64,000 nt of DNA from Planctomycetota bacterium (lineage in GTDB: Bacteria; Planctomycetota; GCA-002687715; CAIWVZ01), in the NCBI GenBank assembly GCA_044222185.1, contig JBGANV010000006.1:288001-352000 (forward strand), given 5' to 3'. The notes below the pieces were generated by a model. It was given only the letters and a program-made list of their open reading frames with translations. It was not told the DNA's origin and made no database searches. The position numbers were made by a program, and so were the translations under genes. How positions within the stretch are numbered: the first letter of the stretch is position 1; each line of letters opens with the position of its first letter. This document shows, piece after piece, positions 1-64,000 of this stretch.

Positions 1-382
1 GGTGCCGTTGATGCTCAACGGAGTCGGCAAGGCGGCCGCGTTGAAGGGCGCCCGAGCCATGCTCGACCGCATGGGAATCGGCGACAAGGCCGACGTGTTG
101 CCGAGGTTCCTCTCTGGCGGCCAGCAACAGCGCATCGCGATCGCGCGCTCGCTCGTTCACGAGCCGAGGCTTCTCGTCTGCGACGAGCCCACGGCGGCGT
201 TGGACGGGGAGACGGGCCGCACGGTGATGGAGATCGTTCGCGACCAGGCCGTGAAGCCGGGGCGCGCCGTCATCATGGTGACGCACGACAGCCGGATGTT
301 CGGATACGGGGACCGCTTCGCCATGATGCTCGACGGGACCGTGAGTCGCGTCGTGACCGACGTTCGGGAGGTGCACGCATGA
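1..382 (+). CDS. ABC transporter ATP-binding protein (LolD/MacB-like), 5' part outside window
   Basis: LSGGQQQR signature, LLVCDEPT Walker B, VTHD H-loop; stop overlaps next start (ATGA). Confidence 0.92.
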   Translation, partial: VPLMLNGVGKAAALKGARAMLDRMGIGDKADVLPRFLSGGQQQRIAIARSLVHEPRLLVCDEPTAALDGETGRTVMEIVRDQAVKPGRAVIMVTHDSRMFGYGDRFAMMLDGTVSRVVTDVREVHA

Positions 383-1446
383 AGATCCGCAACTTCCTCC
401 TGCCCGTGCTTTCCCTGGGCGGAATGGTGTTCGCGTCGTTCACCGTCGCCGGCCTGATGCGCGACAAACCGGATACCCCGCCGCCCGTGAAGCCTGCGGC
501 TGCGCCGTTCTCCCGGACCCTGGCGGGTGCCGGGATCATCGAGCCGGCATCCGAGTTGATCGCCGTGGCACCGAGCGTCGCCGGCGTCGCCGTCGAGGTG
601 CTCGTCGCGCCGGGCCAGCGCGTGAAGAAGGGCGACGCGCTCCTTCGCCAGGACGCGCGCGTGCCGCAGGCGCAGCGCGCGATCCACCAGGCTGAGATCG
701 AGGCTGCAAAGACGAAGTTGGCGCGGCTGCGCGCCATGCCGCGGACGGAGGAGGTGGCGCCGCTCGAGCAGGCCGTGCGCGAGCTCGAGGAGTGGCGGAA
801 GGACGACAAGGACAAGCTCGATCGCCTCCAGTCGCTCCTCGACCGCGGCGCCATGCAGGAGCGCGACGTCGTCGCGGCGCGGAACGCGCTCGACGCCCGC
901 ACCGCGCAACTCGCCAAGGCGAACGCGCAACTCGCGCTGATCCGCGCCGGCGCCTGGAAGCCGGACGTGGTCGTCGCGGAGGCGGAGGTCGCGGCCGCCG
1001 AGGCCGAGCTCGCGGGCGTGGCGACCGAGCTGGCGCGGCTGACCGTGACGGCCCCGACGGACGGTGTGATCCTCCAGGTGAACGTACGCGCTGGGGAGTT
1101 TCTTCCAGTCGGGGCGGCCGTCGCCCCGATCGTCATGGGGGAGATCGAACCCCTTCACGTCCGCGTGGATCTCGACGAGGTCGACGCATCGCGGTTCGTT
1201 CCCGGGTCGACCGCCGAGGCGTTCTTGCGGGGCCACCAGGACGCGGGGCACGCGGTCGCGATCGAGTTCGTGCGCACGGAACCGCTCGTGATTCCCAAGC
1301 GCGCGCTCACGGGCGTGGCGATCGAACGGATCGACACCCGCGTCCTCCAGGTGATCTATCGGGTCGCGAAGGTGCCCGCAGACGTGCGGCTCTACTGCGG
1401 CCAGCAGGTCGAAGTGTTCATCGACGCGGCTGAGTCGCGCCGCTGA
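379..1446 (+). CDS. HlyD/RND-type periplasmic adaptor (membrane fusion protein)
   Basis: N-terminal TM, lipoyl half-motifs (VAPGQRVKKGD, VTAPTDGVI), coiled-coil hairpin; coupled to ABC ATPase. Confidence 0.9.
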   Translation: MKIRNFLLPVLSLGGMVFASFTVAGLMRDKPDTPPPVKPAAAPFSRTLAGAGIIEPASELIAVAPSVAGVAVEVLVAPGQRVKKGDALLRQDARVPQAQRAIHQAEIEAAKTKLARLRAMPRTEEVAPLEQAVRELEEWRKDDKDKLDRLQSLLDRGAMQERDVVAARNALDARTAQLAKANAQLALIRAGAWKPDVVVAEAEVAAAEAELAGVATELARLTVTAPTDGVILQVNVRAGEFLPVGAAVAPIVMGEIEPLHVRVDLDEVDASRFVPGSTAEAFLRGHQDAGHAVAIEFVRTEPLVIPKRALTGVAIERIDTRVLQVIYRVAKVPADVRLYCGQQVEVFIDAAESRR

Positions 1447-2719
1447 CGGCGGCCGGCGCGTCGGCGCGGAGCCCGTCGATCTCGTCCGGCGTGAGCGGGC
1501 GGCTCTCACCGGGCGCGAGATCAGCGAGGGTGATCGGCCCGAAGTCGGTCCTGATCAAGACCTCGACGTCGTGTCCGACGGCCGCGAATTGGCGGCGGAT
1601 CTGCCGATTCTTGCCTTCGCGCAACGTGACCTGGAGCCACGTCGAGCGCGGATTGCTCGAGTCGGAGACGACGATCTCGATCGGGGCGAAGCTCATGCCG
1701 TCGACATTCATGGGTTGAGTGCGCAGCCGAGTGAGCGTCTCGTCGCTCGGATGTCCGCGCACCTTGACCCGGTATCCCTTGCGAACGTGCGACGCAGGCG
1801 ACAGGAGGCGATCGGCAAGGTCGTGGTCGTTGGTGAGGATGAGAAGTCCCGCGCTGTCCTGATCGAGGCGCCCGACCGGCGCGAGTCCCGCGGGGACGGG
1901 CTTGGCGACGAGTTCCATCACGGTCGCGCGGCCTTCCGGATCATGAGTCGTCGTGACCATGCCGCGCGGCTTGTTCGCGGCCACGTAGACGAACGCGGAC
2001 GCGGGATCGGGCGCGCCCACGGCAGTGCCATCGACCGCGATCTTGTCCGTGGCAGGCTTCACCTTGAAAAGGATGTCCGTGCGGACGAGTCCGTTCACGC
2101 TCACGCGTCCGGCGCGCACCATCGCCTCGGCCTGTTTGCGTGAGGCCACGTGCCACTTCGAGAGGATGCGCGGCAGGAAGATCGGCGTGGTTTCCGGCTT
2201 GGAGCGCCGCGGGGCTTCGGCCGGCGCCGTCTTCGGCACGCGGGGAATCCGCTCCTGAAGCGCGGCAAGCACGGCGACGGGGATCGGCACGCGCCGGTCC
2301 GGCCAGCCTTCGGCGGCGTTCGCGCGCTCCGCCGAACGGTGCGCCGAGGCGAACCACTTGTTCTCCATGGAGCAGTCGTCGGGTGTTCGCGGATTGAAGG
2401 CGAGACATGCAACCGGCTTCACGTCGAAGGGAAGCGCGCAGGACATGTCGGCTTCGAGGAACGGGCACGTGTACCGCGTCGCCTTTCCCGTGAGCCGCAG
2501 CTCGTACTTCTCGACCGCAGCCCGCAAGCGAGCCGCCAGGGCGTCACGGCGCGAATCGCTGAGCGTTCGGAGGTGACGCGCGACGCGGTCTCCCTCCACG
2601 GGAAGGATGCGCACGGAGTTGTGGGCGTCCGTGCAGCAGAGACCGCAGCCTTCGCAGGTGCGGATCGTGCGTTGCACGTCGCTGACGTGCTCGACGAGGC
2701 GTGAGCGTTCCGGATCCAT
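1418..2719 (-). CDS. Fusion of YkgJ-like CxxCxxCC cysteine-cluster domain with S4-containing pseudouridine synthase (RsuA/RluB family)
   Basis: CEGCGLCC...CPFL...CAL..KPVAC; S4-like SRKQAEAMVRAGRVSVNG; NKPRG, VGRLDQDSAGL (catalytic Asp), EGKNRQIRR. Confidence 0.88.
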   Translation of the reverse strand: MDPERSRLVEHVSDVQRTIRTCEGCGLCCTDAHNSVRILPVEGDRVARHLRTLSDSRRDALAARLRAAVEKYELRLTGKATRYTCPFLEADMSCALPFDVKPVACLAFNPRTPDDCSMENKWFASAHRSAERANAAEGWPDRRVPIPVAVLAALQERIPRVPKTAPAEAPRRSKPETTPIFLPRILSKWHVASRKQAEAMVRAGRVSVNGLVRTDILFKVKPATDKIAVDGTAVGAPDPASAFVYVAANKPRGMVTTTHDPEGRATVMELVAKPVPAGLAPVGRLDQDSAGLLILTNDHDLADRLLSPASHVRKGYRVKVRGHPSDETLTRLRTQPMNVDGMSFAPIEIVVSDSSNPRSTWLQVTLREGKNRQIRRQFAAVGHDVEVLIRTDFGPITLADLAPGESRPLTPDEIDGLRADAPAAVSGATQPRR

Positions 2720-2737
2720 GGTGCGTGCGGGTGGGCC

Positions 2738-4297
2738 TCAGAATTCGACCATCGCGAACACGAGATGGACGCAGAGGACGAAGATGGTGGTCCGGATGAT
2801 CGTTGCCGTGACCCCGCGTGCCAAGTCGTCACCGGAAAGTTTCGGCTTGTTTCCCATGCCCCAGGCGATGGCGACGGTGCCGACGAAGCAGAGGAGCGTC
2901 TTCCCGAACGCCCAGGCGAGGTGCTTGGACAGGATGGTCTCGCCGAGAAGGCGAGGGAAGTTCTCGCTGAACGTGAACGCAGTCTGCCCGGGGTGCGTCC
3001 CCAGGAACACGACCGCGGCGGCGAAGGACGCGCACTTCCAGGCGATCAGCCAGATGAGCGGGGCTCCGAAAACGGCGGCGAGCGTGATCGCGGACAAGAG
3101 GTAGCGAGCTGGTGGCGTTCGCTGCACGCTCAACGCGTCCATTTGGCGGGTGTAGACCCGATGACCGATGTCCGCTGCGATGGCGGCGCCGCCTCGCGCC
3201 GCAAACAGGAGCGTGATCGTTCCCGGGACGACGACCCGATGGAGCGCGAATCCGAGAGAGCCGAGGATCTCCTCGAGGATCACCGGCTCGGTGAACCCCG
3301 AGTACGGAATCAGGTGGAAGAGGAAGAACGAGACGACGAAGCCGGCGATGAGGCCCGCGAGCGCCATGAATGGCAACGCCGAGCCCAGAACGAGGAGGAG
3401 GACGTAGCCCCAGGTGAAGCGCGCACCCCAGCGTGGCTTTCTGAACCGCGGCGCGAGTGAGGCGAGCGTGCAGGCGAGATCCCCGACGAAGGCGCCCGTG
3501 GCGTCGACGGTGGCGATGAGCGCCCGGCCGACGGCCGTCGCCCAGCCGGGACGCGTCGCGGGCGCGGGTGGCGAGTCATCCGCGGGCGACGCCGAGCGGA
3601 GCTCCGCCAGCGCGCGGTTGACGTCGTCCTTCGGAACGTCGACGAACCGGCGCGTTCGCGGATCCAGGAGGACGATCCGATCGGCGATCGGTAGCAGCGC
3701 GACGAGGTCGTGCGTCACGACGACGGAGGTCATGCGATGGGTGTCGTGAACGCGGCGGATCCGACCGGCTACGGCCTCGGACATCGCCGGGTCGAGCCCC
3801 GAGGTCGGTTCGTCATAGAGCATGAGGCGCGGCCGCTGGGCGAGCGCGCGCGCGATCGCGAGTCGTTGCTTCTCGCCCCCGGACATCCGCGCGGGCCTCT
3901 GGTCTCCGCGGAGCCCGAACTCCGAGAGGAGGTCCTCGACGGCATGCGCGCGTTCGGTCTCGGGGATTGCCCCGTGATCCAGGGCGAAGGCGACGTTTCG
4001 GCGCGCGTCCCAGTCGTCGAACAGGGCGAAGTCCTGGAAGACTACGCCCGTTCCAGGCGCCGGCCCGTCCTTCGCGACGTCGTGTCCGAGGACTCGGGCC
4101 GACCCGCGCAGGTCGAGTCCCCGGCGGCCGGCGATGCCGGCCATCAACGAGAGCGTGATCGACTTGCCGCTGCCGCTCTTGCCGACCAGGAGACAGAGCT
4201 CGCCTTCACCGATCGACAGGCGGGCGTCTTCCAGGATCACGCGGCGTCCGGCGCGGATCGTGAGGTCGCCAATCTCGATGACTGGAGGTTGAGGCAT
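2738..4297 (-). CDS. ABC ATPase fused to MlaE-type permease (MlaF-MlaE-like fusion)
   Basis: GKSGSGKS, MSGGEKQR, YDEPTSGLDP, VTHD; C-terminal TMs with ARGGAAIAADIG..RQMDAL, typical of MlaE. Confidence 0.85.
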   Translation of the reverse strand: MPQPPVIEIGDLTIRAGRRVILEDARLSIGEGELCLLVGKSGSGKSITLSLMAGIAGRRGLDLRGSARVLGHDVAKDGPAPGTGVVFQDFALFDDWDARRNVAFALDHGAIPETERAHAVEDLLSEFGLRGDQRPARMSGGEKQRLAIARALAQRPRLMLYDEPTSGLDPAMSEAVAGRIRRVHDTHRMTSVVVTHDLVALLPIADRIVLLDPRTRRFVDVPKDDVNRALAELRSASPADDSPPAPATRPGWATAVGRALIATVDATGAFVGDLACTLASLAPRFRKPRWGARFTWGYVLLLVLGSALPFMALAGLIAGFVVSFFLFHLIPYSGFTEPVILEEILGSLGFALHRVVVPGTITLLFAARGGAAIAADIGHRVYTRQMDALSVQRTPPARYLLSAITLAAVFGAPLIWLIAWKCASFAAAVVFLGTHPGQTAFTFSENFPRLLGETILSKHLAWAFGKTLLCFVGTVAIAWGMGNKPKLSGDDLARGVTATIIRTTIFVLCVHLVFAMVEF

Positions 4298-4336
4298 GTG
4301 CGAAGGGGAGGCATTCTACGCGCCTGGAGGAATCGC

Positions 4337-5344
4337 ATGCGCCCGCGGGGCGTCGTCGCAGTCGTGTTGGTCGTCGTCGCGGTCGCCGCGGGTTGGGCTG
4401 GGCTGGCGATCGGCGCGGGTCCTGCGGGCTGGCGCCGTTGGATCGACCGATCGGGCACGGGTGCGGCTGGTGGCGCGACGCTCTCGATGAACGTCGACCC
4501 CGTCGATGCGCGCGCGTTTCGCGTCACGGTCACGGGACCCCCGGGCCGGAGAGGGCGCTTCCAGGCTTCCGCGGACCTCGGTCCGACCGTGGTCGACCTG
4601 CGGGCGAGCGACCTCACCGTGATGACGCCGGGGGCGGGGGGCTTCGCGACCGACTTCTCGTTTCCCGCCGACGGGCAACTGGCGACGGACGTGCCGATGG
4701 ATGTGGTTCCCGCCGCGGGTCTCTTCGTTCAGGCCTTCGCGGAATCGCCCGCTGGGACGGGCGAGCGGCGGTGGACGACGGATGCGCTCGGCGTCTGGGT
4801 GGACGCGGGAACTCTCGTCGTGCGTCCCGCGGCGGCGCTCGTCCTGCGGCGGCACGGCCGGTCGCTCATCGCCGGATGCCTCGTCGTCGCTGGGGTCGTC
4901 GCACTTCTGCTCAGGCGATGGTGGGCGCCGTCGCGGGGAGCCGTCGCCGGCGCTCGTCTCGCCGCGACGGGGTTCGTCGTGCTCGCGGCGTGGAATGCGG
5001 CCGCCGTGTTTCGTGGACGCGAACTCCGACCGGGCGACGTGTTCCGTTCGCGAGAGGAACAGCTGGCGGCGGCGTTCGAGCCCGGGTTCCCCGAACTCGT
5101 TTCCAGATGCCGAACCCTCCGCGACGCGGGCGCTCGAATCCGGGTCGTCGCGATGGATCCTCCCGGATTGAAGGTCGGTGCCGCGCTTCGGTTGCTCGTT
5201 CCCGGGATCGATCTCCTGGTCGACGGGAACGCCGAGTCGCGGGCCGGGTTCGGGGCGACGCTCTATCTGGGCGCCGCGGCTCGAGCCTTCTCCGGGCCGG
5301 CGGGGCTGCGTGGTGGAGCATTCGCGCTCGTGGAGGCGCGCTGA
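4337..5344 (+). CDS. Hypothetical membrane protein
   Basis: ATG 4337, N-terminal hydrophobic segment, beta-rich soluble domain, two further TMs; abuts next gene. Confidence 0.6.
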   Translation: MRPRGVVAVVLVVVAVAAGWAGLAIGAGPAGWRRWIDRSGTGAAGGATLSMNVDPVDARAFRVTVTGPPGRRGRFQASADLGPTVVDLRASDLTVMTPGAGGFATDFSFPADGQLATDVPMDVVPAAGLFVQAFAESPAGTGERRWTTDALGVWVDAGTLVVRPAAALVLRRHGRSLIAGCLVVAGVVALLLRRWWAPSRGAVAGARLAATGFVVLAAWNAAAVFRGRELRPGDVFRSREEQLAAAFEPGFPELVSRCRTLRDAGARIRVVAMDPPGLKVGAALRLLVPGIDLLVDGNAESRAGFGATLYLGAAARAFSGPAGLRGGAFALVEAR

Positions 5345-5345
5345 C

Positions 5346-6692
5346 GTGGGCACTGCGACCCTCGCGGCTCTCGCCGTCGTTGCGGCGATCTGGTGCGTCG
5401 GCGCCGGCGTCGTCACCCTGGCTCGGGTTTCGTGCCGGACTCGATCCGGTCTTGCGTCGACGGCGTTCTGGATGGGCTGCGTCGTCGTCGGCGCGGTGCT
5501 GCTCGGCCTCCGCGCGCTCGACTGCGGTTGGGATCTGGGGGCGTTGTGGACGATGGGCGGCGCGTCGGCCTTGATGCTCGTCGCGCGTCGCCGCTGGGCG
5601 TCACGAACCGTGGAGCCTGAACCCGGCTCCCGCGTGTCCGCGATCCTTGCCGGCATCGCGGTGGCCGTGGCGGGCGCGGTCATCGCGGCTGCATGGTCCA
5701 TGCCCGAGAACGCGCATGACGCCCACGCCATGTGGCTCTATCGGGCGCGGCTGTTTTCCGAAAGCGCCGGGTTCGTCGACCCTCCGGAGCACCGCCTCGA
5801 TTATCCACACCCCGAGTATCCGCCGCTGTTCCCACTCCTCGTCCAACTCGTCTTCCGCGCCGGAGGGCTGGATCTGTGGTCGCCACACGTGCTCACGGTC
5901 GCGGCGTGGCTTTCGCTCATTGGTCTCCTGGTGGAGTCGGGCGAGGGGCGTCCACGCGCGTGGATCGTTGCGCTCGCGGTCGGGTGCGCCGGGCCCGTAT
6001 TGGCGCCGGCCGCCCGCGCCGTGGCCGACGTCTCTCTCGCGGCCCTCGTGTGCGGGGCCGTCTTGTGGATGGGGAGGGGGATCCAAAGCCGGCGTTCGTT
6101 CGATCCCGCGTTCGTCATCGGTGCTGCATTCGTCTGTGGCGCGACGTCGTTGAAGAACGAGGCGTCGGTACTCGCGATCGTCCTTTGTGTCGTGGCTGCC
6201 ATATCGGCCCGGCGGATCGAACCGGGGATCTGGGTTGCGGCCGGTGCCTTGCTCGGTCGTATGCCGTGGCAATGGATCACATCGAATCACGGGTGGACGA
6301 ACGTGGATTTTCGGCTGGGTGCCCGGGTGTTCCTCCAGCCAGCAATACTCCTCGACCGCCTGTATGAGATTCCCGCGCTGGCGTGGGCGATCCTCATGAA
6401 CGACCTATCCGGATTGCCGCTCGTGATCGGCTGGATATGGGTGCTCGTCTATCGCCCGTCGCCACGCCGGCTATCCGGATTGGCGGCATGGGTGTCTCTG
6501 GGTGGCGGCTCGAGCGTATTGTGCGCCTACCTGGCATCGATCCACGACATGGAGTACCACGTCGGCACCTCGTACGGGCGGGCGATCGCCACACCTCTGG
6601 CGCTCGCGGGCCTGGCGTTGGCGGCCTTCGGCGTCGGCGATGGGGGCTCGGACGCGAAACCCCGGCCGTCCTCCGAATCCGGCGATCAGTAG
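5346..6692 (+). CDS. Polytopic membrane protein, possible GT-C glycosyltransferase
   Basis: >10 hydrophobic segments; DAHAMW, HPEYPPLFP, ADV, KNE motifs reminiscent of ArnT/PMT-like proteins; GTG start immediately after upstream stop. Confidence 0.6.
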   Translation: MGTATLAALAVVAAIWCVGAGVVTLARVSCRTRSGLASTAFWMGCVVVGAVLLGLRALDCGWDLGALWTMGGASALMLVARRRWASRTVEPEPGSRVSAILAGIAVAVAGAVIAAAWSMPENAHDAHAMWLYRARLFSESAGFVDPPEHRLDYPHPEYPPLFPLLVQLVFRAGGLDLWSPHVLTVAAWLSLIGLLVESGEGRPRAWIVALAVGCAGPVLAPAARAVADVSLAALVCGAVLWMGRGIQSRRSFDPAFVIGAAFVCGATSLKNEASVLAIVLCVVAAISARRIEPGIWVAAGALLGRMPWQWITSNHGWTNVDFRLGARVFLQPAILLDRLYEIPALAWAILMNDLSGLPLVIGWIWVLVYRPSPRRLSGLAAWVSLGGGSSVLCAYLASIHDMEYHVGTSYGRAIATPLALAGLALAAFGVGDGGSDAKPRPSSESGDQ

Positions 6693-7054
6693 CCGGCGGC
6701 GATTTCGGCGATCTGCTGAAGGGCTGCGCGCATGGAGGTGAGCTGCTCTTGGATCGCCTGCAGCGTCGCGACGAGATCGCCGCTTGCTGCCGAGCGGGGC
6801 GGACGCCCGGGCCCGCGCCGCGCGGATTTCGAGCCCGACTCAGCGATCGGAGCGCCTGGCGCCCGGGCCGCTGCCGGCTTCTTGCGACCCATTCCGAGCT
6901 TCTTCTTCGCCAGCCCCATGATCAGCGGATAGACGTGATATCCCTGCTTCTTGGCCGTCGACACGATGGCGGAATAGGGCATCTGCGCATCGCTCCGGAT
7001 GAGCTTTGCGACGAATTCGACGACGACCGAGCGCGGAATCTCTGTCTTGACCAT
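6686..7054 (-). CDS. Small basic hypothetical protein (paralog of upstream gene)
   Basis: Typical codon usage; helical N-domain, Lys/Arg/Pro linker with RRGPGRP, C-terminal coiled coil. Confidence 0.75.
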   Translation of the reverse strand: MVKTEIPRSVVVEFVAKLIRSDAQMPYSAIVSTAKKQGYHVYPLIMGLAKKKLGMGRKKPAAARAPGAPIAESGSKSARRGPGRPPRSAASGDLVATLQAIQEQLTSMRAALQQIAEIAAGY

Positions 7055-7072
7055 GTTGTTGCCCCGGATTCG

Positions 7073-7693
7073 TCAGAGGACGTTCTTGAGGATGCCGGCG
7101 ATCTGATCGAGGGCCTGCATGTAGCGGTCACGTTCGGCGAGCACGTCTTGCAACTCCGCAACCATCGACGACAGGTTGGAGAGGTCCAGACCCTTCCGCC
7201 GTCCCCTGCGGGCGACGGGCGGCGCAGGCTGTGACGGCGCGGGTTCCGCCGCGGGCTGCGGCCTTCGCGGACGGGCGGTCGTGCGCGGCTTCGCGTTCAT
7301 GCCGAGCGCGCGGCGGGCGTTCCCGAAATTGATCGGCGCGATGGAGAAGCCCGCGGCGTCCGCCGCCGTCTTGACGTCGCCATAGCTTGCATCGGGCCTC
7401 TGACGCAGAAACTCGATGACGAACGTCATCAGGGGTGTTCGTTCGCTCACGGTGTCGCTCCTTTGCATGGAACCCGCACTGGCCTTGCCGGACGGGCGAG
7501 CCGCGGACCTCGGCGGGGCCGCGGTGACGCCGACGCGGCGTCTCGCTTCCGCGAACTGACGCGCGGTGACTGTGATGTTCAGCTTGCGCGCATCGATACG
7601 AACGTCGCGGAATTGCAGGTCGGGAGTGGCGCGTAGCCAGCTCTCGAGGAGCTGCACCACTTCCTCCGGTGACAATCCCGGTTGCGAGCTCAT
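7073..7693 (-). CDS. Basic hypothetical protein (paralog of downstream gene)
   Basis: ATG 7693; shares helical domain, basic linker (RRGRRK) and C-terminal coiled coil with 6686..7054. Confidence 0.75.
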   Translation of the reverse strand: MSSQPGLSPEEVVQLLESWLRATPDLQFRDVRIDARKLNITVTARQFAEARRRVGVTAAPPRSAARPSGKASAGSMQRSDTVSERTPLMTFVIEFLRQRPDASYGDVKTAADAAGFSIAPINFGNARRALGMNAKPRTTARPRRPQPAAEPAPSQPAPPVARRGRRKGLDLSNLSSMVAELQDVLAERDRYMQALDQIAGILKNVL

Positions 7694-8228
7694 GGACCCC
7701 GTCGGGTAATCAGGTGGGGCGAAATGGGAGGCCGTTGACGCACTTAGCGGAATATGCGGCATTAGGAGGTACTACTCGTCGGGCGAGGGGCGAGGGGCGC
7801 GACGACGCGCACACGGTAAGCGCCATTCGACGTGTCACAAGTCCTCGCGGCATTCGTCGTTGACTCGGATCGTCACGTCGGATGGTCACGTCACGGCGCT
7901 GCTGAGGCGCGCTCGCAGGCGTGTGCCGTCGGTGACGCGCCGCCTTGCTGACGGATGCAGTCAGGGAGTCACGAGGCGACGAGTAATGCGGTAAGGCTTT
8001 CCGATGGCCCGGAACAATGTGACCGGCCATTGAAAGGTGCCGATGCGGCAAGGTTGGAAGCCGCGATGCGGCTGATTCCGAATTTGGCGGATATGCCACG
8101 TGGGCTGGCGATCCGATATCCGCGATCGACCCCCGCGCGCTCAGTCCATCCCAAACGGACACAACCGCCGGATCGACGCGAGGGGACGCATCGTGCGCGC
8201 TGCCGCGCACGATGCGTGTCGGCGCACC

Positions 8229-10403
8229 TCAGGAGTTGTGCGCCTTGTCGAGGTCGATGACGGCGTCGGTCCACGCCTCGTAGGCGCGATCGCACGTGAC
8301 CATCACCACCTGGTGTTCCGGAAGCGCCTTGAGCACGTCGCGCGTCACGCGAACGCGGTCGGCATCGAAGTTGACGAACGGGTCGTCGAGGAAGATGGGG
8401 AGGCGCACCTTGCTGCTCAGGTGGCGCACGACCGTCATTCTCATCGCGAAGTACAACTGATCATGGGCGCCCTGCGAGAGATCTTCCGGCCGAATCCCCA
8501 CGCGATCTCCGCTGGCGACGAGCGGCTCGAGTGACGGCCCGAGCTGGACGCGCGTGTACCGATCGCCCGTGATCCGGGCGAAGATCTGGGACATCTCCTC
8601 GGAAAGCCTGAAGACGTCATTCTCCTGAAAATCCTTGATGCAGGCATCGAGGGTGTCGATGGCCTCCTTCAGGGCGTCTTTTTCGACTTCGAGATCCTTG
8701 ATCCGGGTCTGCTTCTGGGCGATCGCGTCCGACAGTCCGGCCAGGTCGAAGTCGAGCCGCGCCGACAGGCTCGCGTGTTCGACGCGCGCCTTCTCGAGCC
8801 GCTCGCGCTCCGCATCGCGCTCCTTTTCCCGCGCGGCCAGGTCGGAACGGACACGAGCAACCTCGCGACCGAGTTTCACGGGGTCCGACTGGCCGGCCAG
8901 CCAGGTCTCCGTCGCCACGACTTCGCCGATGGCGGCCTCGATCCTCCCGTGATCGCGTTGGACGTCCTGCCACTGCGTGTTCACGACGTCGCTGTCGCCG
9001 ATGGTGCGGAGCGCGGCGAGGTGTCGACGGCGCTCATCGAGGAGCGCGGAGTAGTCGCGATACTGGGCGAGGACGGCTTCCGCATCCGCCCCGACGAGCA
9101 ACTGCCCCGTCTCCTTCGCCACGTCGTCCAAACGCTTCTCGCGAGTGCGAACCGAGTTCTCCAACTCGCCGACACGCCGGCCGAGCTCCTCGCGCTGAGC
9201 CTTGTAGCCCGTGCCGAGGTTGCGCCCGACCATCATGCCGATGGCGCCCATGAGGACGGCGCTGATGATCCCGGGCACGGGGCCCAACGGTGTGACGAAC
9301 CCCGCGATCAACGGGACGGCGAACAGGATCGCGCCGAGGACCGCGCCGAGTTTCTTGTTGGGAGAGGGCTGCAGCGACTCGAGGCGGCTCCGCTCGGCAG
9401 CCAGGGCCTCCGTCTCGCGGGATTTCTCCGTCGACTCGGAGACCCACGTCCCGACGAGATCGGGGAAGTTGGGCGAGACGTTGCGAAACTGCACGAACTC
9501 GCGGCGAGCGCGATCCTCGAGCGCTTTCACCTTTTCATGCGTCTGGAGGAACGTGTCGCGGCGGCGGCGGGTTTCATCGAGCCGGCGTTCGACATCCTGC
9601 CGGCGATTGAGAAGTTCGCAGTAGCGCTCCAGCGTCGTCGCCGTCGATTGCAGGGCCGAAATGGCGACACCGTGGGCCGTCCGGCGGGTCTCCAGCGTCA
9701 CGATCTCGGCTTCGAGTTCAGCGCAGCGGTCGAGCTGGCCGCGTCCCCGCTCCAGTTCCTTCTGCGCAGTCGCGAACTCCTCGCGAGCCTGGTCGAGAGC
9801 CCGCTTCTTGCCCTTGCCCTTGGTCTTCCACGGGTTCTCGTGGGTGAGCTCGGCGTAACGGCTGTGAAGTTCGTGGAGCGCGCCCTTGTAGTCGACGGTG
9901 CCGGAGCCTGAGACGAGGCGGCGGATCTGATCCGACACCTCGGTCTTCAGACTCATCTGGCCCACGAAGACCGTGTTCCGGAACAGGGACTCGTCTTCGA
10001 TGCCGACCAGGCGCCCGATGGTCTCGTAATAGTTGCGGTCACTCGCGCCCGCTCCGCGCGGATCGGCGGAACCGTCGAAGAGCGCGACCTCCTCGCCGTC
10101 TGTGACCTGCGTGATCTTGGCGGTCCCCGCGTGGAAGTCGCGCCAGATGATGACGCGGCGCCCGTCGTCGAGAACGAATTCGACCTCGCCGGAATAGGAG
10201 TCGTGTTCGGACCACGGCTCGTACTTGCGCACGAGATTGAGGTCGCGGAATCCGAAGAGGACGCCGGAGATCGCGTTCAGCAGCGTGGATTTGCCCGCTT
10301 CGTTGCGGCCAACCACCAGGTTGAGGCGATCGGGCGCGAACGTGACGTTGAGGCCGTGGTTGAACTGGCCGAACCCGAACAGGCGGACGCGGAGCAGCTT
10401 CAT
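8229..10403 (-). CDS. SMC/Rad50-like ATPase (YhaN/SbcE-like) with central membrane hairpin
   Basis: GRNEAGKST Walker A, long coiled coils, two central TMs, LSQG signature, FLDDPFVNFD Walker B/D-loop. Confidence 0.9.
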   Translation of the reverse strand: MKLLRVRLFGFGQFNHGLNVTFAPDRLNLVVGRNEAGKSTLLNAISGVLFGFRDLNLVRKYEPWSEHDSYSGEVEFVLDDGRRVIIWRDFHAGTAKITQVTDGEEVALFDGSADPRGAGASDRNYYETIGRLVGIEDESLFRNTVFVGQMSLKTEVSDQIRRLVSGSGTVDYKGALHELHSRYAELTHENPWKTKGKGKKRALDQAREEFATAQKELERGRGQLDRCAELEAEIVTLETRRTAHGVAISALQSTATTLERYCELLNRRQDVERRLDETRRRRDTFLQTHEKVKALEDRARREFVQFRNVSPNFPDLVGTWVSESTEKSRETEALAAERSRLESLQPSPNKKLGAVLGAILFAVPLIAGFVTPLGPVPGIISAVLMGAIGMMVGRNLGTGYKAQREELGRRVGELENSVRTREKRLDDVAKETGQLLVGADAEAVLAQYRDYSALLDERRRHLAALRTIGDSDVVNTQWQDVQRDHGRIEAAIGEVVATETWLAGQSDPVKLGREVARVRSDLAAREKERDAERERLEKARVEHASLSARLDFDLAGLSDAIAQKQTRIKDLEVEKDALKEAIDTLDACIKDFQENDVFRLSEEMSQIFARITGDRYTRVQLGPSLEPLVASGDRVGIRPEDLSQGAHDQLYFAMRMTVVRHLSSKVRLPIFLDDPFVNFDADRVRVTRDVLKALPEHQVVMVTCDRAYEAWTDAVIDLDKAHNS

Positions 10404-10405
10404 GA

Positions 10406-11731
10406 TCAGGCCTCCTGTTCGCGGGGGGTCTTCAAGATGATCGAGACGTCGCCACGAGCCGGCTTCAGCGGCAGGTTCCCGTTGCTGCCGATGTGCACGG
10501 ACGGATCCTGCCGGACGGCCGCGGGCTTCGCCGTTGCGGGTTGGATTTCCACGGAGGGCGTGTCCTCCTCGAGGAACTGTTCCAGGCCAACCGTCAACGC
10601 GCGTTCGAGCACGGCGAGTTGGCGACGCGCCGTCGCATCCTGCGGATCGGCCTCCAGGCGCGCGTGCAGTGCGTCGAGTTTCGTACGCATGCGTCGCACG
10701 AAGAAGCCGCGAATGGTGTTCTCGCTTCCCAGGCGGCGAAGCAGGGCGCTGTTGTCGAAGGAGGATTGATCCTCCACGGTCACATACCCGAAGCGCGAAT
10801 CGATCCCCGCCAGCACGGCATCGCGATCGAAGAGGAACTCGCGCGTGCCCTGAAGCGTGAAGCGTGCGATCAGCGAGGCCTCGGCCCGCGCGAGCAGCGC
10901 CGCGCGGAGCGCGTCCACGTCGCGGATGTGCTCGGCATCGAGGTCGATGCGCGCGTCGAGGATCGTGCGGCGGTTGAGTGGAATGCACTCGACCATGGTG
11001 CCGCCGGTGTCCAGCGTGACGACCACGAGGGACTTGCGCCCGACGTCTCCGGCCGCGAAGCCCTGGCCTTCGAGCGCGCCGCAGTAGGCCGCGACGCCGT
11101 TCTCGAGCCGATACTCGGTGAATTCATGCGCGTGCCCGAGCGCCGTGTAATCCATGCGGCTCCGCTCGAGAGCTTCGACGGGAATGATCCACGGCGAGCT
11201 GCGCGTGCGCGCCTCCGGGTGGTCGGGAACCGCACCGTGCAGGATGCCGACGTGGAATCCGTCCGCTTCGACGCGTTCGAACCCGGCGAAGCGATCGCCC
11301 GTTCGACCGGGGACGTGCGCAACCCCGTAGAACCAGACGCGCTCGCCGTGGATGTCGCGCTCGAACGGGACACCGGGCTCGGACGCCGTGATGACGTCGA
11401 CGCCTGGGAACCGCTCGGTGCGATACACCGAGTCGTGGTAACCCAACGCATCATGGAAGCCGGGCAGGACGACGACCGTCTTGCCGTTCGCGACGAGGCG
11501 CGCGAGGAGTCCGCGAGTGAAGGCCAGTGACTCGCCGTCGGGGCGGCGCGAGTCGAACAGATCACCCGCGACGACGACCGCGTCGATGGCGTTCTTTCCA
11601 TCGATCGCGAACTCGATGGCGTCGCGGAACGTGGCGTGGGCTTCATCGCGACGCGCCGCGGCACGGTCGCCGAGGTAGGCGTGCGACGAACCGAGATGAC
11701 AATCGGAAAGGTGAAGCAGACGCACGGGCAT
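10406..11731 (-). CDS. Mre11/SbcD-like metallophosphoesterase nuclease (YhaO-like)
   Basis: LSDCHLG, AGDLFD, PGFHD, LHG, LGHAH motifs; 2 bp upstream of the ATPase gene. Confidence 0.9.
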   Translation of the reverse strand: MPVRLLHLSDCHLGSSHAYLGDRAAARRDEAHATFRDAIEFAIDGKNAIDAVVVAGDLFDSRRPDGESLAFTRGLLARLVANGKTVVVLPGFHDALGYHDSVYRTERFPGVDVITASEPGVPFERDIHGERVWFYGVAHVPGRTGDRFAGFERVEADGFHVGILHGAVPDHPEARTRSSPWIIPVEALERSRMDYTALGHAHEFTEYRLENGVAAYCGALEGQGFAAGDVGRKSLVVVTLDTGGTMVECIPLNRRTILDARIDLDAEHIRDVDALRAALLARAEASLIARFTLQGTREFLFDRDAVLAGIDSRFGYVTVEDQSSFDNSALLRRLGSENTIRGFFVRRMRTKLDALHARLEADPQDATARRQLAVLERALTVGLEQFLEEDTPSVEIQPATAKPAAVRQDPSVHIGSNGNLPLKPARGDVSIILKTPREQEA

Positions 11732-11960
11732 GGGAGGTGAACTCCGAAACGGAAGTTGGGCCGCGCGTGCCGGTCAGGCCGATGTGCCGAGAGGATTCCG
11801 GGGCGCGCAGGCCGGAAAACACGGGGAAGCTTAGGGGGCGCGCCGGTGGGCGTCAATGGCGAAGATGTTGACGGACCACAGCCGGTCGCGTGTCGACCGG
11901 TCGACAGCGGCGATCTGTTGAGGTCTGTTTTTGCGTGGAGAGGTCGGCGATCGTTCCCGG

Positions 11961-13361
11961 TCAGAGGCTCGTGATGACCTGGTTGATGCGGAGCGTGTTG
12001 AAGTCGCGCTTGCGGATCGCCGCCTGCTCGTCACGGCCGATCAACAGCACGTCCGCGGTCGCGTGCTCCTGAGCGCGGCGCGGCCCGAGGGCCACGACGG
12101 CTTGCAAGTGATCTGCAAGGAGCCTGAGGACGCGATCGCTCTTGTCGTCCTGGGTCAGCGCTTGGATCAACGCCAGCGTGCCGCCCATGGAGAGGCTGGA
12201 TATGGACCCGATGACCAGCCGCCCGGTTGCCGAGACCTCCAGGAGGATCCGGAGTCCATCGCTGCCCGCGAACGGGTCCACCGCGACCACGTCCGCGCCC
12301 TGCTGGAGGGACGAGCGGATGGATGCACCCAGGTCGGCGGCACCAGCCGTGATGGGCCGGCGCATGACGAATCCGCGGGTGTTCTCGAAGGTGTGAAGCC
12401 GCTCGTCGGAGTGAAGCGCCACGCACTTGTCCCGCATGGTCGCGTGATGTTCCGCGAGCGCGGCGACGAGGCTCGATTTGCCCGATCCGAGCGGACCCGC
12501 GACCAGGATGAGGCCCTCCGTGAGCTGGGCCAGCGACGCCTGTGCGTTCCCCATCCCGAAAGAGTCGAGCTTGGGGAGGTCCGTGCGAGCGGGAGTCATG
12601 ATCACCGTCGGGCTGCCGTCCTCGTCGATGATCGCGACGGAGAACGCACCCACGTCCGGCGCGTTGTAGACCGCGGTGACTTCCTTGCGCTCACGCAGCG
12701 CGAGCGTCTCTGCCTCCGAGAGAAGCGCCATGATGAACCCGTCGACTTCGTTGCGCTCGACGACGGCGTCCTTGAGCGTGACGAATCCGTCGGCCGTCTT
12801 GATTCGTGGCTGTCGCCCGTGTCGCACGAATACGGCGGAGCCCTTGAGCTCGAACAACGTCACCAGGATCTGGTCGAACGCGTGACGCGTGTACCGATCA
12901 CGCGCGGGCTCGGCCTTGCCGGCGACGGCGGTGAAGATCGAGCTGAGCTTTCGGCGGAGCGTGAGGTCCAGGCGCTCTTCGACGCCGGCCGTGATCTCCG
13001 TCTGCGTCGCGGCGTCGTCCTGGTCCGGCTTCTCCTGGCCCACCTCGTCCAGGTTGCGGGCGACTTCGAGCAGGAGGTAGTCCGTCGGCGCCGTGATGTT
13101 CTTCTCTTCGATGCGTCGATCGAAGTCGATGACGAACGACCCGCGTCGCCAGGTGAAGATGTTGAAGACGGCTTTCTCGCCCGCGTTCATCCGGCCGTCG
13201 AGGGCGTGCACGATCTGACCGCCGGCGAAGTACAGGTATCCCGTGTCGGGGCCGTTCTCGACGGTGACGTGCGCTGTCTTGCGCCCCGACATCAGCGACT
13301 GCGTGATGTCGAAGATGCTGAACGCACGAAGATCGCCTTCGACCTTGTTGCCGGCTTTCAT
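11961..13361 (-). CDS. DUF4388/PatA-N-like domain fused to degenerate PilT-like ATPase
   Basis: N-terminal GDL..FSIFDITQSL..GRKT..GYLYFAGGQIVHA..W..GSF; C-terminal GPLGSGKSS with degenerate Asp box, Walker B and His box. Confidence 0.8.
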   Translation of the reverse strand: MKAGNKVEGDLRAFSIFDITQSLMSGRKTAHVTVENGPDTGYLYFAGGQIVHALDGRMNAGEKAVFNIFTWRRGSFVIDFDRRIEEKNITAPTDYLLLEVARNLDEVGQEKPDQDDAATQTEITAGVEERLDLTLRRKLSSIFTAVAGKAEPARDRYTRHAFDQILVTLFELKGSAVFVRHGRQPRIKTADGFVTLKDAVVERNEVDGFIMALLSEAETLALRERKEVTAVYNAPDVGAFSVAIIDEDGSPTVIMTPARTDLPKLDSFGMGNAQASLAQLTEGLILVAGPLGSGKSSLVAALAEHHATMRDKCVALHSDERLHTFENTRGFVMRRPITAGAADLGASIRSSLQQGADVVAVDPFAGSDGLRILLEVSATGRLVIGSISSLSMGGTLALIQALTQDDKSDRVLRLLADHLQAVVALGPRRAQEHATADVLLIGRDEQAAIRKRDFNTLRINQVITSL

Positions 13362-13385
13362 GGCGTGGGTGCGATGACGCGCACG

Positions 13386-14456
13386 TCAGACGCGCGCCAT
13401 TTCTGGTGAGTTGCGGTTTCCGTGCGGGGTGACGGTGAAGTGCGGTCCCGCTTCCTGCATGTCGACGACGCCCTGCGACGTGAGATCGGCGAGGTACTGA
13501 TCGAGGCTGATCATGCCGTCCTTGCGGCCGATCTGGATCGCGGAGGCGATCTGGAACGTTTTGCCTTCGCGGATCATGTTCGAGATGGCCGGCGTGACTC
13601 GCAGGATCTCGAAGGCCGCGGCGCGACCCTTGCCCGTCTTGCGTCGCAGGAGTCGCTGGGCGATGACGCCGCGAAGACTCTCGGACAGCATGACGCGGAT
13701 CTGTTGCTGCTGATCGGCTGGGAAGACGTCGATCACGCGATCGACGGTGCTCGCAGCGGTGTTCGTGTGGAGCGTGCCGAAGACGAGGTGTCCCGTCTCG
13801 GCGGCGGTGATCGCGAGGCGGATCGTCTCCAGATCCCGCATTTCGCCCACGAGGATGATGTCCGGATCCTCGCGGAGGGCCGACTTCAACGCGTTCTGGA
13901 ACGACAGCGTCGTCCCGCCGACTTCGCGCTGATTCACCAGCGAGAGCTTGTTCTTGTGCACGAACTCGATGGGGTCCTCGATCGTGAGGATGTGCAGTTT
14001 CTGCGTCGAGTTGATGTGATCGATCATCGCCGCGAGCGTGGTCGATTTGCCCGATCCCGTCGCGCCCGTCACGACGACGAGGCCGCGGGGGAGATCGCAG
14101 AACTTCATGATCTGCGGGGGAAGACCCAGCTGGTCGGCCGTGAGGATCTCGGCGGGGATCAGACGGAACACGGCTGCGATGCCGTTGCGCTGCTCGAAGA
14201 TGTTGCAGCGCAGGCGCGTCACGCCGGGGATCTCGTGGGCGAAGTCGATCTCCTTGTTCTTCTCGAAGAAGGCGACCTGCGCCGGTGACATCAGCTCGTA
14301 GAGGAGCTTGCGGTTGATCTCGGGGGTGAGCTCGGCCTGCTCGACAGGATGCATCTCATTCGAGATGCGGAGCATTGGCGGAGCGCCCGACGCCATGTGA
14401 AGGTCGCTGGCGCCCTGCTGCTTGATGATCTTGAAGATCTCGTCGATGGACGCCAT
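13386..14456 (-). CDS. pilT: Type IV pilus retraction ATPase PilT
   Basis: GASDLH, GATGSGKSTT, TIEDPIE, ALREDPDIILVGEMRD, AETGHLVFGTLHT, MIREGK. Confidence 0.95.
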   Translation of the reverse strand: MASIDEIFKIIKQQGASDLHMASGAPPMLRISNEMHPVEQAELTPEINRKLLYELMSPAQVAFFEKNKEIDFAHEIPGVTRLRCNIFEQRNGIAAVFRLIPAEILTADQLGLPPQIMKFCDLPRGLVVVTGATGSGKSTTLAAMIDHINSTQKLHILTIEDPIEFVHKNKLSLVNQREVGGTTLSFQNALKSALREDPDIILVGEMRDLETIRLAITAAETGHLVFGTLHTNTAASTVDRVIDVFPADQQQQIRVMLSESLRGVIAQRLLRRKTGKGRAAAFEILRVTPAISNMIREGKTFQIASAIQIGRKDGMISLDQYLADLTSQGVVDMQEAGPHFTVTPHGNRNSPEMARV

Positions 14457-14595
14457 GCCGGTGGCACCTCCACGTGTCAGATCGATGGCTCGGCGATGCG
14501 CCGGCTCGCGGGACCCGATTTCCGACCTCAACTATCGAGATTCCGGGGCGCGGTCCTTGAGCGGGTCGCCGCGTACGGCCGACCAACGGAGGGCG

Positions 14596-14604
14596 TGGTA
14601 TGAT
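14596..14604 (+). promoter_or_regulatory. Putative extended -10 promoter (TGgTATGAT) for the PilZ gene
   Basis: TG-n-TATGAT 26 bp upstream of GTG 14631, with AGGAG RBS in between. Confidence 0.45.
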
Positions 14605-14630
14605 CCGCGCGTCCACCAGGAGCCTTTGCA

Positions 14631-15014
14631 GTGCCCGAGCAGAAGATCCCCGTCGAGATCATCGAGAAGCGCCGCTTCCTGCGGCTGAACGACTACTTCC
14701 GGGTGACCTTCCGCTCCCTCGATCGACAGGTTTCGGTCACCGGACCGGCCCCCGAGGGCGTGGGCTGGTCGAAGAACCTCTCCCTCGGCGGAATCTGCTT
14801 CGTCGCTGACGGCCCGGCCCACCCGGGCGAGCAACTCCTCGCGCACGTCGAGATCCCCGAGATCGAGGGCGGCCTGCCCGTGATCGGCGAGGTGATCCGC
14901 TGCATCGAGATCAAGCCCGGTCGGTTCGAGCTGGCGATCCGCTTCCTCCCGACCGGCACGGACGAACGCTCCCGCGATCAGCTCGAGCTGTTCATCTACA
15001 AGCACTTCCTCTGA
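14631..15014 (+). CDS. PilZ-domain protein (putative c-di-GMP receptor)
   Basis: EKRRFLR (RxxxR) and NLSLGG (D/NxSxxG) motifs; divergent from pilT. Confidence 0.88.
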   Translation: MPEQKIPVEIIEKRRFLRLNDYFRVTFRSLDRQVSVTGPAPEGVGWSKNLSLGGICFVADGPAHPGEQLLAHVEIPEIEGGLPVIGEVIRCIEIKPGRFELAIRFLPTGTDERSRDQLELFIYKHFL

Positions 15015-15138
15015 GCTGCTCGATTTCGCGGAGCGCCAGGCTCCGCCTGGCCGGACGGCAGGGCTCCGCCCTGCCATCGCGTCCGACTCCCGCCCGGTCG
15101 ACCGCCGCAATCCCACCCCGCTGACCTCCGCGCTCGAG

Positions 15139-15573
15139 GTGCTCTGGCGCCACCTCCTCGGCGGCGTCGCGATGCCGCCCGACGAGCTCGACGATTGGAT
15201 CCGTGCGTGCGAAGCCGCGATCCCGGTAGACGACGGTGGCCTGGAGATCGACGGCTCGGACGCGGGCGCAGCCGTGACGTACGCGTGTCGATGCCTGAGG
15301 TCCGGCGAAAGTCAGGATGCCGCATGGGCGGCGCGCCGCGCCTACGAGGCCCTGGACACCTACCTTCTCGCCCAACACGGGCATCGGGCCGGAACGGCGA
15401 TCGACGAAGTCCAGCTCCTCCGCCATCCGCTCATTCAGGCCGAGCTCACGCGTCAGCGACGTGACGTCGATGAGCTCGCCGCGGCGTCCGCTCACGATCG
15501 GCTGCAAGTGATCCGACGCCTGCGCGACCGCGCGCACGATGAGGCGCGTGCGTTCTTCGACGGGAGGCCGTAG
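15139..15573 (+). CDS. DUF416/YjaG-like protein, probably 5'-truncated
   Basis: ALEVLWRHL...AARRAYEALD...HPLIQAELTRQRRD pattern; no canonical start for a full-length N-terminus. Confidence 0.55.
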   Translation: MLWRHLLGGVAMPPDELDDWIRACEAAIPVDDGGLEIDGSDAGAAVTYACRCLRSGESQDAAWAARRAYEALDTYLLAQHGHRAGTAIDEVQLLRHPLIQAELTRQRRDVDELAAASAHDRLQVIRRLRDRAHDEARAFFDGRP

Positions 15574-15637
15574 CCGGTGTCGTCTCCGCGTGAGTGGCGC
15601 TCGCGTCCAACCGGTGTTTCGGTGAGGTTCGCTCCGT

Positions 15638-16030
15638 TCACGCGTCCGTGAACGCGATGAAGCCGCCGTCGAACGCCTGGATCCGAGTGACGCCGTAGGG
15701 CGCCAGAGCGCGCTCGACTGCATCGGTTTGCGTGGCGCCGTAAACCTCCAGGATCGACCATGGGGGATCGCGAGAGAACTCGCCGTGATGGAGATCGAGG
15801 GTTCCGAGGATGTTCACGACCGCGGCGTCGGCGTCACCGTTCCATCGGAAAGTCGTGATCTCCGGCGGGGTCGCACCTCTGGGGTGGCCTGTGAGGATGG
15901 CATGGACCGCGCGCAGGTTCTCCGCAGAATCGCAAACCCAAACGGGGAGACGCGCCGCGAGGTCGACGAGGCGAACGCCAAACGCGGGGTCCACGACGAG
16001 CGCGACTCCGTAGCGGCCCGAAGGGATCAC
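15638..16030 (-). CDS. Hypothetical protein coupled to SMI1/KNR4 gene
   Basis: GTGA overlap with upstream stop; globular alpha/beta composition. Confidence 0.7.
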   Translation of the reverse strand: MIPSGRYGVALVVDPAFGVRLVDLAARLPVWVCDSAENLRAVHAILTGHPRGATPPEITTFRWNGDADAAVVNILGTLDLHHGEFSRDPPWSILEVYGATQTDAVERALAPYGVTRIQAFDGGFIAFTDA

Positions 16031-16659
16031 GTTCGGCGGCTCATTTTGGGAACCGTCGGCTTGGGGAGATCTCGATCACCGTCGAGGTCGAGCTCGTCCT
16101 GCGGCCGCAGGCCGTCGACGAACTCGGTGAACGAGTTCGCGATGAGTTGGACGTTCCCGGCCGTCTCGATCGATCCGTCCCACGCCGACTCGCGCCACCA
16201 GGCCGGCTCGTCCTCGGTCGATTCCTCCGCCTCGTCCTCCGTCGACACCTCTACCTCGCACGCGTCGGGTTCGCACTCGTGGTCCCAGAAGTAGAGCCTC
16301 CCGCGGTGGACGCCGTCGAGGCCGAGACAGAGGAGATTGCCGAAGCAGTCATCCGCGATCGCCAACAGCCCGCGCGGGATCCGCGGGCCGTACGCACGAC
16401 GAGTCGACTGAAGATCGAAGCGCGATTCGGTGCGAACCCCGTAGACGTGGTTGATACCCACATCGGCTGCCACGCCGTCGGGCGTGGGGCCGATGAACCA
16501 GAGCACGCCGCCGAGATGACCACCGTTGCATGCGACGAGGAACCGCCGGTAGTCGTCCGGGAGCGCCGCCCCGAGTTTCAGCTCGAGCGCGCGAATCGCC
16601 TTCTCGGATGCCGGTGGTGACTTCTTGTGGATTCGGTCGAGAAACTCCTCGAGTGTCAT
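16027..16659 (-). CDS. SMI1/KNR4 (SUKH) family protein
   Basis: IRALELKLGAALPDDYRRFLVACNGG...IADDCFGNLLC...LYFWDHE...IANSFTEFV. Confidence 0.9.
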   Translation of the reverse strand: MTLEEFLDRIHKKSPPASEKAIRALELKLGAALPDDYRRFLVACNGGHLGGVLWFIGPTPDGVAADVGINHVYGVRTESRFDLQSTRRAYGPRIPRGLLAIADDCFGNLLCLGLDGVHRGRLYFWDHECEPDACEVEVSTEDEAEESTEDEPAWWRESAWDGSIETAGNVQLIANSFTEFVDGLRPQDELDLDGDRDLPKPTVPKMSRRT

Positions 16660-17027
16660 GCCGTCACGTCCCCGCGGCGGGATCCTACACGCTCAATTCC
16701 CGCAGCGCCTGCCGGGATCGCGCGTCCGTTGCGCGGTCGTCCGAATCGGAGCCTCCAACGGAGGTTCCGTCGCAGGTCGGCACGAGGTCGAGGAACCGTG
16801 CGATTGCGACGCTTGGTAGCCACCTCGGTGAGGCATGAGACTTGTTGCCTTTCTCCCGTCGAGCGTGGCGCGCCCGCGCGATCCCGTCCGAGTTTGGTCA
16901 TCGGATGTGGCGCAGCGTTTTCGGGGACCCACGATCATCGGAGAGCGGATAGGCTCTCGCAGGCGAAATCCAGTGCGGGTCCGGCGCGTGGGCCGGTCGC
17001 CGGCGGCTCGTCGGCGGGGAGGTTGGA

Positions 17028-17327
17028 ATGCTCAAACTCGTCTTGTGGTGCACGACCGTGATCGCGCTGATCCCGACGGTCTGGCTGATCGCCGCCAGCG
17101 CGATGGTCCTTTCATTCGCGAACGACGGCGCACCGCCGATTGCCGCGCGCGGCGCCAAGCCCGGCCTCGATGCGCAGATTCACGACTCGTACGTGGGCGT
17201 CGGTGGCCTCACGACGGCCATCCACCCACGAGCCTGGGCCCTCGTCGCCATGAGCGTCGGCGTCCTGCTCATCGTCGGCGGGATGTTCACGTTGCTTCAC
17301 GTGCCGGCTCGGGGTGATGCTCGGTGA
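17028..17327 (+). CDS. Small two-TM membrane protein
   Basis: GGAGG RBS, two hydrophobic helices. Confidence 0.6.
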   Translation: MLKLVLWCTTVIALIPTVWLIAASAMVLSFANDGAPPIAARGAKPGLDAQIHDSYVGVGGLTTAIHPRAWALVAMSVGVLLIVGGMFTLLHVPARGDAR

Positions 17328-17781
17328 TCGTGCGCGTGTTCACGGAGCGTTGGGCGATCGACGGGCTGCCGGTCGCCGTGGCGCTTGGGAAGCGGGCCTG
17401 AACTCGACGTCGAGGCCCGCGTCGTCGCAGCGGACGACGCCTCGGGTCCGGCTGAATCGATCCTCCTGACCGACGACCTTCTCGGCACGCTCAGACCGCG
17501 GTGTCCCGCACGTTCGGAACGAACCGACGGTTGTTTCCAGCCTCTCGGGCTCGACCGGTCCGGCCGTCACGGTCGGTGGGTGAATCCGCGGAGCGACCTC
17601 GGATCGCAACCTCCTGAAGCCAGAGGGGGAGCGCGCGTCCCAGTGCTGGGGCGCGGTCGATCGGCGTGTGCGGTATGGCGCACGGACGATCCGCCGACCT
17701 TCGCATGGCGCGAACGATGCCGCGCCCGTAGGCTCTCCACTGCGGAAATCCCATTCCGCATTCACGCTGAGGAGAGTCCAC

Positions 17782-19065
17782 ATGCTGAAGAGAATCTCGA
17801 TCGCGTTCGTCTGTGCGTTCCTCGCAGTCGCGGCGCACGCCCAGACGCCGCCGACCTTGCCCGATCCCATGGCGTGCATCGGGTTCTTCTCCGAGCTGGG
17901 CGATGCACAGGCGATCGGCGGCGGCGCCGGGCCCGAGGACGTGGCGTACAACGCGGTCACGAACCGCGTCTACATCCTCCACGACTTCCCCAACTCGTCA
18001 CCCGACATCCTCCTCGAGTACGAGCTGGATGGAACGCTCGTGGCGGCGTCGCGGCCGCCAGCCGTCATCGGCGGCGGGCTGTGTGCGATGCCGAACGGTC
18101 ACCTCTTGCTCGGCAACGGCCTCTCGATCGTCGAACTCGACACGGCGGGCGTTCCCGTGGCGGGCGGAATCAGCGCGACGCTCGCCGTGCCTACGGGCAT
18201 CGGCTTCGTCGGCATCCAGGACTTGGACTACTACCAGGGCTTCGTCTACTGCCACGACGGCAACAACGGCACCGTGCTGAAGTACGACTCGACGACCAAC
18301 ACGTCGACGGTGATCTTCTCGGACGTCACGCGCCAATCGCAAGCGCTCGCCATTCACCCGGTGACGGGCGACATCTGGATCGCCAAGCCGTTCTTTCAGA
18401 GCGGCTCCCCGTTGTCGAACGGCACGATCCGCGTCTTCAGCCAGACCGGAACGGAACTCTACCTGGGCAACAGCCCGATCGCGCCGCGGCTCCGCCGGGA
18501 CGAGGATCTGCTGTGCAACCCCGCGCCCGGCAACTTCTCCGTCCCGAACGGCTTTGCATTCATGCCCAACGGCGACCTTTGGGTCTCCAACTTCAACTCG
18601 TTCGGATCGCCCACCGCGAACATCGGACGATTCCGTCCCCAGAGCCTCGGGGCAGCGATCCGGCTGACGAATCCCACGTGCATCGGCAGTGCGTCGCTCC
18701 CGGCGGTGCAGATCGTCACGGGTGAGCCGCGGTACGGCGCTGGCTTCACCGCGGGGTTCATCAACGGCACGTCGGGGCTGAGCAGCGCATGGGCCGTCAG
18801 CCTCGGCCGCGATTGCGGCGGAACGATCAGCTTCGGCACCGGCTGCACGTCAGGCGTGGACATCAGCCAGCTGATCCTGCCGGACTTCAACACGGGTCTC
18901 GGCTTCTTCAACGTGGGCCCCAACGGCGACTTCTCGATCTTCGTCGATCTCTCGACGTACGCGGGGCCGGCGTTCGAGGTCTACTCGCAGTGGTTGTTGA
19001 TCGACGCCGGCGTCCCGTCGGGTGCAACGACGACGAACCTCTGGCGCATCAAGTTCGGGCCGTGA
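17782..19065 (+). CDS. Secreted beta-propeller-like protein with C-terminal beta domain
   Basis: GAGGAG RBS; signal peptide ending AHA-Q; repeated blade-like segments (PEDVAYN, IQDLDY, SQALAIHP, PNGFAFMPNG). Confidence 0.8.
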   Translation: MLKRISIAFVCAFLAVAAHAQTPPTLPDPMACIGFFSELGDAQAIGGGAGPEDVAYNAVTNRVYILHDFPNSSPDILLEYELDGTLVAASRPPAVIGGGLCAMPNGHLLLGNGLSIVELDTAGVPVAGGISATLAVPTGIGFVGIQDLDYYQGFVYCHDGNNGTVLKYDSTTNTSTVIFSDVTRQSQALAIHPVTGDIWIAKPFFQSGSPLSNGTIRVFSQTGTELYLGNSPIAPRLRRDEDLLCNPAPGNFSVPNGFAFMPNGDLWVSNFNSFGSPTANIGRFRPQSLGAAIRLTNPTCIGSASLPAVQIVTGEPRYGAGFTAGFINGTSGLSSAWAVSLGRDCGGTISFGTGCTSGVDISQLILPDFNTGLGFFNVGPNGDFSIFVDLSTYAGPAFEVYSQWLLIDAGVPSGATTTNLWRIKFGP

Positions 19066-20192
19066 CCTCGGTCGTGGGCGCGGCCCCCCCCCCCGACAGT
19101 GAGCGCGAGCGCCGCGAGGATCGAGATCGCTGCCGCGGCGCGGCAGACGACGGAGTAGCCGTGCGAGTGGAAGACGGGCGACGCGATCGCATAGCCGAGC
19201 GCGAGCCCGAGCTGCGCCACGACGCCGCGGACCGCCAGGTATCGCGGCAGGTTGTCGCGGGCCACGACACCCGTCAGGTGCAGCTGCAAGGCCGAGCGGC
19301 GGATCGTCTCGACGAACAGGACGACCGCCATGCCGACGGTCGCGAGGACGACCGTCGTCGCGATTTCCGGATAGAGCACGAGCGGCACCGCGAACACCAG
19401 ACTGCTCGCTGCCGCGACGCGGTCCGCCGCACGCGTTCGGAGCAGCATCGAGGCGAGGGGAGTGGCGACCACCGGTGCCAACCCTGCGCCGAGGAACACG
19501 ATCCCGATCTCCGTCATGGGAATGTGACGGACTTCGCTGAGGAACGACGAGAGCAACCCCGCGGGACCGGCGATGGCCGTGCCCGTCAGAGCCGTGGCGA
19601 GCAACGCGTGGAGCGCACGCCCGGTGAAGAACGACGGGCCGCCCGCCACGGGCGGGTCGTCGCGCACGGGCTCGGGACGCCGCGTCGCCAGCGTGATCGC
19701 GAACAGCGCCGCTGCAACCGCGGCGACGCCGACGAACAGCGTCTTCAGGCCGAGTAGCGCCTCGAACCTGGGCCCCAGCGGCACTCCGAGAACCAGCGCG
19801 GCGAGGAATCCCGCCGACTGATGACTCATCGCCCGCGCCCGATGTGTCGATCGCTCCGCCAGTACGGCGAGCGAGCACGAAAGGACGCCCGACGAGGCGC
19901 CGCTCAGCGCCCGGGCGGCCAGTCGAACGCCCAGGCTCGGAGCCAACGCGAACGCCGCCGCGGCGACCCCGAGTCCGAGGATCGCCGCCAGTACGACGTT
20001 GGGGAATGCCGCGGAGCGGACACGCCAGGCGACGACGAAGGGGATCGTGGCCGCTCCGATCGCGTAGGCGGTGAGCAGGTGATCCGCCGAAGCGCCGCCG
20101 CTCGACCCGCGGATCACCGGGAGCAGGATCTGGACGAGTTGACTGTCCAGGACCTGCAGGAACGCGATGAAGAAGTAGAGGAGGGAAGACAT
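18981..20192 (-). CDS. MFS transporter
   Basis: ~12 TMs, ARALSG motif; 3' end runs through a poly-G tract and overlaps the convergent gene. Confidence 0.8.
   Translation of the reverse strand: MSSLLYFFIAFLQVLDSQLVQILLPVIRGSSGGASADHLLTAYAIGAATIPFVVAWRVRSAAFPNVVLAAILGLGVAAAAFALAPSLGVRLAARALSGASSGVLSCSLAVLAERSTHRARAMSHQSAGFLAALVLGVPLGPRFEALLGLKTLFVGVAAVAAALFAITLATRRPEPVRDDPPVAGGPSFFTGRALHALLATALTGTAIAGPAGLLSSFLSEVRHIPMTEIGIVFLGAGLAPVVATPLASMLLRTRAADRVAAASSLVFAVPLVLYPEIATTVVLATVGMAVVLFVETIRRSALQLHLTGVVARDNLPRYLAVRGVVAQLGLALGYAIASPVFHSHGYSVVCRAAAAISILAALALTVGGGGRAHDRGHGPNLMRQRFVVVAPDGTPASINNHCE
19084..19094. repeat. C11/G11 homopolymer at the MFS 3' end
   Basis: gg-CCCCCCCCCCC-g read directly. 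Confidence 0.9.
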
Positions 20193-20223
20193 CGCACCCG
20201 CGCCGGCCCAGGCCGGCGCGGAG

Positions 20224-21231
20224 TCACATCACTTCCCAGATGTCGCCGGCGTAGAGCAGGCTCTTCAGATCCCCGGCTCCCTGCTTCTCACGGGCGGCCT
20301 TGATCTGCGAGTGCACGGCTTCTTCCAGGACGACGGCGTTGACGTTGCGGAAGATGCCGATGGGCGTCGGCATCACGCTCTCCTGGAGCTGCGACATCAT
20401 GAACGCGATCGCGGGGTTGGGATTGGTCGGATCCCAGACGATCGCCGTCTTCTCGTTCTCGGCGGTGATCGGGAACGCCTCGAGCTCGAGCCCGTTCAGG
20501 CGCAGACCCTTCGAAAGGTTCTTGCCGAAGCGGACAGGCTTCCCGGGAACGAGATCGACGAGCATGTCGTCACGGATTTCGCGATCGACGAGATGCTCCC
20601 ACGCGTGGTCGTTGAAGATGTTGCAGTTCTGGAAGACCTCGACGAACGCCGTGCCCTTGTGAGCCGCGGCCGCGTGCAGCACCTCGCTGAGGTGCTTGGG
20701 GAGCACGTCGGCCGAGCGGGCGACGAACGTGGCGTTGGCGCCGAGCGCCAGCGACACCGGGTTGAACGGCCGATCCACCGTGCCCATGGGCGACGACTTG
20801 GTGACCTTGCCGGCTTCGGACGTCGGGCTGTACTGGCCCTTCGTCAGCCCGTAGATCCGGTTGTTGAACATCAGGATCTTGACGTTCGGGTTGCGCCGCA
20901 GGATGTGGATCAGGTGATTGCCGCCGATCGACATGGCGTCACCGTCGCCGGTGACGAGCCACACGTCGAGCTTGGGGTTGGCGAGCTTGACCCCCGTCGC
21001 GATCGCAGGCGCGCGGCCGTGGATTCCGTGGAACCCGTAGACCGACGTGTAGTAGGGGAATCGGCTCGAGCACCCGATGCCGGACACGACGACGGTGTTC
21101 TCGCGCTTCAGTTGAAGGTCGGCGAACACCTGCGTGACCGTGTTGAGGATCGAGTAGTCGCCGCAGCCCGGGCACCACCGGATCTCTTGATCCGACTTGT
21201 AGTCCTTCTTCGTCAGGGTGACCGCATTCAT
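20224..21231 (-). CDS. korB: 2-oxoacid:ferredoxin oxidoreductase beta subunit
   Basis: WCPGCGD, SGIGCSSR, HGR, GDGD TPP motif, YGLTKGQ. Confidence 0.95.
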   Translation of the reverse strand: MNAVTLTKKDYKSDQEIRWCPGCGDYSILNTVTQVFADLQLKRENTVVVSGIGCSSRFPYYTSVYGFHGIHGRAPAIATGVKLANPKLDVWLVTGDGDAMSIGGNHLIHILRRNPNVKILMFNNRIYGLTKGQYSPTSEAGKVTKSSPMGTVDRPFNPVSLALGANATFVARSADVLPKHLSEVLHAAAAHKGTAFVEVFQNCNIFNDHAWEHLVDREIRDDMLVDLVPGKPVRFGKNLSKGLRLNGLELEAFPITAENEKTAIVWDPTNPNPAIAFMMSQLQESVMPTPIGIFRNVNAVVLEEAVHSQIKAAREKQGAGDLKSLLYAGDIWEVM

Positions 21232-21232
21232 C

Positions 21233-23092
21233 TCACGCCTCCTTCAGGCACTTCTCGATGCGGGCGGCGATCTCGGACGTGAGGAACGGCCGGCCCTGGA
21301 CCTTCGTGTACGACTCGACTTCGACTCCGTACCTGGCGGCGATCACCTTGGACAGCTGTCCCATGTTCAGCTCGGGGACCAGCACCTTCTTGAACTTGGA
21401 GATGATGGCGCCGAGGTTGCGCGGCATGGGGTTCACCCAGCGCAGGTGCACCCAGCCGACGGATCCGCCGGCCTGGGCCGTGCGGAGGAGCGGGCCCGCG
21501 ATCATGCCGCGGGTGCCACCCCACGAGATCACGAGCACCTTGCCGGACTGCGCGCCTTCGACGACCGCCTCCGGGATGTCGTTGGCGATGCCTTCGACCT
21601 TCTGCTCGCGCAGGTGGCACATCTTCTCGTGGTTCTGCGGGTCGTAGGAGATGTTGCCCGTGACGTCTTCCTTCTCGATGCCGCCGATGCGGTGCTCGAG
21701 GCCGACCGTCCCTGGGATCGCCCACGGGCGGGCGAGCGTCTTGGGATCGCGCTTGTAAGGCTGGAACGTCGCCGGGTCCTTGTGGAAGGTGACCGGGATC
21801 TTGGGCAGGTCCTCGATCTTGGGCAGGCGCCACGGCTCGGACCCGTTGGCGATGTAGCCGTCGGAGAGGAGCACGACCGGCGTCATGAACTTGACGGCGA
21901 CGCGGCAGGCCTCGATGGTCGCCTCGAAGCAGTCCGCCGGCGAGGCGGCGGCGATCACCGGCATGGGCGAGTCGCTGTTGCGGCCGTAGAGGACTTGCAG
22001 GAGGTCGGCCTGCTCGGTCTTCGTCGGCATGCCCGTGCTCGGGCCACCGCGCTGCACGTCGACGATGACGAGCGGGAGCTCGAGCATCACGGCGAGGTTC
22101 ATGGCCTCCGATTTGAGGGCGATGCCCGGGCCGCTCGTCGTCGTGATCCCGAGGTCACCTGCGTAGGACGCGCCGATCGCCGCGCAGACCGCCGCGATCT
22201 CGTCTTCCGCCTGGAACGTCACGATCCCGTAGTTCTTGTACGTCGAGAGCTGGTGGAGGATGTCGCTCGCCGGCGTGATCGGGTACGAGCCCAGCATGAT
22301 CTGCAGGCCCGAGAGCTTGGACACGGCGACGAAGCCCAACGCCAGGCTCTCGTTGCCCATGATGTTCCGATAGGTGCCGGGCGTCAGCTTGGCGGGTGCG
22401 ACTTCGTAGCGGACCTGGAACAGGTCGACGATCTCGCAGTAGTTGTGTCCCGCCTTCAGCACGCGGATGTTGGCCTCGGCGTACTCAGGCTTCTTCTTGA
22501 ACCGCTGCTCGATCCATTTGATGGTCGGCTCGAGCGGGCGGCTGAAGAGCCAGTAGGTCATCCCGAGCGCGAAGAAGTTCTTGCAGCGCAAGGTCTCCTT
22601 CGGGTCCAGGTTCATTTCCTTCAGCGCTTCGCGGGTGAGCTTGTTCAGGTCGACCTCGACGACGCGCCAGCCCTCGAACTCGTGGCTCTTGAGCGGGTCG
22701 TGGTCGTAATTGGCCTTCTTCAGGTCGCCGGCGGCGAAGTTGCCGGTGTTGACGATGATGATGCCGTTGCGCTTGACGTCCTTGTAGTTGACGCGAAGGG
22801 CCGCGGGGTTCATGGCGACGAGGCAGTCGGGTGCGTCGCCGGGCGAATGGATGTCGCGCGACGAGAACCGGACCTGGAAGCCGGAGACGCCGGGGATCGT
22901 GCCGGCGGGGGCGCGGATCTCGGCGGGGAAGTCGGGGAAGGTGGCGATGTCGTTGCCGATGATCGCGGACGTCTTGGTGAATTCGTTGCCGGTGATCTGC
23001 ATGCCGTCACCGGAGTCACCCGCGAACCGCACCACGATGTCCTCGGTGTGCTCGATCCGAGGTGCGTTGCGGTTCTTTTCTTCGAGATTCAT
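21233..23092 (-). CDS. korA: 2-oxoacid:ferredoxin oxidoreductase alpha subunit
   Basis: AGDSGDG, YPITP, QAEDE, TSGPG, QRGGPSTG; GGAG RBS before ATG 23092. Confidence 0.95.
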   Translation of the reverse strand: MNLEEKNRNAPRIEHTEDIVVRFAGDSGDGMQITGNEFTKTSAIIGNDIATFPDFPAEIRAPAGTIPGVSGFQVRFSSRDIHSPGDAPDCLVAMNPAALRVNYKDVKRNGIIIVNTGNFAAGDLKKANYDHDPLKSHEFEGWRVVEVDLNKLTREALKEMNLDPKETLRCKNFFALGMTYWLFSRPLEPTIKWIEQRFKKKPEYAEANIRVLKAGHNYCEIVDLFQVRYEVAPAKLTPGTYRNIMGNESLALGFVAVSKLSGLQIMLGSYPITPASDILHQLSTYKNYGIVTFQAEDEIAAVCAAIGASYAGDLGITTTSGPGIALKSEAMNLAVMLELPLVIVDVQRGGPSTGMPTKTEQADLLQVLYGRNSDSPMPVIAAASPADCFEATIEACRVAVKFMTPVVLLSDGYIANGSEPWRLPKIEDLPKIPVTFHKDPATFQPYKRDPKTLARPWAIPGTVGLEHRIGGIEKEDVTGNISYDPQNHEKMCHLREQKVEGIANDIPEAVVEGAQSGKVLVISWGGTRGMIAGPLLRTAQAGGSVGWVHLRWVNPMPRNLGAIISKFKKVLVPELNMGQLSKVIAARYGVEVESYTKVQGRPFLTSEIAARIEKCLKEA

Positions 23093-23260
23093 GAACACAC
23101 TCCCATGTTGCTCCCGCGTCGTACCGCGCGGCTTGGCTTGGGCCCGGCAGACGGGCCGGGCATTCTAATCATCTTCCGTCGCGGAAGCTCGCGCGCGCGA
23201 TGCGGCCATCGGCGTAGAACGGCCCGACCCATGTGCCGGAGAACGGAGTAGCCAGTCCGA

Positions 23261-24280
23261 TCATCTGGGACTGATCCGGTCCAGTTCCTCGAGCAGAGCT
23301 TCTCGGGCTCCCGGCGGCGGCGACTTTCCCGTAGTCCAACCCATGCTCTCGACCCGTGACAGCAAGACGTTGCGTTCCCGGTCTGCCTCGGTGTTCAGGG
23401 GGGTTTCTCGGACGGCGGCAACCCAGGCGACGACATCCTCCGTCGGCGGGAGGCCGTTCGCGAGCCAGTTCCTGACCGTGTCCGCCGTCCGGTCGATGTA
23501 GTGGTAGCTGAAGTACGCCTCCGCACGCCCTCGCGACTTGACCACGCTGGTCGCCACGCCGGTGACGAAGATCAACGCGAGAACCGCCGTCGCAATCCGG
23601 AGACCCAGGTCCAGTTTGTCTCGACCGAGGATGATCACGGAACCGCGCTTCGAGATGAGCCAGCCCGCGATGGCACCGCCGATCGCGCCCCCCAGGTGCG
23701 CCGACCCGCTGATCACGGGGACGGCGAGACCCATCAACAGCCAGACGACGAGCCACGTCATGATCTGCTTGCGGTACTCCGCCAGCGGGCCGGTCTTCTC
23801 GTGCCAGTTGATCGCGACCAGTGCGGCTCCGATCCCGCAACCCGCGCCGCTTGCCCCGACGCAGAACGAGGGTTCGCCCGTGACCGCGGCCCAGGCGACG
23901 GTTGCCAGGCTCCCACTGAGGCCCGACGCGAACATCACGAGAAATGCACGGCCACGCGTCGTGAAGGCCTCCAGGGTTCCGCCCAGGGACAGGATCGCAC
24001 TCGAGTTGAGGACGATGTGGAGGAGTCCGGCGTGGAGCAGCACGGGTGTGCACAGACGGTCCCATTCACCGTCGAGCAGGACTGCCTGAGTGGAGAGCGT
24101 GCCGGACGCGTAGAACCCCAGGTTGTTCGGAGCGAGGAAGGTCAGCCCGCCGCTCTGCACGCCGTGACCGACCCACAGCGACCACAGGTAGGCGGCCCAG
24201 CATGCGCCGACGAAGGTCTGCGCTGCGGGAAACGGCCACGCGAAGTCGAATCGCCTGCGACGCTCCAGATCCGTCGGCAT
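23261..24280 (-). CDS. Rhomboid family intramembrane serine protease
   Basis: HAGLLHIVLN, GASG, AHLGG. Confidence 0.9.
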   Translation of the reverse strand: MPTDLERRRRFDFAWPFPAAQTFVGACWAAYLWSLWVGHGVQSGGLTFLAPNNLGFYASGTLSTQAVLLDGEWDRLCTPVLLHAGLLHIVLNSSAILSLGGTLEAFTTRGRAFLVMFASGLSGSLATVAWAAVTGEPSFCVGASGAGCGIGAALVAINWHEKTGPLAEYRKQIMTWLVVWLLMGLAVPVISGSAHLGGAIGGAIAGWLISKRGSVIILGRDKLDLGLRIATAVLALIFVTGVATSVVKSRGRAEAYFSYHYIDRTADTVRNWLANGLPPTEDVVAWVAAVRETPLNTEADRERNVLLSRVESMGWTTGKSPPPGAREALLEELDRISPR

Positions 24281-24393
24281 GCGCGAGGCTAACACGGGCG
24301 GCGTGCGCGTCGGATGGCGCGCGCCGCTCCAATCCCGGGCCTTGACGTGCGACGGCGCGACGCCTAACACCCCAACCAGCGGTCGGGGAAACG

Positions 24394-25188
24394 ATGCGAG
24401 TCTGTGTGCTCGGAAGTGGAAGTCGCGGCAATGCCATCTACGTGGACACGCCCACGGTCCGCCTGGTCGTCGACGCCGGTCTGAATGCCAAGGAGATGCG
24501 CGCCCGGCTCGCCGAGGCCGGCCTGCCCCAGGATCGGCTGGACGCGATCCTCGTCACGCACGAGCATCACGACCACGTTCAATGCGTCTCCCCGGTTGCC
24601 CGAGCCTTCGGGGCGACGGTCTGGTTGACGGAGGCCACGCACGCGGTCGCCCGACACCGACTCAAGGCGACGGACAAGTTCCGCGTGTTCGAGGCGGGCG
24701 CACCCGTGGCGTTCGGCGACCTCGTGGCCGAGCCGGTCCGCAAGCCCCACGACGCTGCCGACCCCGTGGCGTTCCTCTTCCACAACGAGGGCGCGACCCT
24801 CGGGTGTTTCACCGACCTCGGCTCGGTGGACGAGGCCGTCGGGCTCGCGATCGCGAGGTGCGCGGCGTTGGTGATGGAGTCCAATCACGACCCCGCGCTC
24901 CTGGCGGCGGGCCCCTATCCGCAGGCACTGAAGGGGCGCATCGGGTCCGAGTTGGGCCACCTCTCCAACGACCAGAGCGCGAAAGCGATCGCGAAATGGG
25001 CGTCGCCGATGTTGCGAACGCTCGTCCTGGCGCATCTGTCGGAGACGAACAACACGCCGGACCACGTGCGGCGCGCCTACCTCACGCACATGGGGCCGCG
25101 GGCGTCCGTCGACCGTTGGATCTCCTATCAGTCTCGCGCGACTCGCGTTTTCGACGTGGCGCCGCTCGCGGCGGCGCAGGCCGTCTGA
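24394..25188 (+). CDS. MBL-fold metallo-hydrolase (YycJ/WalJ-like)
   Basis: GSGSRGN, THEHHDH, HDA, TDLG, ESNHD, GHLSN, AHLSETNN. Confidence 0.92.
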   Translation: MRVCVLGSGSRGNAIYVDTPTVRLVVDAGLNAKEMRARLAEAGLPQDRLDAILVTHEHHDHVQCVSPVARAFGATVWLTEATHAVARHRLKATDKFRVFEAGAPVAFGDLVAEPVRKPHDAADPVAFLFHNEGATLGCFTDLGSVDEAVGLAIARCAALVMESNHDPALLAAGPYPQALKGRIGSELGHLSNDQSAKAIAKWASPMLRTLVLAHLSETNNTPDHVRRAYLTHMGPRASVDRWISYQSRATRVFDVAPLAAAQAV

Positions 25189-25489
25189 CGCGGAAGCCGC
25201 GTGAGGTCACAGCATCGGACGGGCCAGGATCGACCGTGAACGGCGTTGAATGCCCCGGGGATCGATCCAAGCGGTTGGCGCACCGGACATGCCGCGCTCG
25301 GTCGGTGTCGGGAATCCGAATCCAGGTGCGATCGACGCCGCGCGCGGAAAGCTCGGCCCGTTGCACGCCGGCACGATTGACGACGCGGTTGGCGTACACC
25401 GGGTCGCGTTCGCCGGACCCACGCGTGCGGAAGACCGTGGATCTCAGAAAGAAGGCTGAGACTCCGGGCCGCGCGACGCGCAATCAGCC

Positions 25490-26122
25490 TCAGGACGACT
25501 CGCGCTCGACGTCGTCGTCGACCCAGACCATCCCGGGCTCGCGGCCGGGCACGGTGCGAGGCTTGCCGGCGCGGTAGCGAGGACAGTCCTTCGGCCCGTA
25601 GCAGTGGGTCTCGAACCGCCAGCGCTTCTTCGACGGGTTCCACTTGTCGATCGTGATCTCCGTGACCATGGTCAGCCCGAACGGGCATCGCGCGCAGGCT
25701 TCGGCGCAAGTCCGCGGATCCAGGCGCCGATGTCCGGCGGCGCGGTATTCAGGGAGCGGGGGCGCGATGCCGCCATCGGGATCGGCGGGGCGGTCTTCGC
25801 GGGGGGCGCCGCGGCTCTCGACCACGAGCCCGCTCGCGCGGTAGTAGCCAGCCCACTCCAAGCGCGGGTCCGCAACCGGGCGCGCCTTGCCTCGGACGGC
25901 GTCGCCGATCCGAAAGCGGTGCTTTGCATGCGCGGCGGGCCCGATCGCAACGCGGAACTCGGGCACGGCGGCGCCAGCGATGTCGCCCCGGAGAACGATC
26001 GTGTATCCCTGGTAGTCGTGGGAGACCTCGTCGAACGAGCGCAGCAGGCGGATGCGCCCCTTGACAGCGACGATTTCGCCGCGGAATTCGATCGGCTCGG
26101 TGCTGATGGCTCGTCCCCTCAT
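25490..26122 (-). CDS. Hypothetical Cys-containing protein
   Basis: Typical codon usage from ATG 26122; OB-like beta N-half, C-half with C..CARC..HC..C. Confidence 0.7.
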   Translation of the reverse strand: MRGRAISTEPIEFRGEIVAVKGRIRLLRSFDEVSHDYQGYTIVLRGDIAGAAVPEFRVAIGPAAHAKHRFRIGDAVRGKARPVADPRLEWAGYYRASGLVVESRGAPREDRPADPDGGIAPPLPEYRAAGHRRLDPRTCAEACARCPFGLTMVTEITIDKWNPSKKRWRFETHCYGPKDCPRYRAGKPRTVPGREPGMVWVDDDVERESS

Positions 26123-26536
26123 GGCGGGGAGTCTATCCCAGACTGCCGGTGGCGGGCCACACTCGCCACCGTCGCGCGATCGGCTCCGACCCGCATTCAG
26201 CACGGAGCAGGACTCGCGCTCGCCACACCTCGAACGCTCGACGTGAGACGGCTGCTTCGTTCGCCACGGGACCAGCCACCGGGCCTGACCGCCGCCGAAA
26301 CGACGGTCGAGCGCGATGGTCGCGTCCGGAAGATCGGCCCGGTCCACGAGAATTCCCGTGACGAGGACGCGACCTCGCGCGGTTCCCGCGACGTCCTCGG
26401 TTCTCGACGGCTCCCGATCGAGGGACATGGCCACACCAGGTTGGAACTCACGACTCGCCTCACGTCGCGGAGGTCCGGCGGCCGCCCCGCCCTGAACCAT
26501 GCCTGCCGGGACGAAGGCCCGAAGTCCGCGTCGACG

Positions 26537-26854
26537 TCACGACGTCGGGCGTGGCCCGCGCGCAGGTGGTCTCTGCGGGCCCGACCCCCGCTGCACGGTG
26601 AGCCACTCCTCCGGGTAGGGCTCATACGCCAACGGCTCGTCGGTCGTGTACTCCTCCCGCTCGAGCAATCGGTTGTAGATGGTCATGGCTTCGAAGTGGC
26701 TGCCTGCTTCGAACGTCGTCACGAGACGCGCACCCGGCTCGACGGCCAGGAGCTTCCGGAAGCCGTCTCCCATGGGTCCCGCCAAGCAACAGCCAGGCAG
26801 CTCGCGCCCGTTCTCGTCGACGTGCACCCAAACCTCGTGCGTCAGCTTCGCCAC
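26537..26854 (-). CDS. Hypothetical protein
   Basis: GAGG RBS, GTG start, globular composition (HEVW...CCLAGPMGD...FEAGSHFEAM). Confidence 0.7.
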   Translation of the reverse strand: MAKLTHEVWVHVDENGRELPGCCLAGPMGDGFRKLLAVEPGARLVTTFEAGSHFEAMTIYNRLLEREEYTTDEPLAYEPYPEEWLTVQRGSGPQRPPARGPRPTS

Positions 26855-26927
26855 GGAGCCAGCCTCGTCTGCCTGCGGTTTCGGCCACTGCGAGGTCCTC
26901 GGAACCCCGCTTCGCCGCGAACTCTAC

Positions 26928-26977
26928 GGTGAACCCGGCCGGATTCGAACTCACGACGTGGGGTTCAGGAAACCCCA
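26928..26977 (-). pseudogene. 3' fragment of a tRNA (Arg-CCT-like), chimeric; candidate att site
   Basis: Minus strand GGGGT-TTCCTGA-ACCCC anticodon arm, ACGTC, GTGAG-TTCGAAT-CCGGC non-pairing T arm, CGGGTTCACC; no D arm or 5' acceptor strand. Confidence 0.7.
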
Positions 26978-27237
26978 CCCCGCGCGGAGGCGGTCGGTCA
27001 GGAGCGGCCGTCGACCACTTCCACCCGTCGCGCCCGCGCGCTCCTGTCCGCTTACGGCTGCGTCCGACCGGGCGCTTGACATGCAAACGAGGGAAAACCC
27101 ATCCATCCTTCGCGGCAAATCGCGCCGGTAACGGTCGCGAGTCGGACCCGCGACGCGACTCGGTCGCCCCGCCGAACTGTGCGCTTGACCAGGGCTTCAT
27201 TCCTATTCCTCGCGGGCACGCGACGTATCCTGTGGCC

Positions 27238-27477
27238 ATGTCAGGTCTGCGAGCCCGCGTCAAGAACGGACGCCTCATCCTGGACGTCCCAACGGATCTC
27301 CCAGAGGACACCGTAATCGATCTCGTCGTCGACGATGACGAAGACGATGACCCCGCGCCGGACGAGATTGCAGCGCGCGACGAATCGCTTCGGATCGGCC
27401 TCGCGGAGGCGCGAGCTGGGAACCACCGTCCAGTCGAAGAACTTCTGGACGTCCTACGGCGTCGACGCCGCGAATGA
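27238..27477 (+). CDS. Putative type II antitoxin
   Basis: RARVKNGRLILD..DLPED, acidic centre, GLAEARAG...VEELL; ATGA overlap with a ParE/RelE-like gene. Confidence 0.75.
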   Translation: MSGLRARVKNGRLILDVPTDLPEDTVIDLVVDDDEDDDPAPDEIAARDESLRIGLAEARAGNHRPVEELLDVLRRRRRE

Positions 27478-27793
27478 ACATTCGCGCCACGCCCCATGCC
27501 GTGCGCGAAGTCACAGAGATCGACGCATGGTGGCGAACACACAGAACCGCTGCGCCGGATCTCTTCGCGGACGAGTTCGCCCACGCACTTTCCTGATCTC
27601 GAGCCTCCCCACGGTAGGTCGCCCGGTTCGTCGTCCTGGCGCGCGCGGGATTCGTTCAGCATTGCTGCGTTCGACTCGGTACAGGGTCTACTACCTCGTC
27701 GGCGCGGAATCGGTCGTGAGCATCTCGGTTTGGAGCGCTGTTCGCGGGGCTGGTCCTGATCTTTGCTCTTTGCTGAAGTCGTCCCCGCCCTGA
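27474..27793 (+). pseudogene. ParE/RelE-family toxin, frameshifted
   Basis: MNIRATPHAVREVTEIDAWWR...DLFADEF stops at TGA 27594-96; continuation PTVGRP...TRYRVYY...VWSAVRGAGP lies in another frame. Confidence 0.8.
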
Positions 27794-28089
27794 TCATTCC
27801 GCACTCTGGGCTTCATCGACCGCCGCAGCGTGTTCGTCGTTGCTCACGGCCTCCCCGAGGAAGACACGGTCCCTCGCGGTGACGACGGCCGTGCCCTCCT
27901 TTCGGGAGCGATCGCTACGTTGCAGCCATCCGTCGCATCCGCGGCGCGCCGAGACCTCGGAGGGAAGGCGCAGCGGCTTGTGACAGGCAGCATCGACGAA
28001 CCCCGTCTGTTCCTTCGATGTCGCTTTCGGCGCGATCGGCGGTTGCCCCACGTGTGGCACTCTGCACGGGTACACAGCACCGACGGAGA

Positions 28090-28638
28090 TCAGTCGACGA
28101 TGGAGCAATCATTGAGTGCGAGCCATTCCCTCTTTCCTTCGCTCCAGAGCCGAGAACTCCCTTTCTCAAATCTCGCGCGTACCTCGATCCGTTGCCCGTT
28201 CTTTCTGCCTCGGTATTGTTCGTCGGTCGACGGCTCCCAATAGCAGGCCAGCGAATTATTCCACCCCGATCCATCGGGTAGCGTCACAACGACGACCAGG
28301 GAAAACTGCCTGATGCTATTCTCGATCCAGTCGATGGTTCCTTTGCATCGAAGAAGCGTGCGGTGAGCCGCAATGTCGTCAAGACTCACCCCCGCCCTGA
28401 GGAGTTCCTCCAGAGTGGGCAGGTCATCCGCCGCCTTATTGGGAGTGCGAGCAAGCACGCCACCCACGTTCTCCGCATGAGGCGACGCATCGATTTCCTT
28501 TGAGCACGCGCAGGCCCCGATTCCAAGCGCAGCAAGAATAAGCAGAAACACTGCCCACTGATTTCGTTTGGCGACGCAGCGCTTCACCGGCAACATCGGA
28601 GTGCGCTTGCATAGCTCGATGTTCTGCACAATGGGCAT
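28090..28638 (-). CDS. Putative lipoprotein with OB-fold-like C-terminus; low-GC segment
   Basis: LAALGIGAC lipobox-like; C..GQRIEVRARF...LNDCSIV resembles tRNA_anti-like OB fold; start uncertain (28638 or 28596). Confidence 0.55.
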   Translation of the reverse strand: MPIVQNIELCKRTPMLPVKRCVAKRNQWAVFLLILAALGIGACACSKEIDASPHAENVGGVLARTPNKAADDLPTLEELLRAGVSLDDIAAHRTLLRCKGTIDWIENSIRQFSLVVVVTLPDGSGWNNSLACYWEPSTDEQYRGRKNGQRIEVRARFEKGSSRLWSEGKREWLALNDCSIVD

Positions 28639-29034
28639 CGGATCTCCCGTCTGTCGTCCCCACGTAATGATGTCACGCCGAACGGCCATGCTGGCGACCA
28701 TCGCCTCGGGTCGCGGTCATGGCCTTGCACGGCTCGGTTTTCATGAAGATGACGTTGAGAGGCGACTCCTCGATAGGGGCCGCCGCCAGCGACGACCCTA
28801 CCCGGACGGCTCCCCTCGCGCCGTCGAATCCGGCGACTCCGTTCTCGGGATCCGCATCCCGCGCCGTTCTCCGTTCCGACTCGCCGTCGCGATTCTTGGG
28901 AGGTCCGTGAACGAGAGCCGGCACGACGCGATCGTCGGTCCCGCGCGAGTGGAGCGGCGTTCTACGGCAGATGCTCGCTACGAGCGGCCGTAGCCGCCCG
29001 CGTTCCCCGCGTTTGCATGTCGCGCGGGCGCCCC

Positions 29035-29362
29035 TCATCGAGTGTCTCGGTGCGGCGCCAGGTCCTCGAACACGAGTCGGGGATGCCGGGCGATGAGGCG
29101 GAGCCGGGCACGCGCGGGCCCATCTGGGTTCCGACGATCCTGTTCCCAATTCTGCAGCGAGTCGACGCTGATGCCGATGCGTTCAGCGAGTTCCTCCTGG
29201 GTCAGGTTCAGGAAGCGCCGAAGAGCCACGAGGTTGCCGGCCTCGAAGGTTCCGGCCGTGAGGCGCTTGCGCTGTGCGCGGGGGATCATCCGCGCGAAGT
29301 CGGCTTCCGTGAGTTCTGGGATTTCGTCACGCCCCAATCTGCTCCCGCGATCGCGTCGGCAT
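29035..29362 (-). CDS. XRE/HigA-like HTH antitoxin (frameshift near 5' end, or TTG start at 29337)
   Basis: LRRFLNLTQEELAERIGISVDSLQNWEQDRRNPDGPA; ATG 29362 is out of frame by one base at the G4 run 29332-35. Confidence 0.75.
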
Positions 29363-29415
29363 ACCGGCGGCGCTCGACTTGGCTCGCGAACCGCGCACTG
29401 ATGATCCCGGTCTTG
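29355..29415 (-). pseudogene. C-terminal remnant of a BrnT-like toxin
   Basis: GIISARFASQVERRRYA matches the BrnT C-terminal pattern RIISAR.A...ER..Y; N-terminal part absent. Confidence 0.55.
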
Positions 29416-29619
29416 TTGCATTCATCGCCGCGAGCCATCGAGGCCCTCTGTGGAAACACGGTTGGTTGATCCACCGGCACGTCGGGCGTCCCGCCAGTTC
29501 CCCGGCTCCATCCCCGGCGGAGTTGCAGAGTCCGCGAGGGATGTCGACACGACTGGGACGGCGGGCCTGCGATCTACCGACGCGCACCGCTGACCCGCGG
29601 GGGCACGTCCCGATGCCGC

Positions 29620-30924
29620 TCACCCGAACTTCGTGCGACCTGGCACCGGAACAGGCGGACGGGGACGGCCCTCGGCGCCATAGTTGCCGTCGAACAGCTC
29701 CTCTTTCGAGTTCAGCGCCTGCTCCCACGTCACGGTCTGGCCGGTGTAGGCCGCCATGCGCGCCTGGATCGCGGCGAGCGTGCTCTTCACCATCCACTCG
29801 CCGTCGTTGTGCGCCGAGCCGTCGCGGATCGACTTGAACAAGACGTCGTGCTCGACCTGGTACATGTCGCCGCCGTCGCCGCTCCACTTCCACGCCTGCG
29901 GCCCCGTGATCTCGCGGCGGTTCGCGAACCCATGGATGAAGCACGAGCCCTTCTCGCCGAGGATCGTGTCCGTGTTGTCGTGTGAGCAGTTCTCGATCTG
30001 GCGGCACATGTGGAAGCCGCGCGCTCCCGACTTGAACTCCCACGTCACGCCGAAGTGATCGAAGATGTTCCCGCGCTCTTCGCCCTCGCGGGCCGCGCGC
30101 CCGCCGACGGCAACGCAGCTCGTGGGCGTCTCGCCGTTCATCGCCCACATCATCTTGTCGATGCTGTGCACGGCCTGCTCGACGATGTGATCGCCGCCGA
30201 GGTAGGTGAAGTGGTACCAGTTGCGGAGCTGGAATTCGGCCTCGCTCCACTGGGGCTTGCGCTTGAATCCGTGCACCGGGCCCGTGTTGTAGACCGTGTA
30301 GATCGCGCGCAGCGCGCCGATGGCTCCATCGTGGACGCGCTTCATCGTCTCCTTCTCGGGCGGGCTGTATCGCCAGCAGAATCCGCAGACGAGCGAGAGC
30401 TTCTTCTCCTGGGCCTTCTTCGCGCTCTCGATCACCGAACGTACGCCCGGCCCGTCGACGGCCATGGGCTTCTCGCAGAAGACGTGCTTGCCCGCGTCGA
30501 CGGCGGCGCGGAGGTGCCGGGGGCGGAAGCCGGGCGGCGTCGCCAGGAGGACGACGTCCACGCCGCTCTCGAGCAGCTTCAGATAACCATCGGTCCCCGT
30601 GAACTGCCGCTCGGGGGGAACCTGCACGCGATCACCAGCCTCCGCCGTGATGTTCGTGACCGCCGCGTCGAGCTTGTCCTTGAACGCGTCGGCCATCGCC
30701 CAGAGGACGACGCCCGGGTCCGCGGCGAGCGCCTGAGTCGCCGCGCCGCTCCCGCGCCCTCCGCACCCGATCAGCCCGACTTTCAACGTGTCCGACCCGC
30801 CGCCGTGGAACCCGAACGGCGCCGGGCGTGAACCGAGCACGAGCGGCGTCGCGGCGAGCATGGCCGAGTGTTTCAGGAACGTCCGTCGGTCCACGGCGGA
30901 GGGCGCATTCTTCGGATCGGACAT
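29620..30924 (-). CDS. Tat-exported Gfo/Idh/MocA oxidoreductase
   Basis: RRTFLK twin-arginine, IGCGGRG, ATPPGFR, CEKP, EQAVH. Confidence 0.93.
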   Translation of the reverse strand: MSDPKNAPSAVDRRTFLKHSAMLAATPLVLGSRPAPFGFHGGGSDTLKVGLIGCGGRGSGAATQALAADPGVVLWAMADAFKDKLDAAVTNITAEAGDRVQVPPERQFTGTDGYLKLLESGVDVVLLATPPGFRPRHLRAAVDAGKHVFCEKPMAVDGPGVRSVIESAKKAQEKKLSLVCGFCWRYSPPEKETMKRVHDGAIGALRAIYTVYNTGPVHGFKRKPQWSEAEFQLRNWYHFTYLGGDHIVEQAVHSIDKMMWAMNGETPTSCVAVGGRAAREGEERGNIFDHFGVTWEFKSGARGFHMCRQIENCSHDNTDTILGEKGSCFIHGFANRREITGPQAWKWSGDGGDMYQVEHDVLFKSIRDGSAHNDGEWMVKSTLAAIQARMAAYTGQTVTWEQALNSKEELFDGNYGAEGRPRPPVPVPGRTKFG

Positions 30925-30960
30925 GGCTTCATCCTTTCGGGCCCGAGGCGTCGGGGCGGA

Positions 30961-31806
30961 TCATTGGATCGGGACGGCGCACGCGATGCGGAAGCTCACG
31001 AATGCGCCATCGGAGAGCCACCACGGGCTCTTGGGGATCTGGGGATCGGTCTTGTTCCAGGCCTTCGTCTGCACCTTGCGCGCCGTGCACGTCAGGTCGG
31101 GCGCGATGTCCGAGTACGCGCCGCCGCGAACGGCCGCCGTCCCATCGGGCGCCAGACACCACTCGGCCGCGTTGCCGTGCATGTCGAAGAACCCCCAGGC
31201 GTTCGGCTTCTTCTGCGCGACGGCGTGCGTCTTGTCGTCGGAGTTCCCGACGTGCCAGGCGTAGTCGTCCATGGATTCGTTCCCGAAGCTGAACTTGGCC
31301 TTCGTTCCCGCGCGGCATGCCATTTCCCACTCGGCCTCGGTGGGCAAGCGGAAGGACTTCTGCGTGCGGGCCGACAGCCACTCACAGAACGTCTTCGCGC
31401 TCTTCAGCGTGATGCAGATGGCGGGGTACCCGGCGTGACCCCAACCGTGATCGGGCGGAATGTAGGGCTTGCTCGGCCGCGAGATCGCATCCAGTTCCTT
31501 TTCGCCGGCGCGGACGTCGTAGGCGAACACGAACACGTCGTAAACGTCCCACACGGTTTCCGTCGAGGCGAGGTAGACCTGCTCCGTCGCGTCGGCGGCC
31601 GCGGGGATGGGAATCATCCGGATCTTCTCGGTGCAGCCGGGGACGGATTGCTCGAACGGTTCGGCGGTCTTGCGAGTCGTGGCCTTGTCACCCGCGGGTC
31701 GACTGGCCGGCGCCTCTTGCTGGGTGCAAACTGTCTCGTGCAGGAGTCGCGCGGGGACGAGTGCGGAGATGCAGACAGCAAGAACGACGCGGGTGCTTGG
31801 ACTCAT
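30961..31806 (-). CDS. Secreted FGE-sulfatase (SUMF1)-fold protein
   Basis: FRLPTEAEWEMACRAG, KPNAWGFFDMHGNAAEW, RGG, FR; lacks FGE catalytic Cys pair; start uncertain. Confidence 0.88.
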   Translation of the reverse strand: MSPSTRVVLAVCISALVPARLLHETVCTQQEAPASRPAGDKATTRKTAEPFEQSVPGCTEKIRMIPIPAAADATEQVYLASTETVWDVYDVFVFAYDVRAGEKELDAISRPSKPYIPPDHGWGHAGYPAICITLKSAKTFCEWLSARTQKSFRLPTEAEWEMACRAGTKAKFSFGNESMDDYAWHVGNSDDKTHAVAQKKPNAWGFFDMHGNAAEWCLAPDGTAAVRGGAYSDIAPDLTCTARKVQTKAWNKTDPQIPKSPWWLSDGAFVSFRIACAVPIQ

Positions 31807-32728
31807 CGTGATGGCAATCGGCTGGCTCGGCTTCGGCGGGTGCACCGCAGGGTCGATCGGGCTGGAGCGGCACGAGTATAGTCGCCTGCTGATGGGCGTT
31901 CAGTGTCGCGTCGTGCTTTTTGCCGCAGATGAGGAAACCGCGCGCCAGGCTGCCAGGACGGCGTTCGCGCGGGTCGAGCAACTCGATGGCATCATGTCCG
32001 ACTACAAGGCCGACAGCGAACTGATGCGTCTTTGCGCGCGCGCGGGGGAGGGGCCCGTGCCCGTCTCGCGGGACCTGTTCGACGTCCTGCGAGCGGCTCG
32101 CGAGGTCTCCGAGGCGAGCGACGGTGCATTCGACGTGACCATCGGCCCGGTCGTCGCGCTGTGGCGGCGGGCGCGGGGCGAGGGACGCAGGCCGGCGGCC
32201 GCCGAGATTGCGGCGGCGCGCGCGATGGTGGATTGGCGGCGCGTCAATCTCGACCCGAGCGAGTGCACGGTGACGCTCGATCGGGCCGGCACCCGGCTGG
32301 ACCTGGGGGGCATCGGGAAGGGCTTCGCTTGCGAGAAGGCCGTCGGCGAGCTGAAAGCGCGGGGTTTTCGGCGATGCCTCGTGGCGCTCGCGGGAGACAT
32401 CTTCTGTGGCGATGCGCCGCCCGGCGCAGGCGGCTGGAGGATCGGCGTCAGCGGGGGCCGATCCCTCGAGCTCGAGAACTGCGCCGTCTCGACGTCGGGA
32501 GACGCGGAGCAATCGCTCGAAGTCGACGGCACGCGATACTCACACATCGTCGACCCGCAGTCGGGACTGGGCCTCGTGCTCCACGGCGAGGTGACGATCG
32601 TCGCCTCCACGGGGGCCATCGCGGATGCCCTCGCCACGGCCGTCGACATCGTTGGACCCGAGCGGGGCGCGGCGGTCGTGCGGCGCTTCCCAGGCGCGCG
32701 CGCGATCACCACGGCTGCGTCGCCGTGA
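31769..32728 (+). CDS. apbE: FAD:protein FMN transferase ApbE (lipoprotein)
   Basis: LMG, SELMR, GAFDVTIGP, LDLGGIGKG, STSG, YSHIVDP, ADALAT; FGGC lipobox; start 31769 or 31811. Confidence 0.92.
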   Translation: MQTARTTRVLGLIVMAIGWLGFGGCTAGSIGLERHEYSRLLMGVQCRVVLFAADEETARQAARTAFARVEQLDGIMSDYKADSELMRLCARAGEGPVPVSRDLFDVLRAAREVSEASDGAFDVTIGPVVALWRRARGEGRRPAAAEIAAARAMVDWRRVNLDPSECTVTLDRAGTRLDLGGIGKGFACEKAVGELKARGFRRCLVALAGDIFCGDAPPGAGGWRIGVSGGRSLELENCAVSTSGDAEQSLEVDGTRYSHIVDPQSGLGLVLHGEVTIVASTGAIADALATAVDIVGPERGAAVVRRFPGARAITTAASP

Positions 32729-32743
32729 CTCCAGCGCGGGGGG

Positions 32744-33925
32744 TCAGTCCTTGAGCGGCCGCGCCTGGAGGACGATGGGAACGTCCATCTCGGTTCCGTC
32801 TCGGAGGATCTTCACCTGGATCGAGTCGCCCACGTTCTTGTCGGAGAGGGCCGCGGCCACATCGGTCGCTCGCTGGATCGGCCGTGAATCGATGGCGAGC
32901 ACGATGTCGCCGAGGCGGTAGCGGCCGGCGCCATCGGGGGTGATGCCCCGCAGCCCCGCCTTCGCGGCGGCGCTGCGCGGGAGGATGCTCTCGATCATCG
33001 CGCCGGACTTGGGGACCCGATTGAATCGGACGAGCCGCTCCATCTGCTCGTCCGGCGCCAGGTTGATCCCGATGGCCGGGCGCTCGCGGCGGCCATGGCG
33101 GATGAGCTCGGGAACGACCTGGTTGATCACGTCCACGGGAAGGGCGAAACCGATCCCGGCATAGGCGCCCGAGGGGCTGACGATCGCCGTGTTCATCCCG
33201 ATCAGGCGTCCCGCGCTGTCGAGCAGCGGGCCCCCCGAGTTGCCCGGGTTGATCGCGGCGTCCGTCTGGATCACGCCGTTGATCTCGTTTCCCTCCGCGG
33301 ATTTGATCTGGCGGTTCAGGCCCGAGATGACACCCGTCGTCAGCGTCTGGTCGAGGCCGAACGGGTTGCCGATGGCGAGTACCTTCTGACCGACGCGCAG
33401 ATCGTTCGACGCACCGATCGACAGGGGACGGAGCTTGGACCTGGGCGCATCGGGGATCTTCAGCACCGCGATGTCGAGCTCGGGCGCCGTACCCACCAGG
33501 ATCCCGTTGTAGGACGACCCGTCGGAGAGGATCACCTCGAACGTGTCCCCGTCCTTCACGACGTGGTTGTTCGTGACGATGTGTCCCTGGTCGTTCCAGA
33601 TGAAGCCGGTGCCGCTGCCTTGCGGGATCTCGGTGTAATCGAGTCTGCGGTACCCGGCGAGCGCCATGTTCGTGATGTGGAGCACGCTGGGCGCCGACTG
33701 CTCGAACAAGCTGATCGTCGCCTGTTCGTCGCTGCCCAGGTCGCCGCGCGGCGCGACCGTCCGGGGCGCGGCCTTCGGATCGAACAGCGTTCCGCTGGTC
33801 CCGAACCACAGCTTCCACGCGAGCATGCCGATCAGGATCAGGCTGCCCACGACGAGGACGCGCGAGAGCGTGGACGTCTCGCTCCGCCCCGTTGAACCGT
33901 AGGCCTCCCAGGGTGTCTGGTTCAT
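32744..33925 (-). CDS. HtrA/DegP-family serine protease with PDZ domain
   Basis: GSGTGF, TNNHV, DIAVL, IQTDAAINPGNSGGPL; C-terminal PDZ. Confidence 0.95.
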   Translation of the reverse strand: MNQTPWEAYGSTGRSETSTLSRVLVVGSLILIGMLAWKLWFGTSGTLFDPKAAPRTVAPRGDLGSDEQATISLFEQSAPSVLHITNMALAGYRRLDYTEIPQGSGTGFIWNDQGHIVTNNHVVKDGDTFEVILSDGSSYNGILVGTAPELDIAVLKIPDAPRSKLRPLSIGASNDLRVGQKVLAIGNPFGLDQTLTTGVISGLNRQIKSAEGNEINGVIQTDAAINPGNSGGPLLDSAGRLIGMNTAIVSPSGAYAGIGFALPVDVINQVVPELIRHGRRERPAIGINLAPDEQMERLVRFNRVPKSGAMIESILPRSAAAKAGLRGITPDGAGRYRLGDIVLAIDSRPIQRATDVAAALSDKNVGDSIQVKILRDGTEMDVPIVLQARPLKD

Positions 33926-33956
33926 GGTGCGTTGGATGTTGCGAACACGCGGCGGA

Positions 33957-35240
33957 TCAGACCAGCGGAGTCCGTCCCGGGATCGGTACGGGCGCGATGG
34001 GCAGATCCCCCAGCTTCAGCTCCTTCGGGAACAGGTCGAGCTTGGAATTCAGGGCGAAGTCCCAAGTGACCTCCTGCCCTGAATACGCGGACATGCGTCC
34101 CATGATGGCCGTGAGGGTGGATTCCGCGATGCGACGGGCCTCGTTCAGCGGCTTGCCGGCCCGGATGCTGGTGATGAGGTCGATGTGCTCCTGGACGTAG
34201 GGATCGGTGCGCTCCTTCTTGGGGACCCGCCAGGCGTTCTTGCCCTCGATCCGTCCGCCGCAGTCGGCCCGTCCCTGGGTCCCGACCGCGTACTCGGCCA
34301 CGCGTGAGGCGGTCCCTTCGATCTGGCGACAGAAGCTCGTTCCGCGCCGTCCGCCCGGATACTCGTACTCGATGGCGAAGTGGTCGAAGATGTTGCCGAA
34401 CACGGGCTCGACGCGGACCTGGCGCCCGCCCATCCCGTACGCCTTCACTGGCGTGGCGCCCATGGCCCAGTTCATGACGTCCAGGTTGTGGACGTGCTGC
34501 TCGACGATGTGGTCCCCGGAGATCCAGCAGAAGTAGAGCCAGTTGCGGAGCTGCCACTCCATCTCCGAGTCACCCTTGCGGCGCTCGTGCGACCAGAGGC
34601 TTCCCTGGTTCCAGTAGCAGCTGGCCGACACGACCTCGCCGATCGCGCCGTCCTGGATCCTCTGCATCGTCTCCAGGTACTCGCCCTGGTGGCGGCGCTG
34701 CGTTCCGCAGACGAAGCCCAGTTTCTTCTCGTCGATCGCCTTGGCGGCGTCGAGCACCATCCTCACACCCGTTGCATCCGTCGCGACCGGCTTCTCGGCG
34801 AAGATGTGCTTGCCCGCGTCCACCGCCGCCTTGATGTGCCGCGGGCGGAAGCCCGGTGGCGTTGCGAGGATGATGAGGTCGATGCCGGAGGCGAGGACCT
34901 TGTCGATGGCATCGAACCCGACGAAGCAGTGATCCTCGGCGACCTTCGAGCGATCTCCCAGACCCTCCAGGTGTCCGCGGCAGGCGTCCACGCGCTCCTT
35001 GAACACGTCGCCGATGGAGACGATGCGCACGGCCGGGTCCGCATCCAGGGCATTCGCGGCCGCGCCGGTCCCGCGTCCACCGCACCCGATGAGTCCGACC
35101 TTGATCTCGTCGCGGCCGCCCACGTGGAAGTCTCCGCGCGGAAGCGGCATGGCGAGCGCGGCGGAGACCATGGCCGCGCTGCGGAGGAACTCACGTCGTG
35201 ATGGGGAAGTGTCGTTCGGCCGGTTGGTCGCGTCGTTCAT
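33957..35240 (-). CDS. Tat-exported Gfo/Idh/MocA oxidoreductase (paralog of 29620..30924)
   Basis: SRREFLR, IGCGGRG, ATPPGFR, AEKP, EQHVH; GGAG RBS. Confidence 0.93.
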   Translation of the reverse strand: MNDATNRPNDTSPSRREFLRSAAMVSAALAMPLPRGDFHVGGRDEIKVGLIGCGGRGTGAAANALDADPAVRIVSIGDVFKERVDACRGHLEGLGDRSKVAEDHCFVGFDAIDKVLASGIDLIILATPPGFRPRHIKAAVDAGKHIFAEKPVATDATGVRMVLDAAKAIDEKKLGFVCGTQRRHQGEYLETMQRIQDGAIGEVVSASCYWNQGSLWSHERRKGDSEMEWQLRNWLYFCWISGDHIVEQHVHNLDVMNWAMGATPVKAYGMGGRQVRVEPVFGNIFDHFAIEYEYPGGRRGTSFCRQIEGTASRVAEYAVGTQGRADCGGRIEGKNAWRVPKKERTDPYVQEHIDLITSIRAGKPLNEARRIAESTLTAIMGRMSAYSGQEVTWDFALNSKLDLFPKELKLGDLPIAPVPIPGRTPLV

Positions 35241-35370
35241 GAGGCACTCCATCGGTGAGGCGCGGCGAGCGGCGGTGCGCTCAGCGCGCCGCGCTCCCGC
35301 CAGGTCGGCGCACACTATGCCACAGCTCGCGCCGTTTGTCGCTCGTTCGCGGGTCGCATACGCTCGCGGG

Positions 35371-36780
35371 ATGACGAAGGACGACCTGACGGTGGCCGGC
35401 GTGAGGGACGCGGCCCACCACCGCCGCGGCGGTCGGCGCTGGGCCCGTTGGGCGGTCCTGGCGGTGCTTGCGCTGCTCCTGACCGTGGGCTGGTGGCTGC
35501 GCAACGCCGCCGTCGTTGCGACCGGTTTCGCGGCACGTCGCGCATGCACGGCCGTGTTCCTTTCCGACCTGGAACCCGACCGGGTGCTTCGCGAGGATCT
35601 GGCGCTCGCGGTGAGCTATGGCATCAGTCTGGACGTCGACCGTGAGCACCGAACGGTCGTCGCCAAGGCTCACCTGGGCCTGGCGCGCCGATGTGCGGTG
35701 TTCGTCCCCGGACGGGGGGCCGTGCTGGCGAACGAGGATGCGGACGGGTGTCCAGTCGTGCCGGCTCCCGTCGATTCCAGCGACTCGCGACCGCCGGTGC
35801 CCGCCGCCGTCGCGGAGGCGGCTTCCGACAGCGCGCTCGCCGGAGTCCTCTCGCAGGCGTTCGTCGAGCCGGACCGCCAACACCTGCGGAACACCCGCGC
35901 GGTCGCCGTGGTGCAGGATGGCCGGTTGCTCGCCGCGCGCTACGCGCCGGGGGTGGGGCCGCAAACGCCGCTGCTCGGTTGGTCCATGACCAAGAGCGTG
36001 CTGAACGCGCTCGTCGGCATCGCGGTGCACGACGGCCGCATCCGCATCGGCGATCGCGCGCCCATCGCCGAGTGGGACGATCCCGCCGACCCTCGTCACG
36101 CGATCACCTACGAGGACCTGCTGCGCATGCGAACGGGACTGCGGTTCACGGAAGCGTACGACGACCCGTTCTCCGACATTTCGCGGATGCTCTTTCGCGA
36201 GCCCGACATGGCCGCGTTCGCCGTGCGCGCGCCGATCGAGGTGCCCGTCGGTTCGCGGTGGCAGTACTCCAGCGGCACGTCGCTGATCCTCACGCGCGCC
36301 CTCCAACGCGCGCTCGGGGTGAACGACCTCGCGACCTTCGCGCGTGAACGGCTGTTCCATCCGCTCGGGATCCGATCGGCGGTGATCGAGGAGGACGCCA
36401 GCGGCACGATCGTGGCTTCGTCGCTCATGTGGGCGACGACGCGCGATTGGATCCGCTTCGGCGAGCTGTTCCTCGCCGATGGAGTGTGGCAGGGCAGGCG
36501 GATCCTCCCTGAAGGCTGGGTGTCGGCGAGCATGAAGCCGACGGCGAGTTCTCGGATCGGCAGCCATGGTGCGCACTGGTGGACGAATGCGGGCGACGGC
36601 AAGTCCCGCACGATGCCCACGCTTCCCGCCGACGCGTTCTTCGCCAACGGCTTCGAAGGTCAGTGGGTCCTCGTGATTCCCTCGCGGCGCTGCGTGATCG
36701 CGCGACTGGGCGTCTCCATGCGTGGTGCGGCGTTCCCCATGGAGGAGTTCGCGGGCCAGGTTCTCGCAGCGCTTCCCTGA
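35371..36780 (+). CDS. Serine hydrolase, beta-lactamase class C-like family
   Basis: SMTK (SxxK), YSS, LFHPLG, GFEGQ; N-terminal TM. Confidence 0.9.
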   Translation: MTKDDLTVAGVRDAAHHRRGGRRWARWAVLAVLALLLTVGWWLRNAAVVATGFAARRACTAVFLSDLEPDRVLREDLALAVSYGISLDVDREHRTVVAKAHLGLARRCAVFVPGRGAVLANEDADGCPVVPAPVDSSDSRPPVPAAVAEAASDSALAGVLSQAFVEPDRQHLRNTRAVAVVQDGRLLAARYAPGVGPQTPLLGWSMTKSVLNALVGIAVHDGRIRIGDRAPIAEWDDPADPRHAITYEDLLRMRTGLRFTEAYDDPFSDISRMLFREPDMAAFAVRAPIEVPVGSRWQYSSGTSLILTRALQRALGVNDLATFARERLFHPLGIRSAVIEEDASGTIVASSLMWATTRDWIRFGELFLADGVWQGRRILPEGWVSASMKPTASSRIGSHGAHWWTNAGDGKSRTMPTLPADAFFANGFEGQWVLVIPSRRCVIARLGVSMRGAAFPMEEFAGQVLAALP

Positions 36781-36906
36781 CCGCCGCGTCGACGACGCTC
36801 ATCTCGGCCGCGACCCGTGACCCGCGCGCCCGCCCACCAACGACTCGCGCACCGACGGCCTGCGGACTCGCGCGCCGTGATCGATGCGACTACCATCACC
36901 ACGCGA

Positions 36907-39588
36907 ATGGAGTCGACCGTGGGACGACGTGTCGTTTTGGCTGTCGGGAGCGTCCTCGTCATTGCTGGAGCCATGTTCTGGCTTCTCGACCACGGCACCG
37001 GGCGCGCGTCCGATCTCAGTGCGGGTGGGCCGGCGCCGTTGATTCCTCCGCCCGAGCGCCCTCCGCCGGCGCAGGCCTCGACCGGCGTCGTCACGGCGCA
37101 GCCCTTCGACGTGCGTTCCGAGTCCTCGCCGTCGGCCGCGGCCAGCCGGCCTGCGACGGGCGCATCACTGACCGTTCGCCTCACGTGGGGTGACGATCAC
37201 TCGCCGGCAACGGGGGTTTTCGTTCACGTGGTGGAGTGGGGCGCACGCAGCGGAGTGCGCAAGACCCGCGAACTGCAGTCCGACGACCGCGGCATCATCC
37301 TCATGACCGACCTCGCGCCGGGGCACGTCGGGATGTACGTCGATCGCGGAGGCGGCAAGACCGTGACCCTGAAAGCGGGTGACGCGATGACCGTCGAGAT
37401 CGAGATCCCGGCGGGCCCCACGGTCGCCGGTGCGGTCGTCGATCTGGACGGAAAGCCCGTGGGCGGCGCGGACGTCTGGCTCTCGGACTATGGCAACCAG
37501 ACTGAAGGTCGGGTGGTGGCCAGGACGGATGCTCGCGGCTCGTTCATGCTCCGCTGCGTCACGCCGATGCGGTGGGTCGCGGCGCGTGCCGAGGGCCATG
37601 CCGCGTCGGGCGCGTACCTGATCGACGAGGCGAAGCCGCGAGAGACGGTGACCGTGCGATTGCGCCTCGGCGGGCCCGCCGGCGTCGTTCGTGGGACGGT
37701 CGCGCGAGCCGATGGGTCTTCGGTCGAAGGTGCGACGGTCCGCGTCGTTTCCCTGTCGGCGCGGTCGGTGAACCAGGGTGCCGAGGATCCGCCACCGCCG
37801 GTGGTGATGCGAAGCGGGGTCGACGGCACGTTCGTCGCGGCAAGCCTCCCGGCCGGGACGACGTCCGTCCAGGTGCGCTCTCCGGGGCTCGCGCCCTTCA
37901 AGCAGGGCGTCGACGTCAAGGCCGGAGAGACCATCGACTTGAAGGTGGTCCTCGGCCGCGGCGCCACCGTGGTCGGAAGCGTGCGGACGGCGGATGGGAA
38001 GCCCGCCGCGAAGGCCTTCGTCGGGATCGGGTCGTACGGCGACTTCATGTCGTCGTCGACGGACGCCGGCGCCGACGGCTCGTTCCACATCGACAGCCTC
38101 GCCGCGGGCACCATCGAGATCCGGACGGAAGTCCGCGGGCTCGGCAAGGCGAAGGCGTCTCTGGCGTGCGCGGAGGGATCCGAGGTCCGGTGGGACGCCG
38201 TCCTGGATCCCGGCCTGCAGATCGTCGGATTCGTGCGCGATGCGAACGACCAGCCGCTCGTGGATTGGATCGTCAATGCGACGATCATGAAGGAGCACGG
38301 GCCTTGGGCCGGACAGGCCACGACGAATCGCGACGGCCGATTCGCCATCACGAACTGCCCGCCGCAGAAGCGCTTCCACGTCGAGGTCCTCGACCGGAAC
38401 GCGGGTTTCGGCGCGCAGGCGATCAAGGCGACCAAGGACGACGTGGAGCCCAGCTCGTTCGAGCACGTCTTCAAGATCGCGGTCGCGCTCGGCCCGGCGC
38501 TGAAGGGGCGCCTCGTGGATCCCGATGGGAAGCCTCTGGCTGCCGTCGTTCGTGCGACGCCGCTCGGCGGCAACGGCGGCGCTTCCGCGAACACCGAGTC
38601 GGCGTCGGCGACGGGCGCCTTCGCGTTCGCTTCGCTCGTCCCCGGCACGTGGCGCGTCGTCGTCGAACGCGCGCCCGTCGGCGTCCACGATCTCGGCGAG
38701 CTGACGATCGACGCCGGCAAGCCTCGTGACCTGGGAGACGTCATGCTGCGACCGCTCGGCACCCTCGTCATCGACCTGGACGACGCGGAGACGCAGGGGC
38801 CGCAGGTGAACTACGAGATCCGTCCCACGCTTCCGCCGAGCGAGCCCCACGACGGGGTTCGGTGGAGCGCGTGGGCCCCGTCGCTCAAGTCCGCCCACGT
38901 CGACCTGCCGAAACCGCTGTCGCTCGCTCCGGGCGCGTACACCGTCGTCGTCACCGGTCCACGCATCGAGGCCCAGTCACTCTCGTTCGAAGTGAATCCG
39001 GGACAGGAGACGCGCGTCCGGGTGCAGCCGAACGTGGGCGTCCCGTGCACGGTCCGCTTCGTCGCGTCGCCCGGCGACGCGCTGCCGCGGGTGCGCTGGC
39101 AGGTCTCGGCCGAGCTGGCGGGCGGCGTCACGCGAAGCGGAACGGTCGACCCGGCCTCGGGCGGCGAGCCGGTCGCCGCGATGACTCTTCCCCCGGGCGC
39201 CTACCGACTCCACGCCTCCACCGTCACCGGGATGAACGTCGAGAAGTCGTTCGAGATCGCTCCCGGCTCGGTGCGCCAGGATCTCGAGGTCGCGGTCCCG
39301 CCATCCTGGCCGGCGGACGGGATCCCCGTGACGTTCCGGTTCACGATGCCGGACGGTGGAAAGCCCGCCGCGATCGAGTTCCTCGTGGCTCCGGGCCGCT
39401 CGAAGCGACCGGTTGGCGGTGGGGTCGCGTCGCGCACAGCCTCCGGCTCGTTCGAAGGGCGCGGGCGACTTTCCGCGGGCACCTACATCATCGCCGTGGT
39501 CCAGGACGCGTCGCGGAACGTGTACCCCTGCACGATCGACGATGGCGCGAAGGAGGCGGTCGTCGACATCAGGTTGGGCGAGAGATGA
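36907..39588 (+). CDS. Membrane-anchored carboxypeptidase-regulatory-like repeat protein
   Basis: N-terminal TM then repeated G.V.D.DG.PV.GA.V...TD..G.F units. Confidence 0.85.
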   Translation: MESTVGRRVVLAVGSVLVIAGAMFWLLDHGTGRASDLSAGGPAPLIPPPERPPPAQASTGVVTAQPFDVRSESSPSAAASRPATGASLTVRLTWGDDHSPATGVFVHVVEWGARSGVRKTRELQSDDRGIILMTDLAPGHVGMYVDRGGGKTVTLKAGDAMTVEIEIPAGPTVAGAVVDLDGKPVGGADVWLSDYGNQTEGRVVARTDARGSFMLRCVTPMRWVAARAEGHAASGAYLIDEAKPRETVTVRLRLGGPAGVVRGTVARADGSSVEGATVRVVSLSARSVNQGAEDPPPPVVMRSGVDGTFVAASLPAGTTSVQVRSPGLAPFKQGVDVKAGETIDLKVVLGRGATVVGSVRTADGKPAAKAFVGIGSYGDFMSSSTDAGADGSFHIDSLAAGTIEIRTEVRGLGKAKASLACAEGSEVRWDAVLDPGLQIVGFVRDANDQPLVDWIVNATIMKEHGPWAGQATTNRDGRFAITNCPPQKRFHVEVLDRNAGFGAQAIKATKDDVEPSSFEHVFKIAVALGPALKGRLVDPDGKPLAAVVRATPLGGNGGASANTESASATGAFAFASLVPGTWRVVVERAPVGVHDLGELTIDAGKPRDLGDVMLRPLGTLVIDLDDAETQGPQVNYEIRPTLPPSEPHDGVRWSAWAPSLKSAHVDLPKPLSLAPGAYTVVVTGPRIEAQSLSFEVNPGQETRVRVQPNVGVPCTVRFVASPGDALPRVRWQVSAELAGGVTRSGTVDPASGGEPVAAMTLPPGAYRLHASTVTGMNVEKSFEIAPGSVRQDLEVAVPPSWPADGIPVTFRFTMPDGGKPAAIEFLVAPGRSKRPVGGGVASRTASGSFEGRGRLSAGTYIIAVVQDASRNVYPCTIDDGAKEAVVDIRLGER

Positions 39589-39675
39589 TCGCCGCGCGGC
39601 CCCGCTTCCTCGGCGGCCGCGCCAGCACTGAGGGTGTCTGTCGCCGGTGCGTCCGCTCGGTCGGCACCCGATCCG

Positions 39676-41034
39676 TCAGTGGATGATCCCCCGGTGCGAG
39701 TTCGTGATGCTGCGGATGAGCGGCTGGCTGTAGGCCGGCATGCCCGGGCGTGCCGTCGCGCCGCCGAAGAACAAGGCCGCGCCCGGAACCGAAGGGATCA
39801 CGGGCGTCTGAATCACGACCTCGCCGGTTGGGCCTGCGGTCCCAAGCGCCAGCGGCACGGCGTTCACCCACATCGTCGTGGCGATGTCCGGCCAGATCGG
39901 AATGTCGCCCACGGGTGAGTTGATCCCGGGTGCCGTCGTGAGGCAGAGACCGACGATGTAGTCGTCGCCTGGGCGCGCGCGCAGCAGCAGGCTTGGCGTC
40001 GTGCCGGCGATGAACTCGCCCTGCGCGAGCACGATCTGCGGGCGAAACAGCTCGATGTGAACCGTGGGCGTTGAGTTGCCGGCGCCTGCCTCCAGCGTCA
40101 CGGTGCGCGGATCCGTCGCCGACCCGGTGAACGTGCTGCTGATGAGGACGGCCGAATCCAGCGGGATCGGTGGAGAGCCGGGCCCGAACGTCACGAGGAG
40201 ATGCAGGATCCCGGTGATGACGTGGGTCACGGGCGCAAAAAGGAGGAACGACGGGTTCGCCGGGTCGACGGCGAAGCTCGCACCCGTCGCAGGCGCCGCG
40301 ATGCCCATGTCGACCACGCGGTAGAGGTTCGGGTTGGCGTTGGACCGTTGAAGGCCGAGGCCGCCCGTGAGCGTGTTGCTCGCGGTGCCGATCCACGACG
40401 TCGACGGCTTCACGACCGTCTCCCACACCGTCGACGGCGGGTAGAAGTCCTGCTTCATGTTCACGTGACACGAGAGCGTGAATGCAGAGCACGTGAGCAC
40501 GCCGTCGAGACGGACGATGCTGTGGTAATGGCTCGGGATCACGATGCCACTGACCTGGAGCGTGCCCGGATACGTCGTCGTCGCGGCCCCGGGCGTCCCC
40601 GGTGTCACGGCGATCTCCGTGTTCAGAGTGAGCGTCAGCCAGGATCCGTCGACGAAGCGCACGACGGGCGGTTGCGACGACTGCAGCGTGCCCGGCGGCG
40701 AGCCGGGTTGAGGTCGCATCGTGATCCCGAGCCTCGTCGAGGGGTCGATCGCCGCCATCTCGAACTCCACGACGTTCCAGGTGTTCGGCGTGGGGGGAGG
40801 CAGGAAATCGATCAGGAAGAAGGCGCCCTTGTTGTCGCGAAGCGGTTCGGCGAAATCTGCGCTGACGGGAGTCATGACGCCGCCGATCGGAAGGGATCCC
40901 ACGAGGGAACTCGTCTGGGGTGAGTTGATGTCCCCGTCGGGCACCAGCCAGAAGTTCGAGAGGTTCTGGGCCTCGAGGGCGGCGCTGACCAGGAGGGCGA
41001 CGACGAGGGGGCGGATCAAGATTCGTCCTGTCAT
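39676..41034 (-). CDS. Secreted hypothetical protein with C-terminal beta domain
   Basis: Signal peptide ending LEA-Q; Thr/Pro/Gly-rich beta composition. Confidence 0.75.
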   Translation of the reverse strand: MTGRILIRPLVVALLVSAALEAQNLSNFWLVPDGDINSPQTSSLVGSLPIGGVMTPVSADFAEPLRDNKGAFFLIDFLPPPTPNTWNVVEFEMAAIDPSTRLGITMRPQPGSPPGTLQSSQPPVVRFVDGSWLTLTLNTEIAVTPGTPGAATTTYPGTLQVSGIVIPSHYHSIVRLDGVLTCSAFTLSCHVNMKQDFYPPSTVWETVVKPSTSWIGTASNTLTGGLGLQRSNANPNLYRVVDMGIAAPATGASFAVDPANPSFLLFAPVTHVITGILHLLVTFGPGSPPIPLDSAVLISSTFTGSATDPRTVTLEAGAGNSTPTVHIELFRPQIVLAQGEFIAGTTPSLLLRARPGDDYIVGLCLTTAPGINSPVGDIPIWPDIATTMWVNAVPLALGTAGPTGEVVIQTPVIPSVPGAALFFGGATARPGMPAYSQPLIRSITNSHRGIIH

Positions 41035-41212
41035 CGCGGGTTTCCGGTGGAGCCTCGTCGCACCATGGCTCGGGTCGCGGGCCGCGAATCGTATCATCCC
41101 GCCTGCGCCCGCGTCGTCGGCGTGAGGCGCGCGCGAGTCGACGATGAAATGTCCCCTTCGGCAGTCACTTTGGCACGCCCGTTCGAACGACGGGTGCTCG
41201 CTTCGGCTGATC

Positions 41213-42598
41213 ATGGTCGTGTCCCTGGCGTTCGCCGTCGGCGCCACGGGGATGGCCCAACAGGACGATCTGTCGATCGCGCGCGCTGCCGTGCAGGCGG
41301 GGAAGACCGGCGTCGCGGTGGATGCCTTCGGCAGGTGGTTGACGATGCATCCCACGGACGTCGACGTCCTTCGTGAGGCGTCGCGGTTCGCGAAACAGGA
41401 GCGCCGACTCTACGAAGCCGCCGCCTGGTTGCAGCGGCTGGTCGAGCAGGACCCGGGAAGTCCGGCCAACCTCTACGACCTCGCAGCGACGCGATTCACA
41501 CAGGGCCGCTTCGAGCTCGCGATTCCACTCCTCCGCCAGATGGAAGCCCTCGAATCCACGACCCCGTCGCTGGCGACGCGGTCCGAACACTATTTTCTCC
41601 ATGGAGATGCGGCGCGCCGGATCGAGCAATGGGGTGAGGCGCTTGCCGCGCTCGAGATCGCGGTCGCGAGGGCTCCCGATCGCCGCGAGTACCGCCGCAT
41701 CTACGCCGAGAGCCTTCACAGCTCCGGCCGTTTCGAGGAGGCGGCGGCGCAGTTCCAGAACCTCGTTCGGGAGGAGCCGCGGGCAGACAACTACTACGGG
41801 CTCGCGGTGGCGTTGGGGGAACAGAACAAGCTCGCCGACGCCGTGACAAACCTCCGCGAAGCTCGCCGCCTGAAGCCCAAGGAACCTCGGACCCTGGCGA
41901 AGCTTGGAACGTATTGCATGCGACGCAACGAGCTGAGGTTCGCCGAGTCGTTCCTGCTCGAGGCGCAGGAAGTCGCCCCGAAGAACGTCGAGACGCTCTT
42001 CGCTCTCGCGCAGGTCTACCGCCTTCAGGGACGCGCAGCGGAGGCGGCGGAGGTTCGCGCGCTCGGCGAGAAGTCGCAGGCGGAACTCGACGCCGCTCGC
42101 GAGCGCGACCGAGTGTTCCGCCGCGCGCGCGTCAACGACCCGGAGAACCTGGCTGCGCACGTCACGTTCGGATTGGACCTGCTCCAGCAAGGCCGTTTCG
42201 ACGACGCGCAGTTGATCTTCCAGCAGATCCTCTCGTTCGCGCCCACGCACGAGCTGTCGATCCTGAACCTGTCGAGTCTCCTGGCGCAAGGCGGAGACAT
42301 GAAGGGCGCGATCCAGGAAGTGACGAAGTTGTTCGACGTGGATCCGAAGCACCCGATCGCGAGCCTTCAGATGGGGCGCCTGCTCATGCGCATGCGCGAC
42401 CCGGGCGCGGCAATCACCCATTTGAAGGTGGCGCTCGAGCGCAACGAGAAGAACCGAGAAGTGCACGAAGCACTGGCGGTCTGCTTCAAGGCGTTGGGCA
42501 ACGTCGAGGAGGCCGAGCGCCACGCGGCCCGCGCGCGATCCCTCGTCGCCGTGGAGTCGCAGCCGGCGGCCGAGTCTGCGCCCACGTCGCGCAGGTGA
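41213..42598 (+). CDS. Tetratricopeptide repeat protein, exported
   Basis: Multiple TPR-like units; N-terminal hydrophobic segment; start may be 41144. Confidence 0.88.
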   Translation: MVVSLAFAVGATGMAQQDDLSIARAAVQAGKTGVAVDAFGRWLTMHPTDVDVLREASRFAKQERRLYEAAAWLQRLVEQDPGSPANLYDLAATRFTQGRFELAIPLLRQMEALESTTPSLATRSEHYFLHGDAARRIEQWGEALAALEIAVARAPDRREYRRIYAESLHSSGRFEEAAAQFQNLVREEPRADNYYGLAVALGEQNKLADAVTNLREARRLKPKEPRTLAKLGTYCMRRNELRFAESFLLEAQEVAPKNVETLFALAQVYRLQGRAAEAAEVRALGEKSQAELDAARERDRVFRRARVNDPENLAAHVTFGLDLLQQGRFDDAQLIFQQILSFAPTHELSILNLSSLLAQGGDMKGAIQEVTKLFDVDPKHPIASLQMGRLLMRMRDPGAAITHLKVALERNEKNREVHEALAVCFKALGNVEEAERHAARARSLVAVESQPAAESAPTSRR

Positions 42599-42607
42599 GG
42601 AGGACGG

Positions 42608-43105
42608 GTGACGGATTCGAACGGCGAGATCACGGCGGCCTTCGGGATCCTGGAGGAGGACGAGAGCCTGCTCCTCGTCTCCGAGCATCGTCGGCTGCAC
42701 GACGCGCCGCAGCTCTGCTGGGATCTGCCCGGCGGCGGAGTGGAGCGCGGGGAGTCCCTCGAGGAAGCGCTGATCCGCGAGTTTCGCGAGGAGACGGGCC
42801 TCGCCATCGCCGTGACCGACCTTGCGTTCTTCATCGAACGCTTCGGCTTCAGGTCGAACGACCCGACGCGACGAGGTCGTTTCTACTTCTTTCACGTATC
42901 TCGGGTCGGCGGCGAGCTACGTCCGCGCGATGCCGAGATCCTCGAGGCGGCCATGGTCCCCTGGGGCGAGGTCCGGCGACGGTGCGTGCAGGACTACCAC
43001 GCGGAGTTCTGGCGCTGGGTCGACGGGGGGCGGCGACACCGGTATTTCCTATCGGTTCGTGACCCGGCAGGGCGCCTCCGTGTCCTCGACCGTGGACGCT
43101 CCTGA
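42608..43105 (+). CDS. NUDIX hydrolase
   Basis: PGGGVERGESLEEALIREFREETG Nudix box; GAGGAGG RBS. Confidence 0.92.
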   Translation: MTDSNGEITAAFGILEEDESLLLVSEHRRLHDAPQLCWDLPGGGVERGESLEEALIREFREETGLAIAVTDLAFFIERFGFRSNDPTRRGRFYFFHVSRVGGELRPRDAEILEAAMVPWGEVRRRCVQDYHAEFWRWVDGGRRHRYFLSVRDPAGRLRVLDRGRS

Positions 43106-43363
43106 CTGAGACAGGCCCGGCCGCGGGGCGTGATCCCCAGCGGGAACGTGGCGTTCGGCCGAGACGGGGGGCTTCGGCACGCCCCATGCAGTTGCAGAGA
43201 CGATGGAACGTGCTCGCAAGCCTGTGTTCACGCACTGGCGGTCGATATCGTGCCGCACTCATGGGCCACGCCGGCACCGTCCGGCCTCGCGACCCGGTTC
43301 CGACTCGCTCGCGCTGCCAAGGACGGCGGCACCCGCCGAGAAGAACCCACGGGGGAACAACAC

Positions 43364-43888
43364 ATGACGAAGAAACTCATCATCATCGGTCTCACTCTGG
43401 TCCTCTGCCTGCAAGGCTGCAGGAACTGGGACGAGCGCCACTCCGACGGTGCCGTCATCGGCGGTCTCGCGGGCGCAGGCGCCGGCGCGTTGATCGGCTC
43501 GAAGACGGGATCCTGGGGGTGGGGAATGGGGATCGGCGCCGTGGCCGGCGCGGCACTCGGATACGCGATCGCGGACAGCACCGAGGATCGCCACGAGGTT
43601 CGTTCCGCCCCGCCGCCTGTCTACGCGGACGACTCCGCGCGCCGGCGTGAGGAGGCCGACCGCAACTTCCGGATCGCCATGGAGGCGAGGGACTCCGCCA
43701 CGTCCGAGTACCACCTGAAGCGGAGCATCGAGGCGTACCCGACGCCCGCGGCCTACAACAACCTGGGAATCCTCTACCTCAACAACGGCGACCGGGATGC
43801 TGCGCGCCAGAACTTCCGCGAGGCGATCGCCCTCGACCCTCACTACGACCCGGCGTTGAAGAACCTGGAGCGCCTCGGGTCCTCGTGA
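43364..43888 (+). CDS. Lipoprotein with glycine zipper and TPR
   Basis: LQGC lipobox, GAVIGGLAGAGAGALIG zipper, AYNNLG TPR. Confidence 0.85.
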   Translation: MTKKLIIIGLTLVLCLQGCRNWDERHSDGAVIGGLAGAGAGALIGSKTGSWGWGMGIGAVAGAALGYAIADSTEDRHEVRSAPPPVYADDSARRREEADRNFRIAMEARDSATSEYHLKRSIEAYPTPAAYNNLGILYLNNGDRDAARQNFREAIALDPHYDPALKNLERLGSS

Positions 43889-43909
43889 GCGCGGCGCGTT
43901 CGCGCCCGC

Positions 43910-44494
43910 TCACCACGAGTGGACTTGGAAGAAGCGGACGGGCGTTCCGAGCGTGCGCGAGATCATCTCGAGCCCCGAGGCGACGGCTTCGACGCGGTTG
44001 CTGGTCTCGCCCTCGAAGATGAACGCCACGTGGGCGAATCCGCCGGAGCGCCCCCAGTCGGCCTCGAGCGCGTTGTTGCCCTTGCCGCAGTGGTAGCACT
44101 CCATCGTCATCATGGGATCGTCGACCGGGCGGCCGTCGCGCAGCGCCCAGAACGCATCCTGGGCGCAGTTGTAGGGAAGCTCGGAGGTGCAGTAGATGCA
44201 TGCGACCGGCTCCAGGTTGTCGCCCGCGTACCCGACGATCTCACCGTCGTGCACCTTGAAGACCATCTTGCCCGGGTCACAGCCGAATCCGTCGTCGAGC
44301 TTCCGCGGATCGGGGTCCTTGAAGAGGCTCGTGTAGTTGGGCCCGTTACGCAGACTGGACGGGTCGGCGGGGTTGCCCTGCACGATGCCTGCGGCGAGGA
44401 GCTCGGCGACGACGGCCTGGACGCTCTCGCGCGCCGGGTGGACCCTGGGATCGGTGGGAATGAAGCAGACGTATTTCCGGCTCATCGGGTCCAT
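43910..44494 (-). CDS. Hypothetical protein with two CxxC motifs
   Basis: CIYC and CYHC; strong GC3 bias; GGAG RBS. Confidence 0.75.
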   Translation of the reverse strand: MDPMSRKYVCFIPTDPRVHPARESVQAVVAELLAAGIVQGNPADPSSLRNGPNYTSLFKDPDPRKLDDGFGCDPGKMVFKVHDGEIVGYAGDNLEPVACIYCTSELPYNCAQDAFWALRDGRPVDDPMMTMECYHCGKGNNALEADWGRSGGFAHVAFIFEGETSNRVEAVASGLEMISRTLGTPVRFFQVHSW

Positions 44495-44561
44495 GGCGCT
44501 CCAAGTGGGCGTCGGGTGCAGACGCGAGCGCGGATGTTAGCCGGTAACATGCGGCTCTCCC

Positions 44562-45296
44562 ATGCCGCACGAACGCGTACCCCTCGACGCACCGCTCGCT
44601 GACTTCCGCACCGTCGATCGTCGTGCCGCGTTCGCGCTCGTGTACTGCGCCGTCGTCCTCAGCGTCATGGAGTTCTGGTGCCTCTCGGTTCGCGTGTTCC
44701 GCGCCGACTGGTACGACGCGCTGGACTTCGGGCATCGAGACTTCTACTCGGGCCTCACGTGGGCCGCGTCGACTTTCTTCTTTTTTCTTGTAGCGCCGGC
44801 GATCCTGGTCCGATTCACCCATCGGGAGCCGTTGACGTCGATCGGCTGGAGCGTGCGCGGGTTCTTCCGCCACCTTCCGATCTACGTGGGGCTCTACGTC
44901 CTGATGCTGCCCGTGCTGCACCAGGTCTCGAAGCGCGCTGATTTCGCGACGACGTATCCGTTCGTGGCGTTGGCGCGCACGGACCCGGCCATGTTCGTCC
45001 GATGGGAAGTCGCCTACGTCATCCAGTTCCTGGCCCTCGAGTCGTTCTTTCGAGGGTACTTGCTGTTCACGCTCGCGCGGTGCATGGGCCTTCTCGCGGT
45101 CCCCGTGATGGTCGTGCCGTACACGATGATTCACTTCCACAAGCCGCCGCTCGAGTGCTTCGGGGCGGTCTTCGCCGGCTTGCTCCTCGGATATCTGGCG
45201 CTGCGATTCCGCTCGTTCTGGGGCGGCGTGCTGCTGCACGGGGCCGTGGCCGTGACCATGGACTTCCTCGCCGTGCGTCAGAACTTCGGCTGGTGA
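44562..45296 (+). CDS. CPBP (CAAX/Abi) intramembrane metalloprotease
   Basis: LESFFRG, MIHFHKP, LLHG motifs in polytopic protein. Confidence 0.85.
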   Translation: MPHERVPLDAPLADFRTVDRRAAFALVYCAVVLSVMEFWCLSVRVFRADWYDALDFGHRDFYSGLTWAASTFFFFLVAPAILVRFTHREPLTSIGWSVRGFFRHLPIYVGLYVLMLPVLHQVSKRADFATTYPFVALARTDPAMFVRWEVAYVIQFLALESFFRGYLLFTLARCMGLLAVPVMVVPYTMIHFHKPPLECFGAVFAGLLLGYLALRFRSFWGGVLLHGAVAVTMDFLAVRQNFGW

Positions 45297-45431
45297 CTCT
45301 CGCGCCCGCTGCGAAGCGGCGCGCGATCCGTGAGTCCTCTTCCACCGGCTCTCCGCCCGAACATTGTTTCGACGGAGTGGCGGAAACGGCGCCATTTCGC
45401 GCGTCACTCCCAGCGGAAAGGAGTCGTGGCC

Positions 45432-46313
45432 ATGAATTCAACGTTGGCCGTTCGTCCACGTGTGTCCGCTGACATGGGGTGGTCGCACGATCGCAACATG
45501 GACTGGTCCGATGCGATCAGGGACTTCGTCGCGCACCTGCGCACGCGCAGCTACAGCCGCCTCACGCTTCGGGACTACCAGGTCGATCTCGCTCAGCTCG
45601 CGACGCTCATCCGCGTTGCGCCCACGGACGTGAGAGCCGGGGACTTCGACGCGATCGCCGCCGAGCTCCACGATCTCGGCTTTGGAGCGTCCGTGCTGCG
45701 GCGCAAGCGTGCGGCACATCGCGCGTTCGTCGACTTCATGGCGACGCGGAACCGCGCGCAGCCGATCTCGCTCGAGCTTTGGCGCGCCGCGACGACGGCA
45801 CCGGCGACCGAGCGTGTGCTCCTGGGGTTGCTGACGGCCGGGGGCGTGCGCCTGGGCGAGATTGCCGCGCTCGAGGGGCGTGACGTCCGGTTGCGCACGG
45901 AAACGCTCGTCGTGCGGCGCGGGATGCGGATCGTGCCGCTGCACCCCGCGCTCGCCGATCTCTTCGTGAACTTCGAGAACGAGGTCCCGCTCATGCCGTA
46001 TCGGCCCCTCCTCGCGGGCCTGAACGGGTTCGCCGTCAACACGCGGACGATGCATGCGCGATTTCGCCGCATGATGGTGCGTCTCGGCCATCCATCGATC
46101 CGGCCGGACGATCTGCGGCGGGACGTGGCCGCGCAGCTCCTCCAACTCGGCACGGCGCCGGGCGTCGTCGGTGCGTTTCTCGGCCGCGACCGCGGGCGGC
46201 CGGTTGCGCCACGCCGCGGGAAGCTCGTCGATCTCACGTCGATGTCGGCGCGGCTGACGGCGATTCCGTTTCCGAGGATCCAGGCGCCGGCCGGTGAGGC
46301 GAGGCCGAAGTGA
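45432..46313 (+). CDS. XerC-like tyrosine recombinase homolog lacking catalytic residues
   Basis: SAM-like N-domain (YSRLTLRDYQVDL), GVRLGE, RIVPL, PDDLRR, FLGR, no downstream Tyr; AAGGAG RBS. Confidence 0.8.
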   Translation: MNSTLAVRPRVSADMGWSHDRNMDWSDAIRDFVAHLRTRSYSRLTLRDYQVDLAQLATLIRVAPTDVRAGDFDAIAAELHDLGFGASVLRRKRAAHRAFVDFMATRNRAQPISLELWRAATTAPATERVLLGLLTAGGVRLGEIAALEGRDVRLRTETLVVRRGMRIVPLHPALADLFVNFENEVPLMPYRPLLAGLNGFAVNTRTMHARFRRMMVRLGHPSIRPDDLRRDVAAQLLQLGTAPGVVGAFLGRDRGRPVAPRRGKLVDLTSMSARLTAIPFPRIQAPAGEARPK

Positions 46314-46369
46314 TGCGTGTCGAAGGGCGGTGCGGTGCCGCGATCTCGACGCGCGAGTCGTCGACGGGA

Positions 46370-49300
46370 CTACGGCGTCAGGCGGCGGGCGGGCCGGATT
46401 CCGGTGTAATCGTCGCGCGCGCGAGAGTAGACGAACCGGAACACCTGGGCGTCGAGATCTTCGGGCGATTGGGCGGCCGTGCCTCCGGCGACCTCGCACG
46501 TGTGGACGATACGCGAGCGGCGCTCCGTCGAGCGACCCGTCCGGTACTCGGGCTCCAAGACGGTGTCGGAACACCACTCCTGCACGTTCCCGTAGACGTC
46601 GTGGAGGCCGAATGGGTTCGCTCCCTTCTCCCCGACGAAGCGAGGCGACGTCCGAGGTTGTGGCAGCGCGTCGAAGTTGAGATTCGCGAAGCCGGCGAGC
46701 GAGCGTGCCGCTTTGCCGCACCAGAAGCGGGCTGCCCCTCCGCCTTGCGCCGCATAGGTCCACTCCACATCCGTCGGCAGCCGCAGCCAGGCGCCCGTCT
46801 CACGGAGCAATGCCGACGCCTCGAACCAGTCGAGTGCGCCGAGCGGGTGGAGCGCGAGGTCTTCCGGCATGTCGAGCTCCGACCGACCGGTGAGCCGTGC
46901 CCATTGGGCCTCCGTCATCTCGTACTTCGAGATGAAGAATGGTTCGATCGGCGCGGGCGTGCGGGGGACGGTGCCCGTACCCGGTGCGAATGGGGTTCGG
47001 GTCCCCGGAAGGAGCACGAACACCAGGCTCGAGTTCCGAGTGAGTTGGAGGTGGCCATCGACTCGCTGCGGCGGGAGGCCGCTGGGCGGGTGACCGAATT
47101 CCAACAGGCGCGAGTCCGGGTCGCGCCCCAGCGGGACCAGGTCCAGTTGCGGTGTGAGCCGGGGCATGCCGGCGTAGAGGGGCTCCGCCTCGACGGCTTG
47201 GGTAGCCTGAGCCCACGCGCGGCGTGCGGCGTCGGTCTCCGTTGCTTCGGCGGCGAGTTCGATCCTCCTCCGCAGGCGTTCGAGGTCGGTGACGAGCCGA
47301 TCGAGGACCTCGTATCTCCGACCTTCGATTGCATGGCTGATACTCCAGCCGTTCCACGTCCGGATCCGCTCCGCGAGGTCCAGGAGCTCCGCTTCGCGCC
47401 TCGGAAGAAGACGAGCCTCCTCGCCCAAGGTCCAGCAGGCCGTTTCGCGCATGATGTTCTGCGCGTTGTCCTTGATGTTCCGGACCCAATGGTCGGCCTC
47501 GTCACGGCCCGCTCCGGTGCTCGACTCGAGGTTCCGCTCGGCCGCGGCCAGGGCCTCGAGAGCGTTCTGGCGGGCCTCTTCGAAGTGGGCGACGCGACAG
47601 AGCGCCCACGCAAGCGTGTCGAGCGTCCTGAGGCGAGGGACGTCGCCGGTCGCGGTGGCTGCGGCGCGCCGTGCGATGCAGAGCGCGCGGACTTCCTGTC
47701 CTTGGAACAGCCGTCGCTTGTTCGGTGCGATCAGGTCGAACGCCTTCAGTTGGAGGTCTACGGGGTCGCTTGGCAGCGTCGCGAACGAAATCTCTGCCTC
47801 GACGACGCTCTCGGGCGGAAAGCGGCTTGGCTCGAGCATGCGACGCCGCCATTCGAGGTCGGCTCGTTTCGTCTCGTACATGCGCCGGAGATCGAGGAGC
47901 TCTTCGTCGTGTTCGCGTTCGGCGTCTGGGATCGGCACGGCCCGTCCGCGGAGCTCGGACAACTCGCTGCGACAGTCCTCGAGGCCCGGTCCCGACTCCT
48001 CCTCCGCGCCGGACGCCCTCGTTCCCCGAACGAACCCGCGCGCGCGACGGAACCACCACGCCGTCGTCGTCTCGTCACTCCGCCTGGCGGGGGTGAGGTC
48101 GCTGCTCTCCGCGAGGAACCGCGCCAGATCCCGGGAGGTCACGAACGGCTGATTCCTCCGCGTCTCCTGGGCCGTGCTCCACAGGGTGAGACTGCCGGTC
48201 GCGACGATCGCGATGGACGCTGCCAGCGACGCGGCGAAGGCCTTGTTGCGCCGGACCCATTTTCGTGTCTCGGCCCAACCACCGGTTTCGTACGCCCTGA
48301 CGACCCGTCGCTCGACGTACCTCCTGAGGTCGTCCGCCAGATCCTGCATGTCCGCGTAGCGATCGGACGCTTTTCGCGCCATCGCCTTCTCACAGATCGC
48401 GACGAGCTCCGGCGCCGCATCCGGTGCAACCGCGTCGAGCCGCGGCGGCGGCGCTCGCTTCACGCGTTCCAGGACTGTTCCTTCGTCGTTCGAGCCTGGA
48501 GTCGCACCGGACGGCGATTTGAACGGCGGGTGACCGCTCAGCAGGTGGTAGAGCATGGCCCCGACCGAGTAGACGTCCGACTGAGGTCCGAGACGTTCGA
48601 TCTCGCCACGAGCTTGTTCTGGCGACATGTACGCGGCCGTGCCGAGAACGTCGCCATCCATGGTGACGAGAGGCGATTCCATTCCGGACTGCCGATCGGC
48701 CACGCGCTCGGTCGCGACGAGGCCTTCGAGGATCGGTGCATCCTTGCAGATGCGGATGTCGTGGACGTCCGGTTCGCCGATCACGCGCGCGAGTCCCCAA
48801 TCGACGACGTACACTTGGCCGAATCTCCCCACCATGACGTTGGACGGCTTCAGGTCTCGATGGAGGACCTGCTTCGCGTGGGCGTAGCTCATCGCATCGC
48901 ACACCTTGAGCATGACGTTCAGGGCGCGCACCTGGCTCCACTCCGAGGCGCCGTTCTGGACGTGGTCGAAGACCGTCAGCAGGTCCTCTCCGTCGATGAG
49001 GGGCATGGTGTAGTAGACGGCGCCGTCATCATCGACACCGATCTCGTGAAGTGGGACGATCCCCGGGTGGTCGAGCTGTGCCGTGATCTGGGCTTCCTCG
49101 ACGAACCGCCCCAGGTTGATCGACTCCACCGCGAGGTCGCCGACGGACGTGCCCCCGCGGTCGCCGTGCATGACCTTCATGGCGAGGTCGCGCCGCAGCT
49201 CGGGATCGTGCACCTTGAGAACGACGCCCATGCCGCCCCGCCCGAGCTCGCCGTCGCGGCGGAATCGCGCGCCGCGGGAATCGTTGCTGCGAAGCCGTGC

Positions 49301-49534
49301 GACCAGCTCGAACGCACGCGAGATCGCCGTCTCTCCGCCGTCCTGCGGAGGGCCGGGGAGGAGGCGGTCCAGCACGTCGAAATTTGCGACCAGCGATCGG
49401 ATCTCGTTCGCCAGCTCGGGATTGGCGTTGCAGATCGACTCCAGATCCACGGCTTCGCCGGCGTCGCGTCGCCGGAGGTAATCGTCCACGAGCCTCTCGG
49501 CAGCCGAGAGCTGGATCGATTCAGGATCGTCCAT
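46370..49534 (-). CDS. Ser/Thr protein kinase with TM and C-terminal FGE-sulfatase domain
   Basis: GRGGMG, AMK, HRDLKPSN, DWG, GTAAYMSPE; LRLPTDVEW, NPFGLHDVYGNVQEW. Confidence 0.92.
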   Translation of the reverse strand: MDDPESIQLSAAERLVDDYLRRRDAGEAVDLESICNANPELANEIRSLVANFDVLDRLLPGPPQDGGETAISRAFELVARLRSNDSRGARFRRDGELGRGGMGVVLKVHDPELRRDLAMKVMHGDRGGTSVGDLAVESINLGRFVEEAQITAQLDHPGIVPLHEIGVDDDGAVYYTMPLIDGEDLLTVFDHVQNGASEWSQVRALNVMLKVCDAMSYAHAKQVLHRDLKPSNVMVGRFGQVYVVDWGLARVIGEPDVHDIRICKDAPILEGLVATERVADRQSGMESPLVTMDGDVLGTAAYMSPEQARGEIERLGPQSDVYSVGAMLYHLLSGHPPFKSPSGATPGSNDEGTVLERVKRAPPPRLDAVAPDAAPELVAICEKAMARKASDRYADMQDLADDLRRYVERRVVRAYETGGWAETRKWVRRNKAFAASLAASIAIVATGSLTLWSTAQETRRNQPFVTSRDLARFLAESSDLTPARRSDETTTAWWFRRARGFVRGTRASGAEEESGPGLEDCRSELSELRGRAVPIPDAEREHDEELLDLRRMYETKRADLEWRRRMLEPSRFPPESVVEAEISFATLPSDPVDLQLKAFDLIAPNKRRLFQGQEVRALCIARRAAATATGDVPRLRTLDTLAWALCRVAHFEEARQNALEALAAAERNLESSTGAGRDEADHWVRNIKDNAQNIMRETACWTLGEEARLLPRREAELLDLAERIRTWNGWSISHAIEGRRYEVLDRLVTDLERLRRRIELAAEATETDAARRAWAQATQAVEAEPLYAGMPRLTPQLDLVPLGRDPDSRLLEFGHPPSGLPPQRVDGHLQLTRNSSLVFVLLPGTRTPFAPGTGTVPRTPAPIEPFFISKYEMTEAQWARLTGRSELDMPEDLALHPLGALDWFEASALLRETGAWLRLPTDVEWTYAAQGGGAARFWCGKAARSLAGFANLNFDALPQPRTSPRFVGEKGANPFGLHDVYGNVQEWCSDTVLEPEYRTGRSTERRSRIVHTCEVAGGTAAQSPEDLDAQVFRFVYSRARDDYTGIRPARRLTP

Positions 49535-49727
49535 GAGAGCCTCCGCTGGGATGGAACGGTGGTGAAGGACACCGCCGAGCGACGCCGCGACGATCATCGA
49601 GAGCGATGCCGCGGTCGTCAAGGAGCCCGCGGACGACGGGCGAGCGGGGCTCGCGCAAGATGCCTGCGCCGGTGCCTCGCGCGGGGTAGACTGTGCCCGC
49701 ACCATCACGCTGCACGGGGGATCCAGG

Positions 49728-50357
49728 ATGGACACGCCGAGCGAAGGCGCGCGGTCGGAACGCGAACCACAGGACACGTACACGCTCATCGATCGGTTTC
49801 GCGGCGGTGACCGGGATGCGGGCGAAACCCTGATGACCCGCTACAGGCCTCGGATCCATGGACTCGTCGAGCGGAGTCTCGGCGCGAAGCTCAGGGCGCG
49901 CGATGCGGTCTCGGATGTGGTCCAGCTCGTCTGCCTCCGGGTCTTGAAGGGACTCGAGACGTTCGATCGGCGCGGCGATGCGCGGTTCATGGATCTGGTC
50001 ACGAAGATGACCCGGTACGAGATCGCGAATCGAGCCCGCGACGGCCGGGCCGCGAAGCGCAACAGGCCCACCGTTCCACTGGAGGGCGGAGGCGACGATT
50101 CCCAGGCCGGCGTCGAGCTGGCAGACGATGCGTCGGGCGTCGTGACCAACGCCGAGCGCCGCGAGCTGTACGCGATTCTGCTGGAGAGACTGTCGGACCT
50201 GCCTGCGATTTACCGCGAGGTCATCGTGAGGAGGAAGATTCTGGGCGCGTCCTGGCGTGCCATCTCCGAGCGTCTCGGCCGTTCGCCGGCAGCCTGCGAG
50301 GAGCTGTGCCGGCGCGCCGTGCTGCGAGCGGCGAGCCTCGTGCCGGAACTGGGTTGA
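49728..50357 (+). CDS. ECF sigma factor
   Basis: Region 2 (GDRDA...SDVVQ) and region 4 (LPAIYREVIVRR...ISERLGRS). Confidence 0.88.
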   Translation: MDTPSEGARSEREPQDTYTLIDRFRGGDRDAGETLMTRYRPRIHGLVERSLGAKLRARDAVSDVVQLVCLRVLKGLETFDRRGDARFMDLVTKMTRYEIANRARDGRAAKRNRPTVPLEGGGDDSQAGVELADDASGVVTNAERRELYAILLERLSDLPAIYREVIVRRKILGASWRAISERLGRSPAACEELCRRAVLRAASLVPELG

Positions 50358-50460
50358 ACCTTCGCGATGCGGCGACGGGCGCGCATTCATCTGGCGTGGT
50401 GACGTCCGGCTTTCCCGGCGCGCATGACCCGGGCAGGTTTCGCGGCAACGACACATCGCA

Positions 50461-52053
50461 TCACCACGCGATGGTCGACACGCCCGTCTGATCGACAAGG
50501 CCCGTGGTCGTGGCATAGGCGACGGCGATCCCTTCCCAGGTCTGCCCGGCAAGGAAGGAGAGGGTTCCGGTGGGGACGATGACCGGCCCGCCGACGTAGG
50601 GGTTCGCCGTCGCGGGGAAGTGCGTGAGCCCGAAGTTCGTGGCGGGCGAGCTGAGGAACGCGAACCACGTCTGGTCCGGGACGAGACCGAAGACGGATCC
50701 CGTGCCTGGGCCGCCGGGCGCCGGCGTCGCCGAGAACAGAATGAGTACGTGCGTGGCGGTCGACGGGATCCCGCTGACCCCGAGGGCCACGTTGCCAGCG
50801 CCGCCGCCCGAGGTCTGTGCCACGAGGCTGAAGCCGCTCGCGGTTGGCGTGCAGGGGCCGCCCACGCAGCCTAGTTGGACGCTGTAGGTCCCGCCGATCG
50901 TTCCGTTGGCCGTGTCGAGCACGCCCGCGCTGTAGGTCCCGCCGACCGCGGCACCGTACGTCAGCGTGGACACGGAGGTGCCGCCAGTCACGGTCGTCGT
51001 CCCCGTCGCGACGAGCGCGCCGCTTGGTGAATGAAGGCGCAGTCCGAACTGGCTCGTCGACCCGATCATCGTCACCGTGATCGCCGTGCCCGCAGGCGCC
51101 GCAAACGTGTAGAGATCCATCTCCGCCGTGAGGAGCAGGCCGTTCAACGGCGGGCCGGGCGGCAGGGGAACCGTCTGGCCGGGGCCGTTCAACCGGTGAA
51201 CCTGGATCGAGTAGCTGAAGGGCTGGCTGAACGCCCCTGAGTCGGACAGGATCACCGTGTAGGTCCCGGCAGCGGGCAGGATGCAGGTCCCTGGGCCTCC
51301 CGGCGTCGTGGCGCCGATTTCCACGAGAAACGACCCGGTCGCCGAGCACACGATCGTTCCGTCGGCGCGGGCGAGCGCCACCGTCGCCATGACTCCGCCG
51401 ACCTTCGCCATCCGGATCGCGAGGGTGTCTCCCGCCTGCCCCGTGAATCGGACCGCACCCGTGCCGCCGATTCCGACGGCTCCCTGGGTCAATCGACCGA
51501 ATGCCGTCGGAACCGCCGTGGGGAGGTTGAGGCGTTGGACGTGGAGGACGTATCCCCCAGTGAGCGTTCCGTTGAACCCGTCGAACACGCGCAACGTGTA
51601 GACGCCGGTCGCCGGCAACAGGCAACTCGAACCCGCTGGTGTCAGCGCACCGATGGTCGCACCGAACCCGCCACCGGCGCTACAGAGGATGGTCCCCGTT
51701 GGACTTCTCAGCTGGATGGCGGCCCACAGGCTGCCGGACGTCGTCACTGCCCTGACGTACACCCGATCGTTGGCGGTGCCGCAGAACGTGTAGTTGTCCT
51801 GTTGTGCGGCGACGGCAATGGTCCCCGTCACCGTCTGGCCGTAGGCGATCTGCATCCCTGGTCCGCATGGCGCCTGGCCTTGGACCACGCCACTGGCCAC
51901 CACCAGCGCCAGCCCGAGCCAGATGCGGAGGAACGATCCTCGCGTCGTTCGCGGCGTGGCGGACGCGTGATCACGGCACCATCCCACTGGGGCTCGTCCG
52001 AGCGCGTGGACCGAAGTGACTGACGGTGAGGGTTGGGACGTCGCTCGAAACAT
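50461..52053 (-). CDS. Secreted protein with three PPC-like domains and C-terminal beta domain
   Basis: Signal peptide ending VQG-Q; repeated D.YTF.G.A.D...LPA.G.YT units; start uncertain. Confidence 0.8.
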   Translation of the reverse strand: MFRATSQPSPSVTSVHALGRAPVGWCRDHASATPRTTRGSFLRIWLGLALVVASGVVQGQAPCGPGMQIAYGQTVTGTIAVAAQQDNYTFCGTANDRVYVRAVTTSGSLWAAIQLRSPTGTILCSAGGGFGATIGALTPAGSSCLLPATGVYTLRVFDGFNGTLTGGYVLHVQRLNLPTAVPTAFGRLTQGAVGIGGTGAVRFTGQAGDTLAIRMAKVGGVMATVALARADGTIVCSATGSFLVEIGATTPGGPGTCILPAAGTYTVILSDSGAFSQPFSYSIQVHRLNGPGQTVPLPPGPPLNGLLLTAEMDLYTFAAPAGTAITVTMIGSTSQFGLRLHSPSGALVATGTTTVTGGTSVSTLTYGAAVGGTYSAGVLDTANGTIGGTYSVQLGCVGGPCTPTASGFSLVAQTSGGGAGNVALGVSGIPSTATHVLILFSATPAPGGPGTGSVFGLVPDQTWFAFLSSPATNFGLTHFPATANPYVGGPVIVPTGTLSFLAGQTWEGIAVAYATTTGLVDQTGVSTIAW

Positions 52054-52338
52054 CCAGGGGCTCCATCATTCGTGGCGGGTCGGGCGCGGTGGGGCAGGGG
52101 CGCCGCACCACGACTCCCACAGCACCGAACTGGAGCCGGTCCCACGTGGTGACGGTTTTCTTCTTGCCGTCCACCCGCCGCGCCCTCCGCGCGATCGATC
52201 GTGGGATTCGCTCCGCGATGGTGCTTGGGACGTTCGCCCGAATGGCGCGTCGATTGGCGACCCCGGCCGGGCCGCCATGCGTCGCACGCAGGCTGCGGCC
52301 GCGACTCCCGGCGGATTCTCGATGGTTGGAGACCCGAC

Positions 52339-53457
52339 ATGAGCCCGAACTGCACCGCACCGGCCTCTCGTCCGAATTCCGTCCTGACCCTGTGCTCGTT
52401 CGTCTTCGTGTTCGCCACATCGTCGATCTCCGCGCAGAACGGTGGCGGAGTAACCGCCGCCGACGCGGAGGTTGACTCGAGCGTGCGCAAGGCCGTCAGG
52501 GTCTGGCTTCGTGCGCGGGAGAGCATTTTCGTGCCGTGCGAGGGCTGCGATGGGAAGGGCGTGACGACCGTCATATGGACGGACGACGGGACCCGCGGAC
52601 TTTCCAGCAGGACGCGGCTTCACGACGGTTGCGGGGGTGTGGGCAAGGTGCTCCGACCTGCGGCACTGCAGGTCGTCAACGGCGTCTACCTTGGTGGCGC
52701 GGCGGAGCGCCCGGGACTCGTCGGCCCGCCACTGAGCGAAGCCGAGATCCGCGTCCAACTCCGGGCGGACCACCGGCCGAACGGGCCGAGCCTGGCGAGA
52801 CTCGAGGGTCGACTTGGAGTCTTGCACGAGCCCGCCGACGTGACGAACGTCGACATCGTGATGAGAAGTGACTTCCTGTCGTGCGTGCGCGTGACGACCA
52901 GCGCGGTGCCAGCGGTGACCGACTGGGTGCGTCTGGACACCCGGTGGTACCTCGTGGGCGAACGGGACCTGGGTCGTCTGATGGCGGATGCCGCCGGACG
53001 GGACGCGGCGCGTCCCGGTTTCCTGGCCGCCGGGCCGTCGAGTCTTCGGGAGGCCGACGCTCGCGCCGCCCGGCGTGCCGAGCGGTCGCGTGCATCCGGC
53101 GGTGACACGCGCCCCCACGTCGAACCACCGAAGCCGGCGTTTCCAACCAAGTGGCAGCGGTTCGACGCATGGGTCCCCACGGGTCTGAACTCGCTGAAGA
53201 TCTCCAACGCTCGCGACGACGTCATGATCGTCGGGATTCGGAGCGGCGGCTCGAAGGTCCGGGGCCTGGACATGGAGTTCCAGCCCCATGCGAAACGCAC
53301 CGTCCGCTTGCCCGTCGGGCAATACACGCTGCTCGTCCACTTCCCATCGGAGCCGGACTCCGTCTACACGGCGGGCGCGGTGGTGATCGGGCCCGACTCG
53401 GCGGCGGAGGTGACCGTGGGTGTCGCCGACGGAAACGGCCGTCTCAAGAAGCTGTGA
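52339..53457 (+). CDS. Secreted hypothetical protein with DnaJ-like zinc-finger motif
   Basis: Signal peptide ending ISA-Q; CEGCDGKG and HDGCGGVG; GGAG RBS. Confidence 0.65.
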   Translation: MSPNCTAPASRPNSVLTLCSFVFVFATSSISAQNGGGVTAADAEVDSSVRKAVRVWLRARESIFVPCEGCDGKGVTTVIWTDDGTRGLSSRTRLHDGCGGVGKVLRPAALQVVNGVYLGGAAERPGLVGPPLSEAEIRVQLRADHRPNGPSLARLEGRLGVLHEPADVTNVDIVMRSDFLSCVRVTTSAVPAVTDWVRLDTRWYLVGERDLGRLMADAAGRDAARPGFLAAGPSSLREADARAARRAERSRASGGDTRPHVEPPKPAFPTKWQRFDAWVPTGLNSLKISNARDDVMIVGIRSGGSKVRGLDMEFQPHAKRTVRLPVGQYTLLVHFPSEPDSVYTAGAVVIGPDSAAEVTVGVADGNGRLKKL

Positions 53458-53638
53458 CGCCCGATTGGTCCAGAACACGTCGCGCGCGAGATGAACCGAG
53501 CACCCAGGCTCGAAACTTCATTCCGGGAAGAAGCTGGGCGTGCACGACGTCTCACCTCACGTCAGGACTGACGCCTGGGTCCGGTCATTCCACCCCGGTC
53601 GCGCCAGTTTTCACCGGACTCGAACGGAGCACCGACCG

Positions 53639-53713
53639 ATGATTCGCCGCAACCTCTTGATGATCGTCGCGCTTGCCCTCTTCGTGCTCGTCCTGGTCCG
53701 CGTCTCGGCGTAG
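53639..53713 (+). CDS. 24-aa hydrophobic small protein
   Basis: GGAG at 53626-29, MIRRNLLMIVALALFVLVLVRVSA*, GC3-rich codons. Confidence 0.5.
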   Translation: MIRRNLLMIVALALFVLVLVRVSA

Positions 53714-53830
53714 ACGGGCGTGGGCCGGGTGATCGTCCGGCGCTGGCAGCCCTGACCCGTTGGCCGACCCGAGGAGCTTGATACCTTCGAGGCCCCGCAC
53801 CGCGCGCCGGTGCATCCTCGAGACAGGCTC

Positions 53831-54382
53831 ATGCAAATCAACGCACTCGACCTCCGCAAAGGCAACCTCGTCCGCTACGAGGGAAACATCTGCGAGGTGG
53901 TCTATTGGAACATCCTGAAGAACGACCGACGCCAGTTCGTCCAGATGAGGATCAAGAACCTCACCACCGGTCGCATCACTGAGCTCAAGGAACATGGCGA
54001 TTCGAAGTTCGAGAACCTCGAGAACGAGGTCGTCGAGCTCTCGCACTCGTACCGGGACGGCAACGACGACGTCTTCTACACGCCGGAAGGCGAGGAACAC
54101 CGTTGCTCGCACGACGTCGCCGCCGAGACGCTCAAGTGGAAGTCGGACGCCTACAAGGGCTTCGTCGTCGAAGGCCGACTCGTCACCGTGTCGCCACCGC
54201 AGACCGTCGTCGCCGTCGTGACGGATACGGCACCGCCGATGAAGGGCCAGAATCAGTCGGGCCTGAAGGACGCCATGCTGGACAACGGCATCAAGGTCCG
54301 CGTCGGCCTGCTGACCCAGGTCGGTGACAAGGTCCGCCTCGACCCGGACACGCTCGAGTTCAAGGAGCGCGTCACGTCGTGA
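53831..54382 (+). CDS. Divergent elongation factor P family protein
   Basis: ALDLRKG...FVQMRIKNLTTG N-domain and V.DTAP..KG...K.A.LDNG..V.V...VGDKVRLD...EFKER C-domain; PGKG absent. Confidence 0.88.
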   Translation: MQINALDLRKGNLVRYEGNICEVVYWNILKNDRRQFVQMRIKNLTTGRITELKEHGDSKFENLENEVVELSHSYRDGNDDVFYTPEGEEHRCSHDVAAETLKWKSDAYKGFVVEGRLVTVSPPQTVVAVVTDTAPPMKGQNQSGLKDAMLDNGIKVRVGLLTQVGDKVRLDPDTLEFKERVTS

Positions 54383-54433
54383 CCTGACGCGGGCGCGGGA
54401 GCCTGCACGGCGACCGCCCCAGTCGGCCTCGGG

Positions 54434-54844
54434 CTACACCGCCCCCCGCGAGCCCGTGAGCTCGCGGACGTCGTCCACGTAGGACGACTCCAGGATGGCG
54501 GACGCGCGGTGGGCGAGCGCCAGGCGGAACAGGCGCGCCTTCAACGATCGCGGCGACTCCCGCTGCTGGTTCACCGCTTCCAGGTGTTGGACGAAGTCGT
54601 CGCGCTCCGACGTCGTCACCTGATTTCGGAGCACGTCGAACGCCTGCATGGCTGCCGTCACCACCGTCGCCGGAGTCGACGTCCGGTCGAGAGCGGTGTC
54701 GATCAGATTCAGCACATGAACTGGCGGGCGACCTTCTTCGATCGCCGAGCGGATGTCCTGGTAGAGCGCCGGGGAACGTTCGAGGATGAGGAGGCGCTGA
54801 CGTTCCCAAACGCGCCTGATTTCATGCTGATCACGAGCTTCCAC
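54434..54844 (-). CDS. YbgA/DUF1722-like protein
   Basis: WERQRLLILERSPALYQDIR...ERDDF...LLxSxY-like ILESSY; GGAG RBS before GTG 54844. Confidence 0.65.
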   Translation of the reverse strand: MEARDQHEIRRVWERQRLLILERSPALYQDIRSAIEEGRPPVHVLNLIDTALDRTSTPATVVTAAMQAFDVLRNQVTTSERDDFVQHLEAVNQQRESPRSLKARLFRLALAHRASAILESSYVDDVRELTGSRGAV

Positions 54845-55047
54845 GCACCGGACTCCCTGCGGCTGCGTCGCTCGTGGCCAGATTGGCAGGTGGGCCCGAG
54901 GGATCGCAACGACGCGACGTCGATTCTTCTCGCTCCGACGACGTCGCCCGTTTCGCGACGCCCATCGTAGATGTGGCGCGCATCGTCTCAAGTCGGCGCG
55001 GCCCAGGTCAAGTCGTCCACGGAGCGCCGCCCCGGCCCGCGATCGTC

Positions 55048-55056
55048 TGGCATAAT
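55048..55056 (+). promoter_or_regulatory. Putative extended -10 promoter (TGgCATAAT) for the kinase gene
   Basis: TG-n-CATAAT upstream of GGAG (55073-76) and CTG 55083. Confidence 0.45.
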
Positions 55057-55082
55057 CCGCCGCTCACTTCGCGGAGATTCCT

Positions 55083-57026
55083 CTGAGCCGAACGCGCTTC
55101 GAAGTTCTTGCCCGCATCGACGCGATCTGCGAGGTGTACGAGGCCGACCTTCGACGAGGCGCCGCACCGTCGATCGAAGCGCTCGCGCGCGGCTGGGAGG
55201 GTCGCGACCGGGATCTCCTCCTTCGGCACCTGCTCGAACTCGAAGCCGACTACCGGGGTCAGAAGGATCCGCCGACGCCGACGCCCTCCGCGGCCGCAGC
55301 GACGATCGGCATCACCTTGCCCAGCGGCGACCGGTTCCACGTCGTGCGCGAGATCGGGCGCGGCGGCATGGGCGTCGTCTATGAAGCGTTCGACCGGGCG
55401 TTCGGGCGCCGCGTCGCGCTCAAGCTCCTGCCGGGATCGATGCAGGCCGACGCCGCGCACGTCGCCCGTTTCCGCCGCGAGGCTCGGGCCGCAGCCCGCC
55501 TGCACCACGAGAACATCGTCCCGGTTTTCGAGGTGGGGGCTGGCGATACGGGCACGGCGTCCTGGTACAGCATGCTGTTGGTGGACGGCCGTTCGCTTGA
55601 TCAGGTCCTCGCGCTGACGGGCCGTGCCAACACCGCCGCGCCCGACAGTGTGGCGGGGAGCGGAGAAGGATCGGACCCCGATGCGCCCCACCGCGTCGAC
55701 CGCGACTTCTGCGAGTCGTGGCACCGCCACCGTCCACGGTATTTCATCAACGTCGCGCGGATCGGAGTCCAGGTCGCGGATGCCCTCGCCTACGCTCACA
55801 CCGAGGGCGTGGTCCACCGAGACGTGAAGCCGCCGAACCTGCTGCTCGACGGCAGCGGGACCGTCTGGGTGACCGATTTCGGCCTGGCGAAAACGGAGGT
55901 GACGGACATCACGAAGGCGGGAGACGTCCTCGGCACCCTGCGCTACATGGCTCCCGAACGCTTCGCGGGCCGATCGGACGCCCGCGCCGACATCTATGGC
56001 CTCGGCATCGTCCTCTTCGAGCTCCTGACGCTGCAACGCGCATTCGGGGACGGCGACTCGGCCACGGTCATCGGCCGGATCCAGCAGGCTGCGGTGCCGC
56101 GGCCGACGGACGTGGATCCGTCGATCCCGCGGGACCTGGCCCGCGTCGTCGAGAAGGCCATCGCGCGCGATCCGGACCAGCGCTACTCGACGGCCGGCGA
56201 GTTGGGCGCTGACCTCCGACGCTTCCTCGACGGGCGGCCCGTCACCGCTGAGCGTGTGTCGCCCCTGCGGGCGTTCGGCCTCTGGGCGCGTCGCCATGGG
56301 TCGCTCGCTTTCGGGATCGGCGTCGCTTCGCTCGTGGTGGTCGCGTTGCTGGCGGGCACCATCGGCGTGGCATCGTCGTTCCGGCGCGAACGGGACCGCG
56401 AGAAAGCCCTCCGTCAGGAGTCGGAGCGCACGCGCATCGCGCTGTCGAGTGCGATGTACGCCCGCGAGGTCTTCCTGGCTGGAATCGACGTGCGGGAGGT
56501 GGGCGGGCGCGCGCGCATGCGCTCCAAACTGGATGCAGCCGCAGCGCTGGCGGCATCCGCCGGGTTGCCCCGCGGGTGGGAGTGGTTCTGGCTCGATGGC
56601 GTGGCGTGGGGCGAACGGCTGACGAGGGACGAGCCCGCGACGCGCCCACCCCTGCCGGTGCTTCCGATCCGCCCAGCCGCGGCGGACGCAGCCGTCGCGA
56701 GCCCGGACGGCCGTCTCGAGGCCGTCATCGCCCCCGACGATTCGATCCACCTCGTCGATCGCAGCACGCACGCAACCCTTCGCGTGTTGTCGGGGCACAC
56801 CCGCATGGTTCGCTGCGTCGCCTGGCATCCCCGAGAAGCGCGACTGGCGTCGATCGGAGACGACGCATTCGTGCGCCTCTGGGATTCGGAGTCGGGCGCC
56901 GAGTTGCTCGCGCTGGTGCTTCCGGCATCTGGCGTCTCCGTCGCGTGGAGCGAGGACGGCCGCGAACTCACCGCGCGCTGCGACGACGGCGCTCTCCGGC
57001 ACTGGCGCGCACCGCCGCCGAAATGA
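55083..57026 (+). CDS. Ser/Thr protein kinase with TM and short WD40 region
   Basis: GRGGMG, VALK, HRDVKPPN, DFG, GTLRYMAPE; GH...VRLWD repeats; start CTG 55083 inferred, otherwise GTG 55134. Confidence 0.9.
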   Translation: MSRTRFEVLARIDAICEVYEADLRRGAAPSIEALARGWEGRDRDLLLRHLLELEADYRGQKDPPTPTPSAAAATIGITLPSGDRFHVVREIGRGGMGVVYEAFDRAFGRRVALKLLPGSMQADAAHVARFRREARAAARLHHENIVPVFEVGAGDTGTASWYSMLLVDGRSLDQVLALTGRANTAAPDSVAGSGEGSDPDAPHRVDRDFCESWHRHRPRYFINVARIGVQVADALAYAHTEGVVHRDVKPPNLLLDGSGTVWVTDFGLAKTEVTDITKAGDVLGTLRYMAPERFAGRSDARADIYGLGIVLFELLTLQRAFGDGDSATVIGRIQQAAVPRPTDVDPSIPRDLARVVEKAIARDPDQRYSTAGELGADLRRFLDGRPVTAERVSPLRAFGLWARRHGSLAFGIGVASLVVVALLAGTIGVASSFRRERDREKALRQESERTRIALSSAMYAREVFLAGIDVREVGGRARMRSKLDAAAALAASAGLPRGWEWFWLDGVAWGERLTRDEPATRPPLPVLPIRPAAADAAVASPDGRLEAVIAPDDSIHLVDRSTHATLRVLSGHTRMVRCVAWHPREARLASIGDDAFVRLWDSESGAELLALVLPASGVSVAWSEDGRELTARCDDGALRHWRAPPPK

Positions 57027-57030
57027 GAAC

Positions 57031-57060
57031 GGGCGCGACGGATCGAAATCCGCCGCGCCC
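57031..57060. terminator. GC-rich hairpin between convergent genes
   Basis: GGGCGCGACGGAT-CGAA-ATCCGCCGCGCCC, 12 of 13 bp paired; no U tract. Confidence 0.55.
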
Positions 57061-57124
57061 GCCGACGTGCCACCGTTGCGTACCCCCGATCCGGCGGCCG
57101 TCGTCTTCTCCTGATCTCCTTCCC

Positions 57125-58939
57125 TCAGTTGAACGTGAAGCGGTTGACCGGCGTCACGACCATGTCGAAGGCCGGCGCGGTGACGATCCCGACGCCCATG
57201 AAGTCCAGCGTGGTGCCGACGGGGAGCGACGCGCCCACGAGCGTCCCCGTGGGATAGAGCGCCGGGGCGACCGGGTAGGTCCAGTGGAAGACGTTCCCCG
57301 GACCCGCGGGCACCGCGATGATGGCGAACGTCAGGGCGTCCGGGTTCAGGCCGAGACCGGGGCCGAATCCCGTCGGGAGAGACGTGTCGAAGCTCACGAG
57401 GGTGTAGCCCTCGCTGACGTTGGCCGGCACACCCGACAGCGACAGGCTCAGCGGCCCGCCACCCGCCACGTTCGACGCGACGACGCGGAACGGCGTGCGG
57501 AAGACGTCCGCGAAGCCGGCGTTGCCGCCGAACGACGTGCCGTTGTTGCCGCCCGTCGAGTCCGTGAAGTTGCCGTCCATGTGGTACGACGCCGCGAGGC
57601 CGTACACGTTGTCGAGCGTGGCGTCCATGTTGTTGGCGATGGCCGCACCCGTCCGGGCCACGGTCCACACGCGGACTTCATCGATGATGGCGTCGACCAC
57701 GGACCCCGTGAAGAGCGCATGCCGGCCGATGCCCATCGGATCCGACGACTGGCGCACGAGCTGGCCGAGCAGGGGCGTCGGCGAGTTGATCTGCGTCGTG
57801 CTGGCGGCGACGAGCAGGCCATTGACGTAGAGCCTGATGGCTCCCTCGGACGCCGAGTAGGTGCCCGCGACGTGGTACCAGGTGGACAGGGTCACGGGCG
57901 TCGACGATTGCACCAGGGCCCACCCGCATGGGCCGGCCGGACCAGTGAAGACGCTGAAGGCGAAGACTCCGCTGCTCAGGCTCAATTCCCAGCTCCGCGC
58001 CGTCGTGCAGGCGACCCCGTCGCCCTTTTCCACGATGTAGCCGCTGCTCGTGCCCGTCGGCATGACCCACGCCTCGACGGTCATCTCGGTCGCGTTCATG
58101 AGGCTCGCCGCGCTCGGCACCTGGGCGCCGTTGCCCGGGTTGGTGAAGAACGCCTTGTTCGGGACGTCCCAGCCAGCCGTGGCGGAGTACGTTGCGCCGT
58201 TCAGCAATGCCGCGTGATTCGTTCCGATGGTGTCGAGTCCATTTCCGTTGAAGTTGACGGACGTCACGAGGCCCGGCGATGAGAACGTGATTTCGGCGTC
58301 GATCGTGCCGCGGATCTGCGCCTGGGTGCGCGCGACGTTCCAGACGCGCAGCGCGTCGACTTCCCCGCCCAACATGTTCGGGCCACCAGCGATCGGCCCG
58401 ATCGTGCCGACGCGAACCGCCTGTGACGACTGGCGGAGTGTGTGGCCGGCCATGGGTGCCCCGGCTGGATTGTGGAGCGTCGTCTGGGATTCGAGCAGGA
58501 CGCCGTCGAGGTAGATGCTGGCGATGCCCGGCGAGCTGGCGTAGGTCAGCGCGACGTGATGCCACGTGTTGGCCGTCACCTTCTTCGTCGACGAGTTGAG
58601 GAACCGAGCCTCGCCGGAAGCGGCCGTCCCGAAGAGGAGGAGCGCCTCGATCCGCCCGTCAGCCGCGAGGAGGATGTCGTAGGCGCGATCGGTGAAGATG
58701 CTGCCGCCGTCGCCCTTCGTGACGAGCCACTTGGAGACGCCGATCTGGTTGGTCTTGAACCAGAACTCCACGGTGAAGGCCGTCGGATTCTGCAGCCCGG
58801 CGGCGGAGGGGATGCTGGCGAGATCGTTGGCCCCGTCCAGGAGGAGGGCCTGGTTCTGGGCCTGGGTCGTCGCGACGACCCCGCAGAAGGCGAGTGCGAA
58901 TGCGAGTGACATCGAACGACGGGATGTGACTGCGGACAT
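57125..58939 (-). CDS. Secreted protein with two LamG/concanavalin-like domains and C-terminal beta domain
   Basis: FTVEFWFK...WHHVALTY...YLDG...DALRVWNVART, repeated; signal peptide ending TQA-Q. Confidence 0.9.
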   Translation of the reverse strand: MSAVTSRRSMSLAFALAFCGVVATTQAQNQALLLDGANDLASIPSAAGLQNPTAFTVEFWFKTNQIGVSKWLVTKGDGGSIFTDRAYDILLAADGRIEALLLFGTAASGEARFLNSSTKKVTANTWHHVALTYASSPGIASIYLDGVLLESQTTLHNPAGAPMAGHTLRQSSQAVRVGTIGPIAGGPNMLGGEVDALRVWNVARTQAQIRGTIDAEITFSSPGLVTSVNFNGNGLDTIGTNHAALLNGATYSATAGWDVPNKAFFTNPGNGAQVPSAASLMNATEMTVEAWVMPTGTSSGYIVEKGDGVACTTARSWELSLSSGVFAFSVFTGPAGPCGWALVQSSTPVTLSTWYHVAGTYSASEGAIRLYVNGLLVAASTTQINSPTPLLGQLVRQSSDPMGIGRHALFTGSVVDAIIDEVRVWTVARTGAAIANNMDATLDNVYGLAASYHMDGNFTDSTGGNNGTSFGGNAGFADVFRTPFRVVASNVAGGGPLSLSLSGVPANVSEGYTLVSFDTSLPTGFGPGLGLNPDALTFAIIAVPAGPGNVFHWTYPVAPALYPTGTLVGASLPVGTTLDFMGVGIVTAPAFDMVVTPVNRFTFN

Positions 58940-59173
58940 AGGGATTCCTTTCCTCGAACGGACCATGCGTGGGAACCAGCCCGGGAACATCGGCGTCGGT
59001 GGCGACGGCCACGGTGGCACGCGCCATCCGGGACGCCCTGCGGGCCGGACACCCCTTCCTCACGCACGGGGGCGATCACCCCTCATGCGGCATGGATCTT
59101 TCGCGGCACCGGCTCCTTGGCGCTGGTGCGGAATCCCGTCGATCTGGCCGGCACGGCGGTGCCGAGCGGTCGA

Positions 59174-61687
59174 TCAGAGGCTCAGGATGGTCATGGGTTC
59201 GAGGTTCGTCAGACGGCCCGCCGCCGGAATCCAGGCCTGGCAGTAGATCGTCACGCCCACGTAGCTCGCGCCCGCGGGGACGATGGCTCCGAACGTGGCA
59301 GGACCATTCGCCGGGATGAACCCCGTCGTCGTGAATCCGAGGAGGTTCGGGTCGACCAGCAACGTGCCGGCGCTCCCGAGCGGAGTCGACACCGATCCGC
59401 CGGACGCTGCGAGCAGGTAGGCGGCGTTCGGCGGTCCGAAGATCTCGAGCGAGGCCGGGCGCCCGGGTCGCGGCAGGTCTCCGCGGGAGAGGTGGCGCAG
59501 CGTGTTGGAGTAGATCCGGCCGGTGCCAAGGAGGATGTCGAGATCTCCGTCCCTGTCGAGGTCGAGGACGTCGGGAGCGCGGAGTCCGAAGGGCGTTGCG
59601 GGCGGCACTGCCACCGTCGCGGCACCGGAGCCGCTTCCGAAAGTCTGCGGTGGGGCGAACGTGAGGTTGCCCAGGGTCTGGACCCACGCCGCGTTGCCGA
59701 TGACGTCCAAGTCCCCATCCTCGTCGACGTCGGCCAATCGGATTCGACCAAGGTCGCCGCCGAGGATGTTCCAAGCGAGCGCGAACGTCCCACTGCCGAC
59801 GTTGCGCCAGACCTGCCCGCCGAAGACGGCGTCGTTGTCTCCATCGCCATCGAGATCGCCGACGGCGACGCCGACTGCGGTGCCGGGCGCGAAACTCGTC
59901 GACTGGACGAAGACGCCTCCGCCGAGGTTCACGAAGAGACGGCTTTGGGTCGCGAGGCTTCCGGCGGCATCGGCTTCGAAGATGTCGAGGTCCCCGTCAC
60001 CATCCGCATCGCCGAGCGCGAGGTCACCCGCGAACGTGTTGGCTCCAGGTAGGAGCGCCGGTGTCCACGCGGTCCCGCCGTTCCCGTTCCAGAGGATCAT
60101 GCAGGGGACCGCCGGGGAGCCATTGTAGAAATACGGCCTCCGCGCGAGCGCGAGGTCGAGGTCCCCGTCCCCATCGAGATCTCCGGCGTGCGCCGTCCAC
60201 GTGTCCCCGCCTGCTGGAATCGTCGCTGCGAGACTCCACGTCCCACCGGAGTTCACGAAGTACTCGCTCACCGTTCCGAACGCCGGACCCGGCTTCATCA
60301 CGTCGAGGTCTCCGTCGCCGTCCGCATCGAACGCGATCCAGTCCGTCACCCCGAGGGAGGTCGGTATGGTTTGCGGACCCAGCTGGAATCTCGCGTTGCC
60401 GTCGTTCATCCCGGTCACGAGCTGCGTCGTGCCCGCGGAGGCCGTGAGGGCGAGGACATCGGGGGTGCCGTCGGCGTTCAGATCACCGAAACCATGGGCC
60501 CCGACGAATGACGGCGGCATGGCCTGGACGTGGGGTACGAGCGCGTTCTGACCGGTATTGAAGTACACCTCCTGCCGGAACGCGAGGAATGCGATGTCGA
60601 TGTCGCCGTCGCCGTCGAAGTCGCCGCGCGCGACCGACGCTGGTAGTCCCGATGCCTGGAGCGAGAGCGTCTGGATGGGTGCGGAGACCGCCCCGCTGGG
60701 GCTCACGAGGCGCAGATCGAGAGCCGCGCCTGCGCTCGTCACCAAGTCCGGGCGCCCGTCGCCGTCCAGGTCCACGGGTAGGAGGATCGCTGGAGATCCC
60801 GCAAGAGCGAGGAACGTACTCGCGAAGACGCCGCCCGGCCGCGTGAGCTGCACCTCGATGCCGTTCCCAGCGAGCGACGACTGGCGGGCGATCACCAGAT
60901 CCAAGAACCCGTCCCCATCGCAGTCGGCGACCGCGGCCTCCCGGCACCCGATCGCGGTGCCGAGGTTCGTGGGAGCGTACGCGAAGGTCCCTGCCGTGTT
61001 GACGGCGACCAGGCGCGCGGTTGCGGTGTATTCGGCGTTGAGTCCGACGACATCCAGATCGCCGTCGTGATCGATGTCGAGGAGGTGGACGATGCCGGCG
61101 AGGGGAGGCGTGGACGGCAGGCTCGTCGGAGCGTTCGTGAACGTCGCACTTCCGTTGTTGAGCCAGAGTGCCGCAGGCAACGGGATGTAGTTGTGGGGGG
61201 ACTGTGCGATCAACGAGAGGACCAGGTCCTGGTCGCCGTCGCCGTCGACGTCACCCGCGGCGATCGACACGACGACCGCGCCGAGCGCCAGCGTCGGTCC
61301 CGGGGTTGCCGCCGCGAAGAATCCGCCGCCGGTGTTCCGGAACATGAGAACGGTCCCCTGGCTGCTGAAGCCCACGAGGTCGAGACTGCCGTTTCCGTCC
61401 AGGTCGACGGCGCGGACTGCGCCGCTCCGGGCGAAGCCGAATGACGGGCTTCCGGACACGGCGGTGAACCGTGCCTGGCCGTCGTTGAGGTGGACTCCGC
61501 TGCTGCACACGAGGTCCTGGTCGCCGTCGCCGTCCACGTCGAAGGAGATGAGGGGCGCGCCGGCCTCAGCCGTCAGGGGTTCCTCGAGGGCACGAAAGAG
61601 CGGCGACTGAGCCGGCAAGTGCGCGCCGAGGACTCCGAGGGCGAGGAATGCGACAAGTCCGAGGATCGTCTTCGAGAGGGCCCGCAT
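59174..61687 (-). CDS. Secreted FG-GAP/VCBS repeat protein with C-terminal beta domain
   Basis: About 14 DxDGDGDxD repeats; signal peptide ending LPA-Q. Confidence 0.92.
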   Translation of the reverse strand: MRALSKTILGLVAFLALGVLGAHLPAQSPLFRALEEPLTAEAGAPLISFDVDGDGDQDLVCSSGVHLNDGQARFTAVSGSPSFGFARSGAVRAVDLDGNGSLDLVGFSSQGTVLMFRNTGGGFFAAATPGPTLALGAVVVSIAAGDVDGDGDQDLVLSLIAQSPHNYIPLPAALWLNNGSATFTNAPTSLPSTPPLAGIVHLLDIDHDGDLDVVGLNAEYTATARLVAVNTAGTFAYAPTNLGTAIGCREAAVADCDGDGFLDLVIARQSSLAGNGIEVQLTRPGGVFASTFLALAGSPAILLPVDLDGDGRPDLVTSAGAALDLRLVSPSGAVSAPIQTLSLQASGLPASVARGDFDGDGDIDIAFLAFRQEVYFNTGQNALVPHVQAMPPSFVGAHGFGDLNADGTPDVLALTASAGTTQLVTGMNDGNARFQLGPQTIPTSLGVTDWIAFDADGDGDLDVMKPGPAFGTVSEYFVNSGGTWSLAATIPAGGDTWTAHAGDLDGDGDLDLALARRPYFYNGSPAVPCMILWNGNGGTAWTPALLPGANTFAGDLALGDADGDGDLDIFEADAAGSLATQSRLFVNLGGGVFVQSTSFAPGTAVGVAVGDLDGDGDNDAVFGGQVWRNVGSGTFALAWNILGGDLGRIRLADVDEDGDLDVIGNAAWVQTLGNLTFAPPQTFGSGSGAATVAVPPATPFGLRAPDVLDLDRDGDLDILLGTGRIYSNTLRHLSRGDLPRPGRPASLEIFGPPNAAYLLAASGGSVSTPLGSAGTLLVDPNLLGFTTTGFIPANGPATFGAIVPAGASYVGVTIYCQAWIPAAGRLTNLEPMTILSL

Positions 61688-61979
61688 GGTTCACCTGTCG
61701 GCGCCGTGAGCAACCGCGGTGCCGCGGGGGTTTTCCCGCGAATCCAGGCAGCCTCCGTTCCAAGGGCGTTACCCGGGCGTAGCTTTCGACCCCGCGGCCC
61801 GCGTGGCGCCGCCGGCTGGCGCACCGAGGACGCGGTCGGGCCGTCCGATTTCGTCAGGGCGCCGTTCTCGGAACGGCCCCGATTTCGTCTCCGCCCGGTA
61901 ATCCCCGGCCGGAAGCCACACGGTGTGTGGTCCGAGAAACACCCCCGAAAAGCGTCCCAAACCCACGGAGACAAACATC

Positions 61980-62585
61980 ATGGATGCCGGAACCCCCGAC
62001 CCGGAAACCCACGGAACCGAGACCGTGACCGACTGGATCGTCCGCCTGAAGCAGGGCGACGCCTCGGCTGCCCGCCAGATCTGGAACCGCTACTTCGATC
62101 GGTTGACCAAGCTCGCCGAGCGGCGCCTCCTCGGCGCGGCCACGGCGCTGCCCGCGGGCGACGACGTCGCACTCGAATCCCTGAACGCACTCTTCGAGGG
62201 CGCCCAGGCCGGCCGATTCACGCGCCTCGACGATCGCGATGATCTCTGGCAGGTCCTGACCCTCATCGCGTGTCGCCGCGCGTCGAACGCCCGCCGTTCC
62301 GCCCGAGCGCGCAAGGACGTGGCCGCGTCAGCTTCGGGCGTGGATCTGGAGATGTTCTCCGGCGGACTCGCCCCCGTGGTCGACACGGAGCCCAACGATC
62401 AATGGCTCGGTGGAATCACGGCCGCGTGTTCCGAACTCCTGGGTCTCCTCGACGTGAAGCTGAAGCGGATCGCCATCTCGCGCCTCCAGGGCTACACGAA
62501 CATGGAGATCGCCACGCAGCGTGCCTGTTCCGTGAAGAGCGTCGAGCGCTACATGCGGATGATCCGCGAGCGGTGGGCTGATTGA
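61980..62585 (+). CDS. ECF sigma factor (Planctomycete kinase-associated type)
   Basis: VTDWI..LKQGD..AA.QIWNRYF..L, DDVAL, DRDDLWQVL, GYTNMEIA...SVERY; GGAG RBS. Confidence 0.9.
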   Translation: MDAGTPDPETHGTETVTDWIVRLKQGDASAARQIWNRYFDRLTKLAERRLLGAATALPAGDDVALESLNALFEGAQAGRFTRLDDRDDLWQVLTLIACRRASNARRSARARKDVAASASGVDLEMFSGGLAPVVDTEPNDQWLGGITAACSELLGLLDVKLKRIAISRLQGYTNMEIATQRACSVKSVERYMRMIRERWAD

Positions 62586-62604
62586 GGCGTCGCGCCCCGC
62601 GGCC

Positions 62605-63504
62605 TCACCACCGCGAGCGGTCGATGTCGTCGTACTCGTAGCCGAAGCGCCGCGCGCTCGGCCGTCGCCGGGAGAGGGCTGCGTGCCAGATCGGGCTCGT
62701 CGGGAACAGGCGAATGAGGATGAACCCCGCGAGGAACCCGCCGATGTGGGCCCACCACGCGACGCCACCGCTCCCGCTGGGGGAGAGGAAGCTCATCAGG
62801 ACCTGCTCACCGAGGTAGATCACGAGGTAGAGGATGGCCGGCAGGTGCATCGTCGTCCAGAAGCCGAGAAGCGGTACGACGGTGAGGACCTGCGCCCGCG
62901 GGAAGCGGAGTGCGAACCCGCCCATCACTCCCGCGATGGCGCCCGACGCGCCCAGGAACACGACGATCGATCCCAGGTCCGTGAGCAAGTGGGCCGCCGA
63001 CGCCGCGAGCCCGCACGCGAGATAGAACGCGGCGAACCCGAGCTTGCCGAGGAGGTCCTCGACGCTGGCGCCGAACACCCAGAGGAACCACATGTTCCCG
63101 AGGAGATGCAGCCATCCGGCGTGCATGAACATGGACGTGAGGAGCGTGAGCCACGGGTGGATCCGCGGCGAGACGGCACGCAGCCCGATGAACCCGCGGT
63201 ATTGGTAACGGGGGCCGTCGGACGTCCGCGAGACCGTGATCTCGCTCACGTCGACGCGCGGGTCGTAGGGAATCACTTCGCCCTTGCCCGTGATCGCCGC
63301 GACGGGCGTGCCCGCCGCCATCAACACCGTCAGGTCCGGATGGCTGAGCGTGTACGGGATCGTCGCGTACTCGTACATGTGCCGCTGGAACGCGGCGTCG
63401 CCGCCCGACTTCATCGCGAGGAAGACCGCGAGGTTCAGTCCGACGATGAGCCAGGTGACGACCGGGCGCGAGTAGACGGGATTTTCAGCGCGGATCGGGA
63501 ACAC
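62605..63504 (-). CDS. Rhomboid family intramembrane serine protease
   Basis: HAGWLHLLGNM, GASG, WWAHIGG; GTG start (MFPIR). Confidence 0.92.
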   Translation of the reverse strand: MFPIRAENPVYSRPVVTWLIVGLNLAVFLAMKSGGDAAFQRHMYEYATIPYTLSHPDLTVLMAAGTPVAAITGKGEVIPYDPRVDVSEITVSRTSDGPRYQYRGFIGLRAVSPRIHPWLTLLTSMFMHAGWLHLLGNMWFLWVFGASVEDLLGKLGFAAFYLACGLAASAAHLLTDLGSIVVFLGASGAIAGVMGGFALRFPRAQVLTVVPLLGFWTTMHLPAILYLVIYLGEQVLMSFLSPSGSGGVAWWAHIGGFLAGFILIRLFPTSPIWHAALSRRRPSARRFGYEYDDIDRSRW

Positions 63505-63561
63505 GATGCGGGCACGGTACGCGCTTGGCGCCAGGGCGCGAAGCCCGAGCGCCGCGCGCAC

Positions 63562-64000
63562 TCAGTTCCGTGGCGGGCGCGTCTTCACGAGTGCCTCGAC
63601 CACACCCGGGTCGGCGAGCGTCGTCGTGTCTCCCAACTCCTCGTTCTGACCTTCGGCGATCTTGCGGAGGATCCGGCGCATGATCTTCCCCGACCGCGTC
63701 TTCGGCAGGCCCGGTGCGACGTGGATGACGTCGGGCGCGGCGAACGCGCCGATCGACTTGCGTACGAGCTGAATCAGTTCGGTCGTCAGCTCGGGTCGCG
63801 TGGGGACCCCCGCCTTCAGCAGCACGTAGGCGTAGATCGCCTGCCCCTTGATGGCGTGCGGCATGCCGACGACGGCGGCTTCCACCACTTCCGGGTGGAC
63901 GACGAGCGCGCTCTCGACCTCGGCGGTGCCGATCCGGTGGCCGGAGACGTTCAGCACGTCGTCGACGCGGCCCGTGATCCAGTAGTAGCCGTCGTGATCG
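63562..64000 (-). CDS. acs: Acetyl-CoA synthetase, C-terminal part
   Basis: [42 protein letters not shown]. Confidence 0.93.

What the first reader, a model, noticed from the sequence alone, without database searches (positions are those of the whole stretch)
53831..54382. EF-P paralog with both functional loops rewritten
Seen: the three-domain EF-P layout is clear, but the tip loop is WNILKNDRRQFV (canonical HVKPGKG.AFV), the domain II YLY...FMD...YEQ is HSY...FYT...EEH, and the domain III KGDT loop is KGQN. Known: the PGKG Lys (or Arg in EarP-type and EfpL/YeiP proteins) reaches the P-site tRNA CCA end and is often modified; KGDT contacts the E-site codon. This loop matches none of those types as I know them, and no epmA/epmB/earP gene is in the window. 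Inference: a distinct, probably unmodified EF-P subfamily with different stalling-motif specificity, or an antagonist.
Basis: partly seen in the sequence, partly recalled or inferred. Interest (0 to 1): 0.8.

Follow-up and report, generated by a model that had tools for sequence, protein, structure and literature searches.

The report
New EF-P paralog family in Planctomycetota
This gene encodes a conserved second copy of translation elongation factor P whose two ribosome-reaching loops are shortened and rewritten, which defines a small undescribed subfamily found in some planctomycete bacteria next to their ordinary EF-P.

Summary
Window 53831-54382 (+) encodes a 183-aa three-domain EF-P homolog (AF2 pLDDT 92; TM 0.75-0.84 to solved EF-Ps). 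It scores far below every curated EF-P/EfpL cut-off and has no Pfam hit to the middle domain.

It is a conserved subfamily, not decay:
- 24 of 401 sampled Planctomycetota genomes carry it (at least 240 bits), then a gap to 105 bits or less.
- 30 GTDB species were found by pattern scan, including the cultured Saltatorellus ferox Poly30.
- 245 metagenome protein clusters match at E <= 1e-20.
- W26, D32, R33 and R34 are present in 119 of 120 cluster representatives.

The tip hairpin is one residue shorter than in canonical EF-P, with a 4-residue N-D-R-R turn instead of a 7-residue loop. Domain III loop I is 1-2 residues shorter and lacks the Asp-Thr pair.

The clade is monophyletic (SH-aLRT 100, also without the loop columns) on a very long stem. 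It lies outside EfpL. All 24 carrier genomes also hold an ordinary EF-P, here of the PGN[LW]R type.

Best reading (0.55): an accessory, probably unmodified, ribosome-binding EF-P-type factor with an Arg-Arg tip and altered specificity. Function is inferred, not shown. Verdict: a new variant of a known kind; interest 0.6.

The parts
53831..54382 (+). Complete gene of the EF-P paralog (183 aa + stop), 'KNDRR-type'
   Evidence: open frame; ATG shared with orthologs; EF-P homology; three-domain EF-P fold.
53831..54022 (+). Domain I (KOW-like, about residues 1-64)
   Evidence: Pfam EFP_N matches residues 5-58. Strands from DSSP on the model.
53906..53941 (+). beta3-turn-beta4 tip, residues 26-37 WNILKNDRRQFV. 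The turn is N31-D32-R33-R34, one residue shorter than the canonical loop region.
   Evidence: DSSP: beta3 19-30, turn 31-34, beta4 35-43. The genome's own canonical EF-P has beta3 17-27, a 7-residue loop at 28-34, and beta4 35-42. W26, D32, R33 and R34 are present in 119 of 120 representatives.
54023..54205 (+). Domain II (central OB, about residues 65-125), the most diverged part; carries HSY, VFY, G-x-E-x-R-C and W103
   Evidence: No Pfam PF01132 hit at E <= 1. PF01132 is precomputed for 0 of 120 family representatives. The fold is retained in the model. Conservation.
54206..54379 (+). Domain III (C-terminal OB, residues 126-183), ending in the conserved E-[FY]-[KR]-E-R motif
   Evidence: Pfam Elong-fact-P_C matches residues 126-180. 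K146 and R180 are invariant across all 64 EF-P-type sequences of alignment A2.
54233..54274 (+). Domain III loop I, residues 135-148 PPMKGQNQSGLKDA. It is 1-2 residues shorter than canonical and lacks the Asp-Thr pair.
   Evidence: Alignments. Family consensus is P-P-x-[KR]-G-(x)-G-G-S-G-L-K-D-A. The role of D145/T146 in E. coli EF-P is taken from the review PMC12856214, section read.

Best explanation
The gene encodes an accessory member of the EF-P family that forms its own subfamily, called here KNDRR-type.

It keeps the L-shaped, acidic, tRNA-like three-domain body of EF-P. It most likely docks on the ribosome between the P and E sites as EF-P does.

Instead of a 7-residue loop carrying a modified Lys or Arg, it presents a tight 4-residue turn (Asn-Asp-Arg-Arg) on a longer, stiffer hairpin. 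[quoted passage not shown]

Its domain III loop is shortened and glycine-rich and lacks the Asp-Thr pair that reads the E-site codon. Domain II is heavily rewritten. Its substrate range (tRNA and/or mRNA context) should therefore differ from that of the PGN[LW]R housekeeping EF-P with which it always co-occurs.

Shown here: homology, predicted fold, conservation, clade structure and co-occurrence. Inferred: ribosome binding, the role of the arginines, the lack of modification and the altered specificity.
For: Fold and body:
- AF2 pLDDT 92.4 and pTM 0.70.
- Foldseek TM 0.84 to C. glutamicum EF-P (6s8z) and 0.80 to ribosome-bound E. coli EF-P (6enj_w).
- Median pI 5.26 over 41 members, within the range of the other EF-P types.
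- G11, Y74, F82, P123, K146, G153, G165 and R180 are invariant across all 64 aligned EF-P-type sequences, including the C-terminal Arg.

Selection on the rewritten parts:
- W26, D32, R33 and R34 in 119 of 120 metagenome representatives; S73, Y74, F82, G87, E89, W103, K146, A148 and N152 in 120 of 120.
- The same motifs are present in all 42 unique sequences from genomes. This includes the members drawn from 24 of 401 genomes found by a profile search that does not select on the loop.
- Crude NG86 dN/dS is 0.05-0.26 for the six pairs with at least 87% amino-acid identity.

Distinct clade:
- SH-aLRT 100 with all columns (stem 1.87 substitutions per site) and with both loop regions removed (stem 1.33).
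- EfpL forms a separate group (98).

Accessory role:
- G000 has an efp at 206.6 bits.
- 15 of 15 further carriers have an efp above the TIGR00038 cut-off, while the paralog scores 88-106 bits.
- The other 8 carriers have a PGN[LW]R EF-P.

Tip geometry: turn 31-34 versus loop 28-34 in the same genome's canonical EF-P, modelled the same way.

Precedent from papers:
- EfpL uses an unmodified Arg (PMC11611912, passages read).
- Several unmodified Arg-type EF-Ps worked in E. coli (PMC12931083, passages and section 5 read).

Weak hint of expression: contigs from RNA libraries lie on 53777-53927 (X15) and 53977-54181 (X19) with 0 and 1 differences.
Against: No experiment or structure shows ribosome binding.

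The hairpin is one residue shorter than canonical, and an unmodified Arg side chain is shorter than beta-lysyl-lysine. Reach to the CCA end is therefore uncertain.

An invariant Asp at the apex is unusual for a nucleic-acid-contacting tip.

Domain II is diverged so far that Pfam PF01132 fails. This could mean loss of the normal uL1 or tRNA contacts.

No conserved gene neighbour gives functional context across 31 loci.

Absence of a modifying enzyme cannot be shown: the EarP searches were silent even in controls, and unknown enzymes cannot be searched for.

The RNA-library contigs could derive from carried-over DNA.

Confidence: 0.55

Rival explanations
1. Competitive regulator or antagonist. 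The protein occupies the EF-P site on the ribosome but does not stimulate peptide-bond formation. It would tune or block the housekeeping EF-P, or hold ribosomes in a paused or idle state.
For: The body is retained while both functional loops are rewritten. There is an acidic Asp at the apex. The E-site codon-reading Asp-Thr pair is lost. It always co-occurs with a normal EF-P. The review read notes that EF-P binding can itself cause mild pauses.
Against: A pure blocker would not need an invariant D-R-R tip (119 of 120). That level of conservation points to a specific contact at the tip. No regulatory context or conserved partner gene was found.
Confidence: 0.15
2. Modified factor. The tip (R33, R34 or K/R30) carries an as yet unknown post-translational modification made by an enzyme encoded elsewhere, as in the EpmAB, EarP and YmfI systems.
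For: About half of bacterial EF-Ps have unknown modification status (PMC11388002 and PMC13602936, passages read). The genome encodes a deoxyhypusine-synthase-like protein at 177 bits. Volkwein et al. linked such proteins to Lys- and Asn-tip EF-Ps (PMC6544042, passages read).
Against: No candidate enzyme is adjacent in any of 31 loci. No epmB, and no epmA over cut-off, in the genome. The tight 4-residue turn resembles the 'built-in rigidity' solutions of unmodified types. The DHS-like gene is more simply linked to the Asn-tip housekeeping EF-P and lies on another contig.
Confidence: 0.15
3. Neofunctionalised protein that has left the ribosome, for example an RNA- or protein-binding factor that reuses the KOW plus two-OB scaffold.
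For: A very long stem branch, 1.3-1.9 substitutions per site. Domain II is not recognisable by Pfam. New invariant residues are absent from other EF-Ps: W26, H72/S73, C92, W103.
Against: Length, domain order, acidic charge and the positions invariant across all EF-P types, including the C-terminal Arg, are kept. The best structural matches are full-length EF-Ps, including a ribosome-bound one.
Confidence: 0.1
4. Decaying duplicate or annotation artefact with no function.
For: Low scores against curated EF-P models. NCBI labels two members 'hypothetical protein'.
Against: The frame is intact in all 42 unique genome sequences; the 'TGA inside' flags are terminal stops. Motifs are invariant across 120 representatives. 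Close-pair dN/dS is 0.05-0.26. The gene is spread over at least six GTDB families.
Confidence: 0.02

Closest known systems
EfpL (YeiP), the described EF-P paralog (Sieber et al. 2024, PMC11611912)
   Same: A second EF-P-type gene that co-occurs with a primary EF-P. It has arginine at or near the tip, no modification gene beside it, and the three-domain fold. EfpL also occurs in Planctomycetota.
   Different: - EfpL has a loop extended by two residues (9 aa, SPTARGAAT) with a conserved Pro three residues before the Arg. This protein has a shortened hairpin with a 4-residue turn and no Pro.
- It scores 49.5-57 bits against EfpL models whose cut-offs are 216-264.
- It forms a separate clade.
- EfpL keeps a K-G-x-S/T-A domain III loop of normal length.
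Native Planctomycetota EF-P with a PGN[LW]R loop (Asn-tip type of unknown modification)
   Same: Same genomes and same phylum. MAFFT aligns N-D-R-R to G-N-W-R, so R34 matches that type's conserved Arg and D32 matches its tip Asn.
   Different: The Pro is deleted and the loop is shorter (4 versus 7 non-strand residues). Only 22-24% identity to the genome's own copy. That type scores above the TIGR00038 cut-off and keeps YLY, FMD, YEQ and KGNT.
PGKGP-type unmodified EF-P (Actinobacteria; Pinheiro 2020 and Tomasiunaite 2024, known to me only through the reviews read)
   Same: The proposed principle is the same: a stiffened tip that works without modification. The best Foldseek TM (0.84) is to C. 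glutamicum EF-P 6s8z.
   Different: PGKGP keeps the 7-residue loop with Lys at the tip flanked by prolines. Here there is no Pro and no Lys at the apex.
Unmodified arginine-type EF-Ps tested in E. coli (BMC Biol 2026, PMC12931083)
   Same: Arg-bearing tips with no known modifier. Some are second copies.
   Different: Those were drawn from EF-P sets with a standard or extended loop. I saw no member with a D-R-R turn in the text I read (section 5 and passages). Table 1's contents and the supplements were not visible.

Membership tests
EF-P superfamily (three-domain EF-P/EfpL fold) | N-terminal KOW-like domain (Pfam PF08207) | tested here: met
   33.3 bits against a cut-off of 23, residues 5-58.
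EF-P superfamily (three-domain EF-P/EfpL fold) | Central OB domain (Pfam PF01132) | tested here: inconclusive
   No sequence hit at E <= 1, and 0 of 120 relatives carry it precomputed. The predicted structure nevertheless superposes over its full length on EF-Ps (184-187 aligned columns, TM up to 0.84).
EF-P superfamily (three-domain EF-P/EfpL fold) | C-terminal OB domain (Pfam PF09285) | tested here: met
   40.6 bits against a cut-off of 25, residues 126-180.
Canonical EF-P (NCBIfam TIGR00038 / NF001810) | Score over the curated cut-off | tested here: not met
   95.8 against 185.8, and 98.7 against 161. Family members score 88-106 bits in 15 other genomes.
Canonical EF-P (Lys type) | Seven-residue beta3-omega-beta4 loop K-P-G-K-G-x-A with Lys at the tip and Pro at -2 | tested here: not met
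   The sequence is K-N-D-R-R-Q with no Pro or Gly, and the region is one residue shorter.
Canonical EF-P | Domain III loop I with the Asp-Thr pair (G-D-T) that contacts the E-site codon | tested here: not met
   K-G-Q-N-Q-S-G here and [KR]-G-x-G-S-G in most members; 1-2 residues shorter. The feature definition comes from PMC12856214.
EfpL (YeiP) | Loop longer than 7 residues with Arg at the tip and a conserved Pro three residues upstream (definition in PMC11611912) | tested here: not met
   The loop is shorter than canonical and has no Pro.
EfpL (YeiP) | TIGR02178 / NF003392 score over cut-off, and placement in the EfpL branch | tested here: not met
   49.5 against 264, and 57.2 against 216. 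In the 92-row tree EfpL (10 rows including E. coli YeiP) and the KNDRR clade (41 rows) are separate.
EarP-type EF-P | Arg at the tip, plus an earP gene in the genome | tested here: inconclusive
   No PF10093 hit in G000 or in any of 401 phylum genomes. The search also rang in none of the 14 controls, so it shows nothing.
EpmAB-type EF-P | Lys at the tip, plus epmA and epmB in the genome | tested here: not met
   No epmB hit (the control rang over cut-off in E. coli). The best epmA-model hit is 200.8 bits, under the 286.9 cut-off, in a 780-aa frame; I take it to be a lysyl-tRNA synthetase, which was not verified.
PGKGP unmodified type | P-G-K-G-P loop | tested here: not met
   The motif is absent. 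PGKGP-type sequences of the same order form other branches.

The most novel reading that the evidence does not exclude
A fourth mechanistic class of EF-P-type factor. It would be an unmodified tRNA mimic that reaches the peptidyl-transferase centre with a rigid Asp-Arg-Arg beta-turn, no longer reads the E-site codon, and serves a different client set than polyproline (another tRNA, another stall class, or a paused or hibernating ribosome state). It would have escaped the published EF-P censuses that require all three Pfam domains.
Probability: 0.3. Interest if true: 0.78.

Novelty: new variant of a known kind. Interest (0 to 1): 0.6.

Why it matters
EF-P research has so far catalogued a handful of ways to 'arm' the tip loop: beta-lysyl-Lys, rhamnosyl-Arg, aminopentanol-Lys, the rigid PGKGP loop and the extended Arg loop of EfpL. 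It has described only one paralog family, EfpL.

This family adds a different solution. The hairpin is shortened, ends in an invariant Asp-Arg-Arg turn, and comes with a shortened codon-facing loop. It sits in genomes whose primary EF-P is itself of the poorly understood Asn-tip type.

Its middle domain fails the Pfam model. The census of Sieber et al. 2024 (all three Pfam domains required; method passage read) would therefore not have collected it.

One carrier, Saltatorellus ferox Poly30, is a cultured, non-pathogenic isolate with a complete genome. The function is therefore testable by genetics, ribosome profiling and cryo-EM.

It could show which parts of EF-P set substrate specificity and whether a modified or long tip is really required.

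Tried and rejected
Gene neighbourhood. BLAST clustering of all ORFs within +/-6 kb in 31 loci found no neighbour shared by all. One ORF cluster lies immediately downstream in 14 of 31 loci; the ApaG/DUF525 domain was confirmed in the 2 loci I scanned. An M28 peptidase lies upstream in 13. Neither is in the window, whose neighbours are a DUF1722 protein, a Ser/Thr kinase with WD40 repeats and a PPC-domain protein. No functional inference was drawn.

EarP. The PF10093 searches of the own genome and of 401 phylum genomes rang nowhere, controls included. They are uninformative.

'TGA inside' flags for two orthologs were only the terminal stop codon. These are not pseudogenes or recoding.

Trees. 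The 'careful' IQ-TREE run did not finish in two 300-s calls, so all tree statements rest on the quick search with SH-aLRT only. The point where the clade attaches to the rest is unresolved. It joins next to the PGKGP-type paralogs of family f2 with support of 0-66, and the tool flags this as long branches meeting. I did not root the tree or run an AU test.

dN/dS. NG86 gives dS of only 0.27-0.43 even for 55-70% identical pairs, so dS is clearly compressed in this high-GC, codon-biased gene. Only the six closest pairs are quoted.

Upstream small hydrophobic ORF (53640-53713, 24 aa). It was not found upstream of 22 orthologs, apart from an unrelated one in L058. Rfam gave no hit in 53000-55000.

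ESM Atlas only returned generic EF-P clusters.

Sequencing runs. Parts of the gene without RNA-library contigs say nothing.

Not available. Supplements of PMC11388002, PMC11611912 and PMC12931083 were not visible.

Literature basis for 'not described'. Searches (terms: EfpL/EF-P/paralog; elongation factor P/Planctomycetes/subfamily; EF-P/asparagine/loop tip; Saltatorellus/elongation factor; EF-P/Planctomycetota/paralog). I read passages of six papers. None mentions a shortened D-R-R loop type.

Full report
**Observation**

Window 53831-54382 (+) is an open frame of 183 codons plus a stop codon.
- WNILKNDRRQFV at residues 26-37;
- HSY at 72-74;
- FYT at 82-84;
- EEH at 88-90;
- KGQN at 138-141.

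A GTG seven codons upstream is possible. However, the ATG at 53831 coincides with the start codon of every close ortholog.

The protein matches Pfam EFP_N (33.3 bits) and Elong-fact-P_C (40.6 bits). It does not match the central EFP OB domain PF01132 at E <= 1.

Against NCBIfam it reaches 95.8-98.7 bits for the efp models (cut-offs 185.8 and 161). It reaches 49.5-57.2 bits for the EfpL/YeiP models (cut-offs 264 and 216).

The best solved relatives are EF-Ps of T. thermophilus, C. thermocellum and others, at E 5e-16 to 1e-10. E. coli EfpL scores 3e-8.

**Fold**

An AlphaFold2 model was built on a 64-row alignment of window and locus sequences. It has mean pLDDT 92.4 and pTM 0.70 and shows the KOW plus two-OB layout.

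Foldseek against the PDB returns only EF-Ps at the top, aligned over 182-188 columns:
- TM 0.84 to C. glutamicum EF-P (6s8z);
- TM 0.80 to ribosome-bound E. coli EF-P (6enj_w);
- TM 0.68 to EfpL (8s8u).

The three-domain body is therefore intact, including the domain that Pfam misses.

**A conserved family**

- A protein search of 61 related genomes found 9 genomes, the window's own included, with a 54-100% identical match. The next-best matches drop to 32% or less.
- A profile of 8 orthologs was searched six-frame over 401 Planctomycetota genomes. This method does not select on the loop. It found 24 genomes with 240-358 bits, then 5 with 94-106 bits (PGNWR-type EF-Ps), and nothing else at E <= 1e-25.
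- The 24 carriers lie in six of the tool's family bins: f1 (3 of 4, plus the own genome), f3 (4 of 8), f8 (5 of 12), f28 (3 of 16), and four genomes each in f46 and f57.
- A pattern scan of the GTDB species genomes returned 30 loci. This scan is biased towards the loop because the patterns were taken from it. All loci are labelled Planctomycetota except one 'uncultured bacterium', and they include Saltatorellus ferox Poly30.
- The 5.8-billion-protein collection holds 245 clusters at E <= 1e-20 among 366 candidates. Of the 120 listed, sources name them 'elongation factor P' (JGI) or 'hypothetical protein' (two NCBI MAG entries). None has a precomputed PF01132 hit.
- In the 50%-identity library the family collapses to one full-length representative plus fragments. 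Only 8 of 2242 hits reach E <= 1e-30.

**Conservation of the rewritten parts**

All 42 unique genome-derived sequences read W-[NS]-x-x-[KR]-[NS]-D-R-R.

In the 120 metagenome representatives:
- W26, D32, R33 and R34 occur in 119; the remaining sequence has a gap there.
- Position 30 is R in 85 and K in 34.
- Position 31 is N in 114 and S in 5.
- S73, Y74, F82, G87, E89, W103, G110, P135, K146, A148, L150, N152, D171 and E176 occur in all 120.
- H72 occurs in 107 and C92 in 105.

Most members have [KR]-G-x-G-S-G in domain III loop I. The window's K-G-Q-N-Q-S-G is a one-residue-longer variant.

The 'TGA inside' flags of two orthologs are their stop codons.

Crude NG86 dN/dS for the six closest pairs is 0.05-0.26. 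Values for more distant pairs are unreliable because dS is compressed in this GC-rich gene.

**Relationship to known types**

I collected the other EF-P-like genes of related genomes. Four types occur in the window's order:
1. A PGN[LW]R type that scores above the efp cut-off.
2. A PGKGP type with an odd V-K-A-A-K domain III loop (family f2).
3. EfpL, with an S-P-Q-A-R-G-G loop (family f2 and others).
4. The present type.

A 92-row maximum-likelihood tree included E. coli EF-P and YeiP (quick IQ-TREE, LG+C20+F+G4, SH-aLRT only). In it:
- the 41 KNDRR rows are one side of a branch with support 100;
- EfpL (10 rows) has support 98;
- PGN[LW]R (29 rows) has support 97.

I defined these groups by the loop, so I rebuilt the tree without both loop regions (160 columns). 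The KNDRR clade again has support 100. Its stem is 1.87 substitutions per site with all columns and 1.33 without the loops, against a median tip branch of 0.14-0.16.

Where the stem joins the rest is unresolved, and the careful bootstrap run did not finish. The second refutation condition, nesting in a described subfamily, is not met within this sample.

**Tip and codon-facing loops**

DSSP on the model gives beta3 at 19-30, a turn at 31-34 (N-D-R-R) and beta4 at 35-43.

The genome's own canonical EF-P was modelled the same way (pLDDT 92.6). It gives beta3 at 17-27, a 7-residue loop at 28-34 (A-P-G-N-W-R-A) and beta4 at 35-42.

The hairpin is therefore one residue shorter overall, with longer strands and a tight turn. 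MAFFT aligns N-D-R-R with G-N-W-R of the native type and deletes the Pro. R34 thus corresponds to the Arg conserved in the phylum's native loop, and D32 to its tip Asn.

EfpL is defined by the opposite change: a loop extended to 9 residues with Arg at the tip and a Pro three residues before it (PMC11611912, passages read).

In domain III, the review PMC12856214 (section read) states that D145 and T146 of loop I contact the first two bases of the E-site codon. Those residues are absent here, and the loop is 1-2 residues shorter and glycine-rich.

Positions invariant across all 64 aligned EF-P-type sequences are G11, Y74, F82, P123, K146, G153, G165 and R180. R180 lies in the C-terminal E-[FY]-[KR]-E-R motif, the counterpart of the G-E-[FY]-x-x-R end of the other types. 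Overall charge is EF-P-like, with a median pI of 5.26.

**Co-occurrence and modification genes**

- The own genome has a second efp at 206.6 bits with the loop APGNWRA.
- Fifteen of 15 further carriers tested by family search have at least one efp over the cut-off, while the paralog scores 88-106 bits.
- The other 8 carriers have a PGN[LW]R EF-P.

All 24 carriers thus have an ordinary EF-P.

In the own genome (93.8% complete):
- epmB was not found;
- no epmA-model hit passes the cut-off;
- a deoxyhypusine-synthase-like gene is present on another contig.

The EarP searches were silent everywhere, controls included, and show nothing. No neighbour is conserved across the family.

**Expression**

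Four metatranscriptome runs were laid. Their contigs match 53777-53927 (X15, no differences, spanning the start codon) and 53977-54181 (X19, one difference). Three runs cover 53499-53769 upstream. These are assembled contigs from RNA libraries, and DNA carry-over cannot be excluded, so this is only a weak hint.

**Interpretation**

The body, charge, length and universally conserved positions argue that the protein still works on the ribosome in the EF-P site. The invariant turn argues for a specific contact at the tip.

The most economical mechanism is an unmodified, stiff Arg-Arg tip that contacts the P-site tRNA's CCA end. It is combined with loss of base-specific E-site codon reading and a changed domain II surface. 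Together these would give a client range different from the housekeeping factor.

There is precedent for unmodified Arg tips in EfpL and in several Arg-type EF-Ps tested in E. coli (PMC12931083).

Every functional step is inference. I put 0.55 on this reading, 0.15 on an antagonist or regulator, 0.15 on an unknown modification, 0.10 on a non-ribosomal function and 0.02 on decay.

**Novelty**

In five literature searches and the passages I read of six papers, I found EfpL as the only described EF-P paralog family. I found no mention of a shortened D-R-R loop.

Sieber et al. collected only proteins with all three Pfam domains at E <= 0.001, which would exclude this family.

Brewer and Wagner started from KEGG K02356 annotations and left about half of EF-Ps as 'unknown type'. 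Members could sit unremarked in their supplementary tables, which I could not see.

I rate this a new variant of a known kind, of moderate to high interest to the EF-P field. It is testable because S. ferox Poly30 is cultured.

Noticed in passing
G000 contig C1:600749-601300 (L001:1498-2058 +) and C1:525981-526883: The genome's housekeeping EF-P has an Asn-tip loop (APGNWRA), not PGKG. The genome also encodes a deoxyhypusine-synthase-like protein (PF01916, 177 bits). This fits the co-occurrence of Asn-tip EF-Ps with DHS-like genes noted by Volkwein et al. 2019. PGN[LW]R is the common type in the phylum sample (29 of 51 non-KNDRR rows).
   Followed up: partly
L020, L030, L089, L093, L096 (genomes G010, G016, G014, G020, G005; family f2 of the same order): Another unusual EF-P paralog. 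It has a PGKGP tip loop but a domain III loop reading V-K-A-A-K or V-K-S-V-K instead of KGDT, and F-S-Y-R in domain II. It occurs in genomes that hold three EF-P-type genes (PGN[LW]R, this one and EfpL). In the trees it lies next to the KNDRR stem with weak support.
   Followed up: partly
window 53499-53769, including a 24-codon ORF at 53640-53713 (+): Contigs from three RNA libraries cover this upstream stretch with no differences. It holds a small hydrophobic ORF (MIRRNLL...). It has no Rfam match, and no comparable ORF lies upstream of 22 orthologs.
   Followed up: partly
L039:7021-7464 (+), L040:6545-7633 (+), and homologous ORFs in 14 of 31 loci: In one part of the family an ApaG (DUF525) gene lies directly downstream of the paralog and an M28 peptidase lies upstream. 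Neither is in the window.
   Followed up: partly
window 54434-54991 (-), 55134-57026 (+), 50461-52053 (-), 57125-59020 (-), 59174-61687 (-): Neighbouring genes are a DUF1722 protein, a Ser/Thr protein kinase fused to WD40 repeats, a PPC-domain protein, a Laminin_G_3 protein and an FG-GAP repeat protein. The DUF1722 neighbour recurs only in the two closest loci.
   Followed up: no
P0004, P0005, P0013 (metagenome representatives): Several library 'proteins' that start as this family run into Arg/Pro-rich nonsense after about 95-120 residues. These look like frameshifted contigs or gene calls, not fusions.
   Followed up: no
P0020, P0024, P0025 (representatives at about 90 bits): Other EF-P-like proteins in metagenomes have further non-canonical tip loops, for example K-M-Q-Q-R-T-P, K-L-A-R-S-S-A and K-M-G-R-Q-S-G. 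Tip diversity beyond the described types is therefore wider than this one family.
   Followed up: no
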